A DNA stretch of 64,000 bases from NCBI GenBank assembly GCA_053919585.1, contig CM132790.1; one strand, written 5' to 3'. Positions within the stretch are counted from its first letter, which is position 1. Every line of letters begins with the position of its first letter. Of the stretch, positions 1 through 64,000 are shown one piece after another. The translations under genes and the position numbers were made by a program. The notes under the pieces were generated by a model. It saw nothing but the letters and a program-made list of their open reading frames with translations, was not told where the DNA came from and did not search any database. This DNA comes from Euprymna scolopes. Its lineage: Eukaryota.

Positions 1-655
1 TTTATAAAAAAGGCTTCTTTTTGGACAGTATAACTCCATTAATAGTTTAATATAATCCATTAATAGTTTGACTGCCTCGTCAAACGACAATTCGTTGTTT
101 TTTCTTGGTAAAATAAAGTCCACGAATTTATTATGTTCGGATGTACCTAACTTCAGTAGCAATAAACGAACCTTCTTTTGATCAGTCCATGCACTGCAAT
201 AAATTTTAAAAATGTCTTAAAATCTTCTGAAATATGCCTCACACGTTAGGTTTTTATCAGGAACACAGTGAAATCTATCAATAGCTGACCAGATCGCATT
301 TTGGGAAAAAGGTGTGCTGGTTTCTTCTCTGCTATCCTTATTCACTAAAACTTGTGTTATCAAATCCATTTCTTTATCTGACTGGTTTTGTTGCTCAAAA
401 TGTATTTTTTTCAATTCCAATATTTGTTCATTTATTTCTTTTCTATCTCTTTCCTTTTTTTCCTCAAATAATTTCATTAAATATAACTGCTTTTCCAATA
501 TTTGTCCGTTCATTTCTTTCTTTTCTCTTGGTCGTTTTTCTTCGAGATATTTTATTAAATTTAACTGTTTGTCTTCGTTTTGTTTCTGTAATGTCAATTG
601 CTCTTCTCTGAACCTGTTTTCAAGTTCTAATTGTTAACTTTGTTGGTATTTCACC
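1..655 (-). pseudogene. gag: Ty3/Gypsy (K02A2.6-like) gag remnant, continues off the left edge
   Basis: ORF 217..597 ends ...SQNAIWSAIDRFHCVPDKNLTCEAYFRRF*. Reading through the stop in frame gives DIFKIYCSAWTDQKKVRLLLLKLGTSEHNKFVDFILPRKNNELSFDEAVKLL..., the conserved gag block of K02A2.6-like Gypsy elements. Confidence 0.8.
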
Positions 656-1748
656 ATTTCTAAAATTCGTTGATTTCCTTTTTCTATAGTACCAACGCTA
701 TAGAAAAATAAAACGGTTACAAAATTCGTACATGGTTATTTAACGAATATTTCTTGCACATATTTATTTCCTCGTGTGGCAATTCTACTGGAAAAATAAT
801 TCGGCGTTTGCATTCATACAGAATGCAGTAGATTTCGTTTGTTATTTTTTAATTTTCGTAACGTGTAGGTACTGGATTCAATTTCTTGTTGATCCTACAC
901 ATTTTTCCTCTTTTTTCTTTGAAAAGAAAAAGTTACTTATCTGTGAAAGAGAGTTTATAACATTTATTTAATATTGGCTACCCTTTCCGATTTCTGTCCG
1001 AAAAAGTATTCCTTTTCTCGTTAACACTTTGTTTGTCGTGCTTAACGAAATCGTTTTTTTTTTTCTTATTCGACGCACAGTCCCGTCGACCAGTGAAAAG
1101 TTTATTTTAATCGGATTAAAATACGACGTCTTTTTTAATTTGTGAAAATACTCGCTTTAGCCAATAAAATAAAATATATCATTTACTTTTGCATGAGTTT
1201 TTTTTCCTTTTCAAACGTTAATGCCTTTTAACCATAAGACGTATAAGGAAGACATGCTTTTTAGAACGGCAAAGTTGTTTTTGTACTTACTGAAAACTTG
1301 ATCTCGTTAATTCAGTAATAATAAATCTCCACGCAATTCGTCTTATGAGTTCTGTTTCAGCTCGTAGTTTACGTTTTATTAGCTTTTTTAACAGCAAGAT
1401 AGGCTTTTTGGCGATGTCTTTGTAAAATCCTTTTTTCGGCAAGAATTTGTTGTCCTTTTCGAAGTGTTCTTTATCCCGTGTTTGTGGATTTTTACGCTAG
1501 AATGTTGTTTTTCCCCCAAGTAGTTTTCCCGTTCTTCACCGGACTTTTGAAAAATAAATTCTTTGAAGCTTCAAATTTCCCCCGAGTGTAGGAAAAATTA
1601 TTTCAAATATCCGCGTATGTTCTATTTTCTTTAATCCTTTTGGTCGTCAAATGTTGTCTTATTTTTTAGAGTGAATTCGTTGTCCGAATGTTCGTCATAC
1701 AGTTGTTGTTAGCAATTATTGTAGGTTGATCCGGGAAGATCTTGAATC

Positions 1749-2011
1749 GTCCTCGTCAGCAAATTGTTGTAGACCCGTGCTAGGGGTTAAAATGAAAAAA
1801 AAAACTACAAGTAGTGTAAAGTGTATAAAATATAATATGTATTTATCATAAAGAATACGGGAACCATTAAAGTGGTATGAGAGGAACGTGTTCGTAGTAT
1901 GCGGTTCAACATGGTATGAATGTCTCCATTTAGTCTCTGAAACCAGTTGTATTAATAGGACTGGTTGATTCCCGTTAGTTCTGAAATAGGGGGGATTTGT
2001 ACCCCACAACA
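1749..2011 (-). mobile_element. 5' LTR (1765-2011) and primer-binding site of the Gypsy element at 1-655
   Basis: On the minus strand a 247-bp segment starts TGTTGT (2011) and ends ACAACA (1765). It is followed at once by ATTTGCTGACGAGGAC, a degenerate TGGCGACGAGG-type PBS, upstream of gag in the same orientation. Confidence 0.65.
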
Positions 2012-2046
2012 GTAATCTGTTGCTTTATTTGAGTAACGACTGTCTC

Positions 2047-2113
<67 letters not shown>

Positions 2114-2137
2114 CGGACGGACGGACGGACGGACGGA
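2047..2137. repeat. Compound microsatellite (GAT)n-(GGAC)n
   Basis: Directly visible. Confidence 0.97.
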
Positions 2138-3456
2138 CATTACGTAGAGTATACACGCTATTTGCTGCTATTAATTCTTAAATCTCGGTGGGGGCTGTTT
2201 TGCTAGGAAGATCTAATGAATTTGTTAGCTTCCGTCCACATACACAACATGGTATTTCCATTTAATATCCACAAACCTCAACGTATCTTACTACGTCAAC
2301 CTTATTATAACCGTCTTTCTTTCTATCTCCCTATTTATCTTTATCTATCTAGTTAGTTGGTTTCGCTTGAAATTCCAAATATGCAAGCAAATATCATATC
2401 CAAATCTGTAATTAATTGCGTCTAATTTACGGTAACACATACGTATAACTATCCAGAAATATTTATTTTACTTGACTATTTCAGAATTTTCAAATTATCA
2501 TATTACACAACAAAAGAAGCAAATTCACTGCATATACCAATTTAAAAATATAAACAGTTTAATAGTCGCTTTTTCTTTCATATAAAAAAATCGCAAAAAT
2601 GTTGAATGCTTAACATGGAATGGTATCACATTAACAAAACCTAAGAGACAAATGGTCGCCCTGATATCACTAGAATATTCATTCGTAAAGTTAAGCATTA
2701 TTGGTGTTAATTGAAGAAGTTTAATAAGATCAATTGCAAAAGAACATCTAGTACGAACAATATGATTATTTGTCCATTAACACTTCAGGTATAAGTCGTA
2801 TTGATGAAAATGCAAATCTACTTTTCTGTGAGTTAGGGATATAGATCTCTGTTTAAATAGTTGGGCACATATATTTTATATAGGTGTTAATGACTTTACA
2901 TGACTTGTTGCAAGACAAGACTTTTTCACTAATAAATTTGACTTGCCTGAAATAAGGGAAATTTCAAACTAGAAAAGATAACGATAACTTAACAATAATT
3001 CAAACCTTACATGAAGAAAACGCATGGTGGAAGTATTAATAACCACATGATTTTGGTCGCGGTTTTACCTAGAACCAAATTAATTTTAGTACTTTGTATT
3101 GAGCGTCATTGAAAAGAGAAACATAAACAAAAAAGATACTGGGTAACACATTAGGTATTACAAAAGTGTCTCTACTACAACTAACAGCTAATATGCAAAA
3201 GAATCACCTGATACTAGCATAATAGACGCTCTGTACCTAATATTATGTTTTTATTGAATTAGTATGAGTCTTTAATGATTAAATTGCATGACTGTTTTAT
3301 TATCAGCACAATGTTTTCTAGTAAAAATGTCATTTGTTTATAAGACTCACTTTCTGTTAATGTATAAATTTGTCCTCGAATACGTTACGTATCATAAATA
3401 TATGATTGTAAAGTGTTTATATATTCATGCGTGCTTTCATCCCTTCTCTTTTTCAG

Positions 3457-3555
3457 GAACAATTGGCCAATAAGGAACGGTTCCTTTTAGAGAAGCAGAC
3501 GACCAAGGAATGCAAATTGCACATCGTCTACAGAGAACAATTTTATGATTGCTAA
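3457..3555 (+). other. Possible isolated terminal exon (EQLANKERFLLEKQTTKECKLHIVYREQFYDC*)
   Basis: Strong polypyrimidine acceptor CCCTTCTCTTTTTCAG| followed by a 33-codon open frame ending in TAA. No recognisable homology and no supported upstream exon. Confidence 0.2.
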
Positions 3556-3689
3556 TGGGAAAAATATCTAAACAAATATCCAATTGCTTAAAACGCTAAC
3601 ACTTTCAGAAAGAGGCTTGCGCAATAGTACCCACACAAACCCGTTACTGTATGTGACAAAATTTGAATCGTTCTTCATTGTTTATTGTT

Positions 3690-3915
3690 TGTTTATTTAT
3701 TTGTTTGTGAAGTATTATTCGCATCTTTTTATATTTGTTGTTTCACGACGCTTGGGGCAACTATTCCTCTGGCCCTCGTCAGGTTGTTAAAAGATCCAGC
3801 GTTCCTATCACGTCGCGGTTAATAACCTGACGAAGGCCAGATGAATAATTGGCCGAAACGTCGTGAAAAAGCGCCCATAAAGATGAGGATAATAGTTCAC
3901 AAATAAGTAAATAAA
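3690..3915. mobile_element. Inverted pair of ~100-bp repeats carrying a minimal hammerhead-like core (Penelope-like pLTR type)
   Basis: 3690-3790 is an imperfect reverse complement of 3819-3915. The right arm reads CTGACGA-A-GGCC-(12 nt)-GGCC-GAAAC-GTC (3827-3862); the left arm has a mutated GAAA. Confidence 0.65.
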
Positions 3916-4575
3916 AATATATAATTTTTTCATCTCAAAAGAATTTCCAAAATTAAATAATATATTCTTTATTGTTATCATTATTTTCTTACATATTGTG
4001 AAACAAGCATTAACAACGGAAATGATTCAATAAAATTTGTTTACATTTCGTTTATCGTAGATGTAAAAGACGTAAATATAATTCATATAATTTAAAATTC
4101 GTGTATAATGTATATGTAAAATATGTTGCCTTGGCACAGCTGTATTTAATCATATCGTAAATTAACTAAGCAAAACTATGAAAGCATATTTAAATGTAAA
4201 GTAATGTTTAAGTAAACTTAAATTTCATTCCTAATATGAAGGTAGTAGAAACCTACAATAAGTATATATATAAGGTAATACTTATTCATAAATGGGAATC
4301 CAAATGATAAATAAATCTAAAAAGTACCACTTATTATTTAATTTACGCATATGATATAAGAGAAATTACTCAGATAAATACCTAACTAGTTGCTACACAC
4401 ACGCCTATACATGTTTTCACTGACAACTGTGTCATACATATCGAATAATACTCACAGTGTTATCAAATATTATTTGTTATAACTCTTCTTCATCAAGAGT
4501 TTGGCTTATAAACTTATAAACATGATTATATAAGATTTATAAAACTTAGGTGCTCTTTTCAGTCGCGCAGAAATG

Positions 4576-6442
4576 TGTAAGGATGAAATAATGAAATTAA
4601 TTTGTTGTGTCAATATAGTAGTTTATTCACACATATGTAAGGATGAAATAATGAAATTAATTTGTTGTGTCAATATAGTAGTTTATTCACACATATGTAA
4701 GGATGAAATAATGAAATTAATTTGTTGTGTCAATATAGTAGTTTATTCACACATATGTAAGGATGAAATAATGAAATTAATTTGTTGTGTCAATATAGTA
4801 GTTTATTCACACATATGTAAGGATGAAATAATGAAATTAATTTGTTGTGTCAATATAGTAGTTTATTCACACATATGTAAGGATGAAATAATGAAATTAA
4901 TTTGTTGTGTCAATATAGTAGTTTATTCACACATATGTAAGGATGAAATAATGAAATTAATTTGTTGTGTCAATATAGTAGTTTATTCACACATATGTAA
5001 GGATGAAATAATGAAATTAATTTGTTGTGTCAATATAGTAGTTTATTCACACATATGTAAGGATGAAATAATGAAATTAATTTGTTGTGTCAATATAGTA
5101 GTTTATTCACACATATGTAAGGATGAAATAATGAAATTAATTTGTTGTGTCAATATAGTAGTTTATTCACACATATGTAAGGATGAAATAATGAAATTAA
5201 TTTGTTGTGTCAATATAGTAGTTTATTCACACATATGTAAGGATGAAATAATGAAATTAATTTGTTGTGTCAATATAGTAGTTTATTCACACATATGTAA
5301 GGATGAAATAATGAAATTAATTTGTTGTGTCAATATAGTAGTTTATTCACACATATGTAAGGATGAAATAATGAAATTAATTTGTTGTGTCAATATAGTA
5401 GTTTATTCACACATATGTAAGGATGAAATAATGAAATTAATTTGTTGTGTCAATATAGTAGTTTATTCACACATATGTAAGGATGAAATAATGAAATTAA
5501 TTTGTTGTGTCAATATAGTAGTTTATTCACACATATGTAAGGATGAAATAATGAAATTAATTTGTTGTGTCAATATAGTAGTTTATTCACACATATGTAA
5601 GGATGAAATAATGAAATTAATTTGTTGTGTCAATATAGTAGTTTATTCACACATATGTAAGGATGAAATAATGAAATTAATTTGTTGTGTCAATATAGTA
5701 GTTTATTCACACATATGTAAGGATGAAATAATGAAATTAATTTGTTGTGTCAATATAGTAGTTTATTCACACATATGTAAGGATGAAATAATGAAATTAA
5801 TTTGTTGTGTCAATATAGTAGTTTATTCACACATATGTAAGGATGAAATAATGAAATTAATTTGTTGTGTCAATATAGTAGTTTATTCACACATATGTAA
5901 GGATGAAATAATGAAATTAATTTGTTGTGTCAATATAGTAGTTTATTCACACATATGTAAGGATGAAATAATGAAATTAATTTGTTGTGTCAATATAGTA
6001 GTTTATTCACACATATGTAAGGATGAAATAATGAAATTAATTTGTTGTGTCAATATAGTAGTTTATTCACACATATGTAAGGATGAAATAATGAAATTAA
6101 TTTGTTGTGTCAATATAGTAGTTTATTCACACATATGTAAGGATGAAATAATGAAATTAATTTGTTGTGTCAATATAGTAGTTTATTCACACATATGTAA
6201 GGATGAAATAATGAAATTAATTTGTTGTGTCAATATAGTAGTTTATTCACACATATGTAAGGATGAAATAATGAAATTAATTTGTTGTGTCAATATAGTA
6301 GTTTATTCACACATATGTAAGGATGAAATAATGAAATTAATTTGTTGTGTCAATATAGTAGTTTATTCACACATATGTAAGGATGAAATAATAAAATTAA
6401 TTTGTTGTGTCAATATAGTAGTTTATTCACACATATGTAAGG
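4576..6442. repeat. Tandem array of 31 x 60-bp units
   Basis: Unit TGTAAGGATGAAATAATGAAATTAATTTGTTGTGTCAATATAGTAGTTTATTCACACATA. All units are identical except a G>A at 6393; the array starts and ends with TGTAAGG. Confidence 0.99.
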
Positions 6443-7683
6443 TTAGCCTATGTAGATGTTACCAATTATTTTAATAAAAATTATAAATTTTTATTCGTAT
6501 TTTTATTAAGTAACTACGCCTTCAATAATGACTGCAGTACTCCTACTTTATGTAAATACTAAAACATGAACCTAATCAGTAAACAAATGAGAAAGATTCG
6601 TCTAATATTAACATCTTTTGAATGAAGATTTTAGCTATTTCAAATAATGATTTTGCAAAGCAATAGCGGGTCGGTAAATTTTACTGGTCACAAATGCAAC
6701 AGATTTTTGTAATTCATCAATATATCTGTGCTCATCAATATACGACATTATATTGATATTGATTTACATGACATCGGTGTAGTTTTTTTTTAATATATAA
6801 TCGTATTATACAAGTATTCAAATAATATAAATGTAGTATTTTCTTAATATAGATGTGTGTATATATTCGTGCAGTAAACAATGACTATATCACTCAATTA
6901 ATATAAAAATGGTCCTATTAGTTGCTTGCAAAATGTTATGTAATTATTAATATATAAGTCGGTTATAGTTTTCATGTTTATAATCGTATAGCTTTGAACC
7001 ACAGCGAAGCTTCATCATTGTTTGTATGAATTAAGTCAGTCTACGCTGAAGATTAAGCTGAGTTGTTAAAACAATTTCTGAGTGTTATTCTATTGTTGTT
7101 TCCTGCTACTATAATTTATCAATATTTTACTAATCATATGTTTTAATAAATTACACTAACTTCCATCTCAAAGTCCTAATCATCACTCTTAGTAAGAAAA
7201 TTGGTAGTTTCTGCATGAGTCATTCACGAGTTGCATGTCTTGTATATAATCCAGCTTTTTATAGCCTTTCGACAAATTTCTCGGGACTGTAACTTAAAGT
7301 ACGATCAACTCATGTTCGAACATATTTTCCCATTTCTCTTGTTAAATCGAAATGCTCGTCAATCTGTTCATCATTCACTACATCACAATAACTATTTACA
7401 ACATTGCATATTATTTACTTCGATATAATTTTCATGGTGACAAGAGCTTAACGTTGAGTGTGAATTAGTAGCCTCAATATTTTCTTCTTCCTATTATTAT
7501 TTTTAGTAGTAGTAGTAGTAGCAGCAGTTGTGTTTTAGTTATAATATTAGTAGTAGTAACCCGTATTAGGAGCTTTATAGTAAGACATAATATATTTCCT
7601 CGGAATTTTATAAAGAAATCTTATGGAATCTATAGAAATATCCATTAATCTATTTTGTTTAGATATAATATAATCCTCACACA

Positions 7684-7845
7684 NNNNNNNNNNNNNNNNN
7701 NNNNNNNNNNNNNNNNNNNNNNNNNNNNNNNNNNNNNNNNNNNNNNNNNNNNNNNNNNNNNNNNNNNNNNNNNNNNNNNNNNNNNNNNNNNNNNNNNNNN
7801 NNNNNNNNNNNNNNNNNNNNNNNNNNNNNNNNNNNNNNNNNNNNN
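7684..7845. other. Assembly gap (N run). Others at 9125-9264, 30083-30237, 33336-33480, 40701-40838, 40919-41058 and 59100-59244
   Basis: Runs of N, mostly next to low-complexity sequence. Confidence 0.99.
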
Positions 7846-8889
7846 TATATAAATAGTTGCTAATTATGATATTTATGTAAAAAAGGTAATTTATATCATA
7901 TCGTGTTTTAAAAAAATGTATACCTTTTCAACCTAATTAATAAAGTACGCATTAGATAGAAGATACTCTATAAATTCATATGTAGAAATATGAAGAAAAT
8001 CACCCACTTAATATACCTCAATGAAAGTAAACCGAAAGCTTTTTTTCTGTTTAGATATAGAGGATGCTACAAAAAAGATATGTGCCCGCCATTAGCAGCT
8101 GCACAAAAATTTAGACGATCCAGACTGATTTCATGATTTGAGTTAGGATATTATTACCAGCTTGCGTTAAGTGATTTTAAGAAATATATTCTACGACAGT
8201 TCTTTTCTGTAAATAGAGTTTATAGTTATTGCTTCCTCGTCAAGGTAGATTATGACACAAGGTTTATCTTTAATGGTAGAAAATTAACCTTCTCAAAATC
8301 TCAAAATGAAGTACTCTGGAATTGTACAAAATTAGCATTGCCACAGATTAGAAAAACTGAATGCCGTTATTCTTGATTCAATGACAATAGAATAATTAGC
8401 TATGAGTAAATTATTCTTATTTCATCGTAATTATATTTATTTATCCATATTACTTGGTTTGGTTAGTAAAACTCTTAGGATCAATTTGGTTTTAAGTACC
8501 CCAGACAATAGGCAAAATGTGTCAGATTACTTCGAGTCTACGTCGATTGACTTTTAACACAAATTTCATCTGTAAAAAAATAGATAATAAAACTAAGTAT
8601 TTTTTTCACGAAAACAATTTTCTCGGTGGTTTTGAAACCAATTGATTCAAATTTTGTTCGTGATTAAATACGCATGTAAGTATCCAATGTGGGTTTGAAT
8701 CTAATTTTTAATTTTTCTATATGATGCATGTGATTTAGCGAAGTGTATACTTAAATAATATTCAATATATTACTTTAATATATTACTTTAAGGGAATCCT
8801 AGAAACTAAACAAAAGCAAATATGGATGCTTTGTAATACTTTAGGGAAAATAAAACAAATCTGTATGTTTTCGGTTCTGAATTTGTGTT

Positions 8890-9124
8890 CATTATTATCA
8901 TTATTATTATTATTAGTAGTAGTAGTAGTAGTAGTAGTAGTAATAGTAGTGTTAGTATTATTATGGGTATTATTATCATTATTACTAATATTATCATCAT
9001 CATTATTATTATAAGTCTTAGTATTATTATTATCAGTAGCAGTAGTAGTAGTAGTAGTAGAAAAAGTTTTATTATTATTAGTAGTAGTATTTTTATTAGT
9101 ATTATCTATATAAGTATTATTATT
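8890..9124. repeat. Degenerate (TAT)n/(TAG)n trinucleotide low-complexity tract
   Basis: Directly visible; it explains the N/T/I/S-rich ORFs here. Confidence 0.95.
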
Positions 9125-10029
9125 NNNNNNNNNNNNNNNNNNNNNNNNNNNNNNNNNNNNNNNNNNNNNNNNNNNNNNNNNNNNNNNNNNNNNNNNNNNN
9201 NNNNNNNNNNNNNNNNNNNNNNNNNNNNNNNNNNNNNNNNNNNNNNNNNNNNNNNNNNNNNNNNAGCCCAGTATACAAGTTTCCTCCGGTTTCCAGTACT
9301 GTCCAACATTGCAAGAGCCGCTTGACATATATTTTTCACTGACATCGTCTTCACTAGAATTTGGTGGGGGGGGGGGCAATACGCTTCCACAAGATGCCAG
9401 TTCTCTTCACACAAATCAAACAGAGGTCTGGATCGGGCTCTCCCCTCGGTGTTTCCATCTTCTGAAATCCCTGACGATTTGATGTGATGACGATCGATGT
9501 ATGTGCACTATTTTTTTATTCTTGTTCGGGGTGTCAGATGATTTGCAATTTTGCAGTTTCAGTCTCCTTAGTTTCATGTGGTATTCTGTGTTTTTGTTTT
9601 ACGTCTGTAGTAGTAGTAATGCTACAAACAACCTCACCGCAAAAAAAAAGCAAACGGTTAGCTCTATTTGCTTCCAGTGCCGGAAAATCAGAAGAATACA
9701 CAAGGAGTGTGGCATGTTTTATGAAAGGAGCAAAATAAATCGTGTGAAATGGCAACGGTTTCAGAACATAAATAGCCAAATTGTAAGAGAAAAGAGTCTG
9801 CTTTTCGCTCACGCTTGATGAGTAAAGCTTCATCAGCAAGGGACTAGCATGCGTATGCAACAAAATGGTGGACAAAGAAAAGGTTTCCCTCGTAAAGTGT
9901 TCCGGTGCTGTGAGCCATAATTCTCAAAATTCTACAGAACAAGCTATCTCGGTTAACAAATAACCAAACGCAAATTGCAGGCAAATTATTTGACATTCGG
10001 CTTATTCTCAAATTTTATGGCATCTCGCT

Positions 10030-11345
10030 TGATTATAGTGTCTGAATGGTTGGAAAATGTGGAGGTCGTGTTCGAAATGTGTGATGTTGAATACATCGAG
10101 CGTGTTTTACGATCCAAGCTGAGAGGTGATGCTTTGTCTGTATACTAATGGTTGACCCGTGATCAGGGGAAGAATTTAAAGTAAGTTAAATAAGCCAATC
10201 ATTTGGCTTTTGCGCTGTGCCCTTTTAATTGCATTTGACAAGCTTGTCACAAGTCGTTTGTGCCTCGGAAAAAAATGTGGACGAATGTTTGGGTCACCTA
10301 CAGAACCTGGCATCTAAGAAAAAAAACCTCTGGCCTATGGCTCAGTTGGGCTTTCGTATCAGGACTCTCCGATTAATGGATCCTCAACTATGGAAAACAT
10401 GACTCTGGTACCAAACAATTCTAGGGCTATAGATCACATGAAAAAAGAGAAAGAGCCTGTTGCTGTGGTGGTCGGGCGACGTTGAATTCTTCCTACAATC
10501 CTCGGCCAACAGAACGCAGTCGCAGTGCAGTGCTACAAGTGTGGAGGTTCTAATTACTTTGCCAGAGACTGTCAGAAGAATGGGGGTAAAGTAAAAAGAG
10601 TGCTTCCAAAGATATATTATTATCAGTACCAGCAACAAGGACATGTCGCATCTAGCTGTCCGGGAAACAAGGCAAAGGACGAGAAGCCAGGACTCCTTTG
10701 ACTCCACATAAACTAGAAGAGGTGTTCAATTATTAGATCGGATAGCATTGGTGGTTTCTGGGCGCTTCTCGTCTGTTGAGATTGAGTTGTTATAAAAGTA
10801 TGAAAAAGTATCGCGATGTTGTCGGCAGGCTGGAAATGCCAGCTAAGCCACGGTGGTGACAGCATAACCTAAACAGTGACCAACAGAAATTCCCTGGTGA
10901 CTGACGGTCTGCTGATAGACAGCAAACCATTATGCTTTGACTTTCTTTCTATGGATGGACATAATCAAGAAATTTGGCGGTGTGCATATAAACGAAGTAG
11001 CCAAGGTGCATTTTGCTGAGACGGCTCTCGCTCTGGATGCGGCAATAGAAGTAGAAGAACCTTACTTTCGCGCGGAATTCCACCAACCCACAAAATCCAT
11101 GACGATATCGTGGAAGTGGTCCGGTCATCAACCGCCAGTAAAAGTTATGCAACAATGTACCTGAGTTTAACATCCCTGCAAAAGCTCATGCAGAATATAA
11201 TGGAGAGCTACAAGCCTGAATAGGTTGTTGGTTTCTTACTTAGAAAAGGAACCGGGGTTCCATGGCAGTCATCCAGCAGAAACAAAAGCAGCGGTCAGTA
11301 CTTGATAATTAGGATCGAAATGTGGATTCATTTACAGCCCACACG
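10030..11345 (+). pseudogene. gag-pol: Degraded Gypsy-type gag-protease-start of RT
   Basis: Hand translation gives EWLENVEVVFEMCDVEYIERVLRSKLRGDALSVY (gag) and two zinc knuckles, CYKCGGSNYFARDC and YQYQQQGHVASSCPGN. A degenerate protease motif ALVVSG follows, then MDIIKKFGGVHI...TISWKWSGHQPP leading into an RT N-terminus (MAVIQQK). Many stops and frameshifts. Confidence 0.75.
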
Positions 11346-11403
11346 AACACATACTTTTAGTACACGTAAAGCAGTCATATATTTTAGTACACGCAATAAA
11401 CAT

Positions 11404-11590
11404 TGTTAATAAAGAAACAAAAGTGTTAATAAAGAGACAACGGTCACACGACGACAAATATTTTTATTGGAAAGTTGGTTGGGCACTTTCTCGTGAGTGG
11501 TAATTTTTGTGTTGCCGTAGCGTTCATCAAGCAGAGAGCATCTGACGTCACCACTGGGTGGGATGACAGTGAACGACACCCCTCTCAACA
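11404..11590 (-). mobile_element. Probable solo LTR
   Basis: Minus strand runs TGTTGA...TTAACA with AATAAA near the 3' end. The last ~20 bp are duplicated. Flanks ACAT/TCAT resemble a 4-bp TSD. Confidence 0.45.
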
Positions 11591-13429
11591 TCATGATTAA
11601 AGAAGTTCTAACCGTGCACAACAAACGAGGGGCAAATGGTGCATCGACGGCCAAAACCTTAGCGTATGCGTCGATGCAAGCTTTATAGATATCGGCATGT
11701 CGTTGGTATATGGTGGGGCTGTGATAGAGAATACTTTATGGTTACACCTAGAAAAAGATTCCAAATATATTACTTTTGAGGAACTTAATGTCATTATTAA
11801 ATGGATATATATTTGGCAATCCTCCTTCAATTTTATCACTGATTCAACTCATGTATATAAATTGATCTGGAATATCCTTACATAAGCTAGAGTACGAATC
11901 AATACTACGATTGCGTTACTCTTTTGATCACGATAATTAAATTGGTGAAAAGATAATTGGTTGTCGTATAGATGTATCATAAGTTAAACAAGGTGGACCA
12001 ACCGATGAGAGTGCCTCAGAGGTGGCTTGATGCAATTAAGACAAATACTTCGATGAAATATTTTCATCATACAGTCGCCAAATTTTAGTGCAATATTTTC
12101 AGTTACCACTAGTGTACAAATGGATTTTAGACCTGTACCATCGTTAACACAGGTTTTCGTCGTCTGAAGGCAAAAGACTCGGACGCTGACGTTAGTTTAG
12201 AAGAAAAGTTTATTTGAAAAAAAAAAGAGAGCACCAGATAAAATATCAGCGCAACAATACACTTGCGTATGTCGATGTGTATTATAAATACAGACAGATA
12301 TATAGACATATAGACAAAAAACCAGATAGGCAGAAAGACTGTTTGTTAAGTTTCATCTAAGCACATTATATATGACTACCCCAATAGATTCTCACTGTAC
12401 AGCAAATTTAGCTTAGCTTCATTCAGGTGTCAGTCAGAATAGTCAATATATACCTCGGCCTAAAATCCAGCTACTTTCATTACTTTCCGCTTTGCGGTTT
12501 ATGCTGACCTTTAAGGTGTGACACTGTCTTCTATCTAAATAGACCCTTTGCTATCTTACAGTGAAAATTACACCAAATTCAAATAATACAAACTATCATC
12601 AAAAATATAAATGAAAGAATCCTTTCAAGGAAAACACAAGCGGAGGCGGATACATTAAACTCGCATAAAGTTAATGCAATTATGATTGAAATAAGAAAAG
12701 AAATACTGCATTATACTTGAAAGCAAAGAAACCGCACAAAGAACAAAAACATCGAACCTGCTTATAAAATTATACTACTTAATGCGGCTAATAAAAAGAA
12801 CGCAAAAGAAATGTGCTATCAAGGCGAAGAACGGAATCTTTCACAAGAAGATATACGCCGAGCTTACATTAAAAGCTTAACAATGCCATCCTGCTGTAGT
12901 TCAATCAATATGTGATTTTTAATATCAACGTAATATGTTTGGATATATATGTTTTAAACCTAAGCACATGGAAGCATTTATCCACTCTATTTTTATATAA
13001 TAAAATGAATAAAAGAGGCTTATGTGAATTACAAAACGAAAATATCCAAGTTTTAAAACAAATAAATAAACAAGATCAGTAGTCGATAGCTCGTGTTTGG
13101 TCACCGGGCATTAGATCCAATGAACATTGGAGTGAGTTATCCAATCATGTACAAATTTTGCTTCTTTTTATAATATTCCCCAGTACTAGGACATATACTT
13201 GCGTCTTTAAGGTATGGAATAACTCGGTGAGAATGAAATACGTAATCGTAAAAGAATGAACTAGAGAAAAATATAAGAAAGAATATAAGAAAGAGAAATA
13301 TAGAAAGAGAGAAGAGAGAGAGAGAGAGAGAGACCTAGAAATAAAAACAAAAATAAAATACCGAAATTTTTAATTGATTTTGACGTATGTTCATCCAATT
13401 TTAACCAATTACTTAATGTTTATGAGTGA

Positions 13430-14000
13430 CGTAACATTAAACACTTTTCACCAATCTGGAAACAGTATATGGGTGTTGATTACGAGACAGCATTGTCATT
13501 TAGAGTTTTCTAAGCTAGCTGCAAAATACTCACTAACATTGTTGAGTGCCTTACAAATTATCGCGATCTCCGATGAAGGTGCTTGTATGGTTTATGTTTA
13601 TGCTGGTCCATTCACAGGTGTTGTCTATCCATTTTCTTCTGTCTATTTGTCAACCAGTTTTCCCTGTATTATGCCTTTAACGTATATTTTGCATAGCCCT
13701 ACAGTGGAATTCTACACGTGGCCGAACAATTACAATATATTATATTTTGCATTGAAAGCCAGGTTTGATTTCAGAAGAGTTTCCGATGCGTAGCTTATCT
13801 GTATAAGTTCTGGAGATAAAAAGGGTTTGCCATATTGCTTACTGTAATTGACGTTTGCTTTTGCGTCAGACCTCAAACATGAGGACGACTTTGCGTCAAA
13901 GGTCAATAATCTGGTCTTATCAACTCGTTATATAACTACCCAGAAGTTTTGTTACCTGAACTTTCATTTTTGCTTGTTTCCGTCCCTCATTATTCAACAT
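13430..14000 (-). pseudogene. Highly eroded RTE-like reverse transcriptase remnant
   Basis: Minus-strand traces in the expected order: QILTL, KGIIQG (GVLQG motif), ENG, EIAII (region after YADD). Very degenerate. Confidence 0.35.
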
Positions 14001-14997
14001 CCATTCCTCACACATTTTACAAAAATGCTCATATTTTCTTTTTACTGCACCGATTATCCTCCATCATAGCCACATTTTCCCCGGTACAAGACAGAAAACA
14101 ATAACACAAAACAATAAAACATCTCTTATTGCCCTAATAATTGGGATAAAATACCATTTCAAAAGTTTGTGAAGCCCGAAATTTCTTTCTTTGTGTATTT
14201 AATATACCATTCGATTACTAGTCAAAATGTTTTCTTTTTAATACAAAAAATATCAAATGTGTAATAGAAAAATATAGGAGACCATAGTAAAGAAGAAAGG
14301 AATGCGATTAACAGTAGTTTTCAATTTCATGAGCACTTTTTTCTAAAACTTGTGTCACATGCTGGTAGACACGCCGACGCGTGGTCCTCTGTCTCATTTT
14401 TTAAAGCTGACATCGGGTAATTACGCTCAATAGTATCTTGTGTGCTTCTGCTCAAATTAGCTTCTCACCTATCCCAGCATTTTCCCTTTTCGTGTTCTGT
14501 TTTTAACTTTCCGTGCCTCTGTTACTCAACCTCTGTGATAACAGATTTAACATTAATAATTATAATAGAGATCAGTTTAAGCTTTTATTATGTGAAGAAT
14601 ACCAGGCAAATCCCGCTTATCCTGCTGGTTGGTGACTCAACTCTAAACAAGGAGAAAACAACTTCAGCTGAACTGATTTGAGTTTATAACAATATAATAC
14701 GAATAATGTTTTGTTAATGAAGCAATTTTTTTGGAGTTAAGCTTTAGTGACGATGGCCATCATTCACAGAACTCACCAGCGTGAGAAGATGGAAAATTAC
14801 CCACGGGGATGCTTGCGTAGGATTGTCAATTGACTAATCGGAACGAGTATGAGTGTGACGGGGCAATCTTTTGTTGACTGGAGTATACGTCCGATATCGT
14901 CTAAACCTACCTGTTACTTATCTATAAAATATCGTGCGCAAGCGAATTTTGACAGTAGAATTCCTGAGTAGATTTTGAACTGCAAGGCGATAAATAA

Positions 14998-15085
14998 TTC
15001 CCCGGGTTGGGAACATCAACTTCCCGGGTTGGGTTCATTAACTTCTCCGGGTTGGATACGTAAACTCCCCGGGTTGGGTACGTTA
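14998..15085. repeat. Four imperfect ~23-bp tandem units with core CCGGGTTGG
   Basis: Directly visible. Confidence 0.85.
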
Positions 15086-15752
15086 TGGTTGAGACGATCC
15101 TACTCAAATCTCGCTAAGCCTATTATGAAGCCACCCGACCAGCATAACTTTCAACGGTCTGTAGACGTCTCCGGAAAAAAGGAGAAATAGACTATACTTC
15201 ATAAGAGGGTAGAAGAAACGGTATTTTCCCACAAGAGAGGAAAGGACAGGCTGGCACGCTGCTGTTGATTTCAACGAGACTGTTATCCGATATTCAAAAC
15301 AGAAAGGTGTTTTTCTAACGGACTCTCAAACGTACGTGTTTTCATTCACGGTATATAAAAAAGGTATTACTTTAATGGACTATTAGACTGACGCCATTCG
15401 AATACATACCAAATCAATGTTTGTATCAGTGGCATTGTATATTGTACATATTTAAGAACTTTGTAATCATATAGTTCCTAACAACATAATCTTTTTATAA
15501 AACACGACCAGAGGATTTGATCGTTATTTTTTCTGTTGTTACTGCAACGTGCTTTAAATTACAGAAACCAAGACCAAGTCCGGGTGTGTGGTTCAGGTAT
15601 CTAATCTAGATCACAATGTTGGCGTGTGACACTTCCTTTGACTTGAAAATATCAATTTCTTTCGCCTGCTGGACTCTTCCTGCGGAGAGTGAAGTAACCA
15701 GAAGCAACTTACCCATCCATGTCCTCGTGCGGATTGAGCATGATCAAACTAT

Positions 15753-16083
15753 TGTAATGTATGAGCTGTTTGGGTGATCAGTGTAGCTGTTGGACTTTGT
15801 ATTTGATTTCAGATACACCTGGATTCGAACTCTTATACCGATGAAGACCCGTTATAGTCTTCGTTTGGTTATAATTGGTGCCGTGGGGCGCATGATTCTG
15901 ACTCTGGAGTATCCACCAACTTGCGGTTGAAGGTGAGGCCTTCTGATTTTCTTTTGATAGTGGTTGTCGTGTTTTGTTGATGGTGTAGGCTTTTGCTTTG
16001 AGTCGGTGACAGAGTAAAAGAAAGTAGTGGAAAAATAAAGACACAGAGAGATTGCAGAATTAAATAATTAACACTTTGGCGCC
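15753..16083 (+). mobile_element. Putative 5' LTR (15753-16073) and PBS of the env-bearing Gypsy element
   Basis: TGTAA...AATAAA (~16034)...TTAACA, then CTT-TGGCGCC (PBS-like), directly upstream of gag remnants. The LTR start is a best guess because no second LTR is present. Confidence 0.5.
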
Positions 16084-16369
16084 ATTAAACTGCCGATTAG
16101 CATGATAAATATCGTAAAATGAAATCAGGAGTCATATTTTAGGAAAAGAATACGTTAAAATTTAAAGTGGAATTTCTGTTATTAATTGAATAATTTTGAG
16201 AATAAGTGTCCCAGACCGAACCAAGAGTAAATTGATCGATAGCGAGGCAGAGAATAAGAAAAAAGCGAGCGAGTAGCATGTGTCTCACAGAATGGTTGGA
16301 TATAACCCAGGAATGGATAGAGGAAAAGGTGGAAGATGACCGTGGGTGACCAAAGGTGACAGAGGCTTA

Positions 16370-19020
16370 CAGAACCCTCCTCAGGAATTTGAGAATTCCC
16401 GAATTACGGGGAAACCAGAAAGAATTAGATAAATGGTTTTACGCTGTAATAAAAAAAGGTAATGTTCGGGCGGCAAAATGCAAGAGCTGATTTTGTTGAC
16501 ATATGAGGAGGCACAAGTACCAGTGGCACGGTTCATCGGGCGGAAATTCAAAGAAAATCTCAGGTTGTCTTGAAGGCAGCTGCGATCAGCATTGATGAAG
16601 GAATAGTCCAGCGAAAAGACTGCGATAGTTGCAGTTAGGGAGCCTATTGTAGCGAGCGGGAAGAGGTGATCACTAAACTGACGTGCGAATTTTGGGTCTG
16701 ACTATCAGAGCCTTTCCGGAAAATTAAATGAGAGAAAGTGGACCCATCAAAGTTCTGTTGGCTGATGTGCTTGGAGAGGCGTTAATCAGGGCATATGTCC
16801 TTCATGGTAATCTGGAGGAATTGGAGGAGGCCTTGGATTTGGCCTCAATCAGCGATCGTGTGTTATCAAGAATTTGAAGCAAACAATCTCGCAAGAATAT
16901 CGTAGAAGGTCACTAACGTACTAAAAGTCCCGACCGAGATCGGTCAACCGATCCCCACCCCGCAATCAAGCAGAACCGGTGTAGGATTGAGGAAGAGGTT
17001 TGTAACATCCGTAACAGCCCTCATAAACAGATCTCATGGCGATGAATCTGATGTGTCTTACTTGCCATACTGGTGGAAACCGAACTAAGGAGTGTCCTAC
17101 CCGACCGCAGCGGCAGGGGTCTAATTTGCCAGATTTGTAGAGAGTCTATGTACACGGCAAAACGGCGCACGGTAGGGGAAGACAGGGGGCGAGGCTATGA
17201 ACCAATAAATCGTAGGGTCCCGGACCACGTCCGAAAAATTAAGCCTTAAGGAAACGACAATAGGTAGCCTAAAGTATAAAGGGCAGGCAGCCGGAGTGAC
17301 CAAAAGATGCTTGCGTTGTGGGAATTTTGGCCAATCGGGTCATAGGCACAGGGCTTACCCGACAAAGTAGCGATGGCAAGGTGGAAGAAGGGGTCATTTG
17401 CGAATACAGTTTCTTTGTAGAGAGGTGACCCCATTGATAAAGAGATCGACAGAAGAAGAATTCCTGTTTTCGACCCCCGCTTATGGATGGGGGCGAAAGA
17501 GAAGACGAATGAAAGTCTGACACATTTAACAAATGGCCAGACTCTTACTTTCAGGTGATGGTGCGTATCGTCGCCTGACAGACAGCAGCCGGTTTCGATT
17601 GGTCGACCTACACTTGACCTAGACTGGAGGGTATGGCCCGCCTGCTCAATAAATTGGGCCGGATAGCCAGATATCTGAGGGTCTACGAAGCGATGGACCT
17701 ATGTTCAGAGCTAATACTGGAATGCAATTAACTTGGGGAGCAAAGACGAAACTTAGTTTTTACCCATTTGCCCTGATAGGATGGGGATTCCATTGGGAGG
17801 CCAACCCCCCCCCCCATCGGAAGCTCTCCTGTGATGACCCAGGAAGATGTAAAGATTACGTCCAGGACAGTGCTGTCCAGTAGATGAAGGATTACTGGGC
17901 GATGGGGTACAGATACTTATTGGTACCAGTTCAGAGCCTTGTTGGAAAAAGACGATGAGAGTCGAGAGGTGATGGTCAGCGATTCTGCGATGGACGGAAC
18001 TATGAGTTTTTCGTTACTATTAACAAATAATATATCTAAGGCCATCCGAAACAAAGGTGAAAGCAAGATCTGTTCGATTACCCTTTTGGAAGGCTATTTC
18101 ACGTAGGAATAATCAATTCCCACACCCTCAAGGAAAAGCCCTTCTAGAGTGACAGTGACTCGGAGGAGCCCAGGGTTATTATCGACCCTCATTGGGTCGA
18201 TGAAATCACCAAGGCCCAGCCGGACCAAGAATTGGTAAAAATAAAGGCCCTGGTTGATAGATGTCGGAGCCTGAAATACACCTTGTGTCAAGGCATCCTA
18301 CACTATATCTCAGGCAGAGATTGAGGTAAACTTGAAGATGGTTGTGCTTACGAAAAGAGAGATTTTGGAGAAGTCCTGTGAAAAACTGAGTCTGGACATG
18401 TTTGGTTCTTACCCGATGACAGAACGAAGTAACCAATAAAAAGTGAGCATCGCGGATTGGCTCACCAACTAGCAGGAAGTATATACTGTGCCGGACAAGA
18501 GGGTACAGATAGTACCAGGTTTGATTCTGAGAGAGATCTACCTTAGGTACGGGGCCCCAGAACAGCTGGTTACCGACTATGGCAGAGATAATTTAAATAA
18601 TATCATGTGTTACGCCTTACGAAGTTTTAGGTGCTGCAAGACATAACTTCCCCTTATCACTCTCATATAAATGTTAAAGGAGAAAGACATTGGCAGATAT
18701 TAAGGGCAAAATAGTCACGGAAAATCAGACTCGGTTGACGTGTTTCTGACGCAGGCCCTGGCTGCTGTGAAGTTTACAATTAATGAGAGTTCAGAGATTT
18801 CAATATTCCAGTTGGTATTTAGAAGGAACATATTCCTGCTCATTGATATCCTTACATATGTCTACAGTAAAAGAGAAACGCTCGGGTAAACTCGAACATG
18901 AAGGACGTCGTGACCAAAGTCGGAGATCTCATTTATTATAAGGTACAGGTCCGGGAAAGGAAGTTAAATAAATGATAAACCCCCTATTATCGGATCGTTG
19001 AGCAAACCGGCTTCTTTTGT
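16370..19020 (+). pseudogene. gag-pol: Degraded Gypsy gag and integrase
   Basis: Gag traces: LRIPELRGNQKELDKWF and knuckles CLTCHTGGNRTKECP and RCLRCGNFGQSGH. Integrase core: VSIADWLTN*QEVYTVPDKRVQIVPGLILREIYLRYGAPEQLVTDYG, then SPYHSHINVKGERH. GPY/F-like tail: KVGDLIYYK...KLNK**TPYYRIVEQTG. Confidence 0.75.
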
Positions 19021-19421
19021 GACCTGGGATCAGATTACTGAGATGATGAAGAGTTCATGTTAATGGCCTCAATCTTGCGAAGTTTGAGTTTGAGGTAGAG
19101 GCAACTCCGCGAAAGAAGGGGAGGAAGCAAAGGAAAGCGACCTTGGTTGAACCCTCTGAGAGGCAAACCTCTAAAGAGGAGGAAGAACCTAGCCAAGTTG
19201 ACCTGGAGGTGATGAAAGCCCTTAGGGGTAGAAAGGAGAAAAAGGCAACACCACGAGCCCAAAGCAGACTTAAACTGGGTATAATCTCCTGCTAGGGAAC
19301 ACCTCTGATAGGGAGCAAAACAGCTCGGGCTGGAAATTACTCTGAAAGCGGTTTGTGATAAAATCATAAGAATCGCTACGATTCTGATCATGCTTGGGAG
19401 AAAGAAGATGAAGTCTTATTT

Positions 19422-19592
19422 TCCCGATGACAGAACGAAGCAACCAATAAAATGTGAGCATTGCGGATTGGCTCACCAACTGACAGGAATTATATACTGG
19501 GCCGGACAAGAGGGTACAGATAGTACCAGATTTGATTCTGAGAGAGATCTACCCTAGGTACGGGGTCCCAGAACAGCTGGTTACTGACTATG
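19422..19592 (+). repeat. Internal duplication of the integrase segment 18410-18582
   Basis: About 170 bp of near-identical sequence (CCCGATGACAGAACGAAG...CAGCTGGTTAC(C/T)GACTATGG) at both positions. Confidence 0.92.
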
Positions 19593-20773
19593 GGACTGAG
19601 GGGAAGGCTAAGAGCTGAGACGACCAGCGAAGTGATAGTTACACAGAGGAACTGGTTGGTTACTCTAGTAAGTGACTTGGATTCTAGTGAGAAATTAATC
19701 CAAGAGTATAGAGAAGAAATTAATAGGTTCGATGAGGCTAGGCAGCAATTAACTAGCACTTATAAAGATATAGAGGAATATTCTCGAATATTAAACCCCT
19801 TAAAAGATGAGTTACGATCGTTAAGATGGTGATGGGCGAAGCAAAGTAATCATTTCGAGAAAGTTGAATTGGTCGGGAAACAAATCCAATGTGCATTAAT
19901 CCCTATAATAGCTCAATTCAGGTTAGTTGCCAAAAAGATATTGGGAGAATTAAACAACGAATAAATGATCTAGAAAAAGGCAAAGCCCAGATAAATAAGG
20001 AAAGAATCTTGATAGGAAATATTATGAGACAGAAAATAAGAAAGATCGAGAGATTATTGGTCAACACATATCTTGCGGGAAGAAGTTCAGAACGTCTCCA
20101 ATAAGATAGAGACGGAAATATTCAGAGAAGTATTTTTGCAGAAATACTTCCATATCCTAAATATGTTGAGCCGGTTGAGGCAGATTAGACAGTCATTAAC
20201 TATTTGGACTGAATATATAAAAGGCGCAGCTAGACGAACTAGCTTTGGGACATTTGTCTCCCAGTGTAGTAAGATCCGAACAATTACGAGAAGGGTAAGA
20301 GATCATAAGGCGGAAGCTGTCGTCTTGAACTGCCTTTGAGTCCAGAATGTAAACTCTTAGAGTATTACAAAAGCCTTGGAGGTTCTGCATATGACCTTAA
20401 ACTATATCCGATGGTGAGGCCCCAGCTTGCGGGCTTTAAGGCGTGTGGAGCCACCCTTTACTTGCCATTGCTCCCAGGTCCACCCTGACGGAGTGGTATT
20501 ACCTGTTAAGGTCCCGTGGGTTAAATAGAAACCGACGTGAAAAAAAATTCTATTTGAAAAAAAAATACTTCTATATCACTGGATTCGGCATTAAATAACC
20601 TGAAAAAGGTTGATATGCCGTAAAATAAAAACAGCCAACCAACCAACCAAAGCCTGGGATTTAGTGCACTGCTAGACAATAAGATACCAGTGTTTGTTTC
20701 TGTACCCCTCTGGGACTGGAGAATCGGATACGAAGTGTATCAGGTGATTACTTTACCTATACCCCTGCTCTAT
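19593..20773 (+). pseudogene. env: Envelope-like (baculovirus F/errantivirus env-type class I fusion) pseudogene, interrupted and 3'-truncated
   Basis: Ordered motifs after integrase: EVIVTQRNWLVTLVSDL; helical segment; QIQC|ALIPIIAQF; heptad KDIGRIKQRINDLEKG; QLDELALGHLSPSVVRSEQLR; LLEYYKSLG|FSALLDNKIPVFVSVPLWD...YEVYQVITLPIP. Confidence 0.7.
20381..20648 (+). mobile_element. 5'-truncated SINE (Nin-domain-like core) with an 11-bp TSD
   Basis: Core CCGATGGTGAGGCCCCAG...TTGCCATTGCTCCCAGGTCCAC...GGAGTGGTA..ACCTGTTA.GGTCCC and a (CAAC)n tail. TSD is AAAGCCTTGGA (20370-20380) / AAAGCCTGGGA (20649-20659). Confidence 0.75.
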
Positions 20774-21340
20774 TGTGTGATACATCGCACCCCTGGGGGA
20801 TTCATCTATACTTCGTCCCCGAGTTTGATGGTCCCTGTTGTCTCGGTCATCATGTTTGTCGGCTCAACCTTGGGATGTCTCCAGGAGTACGTGAATATCG
20901 ACAGGTGTGGAACTGTCTCTTGCACTTGTCCCGATCTAGGCGACGGATTGTACAAATAGACAGCTTGCTCGGGTGAGGTGGTATCCTTCTCTGTTACTGC
21001 CTTTATTGTCCGGTGGTTTCTGTCCACAATCTCGTTGTCACTGGCTCTATAGGTAGCTCTGAAGAATTGACGGATAATCCATTTCTTCATTACATCCGCA
21101 ACTATTACCGATCTAAATGCGATTCCGTTGTCGGATAGCAGCTCTTTCACCGGAGCTCGCTCCAGAGACACTATGTCGAAGACTGCCTCTATTTCACTAG
21201 ACTCTCCATAGGGCAAAGCGGCCGGGGCCGCAGTCGATCATTGTTATGTAAATCCCACCTCTTTAATGGTTGACAGCGACTGCCAATCTTTCACAGGTCC
21301 CAGTCACACTTAGTTCTCCAGCTTTGTGCGCGCTTGAAGG
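20773..21340 (-). pseudogene. pol: Gypsy integrase fragment
   Basis: YITMIDCGPGRFA, then ORF 20806..21216 ELLSDNGIAFRS...RATYRASDNEIVDRNHRTIK...IKLGDEV (rve D-D-E region). Confidence 0.85.
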
Positions 21341-21704
21341 TTGGGTTTCCCGTAATTGGATTACAATATTCAGAAGGTTGAAACGTAGACCTCTGATGTA
21401 GGAAAAGGAGACCATGTAGTGTAGTCTAAGTTGAAAGTTCTGGGTTTTATCTTGTTTTGATTATTGAGTTTATTTATAATATGAGTAGAGGGGTTGTGGG
21501 AGAGTTAAGCAGGGTTCTTTAGAGCAGGGCATTGTTGGGATAGACAGCTTATGTGAAAAATAATAAGTACAGAAGGAATAAATTTGAAGACCAATGAACA
21601 AGAAAACCATTGCAGTTCTCAGTAATATGACACCGAGAAGTTTCACCAGAAGTTACTGAATGTGTGAATTCTGTGGTTGTTTGTCGTTTTATAAAAACCA
21701 CAAA

Positions 21705-21805
21705 CAACCAAAGAATTCGCACATAAGCCTGAAAAATCCTAGAGTGAATGAAACGCGGAATATTCAGTGTAGCTTAATCGCCATATATATTTTATAACTT
21801 ACTAT
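21705..21805 (+). mobile_element. Solo copy of the Penelope pLTR hammerhead-like repeat seen at 36150-36468
   Basis: ATAAGCCTGAAAAATCCTAGAGTGAATGAAACGCGGAATATTCAGTGTAGCTTAATCGCCATATATATTTTATAA matches the 36.2-36.5 kb copies and also ends in (TA)n. Confidence 0.85.
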
Positions 21806-22520
21806 ATATATATATATAATACCCGTGACCTGCAGAATAGTGTGTACATAAATTATGCCAAAAACATGTGCGCCTGTGCGTACAACAATGGTCACCACTT
21901 TAACCATAAGAAATCGCATTACTTAATATTAGGAGAACTACTGATTTGCAAAAAAATTAAATGCGATATTCGTTTTCGGCATGCCAGAAAACGTAAACAA
22001 GTGGTAATTTTAAAGGAGAATATTCAGGTGGAAACTAAGTAAAAATTTACCAAAAATTTTCCACAACTTCTATATCTATATCTGCTTAAAAAGCTACATT
22101 ATATTAAGCGTTGATCATTCGTGCCTTATAATTTTTCTGAGGTCTCTTCCACCGAAAAGCTTTGTAAAAAAAAAGAAGTACGACTTAACAAAACCAGTTT
22201 GGCATAACTTTCTTATCACAAGTCAACGGTTATAAGTTTTGCTTTTTTTAATAGGCTAAAATATCTATTGTTTGCATCATCTTCAAATAATAATAAACAT
22301 TTGCAATTAATTTTAAAGTCTTTAAACTTCCAACTATGAAATGTAATACAATAAAAAAAATGGTAAATAACTTAAGTAAATTCGTAGAACAGTAACTGCT
22401 ATTGCCTTTGGTTACATTTACTTATACGGTTTTTGTTATTTTATCTTAAGAAATATTATGTTGATAATTAAGTATATTATGTTTATCAACACAGTTTCAA
22501 CGACTAGGCAAGCTGATCTG

Positions 22521-22607
<87 letters not shown>

Positions 22608-22611
<4 letters not shown>

Positions 22612-22915
22612 ATCCACATACAGTACTGTTTCGCTCATCAGTGCGGCTAAACAGGCAACTGCCTCAAGCCAGGATCGAAACCTCAAGGCTTCTCACCAGT
22701 ACGCTATACGGCTGATGCTGAGTGAGTACTGAATTAACGATTTTTTGACATCGTCCAAATGCCTCCGCTCGATTTGTTTACACAAAGAGCGTCGCTTAAT
22801 ACGCTAATAGCAATTTGCATATCACTTCCCAATATGCTCAACCCAAGATAGGGAGCATTATAGTCATCGACATACATTACTGTTTCGCTGTTTCACAGCT
22901 CAACATTGTAGTCTA
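22608..22915 (-). ncRNA. Retrozyme-like unit: two type I hammerhead motifs 254 nt apart
   Basis: Copy 1 (22646-22614): CCGCA-CTGATGA-GC-GAAA-CAGTACTG-TA-TGTGG. Copy 2 (~22910-22868): ATGTTGA-GCTGT-GAA-ACAGC-GAAA-CAGTAATG-TA-TGTCG. Pol III A/B-like boxes lie between them. Confidence 0.7.
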
Positions 22916-23519
22916 CATTGCATAGTGCAGAATCGACTATTGATTTTATAAAAATAATATCTGTAAAAAATAGTTTCACTTAAAGTTTAAAATGCAAAAA
23001 TCAATCATTAGGGTTCAATTGTGAACTGAAACGAAACATTCATTTACAAACACACCTCTGTCTCATAAAAGAATCTATAGTTGACTTTGTACGCAGGGCC
23101 TTTCTGCTTGTACTGTGATAAATCTTCTTAAATAGACTTGTGATATTTGGCTGTATTAAGGTGTCAACTTTAGAAAAATTCGAACTTTCTTCTTTAATCG
23201 AATTTTTCTATTATCGATTTTTTATCCTTATCGGAGACATTCTGATACAAAACATCCGAAAGAACATTCCTAGATATATAATGGATATTCGAGGAGTTAT
23301 CAAAGTGTAACACGCATTTTTAGATCGTCTGACTTATACAAACATTTATTTACAATCAGTTTAAGTTGTATTTTGGTTCAAAACATATTTTGTACGTTTT
23401 CCTTGGACAGTCTAATTAGGAAATTACTGGTATAGTGAATAACGTGTAAACATTAATTTTATGGTTATAATTATTGACTAAAAATTATAATCCTTTTCTA
23501 AACAACACTTTTGCGTTTC

Positions 23520-23840
23520 TTTGTTTTTACAAGGCGTCATTTCTTATCAAGGCCCAGATGTCACTCGAAGGCAAGGCTTAATGAGTGTAAAATAGTTAAT
23601 TGGAGCATATCGTAGTAATCGTTAGTAGTGAAAATTTGGTAAATTGGATTACTTAAGGAAACGGCTAATCAGCAACTTGTTTACGTTGGCTTGAAAACGG
23701 CAATAATGCAGTCAGATAGAAAGCAGGCAAAAGCAACAGAGTTCCATAAGCGTGCAGTTCTAAGAAAAGTAGCTTTGTTCTTTGAAACCATGTTTAGGTT
23801 TAGACACAGAAAAAGAGTGGAGGAAATTATCGATAGTACT
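23520..23840 (-). mobile_element. 3' fragment of a Jockey/CR1-like LINE
   Basis: Shares TTATCAAGG...GTAGTAATCGTTA...GAAAATTTGGT...GTTCTAAGAAA with 24505, 30990, 39325 and 45345; A-rich tail on the minus strand. Confidence 0.75.
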
Positions 23841-24504
23841 TTTTGTTGCTATAACTATTTTTAATTATCAACATTTATTCTAATGCAAAAGATTAAAATC
23901 AATTTATTTTCGTTAAATAACATGAGCATTTAAATAACCGTTATGAACCCGTCCGGGGACATATACAATTTCCAGTAAAATATACAACGTTTATCTAAGC
24001 GAGTTTATCTCAAAACGTACGTAAGCAATGTACTTTTCTTTATTTTCCCGTGTGTGCTTCTCAATACACATTGTTATTTAAAACGTACTCTCTTGTGATT
24101 TCGAATTCTTATTTACAATTCGAACAGTGGCAACAATAGACTAGTCGGAAAAATATATGAATTGTTTAGCGATTGTTGAAATGATATAAAGAAGTTTACA
24201 TGAGAAAAAAATGTTAAACTCGGGACATAAAATTAGAACAAATATCAACAAACAAATGTAAATTCAAAGAAACATATGAGAAATGATCGAATGTATCGAA
24301 TGAATAAAACACGTATTCATGTGCGAATAATAGGCATTAATAATAAGTGAAAATTAAAATGTATTCACATAAATAAGAAAAGAAAAATAATGTTTTAAAA
24401 ACTTAAATATATTTTCTAATGAGATACAAAATAATTTTGTGATTATTCGATTCGTATTTATGATGTATCATTCGATATATGTAATTTCTGTAGTATAAAT
24501 TTTC

Positions 24505-26110
24505 TTTTTTTACTTGAGAGCCACTACTTATCAAGGCATGAAAGCTGCTTGAGGCTAATGGTTAATGAATGTAAGGTGGTAGTGTAGTAATCGTTAATGG
24601 TGTGAATTCGGTTGAATTCGAAAATTTATGGGGGCGGCTCAAGAAGAATTTGTTGTTATTGGATTTGAGGGCTACTACGTTGTATTTAACAGGGAAGCAG
24701 ATCAGCGAACAGAGTTACACAGACAGATAGTTCTGAGAAAGAAGCTTTGCTCATGGAATCTGCATTTAGATTTAGACACAGATAGAGAGTGTGGAGAAAT
24801 CGTACATAGTGGTTATAGTTAGTTGAGTATTTTTGTAAAAGTTTGGCAAGGGGGAACCATAGATTGGGGTTCAGTAGAACACTTGCTGTGAAATAGACGA
24901 TAGATCATAAACAGGCTCGCAAGGTCTTTTCTGTGGGAAAGAGGTTTCATAGACGAAAAAAGGCATCCCCTACTTGGTTTCGAAACCGGTTTTGAACGCT
25001 ATCAAGATTGTATAGGGTTCGCCAAGCAGCTCCTGCCCAGAAATGGCAACAGTACTCCATTTTCTGACATACCCGACTGTTATAAAGATAGAGGATTGCA
25101 TCAGCAGTGAGATACCTATTGGAACGGTAGCGCGATCCATCCATTTTCCAACGATCGTGGCAACAGATTTGATGTACGTTTTTCATTTAAGATCAGTAGT
25201 GAAAGTCAGTTCCAGAAGATTGTGAAGACATGGAGCATCCTTAAGACGAGAGGCACTCATTTCAATTGGGTTTTAGAGCAATTATGAGAAAAAGAGAGAA
25301 GCTTGGTTTTCGATGCATTCACCATGTTACCAAGATCAGAAGAGAAAGAATCAGAAAAGTATTGGTGATTGATGGTCTTTAAAGTGTTGGCATAGATTTT
25401 GGTATCTATTGCATAAATATATATGAATTATCTAAGAATGTTATTTGGAAGATAATTGATGTAAATAAGGAAGAGAGTTGGACTCAGGCTGAAAACCTGA
25501 GGTAAGCCAGAATGCCGCCGAAACCAGTAGTTTACTGGGATCTAGGTTTTTGATAAGCTTGGCAATACAACGTACATATATTTGTATGCATCGTGGTGGG
25601 GTTTTTTTTTCAGTCACCGGAGACAATACTGTGGGTAGGCGGCCCTGATCGTAAAGGATAGAATTTGCTGCAATGTTCTGTTTAGGATCCTGTTTTTCAT
25701 CCGTTAAAACTGGTGGGAACCAAGCTCATGCTCAGCTATTTTAAACCTGACGTGGTAAGCATACTAATCTCTTGCATTTTTTATTACGCTTTTACAATAG
25801 TAGCTAGCAGTCCTAAAGGTTGTCTTGGTTTCACAGCGTTAATTACGTTCAAAGCAATGGAAATAATGACTTCTGTGGGCAGCATCACATCCTAGGGTGA
25901 AATACGGTGGGCTGTTGGGCTCTTGGATGGTATAAAACGGTAATAATTAATCATGAAAACAGGTCAGATACTTAAACAGACGCGTTATTTTGAACATAGA
26001 GTGCAGAGGTATATCTGATATAAATGTTTGGAAGTTATCACAATCAGCCATAGAGTATTGATATGCAGTATTATAGAGAGGTACATCTGAGAACTTAATA
26101 ATTCTGTTTT
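24505..26110 (-). mobile_element. Jockey/CR1-like LINE, degraded RT and 3' end
   Basis: ORF 24947..25186 LYLYNSRVCQKMEYCCHFWAGAAWRTLYNLDSVQNR is a typical RT C-terminal thumb. IAKLIKNLDPSK lies upstream and there is an A-rich tail at ~24505. Confidence 0.8.
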
Positions 26111-26126
26111 CATCTTATATATATAT

Positions 26127-26179
<53 letters not shown>

Positions 26180-26499
26180 AGTATACGTAATACCTCAGGG
26201 AGATGAACGCCTCTGCCTTGCATAGTTCCAGGTAACCCTTGGGCAAGGTGTCGTACTTGTTAGCCTTTCTCTTAAGGTCTGGCGAGTTACTATACTGTGA
26301 GAACTATATATATATATATATATATATATGCGTGTTTGCTTGCTTGTGTGTATGCGTGTGTATATGTCCAGCTGCCGGAGAGGTTATACACCGTGACAAT
26401 AAAACATGCACACCCTGCCACTGCTCATTCATATTACTACTTCGGTTTGTCACTGTGCAATCATAAGCATGTTATGTCGCAATCATAATGTGCAGATAT

Positions 26500-29400
26500 C
26501 TTTCTTTCCGAAAGTCCTAATGCGATAGGTAAGTAGTAATATACATATACTTGACGGACTGGAAGTGCACATAAGCGGTCAGTGATTTATCTAACGTAAT
26601 CGAATAAACTGCTTACAGTGAGGAAGCAACTTCGCTGGATGATCTGGTGTCTGGGCAGCAATCTCTAGGGATACACTGCTCAGCACTGAACTTAAGAAGG
26701 GTCTAGAAAAGGTGACTGAAATATTGTCTACTCATTTATTCGCTGGTCAATTTCCTGCGGTCGGAAGCTGCTCCAAAATTGAAAAATTTGAAACAAGGAA
26801 AATCCAAATTTCATCAGGAGAGGAATAACCTAACTGTTGCTACGTGGAATGTGAGAACTTTGTTAGCTGTACTAGATAGTAAAAGACTTGAGCACAAGAC
26901 AGCTATTATTGCGGGATAGTATATACAGTATAGACAGTATAACATTATCTGAAACACGCCTGAGTGACGAATACAAATAGATGGAAGTGGGTTCAGAATA
27001 CACTTTTCCTAGAGAGGAAAGCCATCTAGGCTAAAGCGAGAAGGCTGGGTTGACTTTGCAGTGCGATCAGATTTGGTGAAGAGGATTGAACAGAAAAACT
27101 GTATAAATGACAGAATCATGTTAATTCATCTCCTTCTTGCAGACACTATCTGTATATGCTCCTACCATGACGAAGACACCATTACGGCTTTTTATCAAGA
27201 TCTCAGCCGTACAGTTTCTTCTATTCTCTTATCTGATAATATCTTACTCGTCAGTGATTTAAATGCTAAGGTGAGTGAAGATTTCCATACTTGGGACAGC
27301 AAGGTTAACAATAACGGTCTGCATTTTCTTTATCTCTGCACTCAATTTGTAACACTTTCCTCGGCCACAAAGAAGTCCATAAGTTTATTTGGACCCACGA
27401 TCGTTCAAAACAGGACCTTGATTGTTTACATTATTTCCAGGAGGGCAGACTTGCAAGATGTTTTTAGTGTGCGTGTCATGCGTTGAGCTGCGTGCAGTAC
27501 TGATCACTTTTTGGTACGAAAAAAGCTTAAAATCTGTATAAGTGTAGGTCAGGTGGTGTTAAGATTCCCAGGCGAGTTTATGTATCTAAAATGAATGATC
27601 TAAATGTATGTGAAAAATTAAAAACTCTAGTTAATTCTACTGTTCTTGATGGATCGTGAAGGCATTTAAAAAAACACTCTAAATGTAAATGTTCTTGGCT
27701 TTCGCAAATCTAAGCATCAGGATCACTTTGATGATAATAATTATGAAATAACTTAACTGTCAAATGCTAAAAATTAGTTGCATCATAAAATGTTTTCTGT
27801 CTCTCATGAAAATCTGGAATCATCCCAACAATCGCTTAAAGCAAACAAAGGTCTTCTTCAAATGCGATTCTGCCAAATTAAAAATCAGTGCTTAGCTAAA
27901 CTATCCAATCAAATTCAGATGTCTTTCGATCGTAAAGATTCCAAGTGTATCATTTGCTTAAAAACACGTTTGCTCCTCAAACATTGTAAGCATCTCCCCT
28001 ACTCTCAAGTGATGGAACTACTTTTATAAAGGATCACAACAAGATTAACTTTCGTTGAACTGAACATTACTCTGATCTCCTTGACAACCCCATTTGATGT
28101 TGATGAACATGTTATCAATAGATTTTTACCACAACAGTAACTTACCCATAAAATGTCTGAGTGCCCATCTGAGAACGAAATTAGAGATGGAATCAAGGTA
28201 ATAAATATTGAAAAGGCCCAAAGGCTTGATGGTATTCCTGTGGAAGTCGTCTTACATAGAAATAATAAGCTTGTTCGTGAATTTTTTCATCTTATTACTG
28301 GTGTCAGGAAGGGTGTTCCCTATCTATCAGGACTGGGTTGATGCGATTCTTATATCAATGTACAAGAAAAAGGGGCTTACGACAGACTGTGGGAGTTATC
28401 GTGGGATACGTTTGTTTGAAGCATTAAACAAAGTATGTTCCAAAGTTCTACTCAATAGATTATTAAAGTATATTTGTCCGTCTGTCATTCCAGAATGTCA
28501 AAGTGGGTTTCGTCCGGGCAGAAGAGTTATGGACATGATTTTCTCTACCCGGCAATTGCAGGAGAACGCTACGGAACACCGTGTTCCACTTTATTAGTGT
28601 TTTGCTGATTTTACCAAGGCATTTGATACTGTGAACAGAAATGCGCTATGGACAATTCCAGGAAAGTTGGGATGCCCACCTCAATTTCTACGGTTACTCA
28701 GGGAACTCCACACTAATATGAATGCTCGCCTAAACTTCAATGGATTTATATCAGAACCTATCTCAGTTTACAATGGCATAAAGAAGGGTGATATACCAGC
28801 ACCTACACTTTTCTCTATTCATTTTGCAACTATGCTTTCGTATGCCTTTAACGATTGTTTTCTGGATGTTTATTTGCGTAATAGAACCACAGGTAAAGTA
28901 TTTGATCTTCGTCGTTTTCATGCTTCTACAGGGGTCTTTCAGCACCTGCTTCGTGAATGCAGAGTATGCTGATCTTATGGTCCATAGTAAGGAAGGTATG
29001 GAGGTATCATCGATTTGTTTTCACAGGCCTGTATAAAGGTCATAGTTTGTATGCGGAACCATATATTTTTGTCAACGACCAGTGGCTTGCTGTGATGTAT
29101 TTGAGTAGCGCTCTTGCCAGAGACAGAACCCTCGATGATAAGGTCAACTACAGGACACAGCATGCCACTAAGGCTTTTGGTAGCTCAGAGAGGTGAGTAT
29201 GGTCTGACAGAGGTATAACACTTCGTATAAAAATTAGTGTCTATCTTGTATTTTACCATTCTTACTTTACTCTTCTGAAGCCTGGAAAACTTATGGTAGA
29301 TATAAAAAGGTCATGGACAGAGTATACCAGTAATTTCTGAGACACATTCTGGGCATCAAGTGGAACTCTTTTACACTTGATACGGATGTTTTCATGCGAT

Positions 29401-29945
29401 CTGACGTACCATACATTTCAAAATCGATTACACGTAACCAGATGAAGTTGGCTGGACATATATAAAGGATTGATAATGAGAGGTTACTCAAGCGCCGGTT
29501 TTATGGCGAAATTTTTCAAGGAAAGCGTCCACAATACAAACCAAAGAAACGCTTCAAGGACAACATCAAGGATAACCTTAAAGCTCTCGGTATTGACGTG
29601 TCCAGCTGGGAGAGTGCATCCAGTAATTGTGAAAAGTGTCGCTCCATGGTTTATCACAGCTGTGATAGCTTTGAGAAGAAAAAATATAACGATGCAAAAA
29701 TTGAGCGTGAGATCCGGAAGAAAATATCTGTCACAACTGTCAGAGGCTTTTGTGCTGAACCATGTTTGTGATGTATGCGGTAAAATAAGTTTACCTGAAG
29801 CCGGTCTAGCTAGCGATTATATGAGAATCAGTGTTTCTTTGACGTGGAAAATATTGCGTTCTAAACAGATGTTCTATTTCCTCTATGGTCTGCAAATCAA
29901 GTGGAGGTCTGAAGCCTTATATGAATGCCCATGTAGATGTGTATA
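26500..29945 (+). mobile_element. Near full-length degraded RTE-clade LINE (APE endonuclease, RT, C-terminal Zn finger)
   Basis: APE: LTVATWNVRTL, LSETRL, SDLNAKV, CSTDHFLV. RT: SYRGIRL, PECQSGFRPGRRVMDMIFSTRQLQE, FADFTKAFDTVNRNALW, GIKKGDIPAPTLF, EYADL. C-terminus: HVCDVCGK. Many stops. The 5' boundary is approximate. Confidence 0.92.
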
Positions 29946-30237
29946 AATTTATAAAATAAATAAAAAATAAAAATCAATGAAATAATAAAATAATACAATA
30001 TAAATAAAATAAAAATTAATTATAAAATTAAATAACGATGTTTTATTAATAAAGTACATGGTAATGAGTAAATAATCTATAANNNNNNNNNNNNNNNNNN
30101 NNNNNNNNNNNNNNNNNNNNNNNNNNNNNNNNNNNNNNNNNNNNNNNNNNNNNNNNNNNNNNNNNNNNNNNNNNNNNNNNNNNNNNNNNNNNNNNNNNNN
30201 NNNNNNNNNNNNNNNNNNNNNNNNNNNNNNNNNNNNN

Positions 30238-32769
30238 GGCTTCGCCTGGTCGTCAAATATGCTTAAATATGATGATTTAATGTATGCGATTTCGTATAAA
30301 TTATTATGGAGTCGTGATTTTAGCAGTGAACAAAAAAGGAGTTGGGTGCAATCAGCTGGAATCGAAACCGAAAGCAAAACTGCAGCATTCAAGCTGGTGA
30401 CGTCACGACTTTATAAGTATATGGACTGATTAAAAATAAAGTAAGATGAATGTACAAAATGTTAAAGGATTTTTTTTCAATTTTGACATATTTCGGACTC
30501 CTTGAAAACGAAGACCAATAAAAGAACAGTCTATAAAAAGTCAAATAATTCGAAGCTAAGATAGATTTTGAAAATATGGAGACAGACACACAGACAGATA
30601 GACAGACCGAACAACAGACAGCTTGGGCCGTATCGTAAAATACTCCTAGATATGATATTTTAATTCGTCCAGATTTCTTATATATTATTATAGAGTCGTG
30701 ATTTCAAAAGTAAAATAAAAGTATTTTGATGCCATCAGATGGAATCGAAACCAAAAGCAAAACGGTAGGGTTCAAAGTTCCCACTATACCGAAGTGACAC
30801 GCATACGAACTGATTTAAAATAAATTAAGATCAATGTACAAAATGTAAAACGATGATTTCAAATTTTCTCTTTTTTTTTTTTTTTTGACACTTTCACAAA
30901 CTATTTTAACGGGCTAAAGACCTATACAAGAACGGTCCATGAAACATCCAATCATTTGAGATACCTACCACCGCCCTGCGACCTTTAGTTTTTTGTTTTT
31001 TTTACATAGGCATCACCACATTATCAAGGCCCAGAGGCCACTCAAGGATAAGGGTTAAAGAGTGTACAGTAGAAATTGGACAATATAGTAATCATTAGTA
31101 ATGAAAATTTGGTAAATTTGATAACTTATATGGAACGGCTCATCAAGAACTTATTTACTTTAGACTTGAACACAACCATATTGTAGTCAGCCGGTGGAGA
31201 TCGAGTTTAAAAATATGGAGATAGGCAGAGAGGCATAGTGCCTTTTATATTGTAGTCTAGCGGTGGCCGCCTGGTTTGCCCAGGCGTAAAATACGCTTCA
31301 ATGTGATATTTTTATTTGTCCTGATTCGTTTATATTATTATAGAATCGTGATTTCAAAAGGAAAAAGAAAGTATTTAGTTGCCATCAGTTAGAATCAAAA
31401 CGGTAGCATTAAAAGCCAGTGACGTTTCCACTATACCGACGTGACACGCATATGAACTGATTTAAAATGAACTACCATTACCACTGTATCAATGAGACAC
31501 GCATATGAACTGATTAAAACTTAAAAAATTTAAATAAACTAAGGTGAATGTAATAAAGATTTTCTTCGATTTTTACCCATTTTTAGACCCCTAAAAACTA
31601 TTTAAATCAGCAAAAGACATATGTAAGAACGACTCATGAAAATCCAATCATTTTAAAGGACCCTAGCATCGCTCTACAACTTTTAGTTTTGGAAGAGATA
31701 GAGTTTGAAATTATAGAAACAGACAGCCAGACAAACCGACCGACAAACAGACATAGTCTTTTTGTATATTAGACTTGCAGGGGGCGTCCAGCTTTTTCCA
31801 GGCCATAAAATACGCTTAAACATGGTATTTTAATTTGTTAAGATTTCGTATATATTATTATAAAGTCGTGATTTCAAAAGTAAAATAGTGTATTTGGTTG
31901 GCATCAGCTAGAACCGAAACAAAAACCAAAAACCAAAACAGCCGCGTTCAAAGTTGGTGACGTTACCATTATACCAACGTGACACGCATACGAATTAATT
32001 AAAATAAACTATGATGAATTACAACATGTAAAACGATGATGTCATATTTGTTCTCTTTTTGACTCCTTAAAAAAAACTATTTTAACCGGCTAAAAACCTA
32101 TACAAGAACGGCCCGTAGAAAATCCAATCATTTGAGACCCTACCGCCGCTTGACTATTTTTAGTTGCAAAGAAGAGAGAGAGTTTGAAAATATGGAAATA
32201 GACAGACAGACAGACAGCTTTTTATATATTAGATTATAGAGTTGTGATTCCAAAAGTTAAAAAAAAAAGTTTGGTGCCATCAGATAGATCGAAATCGAAA
32301 ACCCAACGGTAGCATTTGAAGCCGATGTTGTTACAATTGTTCCAACATAACACTCACACGAATTGATTGAAAAATAAACTAAGATGGAGGTACAAAATGT
32401 ACAACGATTTTTTTTAATGTTGACCCCTTTTTGATCCCTTTAAAACTTTTTAACGGGCTAAAGACCCATAAAAGAACGGTTCATAAAAAAATCCAATCAT
32501 CTGAGGCCCTTGCGCCGCTCTGTTATGGTACTATCGTTTCTGGGGAGATTTACTTGGTTGAGGAACGTCCTGTCAATGCAACCAGCTCCCCGGGTGTTAG
32601 ACACGATATCCAACGACAGGCACATGGAAACAGCAACACAACGGGTCGATATGTCAAAAGGGCTACGTCATTGTGCCACCCTGCGACTTTTAGTTTCGGG
32701 GGAGATAGAGTATAAAAATATGGAGAAAGACAGACGTACAGACAGACAGATAATCTTTTAAATATTAGA
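30238..32769 (-). mobile_element. Tandem array of five non-autonomous Helitron-like units (~400-550 bp)
   Basis: The block ATTATAGAGTCGTGATTTCAAAAG...CCATCAG..GAATCGAAAC recurs at ~30300, 30685, 31335, 31855 and 32235. Minus-strand 5' ends read TCTAATAT followed by (GTCT)n. The 3' end is a hairpin CGCCTGG/CCAGGCG (31268-31286) followed by CTAG (31257-31260). Confidence 0.75.
30990..31192 (-). mobile_element. Jockey/CR1-like LINE 3' fragment nested in a Helitron unit
   Basis: Highly similar to 45345-45545. It splits the unit motif TTTAGTTT|CGGNGGAGAT, which is intact at ~32690. Confidence 0.85.
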
Positions 32770-34415
32770 TTAATACTTTATGTTTATAACTATCATAATA
32801 ATGTGAAGAGAACATCAAGGGAATCTCATGATTGGCTATCTAATATCTTTTCCTTACAGTAAATAATTTCATCTAAATATTATTTGAACAGGTAAAACGA
32901 ATGTAATTTTAAGTTGAATTTTATTAATATCTTATTAGGAACAATTTTATTTGTAATCAGTATTATCTCAACTTTGTGATAACCAGCAATATCAGATAAG
33001 CTAATCCACATAAAATAACATTAGAAAATATCACATTTTATGCATATACTTTCAGTATTTACTTCAAGAGAAAGAGATATGTAATACAGCTAGATAATGT
33101 TACGAAAATATATACGGAAATTAAGCTACACAGATTATTCCGCGCTTCATCAAATATATGTAATTCATGTTATCGTGTGTTTTGCATGCAGTATATATTT
33201 AATTACGATAGCTAACCCATCAGATTCATTGTTACTTCCGCCCACGTTTTAATGATTGCATTAACCGATAGCAGGGCTTCTCTCAAGCAAGGTTCGGCTT
33301 AATATTACGTCTTTATCGTTACGTTTTCTAAAGAGNNNNNNNNNNNNNNNNNNNNNNNNNNNNNNNNNNNNNNNNNNNNNNNNNNNNNNNNNNNNNNNNN
33401 NNNNNNNNNNNNNNNNNNNNNNNNNNNNNNNNNNNNNNNNNNNNNNNNNNNNNNNNNNNNNNNNNNNNNNNNNNNNNNNNGACTGATACCCACTTGTAGA
33501 TAAAGGTTTATATTACGTTTTGATGATCAATTGAACGATAAAGAATATTCTAAAAGGAATTGTATGTATTATGAGGATGGTTTATAACGATTATTCATTT
33601 TACATTGGAATTGAAGAATACTCTGAAGGAAATTAGCCAAGTTTTAATGCATTCGACAGATGGGACTTCAATGTCTTTATACGATGTTACGATGCTATTT
33701 TTAAAAATTGTGTAGAATGTGATTATGTATAGAAAAAGGTCGCAAATGTATTAATTTAATAGAAATCATATTTGTATTTTACATCGATTGTATATTGCTA
33801 CTATGTAGTTAATAGAAGCTTGGCTCAGAAGGTAAACACTTTTTGTTAAAATAAAAATATTTATCAACATATTTCGATTGATGTACTTTTAGATTATATC
33901 GCGTTATAGACGTTTACGTTCAAGTACTTTGAGGAAATTATGACATATGAAATGTTGTAAAGAGTTTGGACAGAAAGGATACTGCATTTTGATCTACGCG
34001 TGAGGCCAAAAAGTGTATCTTATTTCTTGTTTTGTCCATAATGACAGCGACATTATATAATTTTTTAAAAAAATCTTTTTTCTTTACTTTGCGATCACAT
34101 ATTTAAAAGGTGTGTATTATTATTTGTTTCCTCTTTTATTATTTAATGTATTTAAAAGGTATCTTTTGAAAATGGTTTACTGAATATTAGTAGCTTTTTA
34201 GATACAAGAGATCCCTGCGGCATGATTATAGCTATAGGTGTAATAGGATAAAGAATAGGCAAAATACTATTCTCTAATCAGTAATTAAGATTCAGAGAAC
34301 ATATGGGGTTTCTATTCAGATCTGACTTTTTATCAGACAGATATATCTGTGTAATTTACAATCTCCTCAATTCAATAGTGCAGATCCTTTCTAATTCACT
34401 TTAAGAATAAATTGT

Positions 34416-34417
<2 letters not shown>

Positions 34418-34504
<87 letters not shown>

Positions 34505-34604
34505 CTGGTTATCTGTTCTTCATTTTTCAATATATTTATCACATACTTACACACGTGATTCTGTTATATTTCCCGTGTGAAATCGGACTAGTTTGAACAA
34601 AAGG

Positions 34605-34679
<75 letters not shown>
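34418..34679. repeat. Two (TA)n microsatellites. Others at ~22525-22608, 26116-26176, 36235-36316 and 47108-47155
   Basis: Directly visible. Confidence 0.95.
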
Positions 34680-34681
<2 letters not shown>

Positions 34682-35400
34682 GGCGTTATTACCAAAGGAA
34701 AATATATTATTTATCGGGAGTAGAAATCGTTAAACCTTTCTAGCAAGATACGGAAACTCTAATTTCAATCGCTTAGTGTGAAATATTATTTTAAAAAGCA
34801 CAACACTCTACGAATTGTAATATTTCCTCACTATCTTGTATCATTGAATAATTTACCTGTTTTGTTTTCTGAATATTGAGGATAGAATAAGTGTTCATAC
34901 AGAATATTTAAACGTAGGCGTTAACACATTCTACTTGTTTACAGTGAAATACGGAGAAATGAGCAATTGCGTACACAAAAATAAGTTACTACTTACGCGG
35001 CTAACTATTATGGAATAGATTGATTATCGCCTTGCATGTCGACTAAAAAGGCTGCATTTACAAATATCAACCACATTCACCCGATTTAACCCCATACCAG
35101 TTGGTATTTTGAAAGACTTTGTGTACAACAACTACCTAACAATACCACAACTCAAGGTAGTTATCACTTAACACATCCGTCCTATAACAATGATAGAATC
35201 TGTTTTATAAACGACAGTTTGGCTTGAAGAAAACATTATGTCATCGACGCCGGGACCTATCTCAACTTTATCATTTCAGCTTTGTTGAACTCCAAAATAT
35301 TCAAAATAATCTCGTCTTTATTGTTTATGTTCATAATTTCCTTAAGTTCAGAACACCATGGAGCCCGTGAGCAAGGCAAATGTTTTTCATGAAGCTATAA

Positions 35401-35860
35401 CAAAATAAAAATGCTAATAACGAACAAGATAAATGCAACTGTAGATACTGCCCACTTTGCCCACTTCAAAATAAATGTCTAATCAAAAGCATAGTTTACA
35501 TGGCCACAATATTTGCGAAAGAAAACCCGAATAACAAGAAATATTACGTAGGTATGACTTCCTTAGATTTCAAAACTCGATATTATTACCACAAGAGTCC
35601 ATTAAATAATAAAAAAACACCGTATGAAAACTAGCAAATAAATACTGGGGATTGAAGGAAATCGGACGTTCGCCAGTAATCGAATGGAAAATAGTAAGAC
35701 AAGCAAACACATGTAGAGACCTAGACGATCCATGTACATTATGCCTTCATGAAAAATTTGCTATCCTATTTAAACCATGGGAGAGAAATAGCGAACAACT
35801 GTGTTCATATGATAAAATTTACTCTAGGATAGAGATACAAAATAATTTTAAAAACTAACA
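35401..35860 (+). pseudogene. Penelope-like element GIY-YIG endonuclease remnant
   Basis: Frame from 35401: KCNCRYCPLCPLQNKCLIKSIVYMATI...KYYVGMTSLDFKTRYYYHKS. After a frameshift: YWGLKEIGRSPVIEWKIV...CTLCLHEKFAIL. Confidence 0.88.
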
Positions 35861-36149
35861 ATAATAATAGAAAATAAACAAATAAACATGCATATACATA
35901 AACTATCACAAACTAGCATATATAAAAAAACATTTAACCTAGATTTAAAATAGGTCAAGACACAAAATATCTACGCTAAGTAGCACACACAAAGGAATGG
36001 GTCAATCGGAAGTCGACTGGGCCTTTGTCTTTTAAGTGTCTGCTCGTTAGCTGATTAGGAAGGATGCGGTGGATACTAGAAAGCTGATTGGCTAATTAAA
36101 TCTCAATAGAAGGTGCGTATGTAATAACGCAAGACAACCTAAAAATTCT

Positions 36150-36231
36150 CGCATAAACCTGATTATCCTAGCGTGGATGAAACACGGAATATTCTGTGTA
36201 GCTCAATCGCCATATATATTTTATAACTTAC

Positions 36232-36319
<88 letters not shown>

Positions 36320-36468
36320 ATTTATAAAATATATATGGCGATTAAGCTACACTGAATATCCCGCGTTTCATCCACTCTAGGACTCTTCAGGCTTATAAGA
36401 GTCCTAGAGTGAATGAAACGCGGAATATTCAGTGAAGCTTAATCGCCATATATATTTTATAAATTACT
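36150..36468. mobile_element. Penelope pseudo-LTR ends in direct-inverted-direct order, with hammerhead-like cores
   Basis: Copy 1 (+) 36150-36234, then (TA)n, copy 2 (-) 36316-36396, copy 3 (+) 36397-36468. Copies 2 and 3 form a ~72-bp hairpin. Copy 2 reads CTGAAGA-GTCC-TAGAGT-GGAT-GAAAC-GCG. Confidence 0.8.
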
Positions 36469-38157
36469 AACTAGCTCTACCTACGTATTGAGCACTTTTG
36501 AAGTAAATACTTAAAGTTTACGCATAAATCTATACTTTCGTATATTAATTTTATGTGAGTAAATAAAGTAGTTATATATATATATATATATACATATATA
36601 TATACATATATATATATATATAAAGAGATAGGGAGATAGGAAAAGGCAATAGTCGATAGAAATAACAAGATAACCCCATTGATGTTGATGGCTGTTGTAA
36701 TAATCATACAAATCTTTGTTTCTATTCGCTTTCGGTAATCGTAAGTCCAATAACACGCTTCGCTTGTTGCAGGTCGATTTTCAATCTATTTCCTCTGAGA
36801 ATTGGATGAGAGAGGACGATAGAAAAAGGAAACGAAAAAAACATAAAAGCTGAAATCAGTTATCTTTGTTCAAAAAATGTTCTGCTCATCTAATTTGATA
36901 TAATTTCAGTTTGTTTTTTATAAAAAGTATATCAACCGATTTGCTGAAGTATCTTTTTATTTTTCGTTGAATAAAAACGTTATTTAACTGTAGTAAAATG
37001 GTTATCTTATTACTGCTATGTTTTATCTCCTGTTGATAGAATTGGTCAAGTCACATACCTTCATTTATAAACGGTTCTCCTTCGTGTGTAATCTTGTATT
37101 AATGGCCGGATCATCATTGATGAAGCGATTCAGCCAAGAAATATATAATCCTGCAAATATACCCTTTTCTCTATCGGATAGAAAAAGCAACAGTGAGATA
37201 AACATGGATGGAAAGATAAAGGAGAGAGTAGCGAAAAGATAAACAAACCTTACAATTGATGGTCTCCGCTGTGCATAATAATGTAGATGATTGTAATTGT
37301 ATGTAACAGCAGTTTATTTGCAGTTTAAACGATTCTTAACAATAGAGTAATGCATATTTATTGCAAACTTCCGGTTAGAATTTAACAAATTTGCAATCAA
37401 GTAAAATATTTTCATAAAAATATTCATACGATAATTAAATTTACTTTTACTTTTGCACATAATTCGATATATACAGCGCAAACTCCCTAACTAACACATA
37501 AAACTGTTATTTATCTTATAAACCTCCAGGAAATATGTTAATAATTGCTGAATCTAAGAAATAAACTATGTACAATTATTCCCCAGAGTGTCAGTTCTTT
37601 TGAACGAGTTGTAGTAGATGTATGTTTCTTCTGGAATTTGATCTACATGTGCTATGAGAGGTTGTGGTTAACATTTGAACACGCCAAACAATATTGGTAC
37701 TTGTTGAAACACGTTGCATTTTTTTTTTTTTTTTGTGAATTTGCGACTTTTGATTCACCAAATTCTTGACGATATATTAACTTTAGAATATCTCCCCAGA
37801 TAAAAAAAACAACATGCCAATTGTAAATCGACTTAACATTACACTCTCTAATGGCCAATATCTACGTAACTTGTTTGTGGGTCACCTGAATATTAGATGA
37901 TTATGTCACGTGAGAATCACTGTTCATCTCTAATTCTTAGTGTGTAACAAGGTGAATCAGGTATGACGCTATTAACACCTGACATTTGCACGGGGTGAAT
38001 GTTGATTACACATTTGTAATCATCATCATCATCATCATCATTTTGCGATCGTAGTCGAGATGATGGCGTTCGGTAAACTCCATATGGGTGTTAATGTGTG
38101 CGCCCGCAACCTATACACACATTTGGAAACAGAAGGACTAAAATCATTTTCTACCTA

Positions 38158-38268
38158 CATACAACAACTTTGTATTCCCAAGTAGTAACGATATTTTACT
38201 GTCAAGGATCAGCGTTACGTAACCTCTGTGATCTTAGCGAACCGGTGTGTCAACGTAATTGAACAGTA
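38158..38268 (-). pseudogene. Degenerate 5S rRNA-derived sequence
   Basis: Minus strand ACGTTGACACACCGGTTC..GATCACAGAGGTTACGTAACG...CTTGGGAATAC aligns by eye with 5S rRNA. Confidence 0.6.
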
Positions 38269-39324
38269 TTTTTATTGTAAACAAGACAGCGAACCTTGAA
38301 AAGCTTACATCGAGTATTAGGAAATAAAATATAGAGGCGTTGATAGATATAAATGCTTAATAAATAAATAAAAAATATATACGGCAGAATAATTTTTAAA
38401 GGGCGTATTTTTAAATCATTATCAGTTTACGACGAATGGCTATATTTTCCTTGTGCATTCGCGGATAAAAGGTTAGAAGATTGCGAATATAATTTTCATT
38501 GAAAATAATAATAGCGAAAACCTCAGAAGGATAAACATTTATGTTGATTTAAATGCTTCTTTGCATGAATTCATTTTGTTGTAACCTAGCTTGAACAATA
38601 AAAAATACACTATAAAATCAAAATAGCATTTGGGAAAGGGCGTTGCAAGGCCAAACCGCCGGGTGAAATGAACACGAACATTGAATTAACTTTAACTGTA
38701 TGAGATCAATTTTCTTTGTGTTTTGTACTAACCTAGATTGATGATTTTATATGGAATTTATTTTTAAAATCAGTAGATGTAAAATCAGAAGCGATAGTAG
38801 AGAGGAAAATTAAGTGTTGATTGTAAGAAAGAGCAAATTCTGTTACTAATATTTCTACAAGTTAGATCAATCTACCAGTTCAGAAAGTATCTTACCTTTG
38901 AAGCAATCCTCTTCCTATACATGACCCACATAAAAAGAAGTTCTGCTCTCCTATCTGGAAAATTTCTGATCTCATATCTGGAACAGTTAATCCCTGCTAC
39001 TTCTGACATAGAGAAATGATGATGCAAGTCTCTTCTTACTGTTTGTTATGCTCATTTTAGATGATTGATTGAGCTCTAATTACAGGTACCTTTTGTAAAA
39101 ACTTATGGCAAGAACTTATCTTGTTACAACAAGCAGGAAGAGTCTTCATTTCTCTCTTTTATTTTAACCAAAAACCAAACGAACTTCTATGAAAAAGATT
39201 CTGTGCAAGAAGGCACAGTCTATAGAAAAAGATACGACGAGTCTGCTTTTTAAACGATTATAGCATTGTCGTCATCAAGTCTAATTAAAGCGTACAATTA
39301 TGGAGACGTCTTCTTGGATAGTAA

Positions 39325-39765
39325 TTTCTTCTTTTTCTCCAAGGGAGTCACCACTTATTAAGGCCAAAATGCCACCCAAGAATAAGTGTTACTGAGTGTA
39401 TTAAGACCATTTAGACTACAGCGTAGTAATTGTTAACGGTGGACATTGGGTAGACAGTTTGGGGAAATAATCGTTGTTCATGGAATTTTCTTTAAGATTC
39501 AGGTACAGACGGAGAATGGGATGGAATTGTTGATAATGGTCTTATCTCAACGTGTGCTTTTTGTGAAGGTTTGACGGATGGATCATACGTTTATAACCCA
39601 TCTGTTTGCCAGTGACGGGTTACCTGATTGTCGTGGGAACTTTTCTAGCTCCACCGGTGTGAACAAACGAACGGTGTAGACAGTTTGGGGAAATAATCGT
39701 TGTTCATGGAATTTTCTTTAAGATTCAGGTGCAGACGGAGAATGGGATGAAATTGTTGATAATGG
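39325..39765 (-). mobile_element. Jockey/CR1-like LINE 3' fragment with an internal ~90-bp duplication (39451-39539 / 39676-39765)
   Basis: Shared 3' end motif CCACTTATTAAGGCC...GTAGTAATTGTTAA; the direct repeat is visible. Confidence 0.7.
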
Positions 39766-41058
39766 AGTTTTGTAAATCAGGACTATGGGTAATTTATTGC
39801 ATAATCGTTACGCGACTGGCCCTATCTCTCAGCAAAAAATATTTGTGTTGCTACGTTGAGAGTGGCACTTAACATACTGTATTACATATTGAATCTTAAA
39901 CGATTACTTGTCATGAAAATAACGGCAGAGCAGATGCAGTCTCGCAACGCCTCTTTTTTGGGAAAGCGTTTGCAGGGAGGGGATAAGGCCTCATCTACTA
40001 GATGTTTAAGCCTTTGCTGATGATTAAAGTAAAAAGTAAAGTATGCAATTTGTAATTGCTGTTCAATTTAAACAAGGAGTTGCAAATAAACATAAAAGAA
40101 AACTATCCAATTGTTAATAGTTAGAAAATTCAGTAAATGTGTTTTAACACAAATCGTATACAACAGACAGTCATCAGACAGGTAGTTGAGGCTGACTTGC
40201 TAGATCAACGGGATGTAGGTTATTGATCAATGTCATCTTTTGAGATATACGAATGATTATAAGGAATTAAAGTGAACAAGAAACAATATCCGATATTTTG
40301 GCCCGATGAAGGAGATATGATGATAAGGAAAATGGGATAAACCATGGCCAATTTTGGAAATATACTAATTAATTGAATAAAGTATTGTGATAAAATAAAC
40401 GGTAAACTTAAAAATATGGTCTGTAAAGGCGCGGATAAAAATATTGTGCGTGTAAGTCATGGCTAGATAACAATTCTCGCTAACACATGTAACCCTTCTT
40501 TTATTATTTATCTGGCTCTCCTTCTTTTTTTTACACAGACATTCGACTGAAATATCTGGGGTATTGTTTTATGTATTTTTCTATAGACATTTAAATATCG
40601 CATCAGTAAGTAGTAGACCTACTGTTAAAATATTAATAGATTCTGAAGAACTGAAACAACCTTATGTAATTTAGGGAGAATTATTCCTTTAACAAAAAGA
40701 NNNNNNNNNNNNNNNNNNNNNNNNNNNNNNNNNNNNNNNNNNNNNNNNNNNNNNNNNNNNNNNNNNNNNNNNNNNNNNNNNNNNNNNNNNNNNNNNNNNN
40801 NNNNNNNNNNNNNNNNNNNNNNNNNNNNNNNNNNNNNNTATAAAGAAATATAAAGAATAAGGCCAATACGTCTCAGGGAAAGGATACATCTAAAGAATGA
40901 GTCCATTTTTCTTTATATNNNNNNNNNNNNNNNNNNNNNNNNNNNNNNNNNNNNNNNNNNNNNNNNNNNNNNNNNNNNNNNNNNNNNNNNNNNNNNNNNN
41001 NNNNNNNNNNNNNNNNNNNNNNNNNNNNNNNNNNNNNNNNNNNNNNNNNNNNNNNNNN

Positions 41059-41902
41059 GTTGCCCGGGTGTTTGAATATGTATGTTGAGCAAAAAAAAAA
41101 AGGGTGGTTGTAAGAAGGCAGGATCAAACCCGTACCGCAAAGGAGGAAAAGAACGGAAAAAACCTGACGGCTTTGCTGTTGCAACCACCGCCAAGCCGAA
41201 GTGATGTAGGTTTTAATTTAGGCTAGACTATCGAAAGGAGAAGATGAATTTCGAAAATATCGGCGAAAAAAGCGACCCCCCCTGTAGAAGGTGAAGACAT
41301 TAATGTTTTTAGTCAATATTTTAATATTTGTCATCAGAAAGGTCGAATTCCAAATCGATGCTGATCTTATAAAAATCCGTCGCCTCTGTCAAAAGTTTTA
41401 GGCAGACATGCAAACATACATACATACATACATACATTTATATATTATAATTTAAATTTTCGACCAAAACCGATTAAAAAGCTTGTCTTATATCTGAATA
41501 CCCTTTATGTAAAATTTCAAATGTTTAGATCTGAAATTGTCTGAGTAATTTGGTAGAGACCCAAGCGGTAAAATATTTATAAACTTTGACCCTATTATGA
41601 CCCATTTATAAATCAAGATCCATGTCCAAGGAACCTATATAAAAAATTTCAAGTGTTCAGACCCAAAATTGACGGTGGGGTTTGGTGGGGTTTTGTAGAG
41701 TTCTCAAAGGTCAAATCGTTAACCTTTGACCTCTTAACAGAAAAATATCTGGCCGAAAACCGATTACAAAGATTTTCCCAAATCTCAATACCCTGTATAT
41801 CAAATTTCGAGTCTGTAGACTGAAAAATTGATGGAGTTATTGTGTAGGAAAATGTACACAAACAGACAAACAGACACTTTCACTTATATATATATATGTA
41901 GA
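41059..41902 (-). mobile_element. Non-autonomous Helitron (3' end lies in the gap); inverted copy of 47429-48332
   Basis: Colinear reverse-complement similarity along its length; the ORF track shows NDLTFENSTK in both copies. Confidence 0.8.
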
Positions 41903-42257
41903 TATATATATATATATCTATATATATATATATATATACAGGATTACACATCCCAATATGTAATGCTTAAATCACATTACAAGACTTAAATCACATTACA
42001 AAAAAGCAACACTATCCGATCCAAAACAAAATGTAACAGCTAAAACATTTCTTCAGCATTAAAAACGATCTACAACATGCTCTCTACTAGTGCTAGACGA
42101 TAGCCACACATCAGTTCTAAAATCCACCAAATTATACCACCTTTATGCTTCACAAGGATACAACACATGCAGCAAACCTAATATATATCAGCACGTTACT
42201 ACCAACTTTATATTTATATCTTCCACAACTAATATCTAACGTAAGCTTTTTATAGTA

Positions 42258-42420
42258 TTGGGAAATGGTACGCAATTCACTTGTAGAGAATTAAAAATAT
42301 TCTGTAAGGCGTGCATATTGAAATATACCATTATCTCTCCGTATCGTGCAAGAAATGTAGCCATGCAGAACGGTGACTGTATACGCTTAAGAAAGCAAAG
42401 GATATGCCTACTGAAAAGAA
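42258..42420 (+). pseudogene. Small Gypsy integrase remnant
   Basis: GNGTQFTCRELKIFCKACILKYTIISPYRAR resembles DNGTQFTS.EF..FC....I.H....PYHP. Confidence 0.6.
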
Positions 42421-42644
42421 CATTCAGAAATTTCTACAAATATATAAATAGAAAAATTGTTTGCCCATCGTTATCAGTGAAGACAACAGCATCACTGATG
42501 ATGCTGTGACTTGCGCGTATAATTTTTTGTGGCAAGGGTTGCGCAATCCTTACCATGCTTCTTCTGAGTAGGCAGTTTTATTTCAATGGCAAGTAGAAAG
42601 TTTTCGGACAACTGGATACAATACCGAGATATTTGGAGAGCACA

Positions 42645-42755
42645 TACGAAGTGTTCTATTTCAAAATGGTCACCCATTTAGTACTGGTCAGGATCATCGT
42701 TGCTTAACGTTGGTGATTGAACGAGAACTGGTGTGTCAATGTGAATATGCAGTAA
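42645..42755 (-). pseudogene. 5S rRNA-derived pseudogene or SINE3-like head
   Basis: Minus strand CATTGACACACCAGTTCTCGTTCAATCACCAACGTTAAGCAACG...CAGTACTAAATGGGTGACC...GAAATA matches 5S rRNA, including the box A and box C regions, with many substitutions. Confidence 0.75.
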
Positions 42756-43943
42756 TAAATATATAAGTTTTCCCCGGATAACAATGTTCAATCTTTTATA
42801 CCGCCAACAGAATCAATGCTTGCAAAGAAGATCAAAACGGTTTTGGCAGACTATTTCCAACCAATAAGGAACGTAAACATGAAAAATATATCAAGAAAGA
42901 ACGTTTCGGAATCCGAAAAAAATAAATTACCGAATGTTTAAGATTAACAAACTTTACTCGGAAGCAGAAATAATGGATAAAGAGATTCAGACATGATCGT
43001 GAAGAAATTCTTATTAAACGATACACAAAACCTGTGTCAAATGAGAAAAAATATATCTGGATGTTGAAGAGAACAATATTCCAGAGAATGAATTAATGGC
43101 TATTATGTTCGTTATCAATCGCTCATATCGTTTCTTATAAACGAACATGAAAATAAGGGCACAATATATTCATTAAAGTAAACCCGAAAATAAAAGGTAT
43201 TGACTCCAACTGATACAAGGCTAAGAAGCATAGGCTTATGGTATGATATACCTCTATACTATTTTGTGAATATATGAATTCTTCCAGAAAATGTACAGAA
43301 TTACAACAAACTATTGTGTTAGTCGTGGTCGTAGTCAGGCGCCGTTGTTGCCCATACGCATACCAGTTTAGGATGCAACCCCGATAATTATTTCGACAAG
43401 AACTAGATGATTTGGTCAGACTAAAGCGTTCTTCTGAGTAATTCTAGGAGATGCACTATCTCAGGATTTGCCTCCCTTCTTTAACTTGATGTTAAGTTAT
43501 TGCTCGCTGAGGTGATGCTATTTTTATTAAAACGTGATGTCTCTTTTTACGGGTGTTGGTTTGATTTTTCTCATGTACAAGATTGTGCCACATTTCCTGT
43601 GCTATAAAGGAAGTAAATATCGTCGGAAATCATTGGTTTGGTACCAAACGCAGATTTTCGTACAAATCCTATTCTTTATTTGTGAAAAAATACCTGTAAA
43701 TATACCACCGTCCTGTGGTACTTATTATTCGACGTAGGGGTCGTAAGAGAACCGTAATAGTTAATGTAGAAGAGTATTACGTCATCAATACCAAAACCAA
43801 ATGATTAATAACGAAGAAGAACAGGTATTTATCTTTCTCCTGTTAGCTAAGTGTGTCGGGACGTATTTTTACAAGCTCTTATGCCGTTCACCCCGCCGAG
43901 AAGCGTAATGTTGTAAAACAAAATATTCCAACAATAAAACATT

Positions 43944-44626
43944 GGTCAAAGTTCACCGTTACGCCAACTGGAGACTCCTCTACATTTTTCGATAAATCGA
44001 CAACTTTTAAATGTTTTCGGCTATGCTGAATACGAATATCGCAGGAAAAATTAGCATAGACAAAGAGTTATAACTGTCTTATGCATCGTAATTTCTAGTA
44101 GTTTTAATTGGCCGTCATCTTTGTTGTTTCAATGAAATAGGATAGTGAGCATGCGATGTGTATAGTTAAATCTACGAGATGTAAATGTTTATTCTTTCGG
44201 AATAAACACCCCCACCTCCCCATGTTAAGAACGGCTTACAGGATAAACACACACACCTCTCATATTTAGAACGGCTTTCAGAATAAACAAACCCACCTCC
44301 CCATGTTAAGAATGTCTTTCGGAATAAACACTTTCTCACCTCCCCATGTAACGAACAGCTTTTCGAATTGTGTCGAGTTAACTACACAGATCGTCTGGTC
44401 ACTGCAGAATGCTCAATATACCATTTCATTAAAACAAAGATGGCGGCCAAATAAAACTACTAGAAATTACGTAACAAAATACAGTTATTTATATCTCGAA
44501 AACGTTTTGCCTGTGCTAATTTTCTCAGTGATATTTATTTTCAGCATAACTGAAAACCTATAAAAGTCGTAATTTTTTAAGAAATTGTTGATGCGTCTTC
44601 AGTTGGTGTATCGGTCAACATTGACC
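43944..44626. mobile_element. MITE with long imperfect TIRs and an 8-bp TSD (Merlin- or Mutator-like)
   Basis: Termini GGTCAA.../...TTGACC with arms of over 200 bp in inverted complement. TSD is AAAACATT (43936-43943) / AAAACATG (44627-44634). The centre (44190-44365) holds four ~41-bp tandem units. Confidence 0.8.
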
Positions 44627-45344
44627 AAAACATGCGCCATTTAGCGAGAATATTGTTGCTGTTCTTTTCTTTTATGCTTACACATAATTAGAACTATCAG
44701 AGAAAAAATAAAGACGACTGCATTACAAACATAGAAGAAGTGAATTGTTAATGCATCGCGTTGCTGAGAGGCACTGTCATGACTAAAAATGTTTCTTCTA
44801 CTCACTAATAGATGACCGTGTTGGAAAGACGAACATTTTTGTTCGAACGACAACAATGCTACATAATAATCGAAGAATCCGATTTCTAATATAGTACACG
44901 GCCAAAGTGATAAGTCAGTTTTTTAATTGACGGAATCGATGGCGTCTATTACCTTGTGACTGGGTGGACGACGATGTCATCCGCAGCCACAACATCTGCA
45001 GTGAAATTTCTGTCTGTACTTCATACGGCGATTTCTGTAGATGAGCCGGCGTATAAAGAATATTAAATTATCAAGCGGTACCCTGTCGGGTGTAGATGTC
45101 GCATGTCATGGGAAATAACGACCTTATAGTTCCCAGTTCTTTTTGTTTGAACGTGACAACCTTTTTGCATATACAGAGCCTGGAATACACGATGTACACT
45201 GGTCTGATACTGATCAGACTAAACTGTGCTTAATGATATTGTGACGAAGTTGGCCATATTTGACGATAATAGACAGCCATGCACTGTACACTACTAGGGT
45301 GAAGCGTACCGCACACTAGGCGGGTTGAATCGTTTTTTGTTGTT

Positions 45345-45845
45345 GTTGTTGTTTTTTACATAGGCATAACCACTTATCAAGGTCTAGAGACCACTTGAGG
45401 ATAAGGGTTAAGAGTGTACAGTAGTCAACTGGACAATATAGTAATCGTTAGTAATGGAAATTCTGTAAATTTGTTAACTTAAGTGGAGCGGCTCATCAAG
45501 AACTTATTTACGTTGGACTTGAAGACAACCATATTGTACTCAGCTGGAAAGCAGGAAAACGGAAGACAATTCCAAAGGCCTGCAGTTCTAAGAAAGAAGC
45601 TTTGTTCATGGAATCTACGTTTAGGTTTAGGCACAGATAAAGTGGTGTGGGGGGTTATTGATAGCGTTTTCAGCTAGACGAGTGTTTCTTGTGAAAGTTT
45701 TACGAGGGGGGACCATAGATTGAAGCTCAGTCGAACACTTTCCATGAAAATAACGATAAAGCAGAGACAAACTCGCATCATCTCTTCTGTGAGATAGAGG
45801 TTGCAGGGTAGAGAAAAGGACATCTCCTACGTGGCTACGGTTTCG
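45345..45845 (-). mobile_element. Jockey/CR1-like LINE 3' fragment
   Basis: Same family as 24505-26110 (shared translation VLRKKLCSWNL on the opposite strand); A/CAA-rich tail. Confidence 0.85.
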
Positions 45846-47104
45846 TCCGAATTAGTAAATTTTATTAGTTGAAGATACTGATAGGCAATGATAGCTTAAA
45901 TAAAGGGAAATTCATTTAATAAAACTTGTTTCAAACTGCTCTCAATTTTTAACTATTTATCACGCAGCTGCGCGAAACTAGGTTAAACGTTATTTGTTAA
46001 GTAGTTCTTCTTGTCGCTTTGGTTTACAATATGTGCATTTGAGCATATGTAATGCACATGTGAATAGATTGACCATGATTACTGTGCAATATTTACTAGA
46101 AAAATACTGACAAAACATTCTTTTAGGGAAGCTTTGTTGCTTTACTTCGTGATTAGGCAGTTTATTTATTGTTTCTTCAGAAATGGTTCATACAAATAAA
46201 GAAATTGATCTTAAACAGGTTAAGAATATTTACATAAAACGTAGTAGCGCATTAATTTCTGCTTGTTCATTGCACCTAAGCATTTGTTGCTGGTCGCTGT
46301 TGTTGTTGCTGTTGATGTTGTTGTTGTTGTTATTTTCAGATATGATTAATTCATCAGATGATTACTTTTATCCTTTTTCTAAATAACATTCAGTTAGAGT
46401 TCCTTCTAGAAAGACATCATCTTATAGACAATGGCCACCCGAAAGCTGCTAAAATCCACACGTGAAACTGTTTCTGTGGAAGGAATTGTATACGAACTTT
46501 GCCCGTACAGGAGTCAGTCTGTGTTGATAACCACTTCGTTATCTCTCCTGTAAATGTTGGCATGTTAGTATCGAAGAATATAGATAATTAAACGAAAATG
46601 AAAAAGACTGAAAAGAAAAAATTAAAGCTAGATATCCATATAGTAGAGCAATAAATCTTGAATTGAACACAATTCAGAGTAAAAAAATAAAGGGAAAATA
46701 AAGAGAGAAAGTTTAGTCTCTGTTCTGAAGTTACACTTAAGTTATGTTGTCCTTAGTAAATATACTTGAAACACTTCTGCACCAAGGCAATATTGATTTT
46801 GCCTACTTAAATAGTGCCTGTTACACAGAAAGAATTTTAAAGGAATGTCTGCTGGTAAGGGTGCTACAAAAATGCTTGGATCATTCTACAAAAACAAAAA
46901 AGTAAATTTGAATATAGCGCAAGCTCACTGCATATTTAAAACTAAGTAGCTTTGTTTTCATATGTGAAATTATTAAAACAATATGAGATATAATCAATGC
47001 AATATAATAGTAATTCTTTTTTCTATAACTTTTTGGGAAAATTCATTTGTTATATAAAGATGAAAGTATTTTTCATGTGTTAGGTATACCCGGCCCACCA
47101 ACCC

Positions 47105-47159
<55 letters not shown>

Positions 47160-47277
47160 TCGTGTTCGTTATTATTTCTAACTGGTTTAGATTCTAGCGG
47201 ATGGTACACAAGTCATATTTGTTAATAGCTTTTGACACTATTACTATATATTAGATAGTATTAAATGAAGAATTGTC

Positions 47278-47319
<42 letters not shown>

Positions 47320-47428
47320 TGATATATATAAGTTATTCATCCTGTTTATTTTTTCACTAACTTGTCTTATTTCTGTAGAGATAGATTTTCATAACCACAT
47401 ACAGTCTAAATATAGAAAAGCCAATGTA

Positions 47429-48332
47429 TCTATATATATATATAAAAGTGGACGTGTCTATGTGTGTGTCTGTGTGTGTATCTGTGTACATTTCTCTACG
47501 CAACAACTGTCAATTTTAAGTCTACAGACTCGAGATTTGATATACAGGGTAGTGAGATTTGGGAAAATCGATGTGATCTTTTTGGCCAGAATTTTGGCGA
47601 TTAAGGAGTCAAAGTTAAACGATTTGACCTTTGAGAACTCTACCAAACTCCTCCGACAATTTTGGGTCTACGCAGTTGAGATTTTAGATATAGGTTCCTT
47701 GGACATGGATCTAACTTAATAACTTAATTTGAGCCCAAAACAATAAATTTTAAGGGGTCAATATAGGGGTCAAATTTAAAAAAGAATTGACCTCTGCGGT
47801 CTCTTCCAAATTACTCAGACAATTTCTGGTCTAAATATTTGAAATTTTACATAAAGCGTATTCAGAGATAGGGCAAGCTTTTTCATCAGTTTGGGTCGAG
47901 AATTTTTAGTTACCAATATATAAATGCATGTATGTATGTCTGTTTGCATGTCTGCCTTAAACTTTCAATAGAGGCGACGGATTTTACAAAGATCAGTATC
48001 GTTTTGAATTTCGACTTTTCATACGACAAATATAAAAAAAATTGGCTAAAAATATTAATATCTTCCACTTCAACTAGGCACTTTTCTACAGGGCGGGGGC
48101 CACTTTTTTCGCCGATATTTTTTTAATTTACCCTCTCCCTTAGATTGTCTACCCTTAATTTTTTAAAATGTCGCTTCCGGTTTGGCGGTAGTTGTAACAG
48201 CATAAACGTTACGTTTTACCCCGTTCTTTTCCTCCTTTGCGGTACGGGTTCGAGCCTGCCTTCCTACTACCACTTTTTTTTTGCTCAACATACACATCCA
48301 AACACCCAGGCAACGCCGGACTGAAATGCTAG
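47429..48332 (+). mobile_element. Complete non-autonomous Helitron (~904 bp)
   Basis: A|TCTATATA... 5' end, (GT)/(GTCT) microsatellite, GC-rich subterminal hairpin CC(A)GGCAACGCCGG and CTAG|T 3' end. Inserted in an AT dinucleotide with no TSD. Confidence 0.85.
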
Positions 48333-50585
48333 TGTAATATATTTTGAATAAACAGGTACACTATTACACTGAGATAGGCGTTCTAGTTCCTTATGGATAA
48401 AAAGAAAATTCTTTCTATGATTTACACTTTGATAGTTATAGAAATTTAGAAAAGTAAGGAAAATATCACGAATTTGTTCTGAGTTTATAACAGATCTAAG
48501 CAAAATCGATATTGATTCCCATGAAACATGGAGTTTTCTTCGGGAGGTTTAAAGGTTGTTTTTTTTTTCATTTACCGAAATATATCTAAATTAATGATAA
48601 TTTATTTAAATACATGCTGAGTATTATTTCAGCTCTATAATGTGAATATTATGAAGTGTAAATTATACTACTAATAAGGAGATATGGTTTCATAGTTTAG
48701 CCCAACAATATATTCAGTTCTGAACAGTGCTGAGCTTTTCTGTTACTGTAATTACAAATGTGTAAACTCATTAGGTTAAAAAACGAGCTTGACCAAATAA
48801 GAGACAACTACGATGTTTATTGTTTTTGATGAAAAAAGAATAGCACTTTCGTTTGGTTCCATTTTGTGAAATAAATAAAGATGCGATTTTTCAATGAGTA
48901 TTGACGACTTCGCAACTAAAAGACACTTGCATTCCATTCAATAAATTAAAAAAAGATAAAGCATGCCTTCATCAGTTGCCATACACAAAGGGGGGGCTTA
49001 AAGTTACACAAAAACGATACTATACACCAGAACCTGTTTAAAAATGTTGTTTCGTTGGTTTTATTTGAAAATAAGGGCATTTCTCCATCAATTTCACGCA
49101 GTATATAACGTAGTAACAGAATACGATCTTGCATGGTTCATTATGGAACACAACTATCTCCATGCTAATAAAAGTTATTATTTAACTTAACCTTGAATGT
49201 TCAATCTCAAAAATTGGTTATATTCAATTTATAACCGATTGAGGACATAGGCGTTGGATTTATAAAGAAGTATGCAGTGATTAATAGAATTGAAGACCTT
49301 GATAAAATTCCAAGAAAGAAAATGTCGCCAATATCTTTCTCATCTATTGTGTCCGTGACTAATTGCAATTATTTAGTTAGAAACATGGATGGCAAATACG
49401 ATGTGTTTGACAAGAGGTAAACTATATTAACTCTTTTTAATTGACTCTGCAAAATATACAGAGCACTATAAAACATATTACATCCCTTAGATATAGCATC
49501 CTTTTAAATGCGCTTATATGTCACAAAGCAATGCTATAAGTAAACGAGACGTGATCTTATATTTCACCGTACCGAAGCAGCTCTCGGTCTCAGTCCACAT
49601 CCTCTCCAATGCAGAGATTTGGGGTCTGTTTTTTGGTCCAAATGAAATTTGACTTATAAGTAAATCGTGAAATCGATTGTATTCTGGGAGCCGTAGTTGG
49701 TTGAACTCGGATAGTGCTTTCGTTACTTTATCAATATACAGGAGTATACAATTTAAATATGAATATCGAGTGCGCGAACTTCTAATAATTCTTTTTAATT
49801 TTTGTTAAATAGAATAAGAGCCACTAGATAACCACTTCTAGAAATTTGTATTTATATTCAACGTCCAACGGGACAAACTAGGGAATATATTCCTTAAGTT
49901 AATAATATAATGTATCTATTTTAGGAGTATTCTATACTATTATTATTTTAAAAATCCGCTTGGCCCGTCTAACTCAGCGCTACTCATTTTCTGACAAATG
50001 ATGAATTAAAATAAAAGTGTCAACCCACCATATAGGGATTGATGCATATTAATCATTTCTGGTCCGAGCTAACTCGGAACGAGTTAGAAAATGATAAATT
50101 TAATTGCTATATCTAGACCAGTAATAATCGGTTATCCTACCTATCCTTTTATCAGTTCAGTTCCAGATTAAGCTGAGGATGATAGAGTTGGAGTAGGAGC
50201 TAAATCAAGTGAATTTACAATATTAGTGAGGATGCATCTAATATGGATATTCACGTTGGTTTGATGATTTCATGAAAGCAAGGTGCTCTTCTTATCGTCG
50301 AAGAAGATCGCCCCAATAACATCTTTTAAATACTGAAGAATATCCTGGTTATGCAGCACAAGCATATTTCTTTCAAGACGCTTAAGAGCGCTACAATTCC
50401 CAAGGGTTAAGTCGGCCATTGTGCGAGTAGCTCCTTAATCTCTCAACACATAAGACTACGAAATTGGTTCTATATGGTACAAGGAATTCATAGCAATACA
50501 AAGAAAAGCGATCATCTTGCAAAGTGTAACGTTTTGTTTCTGGTAACGCTGCTAAAAAGTAGAAGTAAATAATATATTTAAATAA

Positions 50586-50885
50586 TCTATTATCATACTA
50601 AAAGTCGGAATTTGTTTGTCATTGTCTTAAATGTTAACGTGATGGCGTTATTTCTAGTAAACTTTTCAAACTTAACGACTAAGGCTGGAAAGTTATATTT
50701 TTGTTCTCGATTCTAGCTGATACCACCCGCCAGTCATATTGTTTAAATCTTTTGCAATTCCAACTATATGTTGTACACAATATTTTAATCAATTGGAAAT
50801 TGGCTTTCAAATTATAAATACATCTGTATGAATTAAAATATATTTAAACGTATTTTACGACCGAACGACACCGAAGGGGCACTAA
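50586..50885 (+). mobile_element. Possible short degraded Helitron-like element
   Basis: A|TCTATTATCATACTAAAA...TTTGTTTGTC 5' end; GC-rich segment and CTAA|T at the 3' end. Confidence 0.35.
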
Positions 50886-51639
50886 TATATATATATTGGG
50901 TTCAATATAATAACTAATAGTGAATTTGCTCTATAATAATAAAAACGAAATCTGCATACATTAAAATATCACCTTTATGCGTAGTTTATGACCGAGCAAC
51001 GCTGGACGGCCATAACTTATTGGTAACAGAACAAATGGCAAGTAGTAGAAAGAGAACTAGATAGACCCTTTACATTTGTACTGTGATCTCTTGCACTAGG
51101 CTGTCGTCAGCTGCGACCAAAGATCAGAGTTCATTGAAGGACAAATAAATATTAATAAAGAATTTGTAACAACTGTTGCAGTAAGAAGAAGAAAACGAAA
51201 AATAATTACTTTCGTGAATGCAGGAAGTAAGTTTTAAAATGAAGAAGCAAGAATATTTGCCGACGCAAACCATTTTATAACATAGTCAATGACACGAGAT
51301 CTCTCAGGGGTTAAATGATATCCCATTAGTATAAAACCAATCACAAAGAAAGATGTTTTAATATGCCTTTCTAAACCAGATTATACTTAAGGCAAGTGTA
51401 AGTTTTTCTAATAATTAGGAATTTTATTTTCATCGATCCATAACACCATATTTAATGTAATTAGTAATGTGTACAGTTTGTATCACAATATTTAGTACGA
51501 AAATTAGAGCAGAATCATACTAGTATATAAAATAAGTCCGTGTAGATGTAAAAAGAATAGACGCAAAATAAAATTTGGAGAATAAGCCCTGAGACAATTT
51601 ATAAAGATATGTGAAATAAAATAATGAGATTTAGGAAAA

Positions 51640-52260
51640 ATGTAAATACATTGAGGACATTGCGAAGGCTGCTGCAAAGAAAGTGGATTCTCTCTATCGA
51701 TCAAGAAGACTACTTACACCTGAGAGTATACTGTACTTCACCATTTGCCCATGCATGGAGTATTGTTACCACATCTGCGCTGGTGCATCTGCCATTAGCC
51801 TTTCCATCTTGGATACGGTCCAAAAGGAGTTTTCAAGCTAATAGGTCCTACTTTGTCGACTAACTCCAGTCCCTGTTCCATCGCCGCAGAGTTGCATCTC
51901 TGTGTCGGTTTTGCAAATAGTTTAATGGAATGTGCTCTGATGAACTCATTGCACTTGTGCCTCTTAAACGCACATATTCCTGACAAACTCGCTTAGCAAC
52001 AAATTATTACCCCTTCGCTCTTACAATCCCTAAATGCCAGAACGTTTTCTACTATAGTAGTTTCTTTCCTCGAACAGCTAGACTTTCGAATTCCTTTTCT
52101 GGTACCTGCTTTACTTATTTTACTGATCTGCAGAAGCTTAAGTGTAATGTAAACAAATATCTTGTTAATATTTCCTAGGCGTGATCTCAAATAGTAGCCC
52201 CTTACGTCCAAGCGGTGATATACCTTGCTCGAGGTGAACATGAGTTATAAAATAAAAAAA
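51640..52260 (+). mobile_element. Jockey/CR1-like LINE 3' fragment (plus strand)
   Basis: ICPCMEYCYHICAGASA..LSILDTVQK RT C-terminal motif; A-rich tail at ~52250. Confidence 0.8.
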
Positions 52261-52454
52261 ATAAGCCGAAGTAAAAAAAGTAACAGATGAAGGTTTATAA
52301 AAACAAAGAAAAAAAGAAAAGCAAGTAAAAGAACCAAAAAATAAGAGGACTATTAACTAAAATAAGAGGAAGAATACAATAATAATGAGGAGGGGCATAT
52401 AAATGTCAAGCAGCGGTAAACAAAAATAACAGAATTAACAAAATGAAAGTAAAA

Positions 52455-53339
52455 AAGGGCGTTCTAAAAATAATTCCTCCTATTTTTATATCCTTTATCT
52501 TTTTTGTTCGAATGGATCGAAGGGATTGCTAAATTGCATTGTTGTATTGATAAAACTCTTGCATTCATGACCTAAAAGCTTCATCTCCTTTTTGCAGATC
52601 CTGACGGTGTGACTCTCTAAGAAAGCAACCCCCATGTATGGACGTGTCTCAGAAGCAGACATGCGTCATTGAATTCCTGAAAAACACATTGACAATGATA
52701 GTGCCTCTGTTTTGACTTGTGATGACAAGCGGGTACTTTACGACAACCGGCGACGCTCAGCTCGGTGTTAGACACCGACGAAGCTCCATGACACTTCTCG
52801 AAGGCAGAGGTGCACCAAAATAAGGCCATGCTGACTGTTTGGTAGTCTGCGACCGGTCTCACCCCTTATCGTTTTTTGAATAAAGGCGAAACCATTACAA
52901 CGGGGAAGTAGTCAACAAATGGGTGAAATACATCAGAAACTTCGACAACAACAGAAAAGACCCAATTATCCTCCACAACAATACCCGACCATACGTTGTT
53001 AAACAGAACCTGCAGAAGTTGAGCGAATTGGGCTAAGAAACTCTGCCCCATCCACCATACTTTCCAAACTTCTCACCTACTGACTATCCCTTTTTCAAGC
53101 ACCTCGAACAGTTTCTGGGTGAGAAATACCTTTAAAACCTAAATGATATAAAAAATGCCGTTTGCAACTTCATCGCCACCAGAATGCAAGATTTTTACGT
53201 TACGTTACACTTGTTTTGCATTGGCAAAAGTGTGCTAATTCTGATTGTACTTATTCTGATCAATAAAGTTTTTTGGAGCCGAGAAATGTTCATCTGAATT
53301 TAAAAGTTAACTACCACAAAATTTTCATGTCAACCTGAA
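52455..53339 (+). mobile_element. Degraded mariner transposon(s)
   Basis: VLTCDDKRVLYDNRRRSAR...HQNKAMLTVW; PIILHNNTRPYV..NLQKLSELG*ETLPHPPYFPNFSPTDYPFFKHL (Hsmar1/cecropia-like DD34D domain). TIR-like TTTCATGTCAACCTGA at ~53323-53338. Confidence 0.88.
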
Positions 53340-53677
53340 AGAATTGATAAAAATAATTCACAGAAATGACAGATATATAAGAGAAAGTAAGACTTAATTA
53401 ATGCATGTGCAAGAAAAAGAGCGAATGCAATAACAAGCGAATAAAAGTGTGAATACGGAAAGTTAATATATAAAAAGTAAAGAATAAAAATAATGAAGAG
53501 AGAAGAAAAACCAGCTAAAATCAAATTACGAATCAAAGAAAGAACAAATATGAACAAATAATGTAATAGAAGAAAAAATGAAATGATGAATGAAAGATAA
53601 ACTTGATACGTGTGAAAAGACGGAAACTAAATAAAAGTAAACAAGGATGCAGACAGAAAAGGAAAACACTGTAGCCA

Positions 53678-53793
53678 AAGGTGTGTTTTAAAGGGTTGTA
53701 GACAGCACAAGAACAGTCTTCCTTCTGAAAATTCAAATATTTCCGATTTACACAAAATCTGTTCTACATCTATTGAACATCAATTAAAAAAAA
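53678..53793. repeat. 116-bp dispersed direct repeat, second copy at 58605-58720
   Basis: Two mismatches by eye. Confidence 0.95.
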
Positions 53794-54299
53794 TCCATAA
53801 ATACGAACAAAAAATAAAATAAAATGGAAACAACAAATGCATCCACGAAAAAAAAAAATGAAAAGTGAAACATTTTGTATTCTTTTTATGATTATTTTAT
53901 AACAGTTTTTCTTGTTTTTATATTTATAGCATTTCTTTTAACGTTTTGTTGTATAAGCAGATGTCGAATTTCTGTTAGTTTTTGATAAAGCGTAAATGCC
54001 ACTGTCAAGGGAGATTGGTCAACTAAAAGCAATATGAACCCAGTCTTATCCTTTTGACCGAGATAAATGACAATTACGCCTTTACAAATGTGCGTTTTCT
54101 GTTTAATGAAAGCTTTTACGTGTATGATCTTGAATGTGTTTGATTATAATTTCGTTGTCGCATTGTTGAAAGCATTTACTTGTCATATTCATTGCAAATT
54201 TAATCGAAATCTGATCAAGATGGTTTTTTGAACGCCATACGAATAAAACGTTCTAAACACACATAAACACGTTATCATCATCACCATCATCATCATCTC

Positions 54300-54520
54300 G
54301 CATGATTTCCAATATTCTATTGTTGGCATTGGTTTCCCTGATATTTTTTTAGTAAGAAATCTTTCTCGAAAGACATAAGGTACTTACAAGAGGGGCAACG
54401 TGAACGGTTGCCAACATCCTAAGCGACAGTGATTTTTGTGGAACCAACGGGCCAACTGGATTTGAACTTTGAACATTTAGGTTACTCGTCTGTGTCGTTA
54501 ACCACTTGACCACGATCACC
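54300..54520 (-). mobile_element. tRNA-derived SINE-like element
   Basis: Minus-strand A box TGGTCAAGTGG and B box AGTTCAAATCC at tRNA-like spacing; no convincing cloverleaf. Confidence 0.55.
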
Positions 54521-54649
54521 TTCCAACATACACACACATACATACATATATATATGTGTGTGTGTGTCTGTGTGTGTGTGTGTGTGTGTTAGCGAATTTA
54601 CCCGTTCACGCCGAGATTTTCAACCATTTTTTTTTGTGTCCGTCATTTT

Positions 54650-55680
54650 AATTCAATTATTTTATAGAAATCCCTCGAGACAAGGCATAAAGCAACTTGA
54701 CGTTAGAAGCCTACTGTAAACCTCTTAATTATAGTCTTGGTTTTCCAATATTAAGATATGCCATAATCATCTTTCGTTCTTGTTAGCATCTTACATCAAG
54801 TGGCTTCACGCCTTGCTTAGAGCAATTTTCATAAAAAAGTAATAGGTTCCGTTTAGAAAATATTTTGAATCAGTCTTTGAGAGTTTTTTTTTTTTTAAGC
54901 AAAGAGAAAATCTTCTAAAATTTAGTTGATTTTTCATCTTTTATTCCCATACTAGCATATTTTTCTATTTACTTGACTTCGATTTTTATGAGCTATATCC
55001 CAAACCGGCTAACATTTGTTTATTGTTTGCATTTATCATACCCAGTTAAAAAGTTATTTCTTGTAAACTACCAAATAAACTTTTTGACGCATTTTTTCAT
55101 GGTGTTTGATTTCGGTTTACTATCAATCAAGGTTTTAATATGCCTTGAAAAGATTGTATTTGTCGCCTTTATGGAAAATGGAATTTTTTAGTACGACACA
55201 ATCTTAATATTCTCTTCTTAAAAATTAGTTGACGGACTTTTTAAATTCACTTTATGTAAAACACGTTTTGTTGTCTAAAATAATATATTCATCGACCCCG
55301 AACCAGGCAGACAATGCATGCCATCACACTATAAGATTAAAAAATTACTTTTGTTGTGTTGGTACATTTGAATATTTCCGGATATTTTGAGAAGTTTTTC
55401 CCAACCGTTAAGTAAAAGAAACCATTCAGCAGACTAGTAGAATTTATGAGAAACCTAAAGCACAGTTAGTAACTTTCGTATACAACTTTTCATTATATTT
55501 CGCATTTAGTTCAACAACATTTTCAATGTCTTTCTTTATAATTGTCTTAAATAGTTATTTATAATTGTTTATTCTCGAAATTCCCGAGTGATCGATCCAT
55601 TTAGCATTATTTTCTGTAATGCTGCCAAAATAATCACTTGATTACTTTACTTTACTAGTCAATGGATACACTGCCGAAAT
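54650..55680 (-). pseudogene. Possible highly eroded Mutator-like/Kolobok-type transposase
   Basis: Motif traces in the expected order: LTSKV...DYFGSITENN; HCLPGSGS; EVYSRLL....PCLEGFL*NN. Confidence 0.3.
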
Positions 55681-56624
55681 TTTTCAGTGTTCAACTTTTT
55701 TTTTACATTTTATGTTTTTAATCCCATTTTCGTTTCTTTCTTTAATTGTGACCAGACGTTTCCTGATGTATAATCAAATAAAATGGCATGTTAAAAAAAC
55801 ATGTTTAAATCCAAGACCCACCGAAACCTAGCCAATTTATCTCCTCCCTTGGGACCCGCATTCACAACTGATTTAACAATTTATTTGTGCACTTGCAGGT
55901 CAAATGATCAGACGAAGTATAAATTCCACTAACTTACCTCAGAAGTGCATGCCCCGCTAGCTGACATCCATCATAAAAGTAAACATCCGAATATGAATCA
56001 TACTTTATGCTTCGCCAGATTATGTGACCTTCATGGGTTCAAATCCGCTCATTATCCTCAGAATCGTTTTCGTAAGTCGATGATGGTTGCGTACGTATTA
56101 CTAATCGGAGTTATTTTATGTGACGAGACATCCCATCAATTCGTACAGATGGCTCATTAACCACCTCAGTAACACGACCTGTTTCATATGTTGTCAGGAA
56201 GTGCCGCATGGGTTTGAAACCCAAACGACGTATTTTTTATATCCCTATTCAGCTACCTCTGATTCAGGTAGCGGGTAACGTCAACATTTTTCGAACTATG
56301 CTTTGGTTTTAAAGGTTCTACTGCGAATTCTCTCTGTCATGTATTGGAAAAGGCACTGGGCAGAATACGAGATTTAGTTTCCGCTACATACGTTTTAAAT
56401 CGTATGGCGTATGACCTTTGTATACAGCCCGAAATCATCTAATTTACATACGAACGGCGAGAATTACATACATACGAACGGCGTTAATTTGCTGGGCTGT
56501 TACAGATGAAATCATCTACGTGTCGCAATCTTGTTTTTTTTTTTTTATATTGTCCAGCAACTGGACTCTACAAAACACGCAAACACATGGGCGTTTCTTA
56601 GGTAATACATTTTCACACTCACTA

Positions 56625-56625
<1 letters not shown>

Positions 56626-56697
<72 letters not shown>
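56626..56697. repeat. (TTA)n microsatellite
   Basis: Directly visible. Confidence 0.97.
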
Positions 56698-57711
56698 TGA
56701 AAAGATAGTTATTCTTTTATTCGCAATAGACTTAGTTTTTTCGGACGTACCTGTTTCCGTTTCGAAATTCATGTCAACGTCCCTACTGATTATGGCGAAA
56801 TTATTTTTCAATCTACCCGTTCACATTATTCTGTGGGTTTATGTCACTTTAAGTGATGATATGAAATAATTTTATTCAATTGCAGAGATCACATTATTAT
56901 TAACATCCCGTTCGGTCGCTTTCTTCATTATAGAATATAAATAGCTGTGCAATTCCTCTCATTACAGGTGAATGATTTAAGCGCTGCATCGCTCTCAGTT
57001 CGGTCTATTCTTGTGTTTATTAAATACTCCTTTGATCGCTGTTCTTTTCGCTCTGTGTCATACGTTCAATTTATTCAAAATGGAGCTGAAATAATTTCAT
57101 TAAATTAGTTCATACAAACAACAACAATGAATCAGAAGAGCCTAACGTATACATACAGGTTATAAAATCTAAGTTTCTCCTGTAGAGTATAAAACGGTAT
57201 TTATATAGTGTTGCACACACTTTTTGCTACCTAGACATATTACATAACTGATTAAGTCCAGAGTCTGGCTCATATATAACACTAGTAATAAGAAAAATCG
57301 ATATGGGTTTAATAAGTCCATGATATTCAAATGTCATATCAAACTTTAAGCTAAACTGGATTATTAGTTTACAAAATACAGTTATTTAGGTAAATCTTCT
57401 GAATTTCCTGTGCAAAGATTTCTGATAGAAAATATTATTCAAGTGCAGCAGTGACTGAAGAAGTTCTATTCGAACACTGATCAATATAGGCAAGGTGTGT
57501 ATGTGCGTAGTTTGACAACATGTTTCCATTCAGGTATATGTAATGGATTTTCCTTGTTTTATTAGTCTTTTTCAAAAACTTTTTTTTCCGACGAGACTAA
57601 TTAGCATTTCTTGTACAATATGTGTCTTTTATTTCTCGAGTAGTTAAGACTTTCGCATCAAATCATAATAGGGATTGGTTGGGCTTAATGTTTTTACATC
57701 TTTTCATAGTT

Positions 57712-58472
57712 TTTACATATTTTCATTTTTACAGTTTGGTTTGTAACGTTTTACATCTTTTCATTTTTTCAGTTTGGTTTGTAACGTTTTACATCTTTTC
57801 ATTTTTACAGTTTGGTTTGTAACGTGTTGCATCTTTTCATTTTTACAGTTGGGTTTGTAAGGTTTTACATCTTTTCATGTTTATAGTTTTGTATGTAACG
57901 TTTTACATCTTTTTATTTTTATAGTTTGGTTTGTAACGTTTTACATCTTTTCATTTTTATAGCTTTGTTTGTAACGTTTTACATCTTTTCATTTTTACAG
58001 TTTGGTTTGTAACGTTTTACATCTTTTTATTTTTACAGTTTGGTTTGAAACGTTTTACATCTTTTCATTTTTACAGTTTCGTTTGTAACGTTTTACATCT
58101 TTTAATTTTTACAGTTTAGTTTGTAACGTTTTATATCCTTTCATTTTTATAGCTTTTTTGTAACGTTTTACATCTTTTTATTTTTACAGTTTGGTTTGTA
58201 ACGTTTTACATCTTTTCATTTTTATAGCTTTGTTTGTAACGTTTTACATCTTTTCATTTTTACAGTTTGGTTTGTAACGTTTTATATCTTTTCATTTTTA
58301 CAGTTTGGTTTGTAACGTTTTATATCTTTTCATTTTTACAGTTTAGTTTGTAACGTTTTACATCTTTTAATTTTTACAGTTTGGTTTGTAACGTTTTACA
58401 TCTTTTCATTTTAACAGTTTGGTTTGTAACTTTTTACATCTTTCCATTTTTACAGTTTGGTTTGTAACGTTT
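57712..58472. repeat. Minisatellite of ~20 x 38-bp units
   Basis: Consensus TTTACATCTTTTCATTTTTACAGTTTGGTTTGTAACGT with scattered variants. Confidence 0.97.
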
Positions 58473-59244
58473 TAGGAGCATCTATACTAATGACATAGTA
58501 CATACGAACATAATAAGATATGTATGTTAAATGTAAGGCCTTTAAAAATACCACTTACGTAATTTATCGTATTAGTTGGGCATCAATTAATGATAAATTG
58601 CTTGAAGGTGTGTTTTAAAGGGTTGTAGACAGCACAAGAACAGTCTTCCTTTTGAAAATTCAAATATTTCCGATTTACACAAAATCTGCTCTACATCTAT
58701 TGAACATCAATTAAAAAAAATTCCACAAATTTTATTTTATTCTTTGGTTTAAGTTTTACATTTTTAACTTTTTTTGCAAAAGTTAAAATCATTTAATGAA
58801 TTTTGTATAACACTCTGAATATAAATTATAGACATAAATATCATAGCGTGATTGTGATTTGTATCTTATTAGTCATGATATAATGTTAGCATTGTGAGGT
58901 ATTCAATGATCGGTTCATTTGTTTAGGATTTAATCCCGTACAAACAAATATATAAACACGTACAGGATATAACGATTTCTTTATAAACATAAACATGAGT
59001 TATTCAGCATGTGTGTATTTAATACTGTCTTTCTATGCTTAACATAAAATATATTTCGATAGTTTTGCAGTATATTATAGTAGTAATTATAATAGTCATN
59101 NNNNNNNNNNNNNNNNNNNNNNNNNNNNNNNNNNNNNNNNNNNNNNNNNNNNNNNNNNNNNNNNNNNNNNNNNNNNNNNNNNNNNNNNNNNNNNNNNNNN
59201 NNNNNNNNNNNNNNNNNNNNNNNNNNNNNNNNNNNNNNNNNNNN

Positions 59245-62200
59245 AACACAAAACAAATAATAGAGTTTATGAACTAAAAAAAAACAAAGCTCCCATCATT
59301 AGGGACCAAGAGCAGAAGAAATTAAAAATGAAAACAGAGAAAGTTAACAAGCTCCTCCCACACGTCTAAACAATTTAATTTACTAAGGCACCAAGATCGT
59401 AAGTATAAAGTTCAAAACAGTAAAACAGCCATGGAATAATGGACCGACAAAACTTGGATGGAAATGAGGCTAGAAAACCAAATCAACAAACATAAAAAGA
59501 AGCCAAAATGATAAACAGGAAGAAAGCGACATGGAGAAAATTGAAAATTGGAAATGTGACCATAATCAAGAAACAGGAAGATCTGAATAAAGAAAATAGC
59601 AGCAAAATAAGGGCGACCGAGATTATATAGATTCAAATCAGAACAATGCAAGCAAAACAGGACATTTGAAAATAATGAAAGGCAATTCTACCAAAACGTG
59701 AACGGAGGAAAAACAAAAACAGAATGACCAAACATAGCAGAAACAAAACTCTAGTCAGATATGGGGAGAACGAGAGGAACATAACAGAAATGACGAATGG
59801 CTGAAAGACATGAAAGAAGAGCTACAACAAATCGAAGGACGGTGAATGAAATCATCAATGAAACTCTAAAGAAAACCATACGAAAAATGGCTAACTAGAG
59901 AGCACCAGAGCACGACGGAATACATGCATACTGGTTCAAAATAACTCACAACGCAACACGAAAGACTAGCCAAAACATGAGAAGATGTATACAAGAAACA
60001 AACGTGACAGATTGGATGACAAAAGACAAAACTACACTGATACAGAAGGACACAGGGAGAAGAACCGCCCCCAGCAAGTATAGGTTTATCACGTGCTTAC
60101 CCACTATGTGGAAAATATTAACAGCACAACTGACGGAACCAATCTACCACTCCTTAATTATCGTGGAGTTCTCCCCGAGGAACAGAAAGGATGCCAGAAA
60201 GGAAAGAGAAGAACACATGATAGATCATAAGATCCTAAAGGAGATAAACAGAAGGAGAAAGAATTTAGCCATGGCATGGATCGACTACAAAAATGCGTAC
60301 GACAGGATCCCACAAACATGGATAATAGAATGCTTAAAAATGTATAAAATACTAATCAGGATCATCAACGTAATAGAAAATACCATAAAAACATGGAGAC
60401 TGGAATTGACAGCTGATGGACAACACATAACAGAAATTAACATACAAATAGTCATCTTCCAAGCAGACTCACTATCACTATTGCTGTTTATAATAGCCAT
60501 GGTACACCTGAACAATATACTAAGAAAGTGCCAAGCTGGATACAAGTTCTCTTATACAGAGGAAAAAATGAACCACCTAATGTATATAGACGACCTGAAA
60601 CTTTTTGCAAGGATCGAAAAAGTACTGGGGACACTAATAAACACTACCAGGATCTTCAGTCAGGATATCCAAATAGAATTTGGTGCGAAAAAATGCGCAC
60701 TACTAGTTATAAGGAAGGAAAAACTAGAGACATCTGAAGGCATGGAACTACCCAACCAAACGGAGATGGGGGAACTAGGGAACAAGACGCCTATAAATAA
60801 CTGATAGTTCTAGAAGCATACGCCATCAAAGCCAGAGAAATTAAAGAGAGAACTGGAAATAAAAAATCTAATCAGAACAGGAAAACTTCTAGAAACTAAA
60901 TTATATAGCAGAAACCTAATAAAAGGTATAAATACATGGGCAGTATCACTAATAAGATACTAAGGATCGTTCATAGGATGGACCAACTAAGAACTGAGAC
61001 ACCTCGATCAGAAGATCAGAAAACTCATAACCATGCACAATACACTACATCCAAAGGACGATGTTGACCGACTCTACGTGAAAAAGAAAGAGAACTAGTC
61101 TGTATAGAAGACTGTGTGCATGACACAAACAAAAAATAATCTGAAAGATGCATAACGCAGAAGACGAAAGAATTAACATGGCAGCGAAGGACACTGAAAA
61201 AATTGACAAAACAGAAAACAAAGAGATAAAGGACAAGACAAGAAAAGCAAAATGGAAAAAAGCAACTACATGGAAGATTCATAGAGATGACAAAACATTA
61301 GAATACCGAAAACACTTGGACATGGATGCGGAAATGCTGCATACGCCGAGAAACTGAATCTCTAATAACCGCAGCACAAGATAACTCGATGAGAAAAAAC
61401 CATATCAAAACAAAGATCAAGAAAACACAAGAAAACAATAAATGCAGACTCTGTGGGCAAAGAAACGAAAGGATGAATCATTTAGCAAATGAATGCAGCA
61501 AACTGGTCCCAAAATAATACAAGAACAGACACGATTAAGTAAGAAGGGTAGTCCGCTGGGAATTATGCAAACAACTGCATCTCTAACGCACAGACAAGTG
61601 GTACAAACATAAGCTGGCAACAGTACTTGAAAATGAGAATCACATAACCTATGGGAGACGAACTTACAAACTCATAAACCCATCCAAACAAGAAACCAAA
61701 TTTATTAATAATTAACAAGAAACAAAAATCCTGTCAAATCGTAGAATTTGCTTTTCCAGCCGACCACAGTGTGAATATCAAAGAAAAGGAGAAACGGAAC
61801 AAATACACAGAGCTAGCCAGAGAGCTGAAAGGGATATGGAACGTGAAGAAAATCAAAAATATACCTATAAGAGCACTAGGAACAATCCCGAAAAACTTTG
61901 ACGGAGAAATTGGAATCAGAGGAATGGCTGGAAAAATATAAGGAGCAATAATAATGAAAACAGCTTTAATATTAAGGGAAACCCTTTAATGTGGAGACTA
62001 ACACACATGAACCACAAGCGCAGGCCAGACAAACTGCAGCAGGAACAAAACATGAGGCGCTACAGTGAGTCAAGAAAATTAAAGCTGCATACCTATAAGT
62101 TCTCTAACCCCAATCTCCCATAACTACGTCCTTGCCCCGCCCCAAAAAGAATGAAACCGAAGTAGAGTAAAGGAGGAAAGAAAAAACCGAAGAGTGAGCA

Positions 62201-62477
62201 CTGACCAAACCTCCGCTGTATAAGTGCAAACAGAATTGGCCATTCAAATTCCAGTGAAGACAAATGGCCGCTGCCAATGAGAAGTCAATGACAAAGCAGC
62301 TGTTGATATAATGCAAATTTATTTACAAATGTTATCGAAAGAGGTGAAGAGCATTGGAAATCTGGGAATACTTGTTGTCACTCAGCTTCCGGGGAACACC
62401 GCTGAATGTTTTCAATGAGATCTTTGATGGCTAGCGTGAAAGTCCCTTGTGATCCAATAATAATAATAATAATAATG

Positions 62478-62523
<46 letters not shown>
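59245..62523 (+). mobile_element. Dong/R4-like non-LTR retrotransposon (RT, CCHC, RLE), degraded, with a (TAA)n tail
   Basis: RT: YRFITCLPTMWKILT, KNLAMAWIDYKNAYD, IFQADSLSLLLF, HLMYIDDLKLF. Then ETESLITAAQD, KCRLCGQRNERMNHLANEC, RHD, CQIVEFAFPAD...KEKEKRNKY. Ends in (TAA)n at 62457-62523. Confidence 0.92.
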
Positions 62524-62525
<2 letters not shown>

Positions 62526-62931
62526 TCGTAACAGGTGGAAAGTACTGGAAATGACTTGTTATTTAGACTCCAGTTGTTCTCAAAGAGAAATCTTGGGTGA
62601 TAGCCTGTGTGACTACTACTGAGTAAATAATATGCACAACCTACTTTGAATTACATTCATACATACGACTGTTATGAAAGATTAACGTTAAACCCGAGAA
62701 GATGTGCACATGAAACACATACTCGATTGGATGAATAAAGGATCACGTTAAAAATGCAACAAACGTAAAAGGAACTCTCCCAAGTTATTACAGATTAAAT
62801 ACTGTCTTAGCAACCATTTAGAAAAATATTAACGAAAAATATTAACGGATCTATCATCTCTGAATTATACTGTACTGTTCCTAGAGAAAATGAAGGCATG
62901 TTGAAAAACGGAAAGAATTAAACGTAGTCCG

Positions 62932-62932
<1 letters not shown>

Positions 62933-63002
<70 letters not shown>
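62933..63002. repeat. (TA)n-(GA)n compound microsatellite
   Basis: Directly visible. Confidence 0.97.
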
Positions 63003-63006
<4 letters not shown>

Positions 63007-64000
63007 CAGAAAATGTAGCATAATCTTGACATAGATTGAATATAGGATATATATGACTGATTTTAACATGGATGTCGACGGTAACAAGTCATCCATTTGA
63101 TACACACTTTCAACCCCTTTTCATATGCTCATCTTTCTGTATGTTCTCTATATATATATATCTGCCACCCTCTTTTCCCCTTCGTTTCATTGAAACTTAT
63201 CTCTTGTCAACTCTTTTTATAAGTCACATGACAAAAACTATATGAAAACAAAAGACATTTTATTCGTAATTTTAATGAACAACACTGTCCTCTCTACTTC
63301 CCTGGGCTTTCATAACAGGAAATGCAATGGTTAAACTACTTCAGCTAAAAGTAATTCGTATGCTATTAAAATGAAGACAGGGTCGCATTGGAGGAGATAT
63401 TTCCGTTCATCTTTATTTACGAGCGGATGCAACACTTTTAATGCAAGTGTAGGCCGACTTCAAATTCAGACAAATGAACAGAATTAACTATTTTCAGGTC
63501 AAGATATCATTCATCTACGGTCACCGATTTCACAATTTTGTTTCTTTTATTTTATAAAACTAATTTCTATAATTGCGACATTGGCCCTTTTTTAAGAAGC
63601 ATGTCTGAAAAGAACTGGGACTGATATCATAAACAATTTATTTTAATTTCAAACTGGGTACATTTGTTCTACAAAGAAAATCTTTGGATTGTAGTTGTCC
63701 ATTGTATTTTTTTTATCCCTCACAAAGAGTTGTTACAATTCTCATAAACAACATTTCTGTGTAGAGGCAATGAAATATGAGGCGATGGTCCTAGTCATCT
63801 AAACTGGGTGTACATCTAATCATATTCAAACTATCGACATTTCCCATGAGTAAGACATGCACATCTTCAAAACAAGTTGATTTCATGGTGTCCTTGAACT
63901 TGCAAAAGAAGAACAAAACAAAAAACGAAATAAGAGTGATATAAATAGGGACGTATTTCCACCATAGCGATATTCTGATCGGCTGGAAGGTCCAAATACT

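Follow-up and report, generated by a model that had tools for sequence, protein, structure and literature searches.

Remnant of a Ty3/Gypsy LTR element with part of a predicted F-type env in the Euprymna scolopes genome, and its relatives with unbroken env frames

The locus analyzed here raises the question of whether a set of env-like pieces lying behind a Gypsy-type integrase are the remains of a true envelope gene and, if so, what kind of protein that gene would have encoded. The locus lies in a 64,000-nucleotide stretch of E. scolopes contig CM132790.1 (the window). Our main reading, to which we give a probability of roughly 0.9, is that it represents an old, decayed copy of a Ty3/Gypsy LTR retrotransposon carrying the first half of its env, and that the env of its unbroken relatives has a predicted F-type class I fusion fold. 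The decayed element spans positions 14520-20767 of the window. Missing from this copy are RT/RNase H, the env signal peptide, the 3' half of env and the 3' LTR and, with these parts absent and its frames broken, it is incapable of any element step. Its features are as follows.

14520..15873, forward strand: 5' LTR of about 1354 bp, beginning with TG and finishing with TATA, to which dispersed copies align
15876..15887, forward strand: primer binding site of the tRNA-His(GUG) type, 10/12 nt matching; TGGTGCCGTG begins at 15876
16254..17104, forward strand: gag remnant with stops and frameshifts and one knuckle remnant at 17054, located by tblastn with natural gag ORFs
17284..18070, forward strand: decayed N-terminus of pol, comprising a knuckle remnant and the protease region (residues 23-332 of the pol of relative L029, E 3e-21)
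18070..18091, forward strand: deletion junction at which RT and RNase H (~520 codons) are gone, the match skipping from residue 332 to 852 of L029 pol
18091..19217, forward strand: pol bridge, integrase core (18380-18853) and C-terminal GPY/F-like module (18865-19011), tblastn E 3e-54 against the integrase of relative L025
19420..19593, forward strand: 174-bp duplicate of integrase positions 18409-18582, 93% identical, occupying the expected place of the env 5' end (signal peptide)
19620..20389, forward strand: N-terminal part of the env remnant in five frame pieces, profile positions 28-298, by hhalign and tblastn
20390..20647, no strand assigned: short high-copy repeat inserted in env (4656 candidates)
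20648..20767, forward strand: final env piece (VPL, Y.V..LP.P), profile E 2.4e-8, 65% identical to L025 env 305-344
20762..21340, reverse strand: piece of another high-copy element that contains an integrase core, adjoining the cut end of env (~20762)

The original prediction had described an LTR-like end followed by a primer binding site, and both are present, but the LTR starts at 14520 and not at 15753. Dispersed LTR copies align from 14519-14533 to 15872-15877 at 68-76% identity, and a copy of this LTR family with two LTRs was found elsewhere in the genome (L090). There is no second LTR copy inside the window, and the target duplication of the window copy is unreadable because the 3' LTR is absent. 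The reference 12-mer for His_GUG was taken from Supplementary file 1 of a recent survey (Chary and Hayashi, eLife 2026, PMC13524379); a tRNA-His-type primer site also follows the LTR in full-length relatives. The predicted gag is recognizable, being 42-50% identical to open relatives (tblastn E down to 2e-21); instead of the two knuckles predicted, a knuckle scan returned three CxxC remnants (17054, 17127 and 17308), none of them a complete CCHC. A protease domain is recognized by Pfam in L029. The order of pol domains in relatives is PR-RT-RH-IN, and the window pol, from which RT and RNase H are deleted, likewise has protease ahead of integrase. That this deletion might mark a shared non-autonomous form was considered and rejected, the junction being spanned by none of seven other matches. 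The integrase and its GPY/F-like tail hold up: the C-terminal module is 67% identical to that of one relative, whose tail gives sub-threshold matches to SH3_Tf2-1 and Integrase_p58_C, and the H2C2 finger of the window integrase is mostly lost. The protease remnant, the RT/RNase H deletion, the 174-bp duplication, the repeat in env and the cut at ~20762 had been overlooked in the original prediction. The repeat has 39 other scored copies, 86-88% identical over almost its full length. The fragment beyond the cut (1021 candidates, 75-82% identical; rve E 0.17) carries an integrase just 24-26% identical to that of the window family. The window copy is classed as a fossil of its lineage rather than as an intact errantivirus because it lacks continuous gag, pol and env frames and a full RT.

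Are the pieces at 19620-20767 env at all? A profile of natural env sequences, 610 positions long, matches six pieces of the window in colinear fashion from position 28 to position 333, in the class I order originally proposed. Four of these matches are strong (E 1.5e-21, 3.9e-8, 8.6e-8 and 2.4e-8) and two weak (E 0.05 and 0.3), and hhalign on the 19620-20389 remnant gives a probability of 96.7 (E 3.5e-10). This remnant contains an F2-like block, a decayed cleavage position, a fusion-peptide region, a long heptad helix and the LGHLSPS and YYK.L blocks; env stops at about profile position 333, without stalk or membrane anchor. The notion that these pieces are a chance reading, or an unrelated insertion behind an ordinary envless Gypsy integrase, can draw on the absence of any Pfam match at E<0.05 among 12 read-through window frames, on the duplicated integrase piece that adjoins env in place of a normal spacer, and on the two other insertions that interrupt or cut the region. 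A 114-aa window env piece also returned no database match among 121 candidates. We nevertheless consider it very improbable, given that 200 shuffles of the region scored no higher than 0.8 bits, against a profile E of 1.5e-21, and that the association with integrase recurs across the genome. Of 31 loci examined, 16 hold both genes, and in all 16 integrase precedes env on the same strand; the best integrase match elsewhere (C12:144.90 Mb) precedes one of the closest env matches by ~1.6 kb. Two decayed relatives, one of them L039 with L065 and the other L067, follow the window colinearly through gag, integrase and env (63-81% DNA identity), and the window gag, pol and env pieces are themselves colinear with natural gag, pol and env ORFs. 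The claim that env is tied to this integrase within a Gypsy element is supported. Of 27 loci that carry env, 11 have no match to the integrase core query, and L071 has an integrase piece on the downstream side of env. In a tree, the window env falls in a 100/100 clade of 17 rows from its own genome; the proposed integrase phylogeny was also built, on 76 columns, and did not fix the position of the window copy.

The assignment of this env to a protein class is made through its relatives. All five open env ORFs tested match Baculo_F (Pfam) above cut-off, with E from 1e-19 to 2e-8, and a model of a natural env ectodomain (pLDDT 84.1, pTM 0.75) has RSV F as its best Foldseek match (E 3e-10). RSV F is also the top match in VIA-align (Z 11.5, 375 aligned, rmsd 5.0), with hMPV F in third place (Z 10.7). 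Normalized by query length, the TM-scores to F proteins are a modest 0.33-0.40, and the same list has helical bundles at Z ~10. Structure searches with an earlier, poor fold from 21 sequences (pLDDT 61, pTM 0.35) agree in direction and carry lower weight. By sequence, the env profile matches the PDB "fusion protein" entries 9w4d (E 1e-13) and 9w4c (E 1e-12). A basic cleavage motif is present in all five open relatives checked and a C-terminal hydrophobic segment, the putative anchor, in the three ORFs that reach that far; the N-termini of the relatives' env are hydrophobic by eye, and cysteines, cleavage and fusion-peptide residues are almost invariant across 127 env sequences. A predicted class I fusogen of the kind represented by baculovirus F and paramyxovirus F is supported. 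For the window, the call is carried by relatives at 29-65% protein identity, to which its env is linked by the profile; the window frames alone have no Pfam match, and the suggested Pfam and structure checks came out positive in the relatives. The cleavage site originally proposed can be placed by position only; the window env copy has no intact basic motif there.

Several env subfamilies are present in the genome. In one, LTR pairs are 99.9-100% identical and copies 99.5-99.9% alike, whereas an LTR pair from the window's own LTR family is 80% identical. Among 66 scored matches, 26 have an unbroken env frame of 650 aa or more. Intact copies, whose existence had been suggested as a check, do occur: in two of six examined copies of a distant subfamily the gag, pol and env frames are uninterrupted, and RT and integrase are complete. 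Relatives with unbroken env appear to have moved recently, and there is one very recent burst. LTR pairs and 4-bp target duplications were seen in relatives, and a slippery heptamer in three of four checked gag/pol overlaps.

From these features a working scheme for the family can be proposed. RNA driven by the 5' LTR would be primed by host tRNA-His, for which the primer site is seen, and reverse transcribed, and the DNA copy would be integrated with the 4-bp target duplication that is observed. To make Gag-Pol, some subfamilies would likely use a -1 frameshift at a GGGAAAC-type site, and another would use a single long frame. Env, predicted to be a type I membrane protein, would likely be cut at R/K-x-K/R-R, which would free a hydrophobic fusion peptide that precedes the long heptad helix. 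If Drosophila gypsy is taken as the model, Env might, somewhat less likely than not, let particles pass from neighboring cells into the germ line. The wider proposal, that squid or cuttlefish carry a currently mobile env-bearing lineage that has lasted over many waves, from old fossils such as this one to copies with identical LTRs, and reaches the germ line by means of an F-type fusogen, with pol-less gag-env satellites riding along, is likewise less likely than not. If true, it would provide a non-insect animal for the study of env-driven germ-line invasion.

Alternatively, env may be a passenger, the family multiplying inside germ cells as an envless element and env staying open only through recent bursts. 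Neither sense env RNA nor env splice joints were seen in three partly read raw-read runs, and no splice joints in the contigs of a fourth. Matching RNA was scarce, with 45, 71 and 48 reads in the three runs (4-13% of each run was read) and 63 contigs in the fourth, the reads coming mostly from diverged copies and being likely antisense; these low counts are no proof of silence because the tissue of the runs is not given. In one subfamily, moreover, the tree is star-shaped and the private changes are near-neutral (107 non-synonymous, 4 stop and 48 synonymous). Against a passenger env stand the open env frames of 650-692 aa kept across subfamilies that are 44-56% identical in protein and saturated at synonymous sites, the near-invariant residues described above, and an env dN/dS of 0.26 within one young subfamily (95% 0.16-0.45 and 0.11-0.58); we regard it as improbable. 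The corresponding values are 0.41-0.63 for mostly post-insertion env differences in another subfamily, and of five close env pairs, three (0.69, 0.40, 0.39) have dN/dS intervals that contain 1 or come close to it. A further alternative, that the window env is a host-domesticated solo env gene or descends from one, has a reported insect precedent in Iris, a domesticated retroelement env (PMC1262188), and could appeal to the env-bearing loci from which pol is absent. It is scarcely credible here: the window env is broken, interrupted and truncated within an LTR element, the examined pol-less copies retain gag and/or LTR pairs, several with their own target duplications, and no solo domesticated env was seen in the subset of env copies fetched from the genome.

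The retained reading, a fossil insertion with relatives bearing a predicted F-type env, is not the undescribed system that had been predicted. F-type env Ty3/gypsy elements are published for most animal phyla, with 46 from molluscs, and are already catalogued in clams and snails (PMC13524379). Like these mollusc "ancient errantiviruses", the family has gag-pol-env between LTRs, a predicted F-type env with putative furin site and fusion peptide, young multi-copy families and a tRNA-His(GUG) primer site, which is frequent in the mollusc rows of that survey; unlike them, the window copy is not intact. The molluscan affinity suggested earlier is supported by named protein matches from Lottia, Haliotis and Argopecten. 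Those env relatives that have a name come from gastropods and bivalves, at ~32-33% identity. RT matches are molluscan or without a name, one of them a Haliotis protein at 62% identity; unnamed protein matches include some at 77% identity. What is new is the host record, with several env subfamilies in a cephalopod genome. The curated table of the survey has no element labelled cephalopod, though 15 cephalopod assemblies were screened, and the word appears only in its Supplementary file 6, where the assemblies have prefilter counts (3 POL / 16 ENV for Doryteuthis) but an empty annotation field. These counts hint at a lineage found in squid and cuttlefish and absent from octopods. The window fossil itself is ordinary and is of value as a pointer to the unbroken relatives, which fill this host gap and support a long joint travel of F-type env and pol in molluscs. 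Germ-line infection has been demonstrated in Drosophila only, env-driven infection elsewhere being an open question in the survey, for which cephalopods now offer material.

Insect errantiviruses (Drosophila gypsy, ZAM, Idefix) share the three-gene layout and the F-type env family (Pfam Baculo_F), but their primer is in most cases tRNA-Ser, -Lys or -Leu, and in POL they make up a clade of their own, marked by a pseudo-RNase H (PMC13524379). The predicted env fold and order of elements are those of the F proteins of baculoviruses and of pneumo-/paramyxoviruses, at 7-16% identity; env here sits in an LTR element, and no partner attachment gene was seen. At least two forms of pol-less LTR-gag-env-LTR copies occur; their deletion points are shared and their target sites are separate. 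Pol-deleted, non-autonomous endogenous retroviruses exist in other hosts, such as avian EAV-HP, which these copies resemble in layout and shared deletion points; they differ in belonging to Ty3/Gypsy rather than Retroviridae, and the deleted forms show no sign of env selection. Selection on env in them was considered and found unsupported (pN/pS 0.41-0.63 versus 0.55 in full-length copies, with a star tree). One subfamily had also seemed enriched on C46, with 10 of 28 loci there (nominal P 4e-8). This was likewise rejected: all 10 share the same 3' flank and therefore represent one insertion copied in a segmental duplication.

Mapped with the natural open frames of its relatives as queries, the window copy resolves into the following parts.

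14520-15873, LTR, starting 1.2 kb before the coordinate given in the original prediction
from 15876, primer site of tRNA-His type, directly after the LTR
16254-17104, gag remnant
up to 18070, protease region
18070, deletion of reverse transcriptase and RNase H, where the match leaps from pol residue 332 to 852
18091-19217, integrase, with most of the zinc finger missing
in the place expected for the env signal peptide, a 174-bp duplicate of integrase sequence
19620-20389, first part of the env remnant
between 20389 and 20648, a high-copy short repeat interrupting env
20648 to near 20762, last part of the env remnant
near 20762, adjoining the end of env, another kind of high-copy element, with part of an integrase on the minus strand

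The original prediction, an envelope-bearing Gypsy element, had both element type and env type right, and the env motif order it listed was recovered in a three-frame reading. The LTR-like end and primer binding site that it reported were confirmed at 15873 and 15876, although the start of the LTR had been missed; the two gag knuckles were not recovered, as none of the three CxxC remnants scanned in the window copy holds a full zinc knuckle. No 3' LTR was found within the window, and the copy is inert. A profile built from 21 natural env sequences matched six window pieces in order (positions 28-333 of 610). Four of these matches are strong (E-values 1.5e-21 to 8.6e-8) and the other two weak (0.05 and 0.3); 200 shuffled controls scored no higher than 0.8 bits. 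No Pfam match at E<0.05 was obtained for 12 read-through window frames, and the longest window env piece had no match in a database search. Within the genome, 40 of 111 DNA candidates were scored and gave 49 matches, and 150 of 494 protein candidates were scored and gave 150, some with open frames of 500-690 aa.

While Pfam was silent on the window frames, all five open env frames of relatives that were tested passed Baculo_F (E 1e-19 to 2e-8), and the pol of these relatives shows the order protease, reverse transcriptase, RNase H, integrase. The env profile also matches two PDB sequences named 'fusion protein' (E 1e-13 and 1e-12). An ectodomain model built from 127 sequences (pLDDT 84.1, pTM 0.75) retrieved RSV F at the top of a Foldseek search (E 3e-10, TM 0.35 by query length), all listed rows being RSV F, and in VIA-align, too, the leading matches include RSV F (Z 11.5, 375 residues, rmsd 5.0) and hMPV F (Z 10.7); small helical bundles come near in Z, yet cover only ~100-150 residues. 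An earlier, poorer model had matched baculovirus F (E 3e-22). A basic motif precedes the hydrophobic AV/SV-I/L-P-I block in 5/5 open env frames, and a C-terminal hydrophobic segment is present in all three that reach that far. The env of the relatives is predicted to adopt an F-type class I fold. The env family comprises 827 cluster representatives at E<1e-30; names were found for four of the 20 clusters looked up, three with an organism (Lottia, Haliotis, Argopecten). Against a low-confidence env model, an uncharacterized abalone herpesvirus protein (A0A145VUZ2) ranked eighth in BFVD (E 4e-17), and a mollusc virus may carry an F-like protein related to these env genes. Five pol proteins 59-63% identical (P0257, P0302, P0306, P0329, P0335) are deposited as Candidatus Thiodiazotropha; they are likely host DNA, presumably bivalve, inside metagenome bins.

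The linkage of env to integrase, on which the prediction depended, was assessed at 31 loci selected via env or integrase hits. The env query matched 27 of them, the integrase query 17 and both queries 16, and in all 16 the integrase lies upstream of env on the same strand, at 0.9-1.9 kb in 15 and at 6.3 kb in one with a nested insertion. The integrase core is absent from 11 env-matching loci. Six loci (L023, L028, L073, L074, L090, L091) present gag followed by env with no pol match; one locus carries an integrase piece downstream of env. Two decayed relatives (L039 with L065, and L067) are colinear with the window copy at 63-81% DNA identity. The env tree places the window inside a 100/100 clade of 17 rows from its own genome, and the integrase tree, based on a short alignment, gives it no resolved position. 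The two LTRs of one copy, of the same LTR type as that in the window, are only 80.4% identical over 1367 columns, and the window's subfamily is therefore old. One subfamily carries tandem repeats of ~60-76 bp in the interval separating integrase from env, and another has them in its leader, with repeat numbers that differ from copy to copy (L036:2624-2917, L037:6774-7375, L032:8161-8506).

The claim of an undescribed system does not hold, since the portions consulted of a recent survey report intact Ty3/gypsy elements with F-type and gB-type env in most animal phyla (PMC13524379). Its Supplementary file 1 contains 92 occurrences of 'Mollusca', two per row seen and hence ~46 elements, and each of the 30 rows seen belongs to Bivalvia or Gastropoda and is listed as ENV_F (PMC13524379). 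In the same portions, 'Cephalopoda' occurs in Supplementary file 6 only, as 15 assemblies without annotation, with prefilter counts that are non-zero in three decapodiforms and zero in 12 octopod rows (PMC13524379). No paper describing cephalopod env-bearing Gypsy elements was found in a search whose coverage excluded subscription journals, Repbase and Dfam. Troyka, as far as its partly consulted description goes, differs from the window's element in lacking env and having CG ends (PMC12440569). The window copy is a fossil representing an already known kind of element, from a host class in which such elements have yet to be curated, and the interest lies in its young relatives.

In five full-length relatives, 10.4-12.4 kb in extent, the paired LTRs are 97.4-99.9% identical. 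A gastropod env query, run with a stricter first look that makes its counts a floor, gave at least 66 matches, including 26 frames of 650 aa or more without a stop and 11 members of one subfamily with a 668-aa env. In five of the six copies examined of this subfamily, LTR pairs are 99.9-100% identical, internal parts are 99.5-99.9% alike and flanks differ; two of the six hold continuous gag-pol and env frames. In the 684-aa subfamily, most of pol is missing from 12 of 18 copies fetched, a count biased by their selection for long env (three also share a flank), in two recurring deletion forms at separate target sites. Recurrent LTR-gag-env-LTR copies whose deletion points coincide and whose target sites differ were seen at L107-L131 and at the six gag-env loci; these pol-deleted copies are non-autonomous forms that kept env, and selection on this env was not detected.

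Two pairs from one subfamily have an env dN/dS of 0.26, and three other close pairs give 0.39, 0.40 and 0.69, with wide intervals; for pol the values are 0.14-0.15. By the same method, the mostly post-insertion differences of the 684-aa subfamily yield 0.41-0.63, which serves as an approximate neutral baseline. Comparisons between subfamilies show saturated synonymous sites, with proteins 44-56% identical and frames still open. We interpret this pattern as long-term purifying selection on env. Ten copies of a single env-bearing element, at L075-L084 on C46 (23-50 Mb), have a common 3' flank (93-98% identical over 0.7 to several kb) and hence trace back to one insertion, multiplied within a segmental duplication that is large and dispersed.

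The layout of the element, its primer site, target duplications, open frames and recent multiplication were all observed, as was a slippery heptamer in three of four gag/pol overlaps checked. Judging from the families involved, the cycle would include tRNA-His priming, frameshifting at gag/pol, and furin cleavage of Env followed by membrane fusion; by analogy with Drosophila only, particles might leave somatic cells and enter the germ line.

Expression was assessed by comparing four of 24 listed RNA runs, of unspecified tissue, with one young copy. With 4-13% of each run covered, the three raw-read runs yielded 45, 71 and 48 reads, of which only 2, 4 and 4 are at least 99% alike to the copy; no splice joints were listed among these few reads. 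For most reads the first mate matches the sense strand of the element, the pattern that antisense RNA gives in conventional stranded libraries. At L031:487-9680, most reads over the young element share one strand, which is likely antisense, and they derive from diverged copies; they could be silencing-RNA precursors or intronic read-through.

The window corresponds to G000:C8:86366001-86430000 in an assembly of 5.9 Gb and 925 contigs. Chromosome-scale pieces number 46 if C1-C45 are all large, like those examined (C46 is 220 Mb, C47 2.5 Mb), and a decapodiform karyotype of ~46 chromosomes is given in the part consulted of PMC12682272. Together with the molluscan identity of the named protein relatives, this makes a squid or cuttlefish the likely host. 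C46, the longest contig seen, is numbered after the 71-Mb C45. Elsewhere in the window lie tandem arrays at 4576-6442 (60 bp x 31 copies, 99%) and 57711-58474 (38 bp x 20 copies, 91%), and a 301-aa open frame at 59899-60801 (+), apparently resembling the first part of a reverse transcriptase from a non-LTR retrotransposon. Just past the element, at 21660-21724, 31-bp arms form an inverted repeat (90% complementary) around a 3-nt loop.

Follow-up and report, generated by a model that had tools for sequence, protein, structure and literature searches.

A dead copy of a very abundant hammerhead repeat with a tRNA-like segment, lying beside a (TA)n microsatellite

What is a locus in which two hammerhead ribozyme motifs, each broken in a different place, stand 254 nucleotides (nt) apart on the same strand? 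The 64,000-nt stretch of DNA that we analyzed (hereafter, the window) is AT rich, with many microsatellites and decayed retroelements, and has such a pair on its minus strand. An initial annotation made from the letters alone had read the pair as the borders of a decayed retrozyme-like unit, with hammerheads of complementary defects and with Pol III-like boxes between them. The motif coordinates and the strand given there all check out. The defects, the boxes, and the length of the unit required a different reading.

The downstream type I hammerhead region covers 22606 to 22649 on the minus strand, as placed by our motif check and by family contigs. Read 5' to 3' on that strand, it has the CCGCA arm of stem I (22646-22642), the core CUGAUGA (22641-22635), a GC in place of stem II, GAAA (22632-22629), a palindromic stem III (22629-22620), GUA (22621-22619), and the UGUGG 3' arm of stem I (22618-22614), with the cut predicted after 22619. 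The 3' part of the upstream hammerhead (22860-22902, minus strand) was placed by a 31-nt direct repeat and by family contigs. It comprises stem II (22899-22887), GAAA (22886-22883), stem III (22883-22874, with one change at 22877), GUA (22875-22873), and the 3' arm of stem I (22872-22868), with the cut predicted after 22873. The 31-nt repeat is common to both motifs and is identical at 29 of 31 positions (E 7e-8 within the window). The monomer between the two predicted cleavage sites (22619-22872, minus strand) is 254 nt in this copy. Within it, on the same strand, lie a tRNA-like segment with internal Pol III-type boxes (22660-22725; A box 22706-22696, B box 22682-22672) and a non-coding body (22726-22859), where family depth is highest. 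A (TA)n microsatellite (22524-22608), the probable insertion target, adjoins the 3' arm of the downstream hammerhead. The GC content of the unit is 44.5%, and its longest open frame is 52 amino acids (aa). A comparison of the window with itself found no second copy of the unit.

Evidence for a family came from the assembled contigs of 4 of 24 runs (X1, X2, X19, and X22), aligned to 22606-23300; the remaining 20 runs, including five further organism labels, lie outside this evidence. X1 and X19 belong to organism A and X2 to organism B, while X22 is an oligo-dT RNA run labelled mollusc metagenome. We treated X1 and X2 as DNA-type and X19 and X22 as RNA-type, the type of X1, X2, and X19 being a program's guess. 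Aligned contigs, which cover the unit plus the neighbouring repeat, numbered 16,485 (X1), 5,505 (X2), 83 (X19), and 1,330 (X22). That neighbour (22918-23277) is a separate high-copy repeat adjoining the unit. It has a 55-aa frame (23040-23207, minus strand) that gave no Pfam match and whose end we take to resemble a pogo/Tigger transposase.

Mean summed depth over the unit was 410,000 in X1 (range, 5 × 10^4 to 1.1 × 10^6) and 57,000 in X2. For comparison, near-identical flank contigs had depths of 13.7 (X1) and 2.3 (X2), and the last bin had depths of 46.5 (X1) and 4.1 (X2). The resulting ratios of unit to flank or last bin, 0.9 to 3.0 × 10^4, give the order of magnitude only, as summed depth is not a true copy number; the family size is very roughly 10^4 copies. 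Only 650 of the 16,485 X1 contigs were at least 99% alike to the window, and the window copy is therefore a divergent member of its family; in X22, 131 of 1,330 contigs reached this level, which makes a mollusc the probable host. Protein searches did not settle the host, and base composition and microsatellites give no more than an impression of octopus. Searches for family copies found none in viral contigs, prokaryote genomes, or phages, or, with a family-specific pattern, in metagenome contigs. The locus is a damaged copy of a very abundant non-coding mobile repeat family.

The family contigs complete the hammerhead that the window copy has in pieces. Among the matches listed, loose ends before 22633 continue with stem II in 239 (X1), 53 (X2), 3 (X19), and 30 (X22) contigs. 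Loose ends behind 22902 (136 contigs in X1, 38 in X2, and 16 in X22, again among the matches listed) run on into an undamaged core, with the CCGCA arm and the unit's tRNA-side end. A joint leading from 22897 back to 22633, a step back of 265, occurred in all four runs (3, 3, 1, and 3 contigs among the matches listed), and its shorter side was 51 letters in X1 and 37 letters in X2. At 22877, T is replaced by G in 93 to 99% of depth, which restores the stem III palindrome. Because the loose ends, the 265 joint, and the majority letter at 22877 together complete the motif, we assign one complete hammerhead to each family unit. Judged from these contigs, the family-level type I hammerhead is intact in sequence, with core, stem II, and stem III in a single motif. 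Stem I may vary. At 22869, the letter that pairs with the CCGCA arm makes up 40% and 51% of DNA-type depth and 73% and 76% of RNA-type depth. Because the samples are not alike, this contrast can be no more than a hint. With only 40 to 76% of depth carrying the pairing letter, stem I may be weak in some family members.

The window copy, then, has two separate lesions. The downstream motif has lost its stem II, an 11-nt hairpin, between two AGC repeats; the other lesion is decay or truncation at the 5' end. With stem II absent from the downstream motif and two of seven core positions changed in the upstream one, the window copy does not qualify as a type I hammerhead. In a double hammerhead linked through stem III, the core and stem II are contributed by the same copy. 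Neither copy here has both, so the defects are not complementary as had been proposed.

The 5' end of the copy is less sharply defined. The stretch 22903-22915 (minus strand) may be what is left of a core and a stem I arm, or it may mark where the insertion begins at its 5' end. The upstream core (22906-22900) matches the hammerhead core at five of seven positions, and similarity 5' of 22902 is weak. Over four lengths, 298 to 1,710 of 30,000 random segments scored as well; with another scoring, 4,850 of 19,613 did (25%, against 1 to 6% with the first). Family contig alignments end at 22899-22902. The altered core may be either decay or the junction itself.

We found that the segment ahead of the hammerhead is tRNA-like in the family and damaged in the window. 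At 22699, G is replaced by T in 92 to 100% of depth, and the family A box then matches the consensus TRGCNNARYGG at every position; exact matches to this consensus number one in the whole window (both strands, 128 kb). Loose ends behind 22682 carry 18 extra letters and then rejoin the window sequence. Among the matches listed, this insertion was present in 176 (X1), 41 (X2), and 21 (X22) contigs and, at 22681, in 2 X19 contigs; one X19 contig has 8 extra letters at the gap between the boxes. The window copy lacks these ~18 nt between 22683 and 22682, which correspond to the anticodon loop, its 3' arm, and the variable loop. The unusually close spacing of the two boxes, to which the initial annotation had drawn attention, is this deletion; in the family, the spacing is tRNA-like. 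Adding back both deletions (254 + 11 + 8 to 18) gives a family unit of ~273 to 283 nt, so the 254-nt figure holds for the cut sites of this copy and not for the family.

The 30-letter consensus of the loose ends (minus strand) agreed with positions 21 to 50 of Escherichia coli tRNA-Asp at 21 of 30 positions by hand count, without gaps and with the anticodon in register. Asp was picked after the loop CUGUCAU had been noticed, and without the six matching loop letters the agreement is 15 of 24. This loop closes a 5-bp stem that includes three G-U pairs. An unconstrained alignment of 22725-22660 with an unrelated tRNA-Thr opened a single 19-nt gap at the same place between the boxes. The B box departs from the consensus GTTCRANNC at one position, the first G. 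Taken alone, the window copy is not significantly tRNA-like: 599 of 3,000 shuffles scored as well against tRNA-Thr and 622 of 3,000 against tRNA-Asp, and ARAGORN and Rfam called no tRNA in it. Its box pair is likewise at chance level, with 17 pairs in the window having at most one mismatch per box. The boxes are supported because other family members carry the full A box and tRNA-like spacing, not by the window copy itself. Taken together, the contigs indicate that the family carries a tRNA-derived A/B-box segment just ahead of the hammerhead, a predicted Pol III promoter.

Contigs of all four runs also define the order of the unit. Long contigs run continuously from the body into the tRNA segment (22683-22874, 22633-22859, 22683-22824, and 22638-22848), and the joint contigs run from the tRNA segment through the hammerhead into the body. 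With both kinds of contig present, both junctions of a head-to-tail circle exist in the DNA-type runs, and the order of the unit is circularly permuted. From these contigs, we take the order to be body, tRNA-derived A/B-box segment, and type I hammerhead. No contig spanning two complete hammerheads or a long array was found among the aligned contigs of the four runs. The contigs support the proposal that the locus is a decayed copy of a multicopy head-to-tail family with an intact type I hammerhead.

On its upstream side, the window copy reaches at least 30 nt beyond the predicted cut site; on its downstream side, it stops 13 nt past the other, inside the (TA)n tract. Since it extends past both cut sites, we infer that its template was a circle or an uncut multimer and not a cut linear monomer. 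A simple repeat follows the same unit end in 10 X22 contigs. We looked for a target-site duplication at the insertion and found none. There is no run of four T on the minus strand in 22633-22897, an absence that is not rare by chance.

The RNA-type runs gave no sign that the unit is enriched in RNA. The ratio of unit depth to neighbouring-repeat depth was 11.5 and 12.1 in the RNA-type runs versus 20.2 and 22.3 in the DNA-type runs, and the RNA-type depth profiles tracked those of DNA (Spearman, 0.94 to 0.96). Thus, there was no RNA enrichment in the two RNA-type runs, of which X22 was oligo-dT selected and X19 has no library type on record. These depths fit DNA carry-over or passive transcription. 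Because poly(A) selection would lose non-polyadenylated circles, the RNA-type runs neither show nor exclude them. One X19 contig (269 letters, depth 164) is near unit length; contigs cannot show ends or circles.

Several readings compete for this locus. That the motifs are chance matches in AT-rich repetitive DNA is refuted by the family contigs, and we give it next to no weight. A blank result with Rfam models, which found neither hammerhead nor tRNA at the locus, and the chance-level box pair would fit it. The Rfam blank says little, because at the gathering threshold Rfam also misses intact hammerheads in six control loci, and intact control motifs reach only E 0.003. Against chance stand the 31-nt repeat, the other copies that complete the motif, and a type I hammerhead descriptor with two sites in the window (22641 and 36390) and any match in only 2 of 100 block-shuffled windows. 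It is very improbable, too, that the locus itself is active, with a 2-bp GC stem II holding the core of one motif together with the other motif's GAAA, stem III, and cut site, in the manner of a minizyme, so that RNA is released. Engineered dimeric minizymes have a 2-bp stem II and the form core-GC-GAAA. The downstream motif has this form, and its palindrome can form a 10-bp homoduplex (-15.4 kcal/mol). However, folding gave pair probabilities near 0 for stem I of both motifs, for stem III, and for any cross-assembled hammerhead, including cross stem I and cross stem II, while upstream stem II is closed at 0.8 to 1.0. A circular fold of 22633-22897 was modestly stabler than shuffles (z -2.0, 150 shuffles). 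In addition, a single cut gives no circle, the stem II deletion, flanked by 3-nt repeats, looks like a product of slippage, and the promoter segment is damaged as well. In the folding model, the window copy does not fold as a hammerhead, and the 2-bp dimeric minizyme, its one route to activity, is unlikely. Nothing at this locus points to a function; it is a dead copy.

Two further readings accept the family and explain it differently, and we consider both unlikely. In the somewhat stronger of the two, the family is an ordinary tRNA-derived short interspersed element (SINE) with the order head, hammerhead, body, moved as linear RNA by a LINE; the hammerhead would be a passenger, the window copy a truncated chance dimer, and circles would not form. 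A tRNA-like head, dispersed high copy number, a simple-repeat end, and the lack of RNA enrichment all agree with this. In the window copy, however, the sequence stops after the hammerhead and the head lies close to the 3' end, and the order is circularly permuted, as seen in the body-to-head contigs of four runs and the joint back 265. The slightly weaker reading is that the unit is not spreading independently and is a pLTR of a Penelope-like element left after 5' truncation. The pLTRs of Penelope-like elements bear type I hammerheads, and (TA)n is preferred by some clades (PMC8557442); a preprint proposes that animal retrozymes derive from Penelope pLTRs (bioRxiv 10.64898/2026.07.22.740005), and the window has further hammerhead-like motifs. 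Against it, other copies have, 5' of the intact core, the unit's own tRNA-side end and not unique sequence, no open reading frame of at least 120 aa adjoins the unit between 21237 and 27013, and helix III is canonical, not the minimal form described for pLTRs in the accessible part of PMC7761336.

Our preferred reading, to which we assign a probability of about 0.7 with its full mechanism, is that the locus is an inactive insertion of ~1.2 units, at a (TA)n tract, from a high-copy non-LTR retrozyme with a tRNA-derived Pol III promoter like that of Sm-alpha. Under this mechanism, Pol III would start just ahead of the A box in a copy of at least two units and read on, as the lack of a T4 stop in the unit would permit. 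Successive hammerheads would excise a monomer carrying the promoter at its 3' end, as described for Sm-alpha, and the monomer would be ligated into a circle. A Penelope-type reverse transcriptase/endonuclease could then prime at the (TA)n tract and read more than one unit from either the circle or an uncut multimer. The inserted copy would later have lost stem II, the anticodon arm, and the 5' core and died. We identified no autonomous partner element. Cleavage as a dimer, which the initial annotation had thought favoured by the palindromic stem III, is possible and not required: the short tetraloop-capped helix III is the usual invertebrate form and is said mostly to cleave as monomers (PMC7229834 and PMC7761336, accessible parts).

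A looser pattern recovered at least 119 metagenome loci with 125 motifs, of which 108 belong to one family with a unit of 241 to 243 nt. The unit length of this comparison family falls within the range reported for stony-coral retrozymes, and its loci (L001-L119, e.g., L019 at 1001-1275, L061, and L119) have intact type I hammerheads, often with simple-repeat ends. It has the same stem III palindrome as the window unit, with otherwise no BLAST similarity at E 0.01 beyond one 17-nt stem III match. Four of the motifs have too short a flank; among the 104 others, a simple repeat comes next in 46 (against 106 of 2,080 random positions), the next unit in 20, and neither in 38. This second family thus has two features of the window unit, the simple-repeat end and the stem III palindrome. 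Neither an A nor a B box is present in L019, the one unit that we checked, and the tRNA segment sets the window family apart from this family. tRNA-Thr(GGT) was called near a hammerhead in 2 of 38 loci scanned (L033 98-172 and L041 217-290); the L033 tRNA is not common to other loci and is probably a coincidence. An nhmmer profile built from 85 comparison motifs finds both window motifs (E 3e-6 and 0.057). This match is not independent support, because the pattern that selected the comparison loci came from the window.

The window has other features of the kind expected in repetitive DNA of this sort. Two related hammerhead-like motifs with a minimal ACGU helix III stand in divergent inverted orientation at 3827-3862 (plus strand) and 3782-3748 (minus strand), an arrangement that the ends of a Penelope-like element would be expected to show. 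At 21723-21818, 33105-33151, and 36153-36469 lies a second short repeat family, which has a hammerhead-like motif and ends at (TA)n; inverted copies flank the microsatellite 36235-36336, and the motif at 36390 (minus strand) passes the descriptor. Tandem arrays lie at 4576-6442 (60-bp repeat, 31 copies, 99% identical, one frame open for 643 codons) and 57711-58474 (38-bp repeat, 20 copies). A dispersed family with copies 70 to 87% alike occupies 23516-23815, 24523-24977, 30990-31194, and 45343-45834. Reverse transcriptase fragments (RVT_1) lie far from the unit, at 28205-28972 and 59899-60804; for the latter, 720 relatives reach E 1e-30 or better, and identity is 50 to 60% in the best of them.

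Our literature search turned up no description of the window family in the accessible parts of the papers covered, including PMC6962438, PMC10886601, PMC4758252, and PMC9115989; Repbase, Dfam, subscription papers (such as a 1994 paper on octopus SINEs), and the supplement of PMC7229834, with its further invertebrate retrozymes, were outside its scope and may hold one. For giant squid, PMC6962438 gives 235 hammerhead matches in the part available. One tentative proposal, which we hold possible if rather doubtful, is that a Penelope-mobilised hammerhead unit acquired a Pol III promoter derived from tRNA-Asp in a mollusc lineage, independently of the schistosome case. Such a self-promoting retrozyme would make its own 270- to 285-nt circular RNA from tandem masters, would have reached ~10^4 or more copies through (TA)n insertion, and would be common to related species. 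If this is true, circle-forming retrozymes and tRNA SINEs can be one continuum. Circular RNA made by ribozymes would then also come from an abundant repeat that would probably be annotated as a tRNA SINE. A non-schistosome family with a promoter of tRNA origin within the unit would also make animal retrozyme transcription directly testable.

We compared the family with three known systems through the accessible parts of the papers cited. Like Penelope-like elements and their non-autonomous derivatives, the window unit has a hammerhead near the 3' end, a partial tandem arrangement, a microsatellite end, and no clear target-site duplication (PMC8557442; bioRxiv 10.64898/2026.07.22.740005), and a microsatellite bias is documented in Penelope-like elements (PMC8557442). 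Unlike them, it has no coding region, and no reverse transcriptase or GIY-YIG reading frame is linked to it (21237-27013).

The family resembles metazoan non-LTR retrozymes in its non-coding unit of 150 to 450 bp, GC content below 50%, one type I hammerhead per unit, tetraloop-capped short helix III, head-to-tail junctions, and insertion of more than one unit (PMC7229834 and PMC7761336). These retrozymes seem to lack promoters and to rely on read-through, with cDNAs longer than one unit predicted (PMC7761336, a 2020 review), whereas the window family has its tRNA-derived A/B segment. The mussel repeat is 350 to 390 bp, longer than the window unit (PMC7229834 and PMC7761336). Non-LTR retrozymes with demonstrated circular RNA are known in coral, mussel, and axolotl (PMC7229834), while for the window family circular RNA is a prediction. 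Of nine predicted Xenopus retrozyme dimers, one cleaved in vitro and eight did not (bioRxiv 10.64898/2026.07.22.740005).

The closest design is found in blood flukes. The SINE-like elements Sm-alpha and Sj-alpha of Schistosoma also have a Pol III-type promoter followed by a hammerhead (PMC6765202), and they share with the window family a tRNA origin, tens of thousands of copies, and a promoter at the 3' end of the cut monomer, which in the window family is predicted (PMC6765202 and PMC2770079). Because the promoter ends up at that end, single copies of the Sm-alpha type cannot propagate. In Schistosoma mansoni, PMC2770079 gives more than 38,000 hammerhead matches and a tRNA-Gln-derived SINE similar to Sm-alpha. 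The tRNA source differs, with Sm-alpha-like elements of S. mansoni scored as Gln(TTG)-derived (PMC2770079) and the window family resembling Asp(GUC), and so does the host, which for the window family is probably a mollusc. Taken together, a hammerhead behind a tRNA-like promoter is a design already known from blood flukes, and the window family, for which we found no description in the papers covered, resembles Sm-alpha in layout and presumed mode of working and is not classed as Sm-alpha itself.
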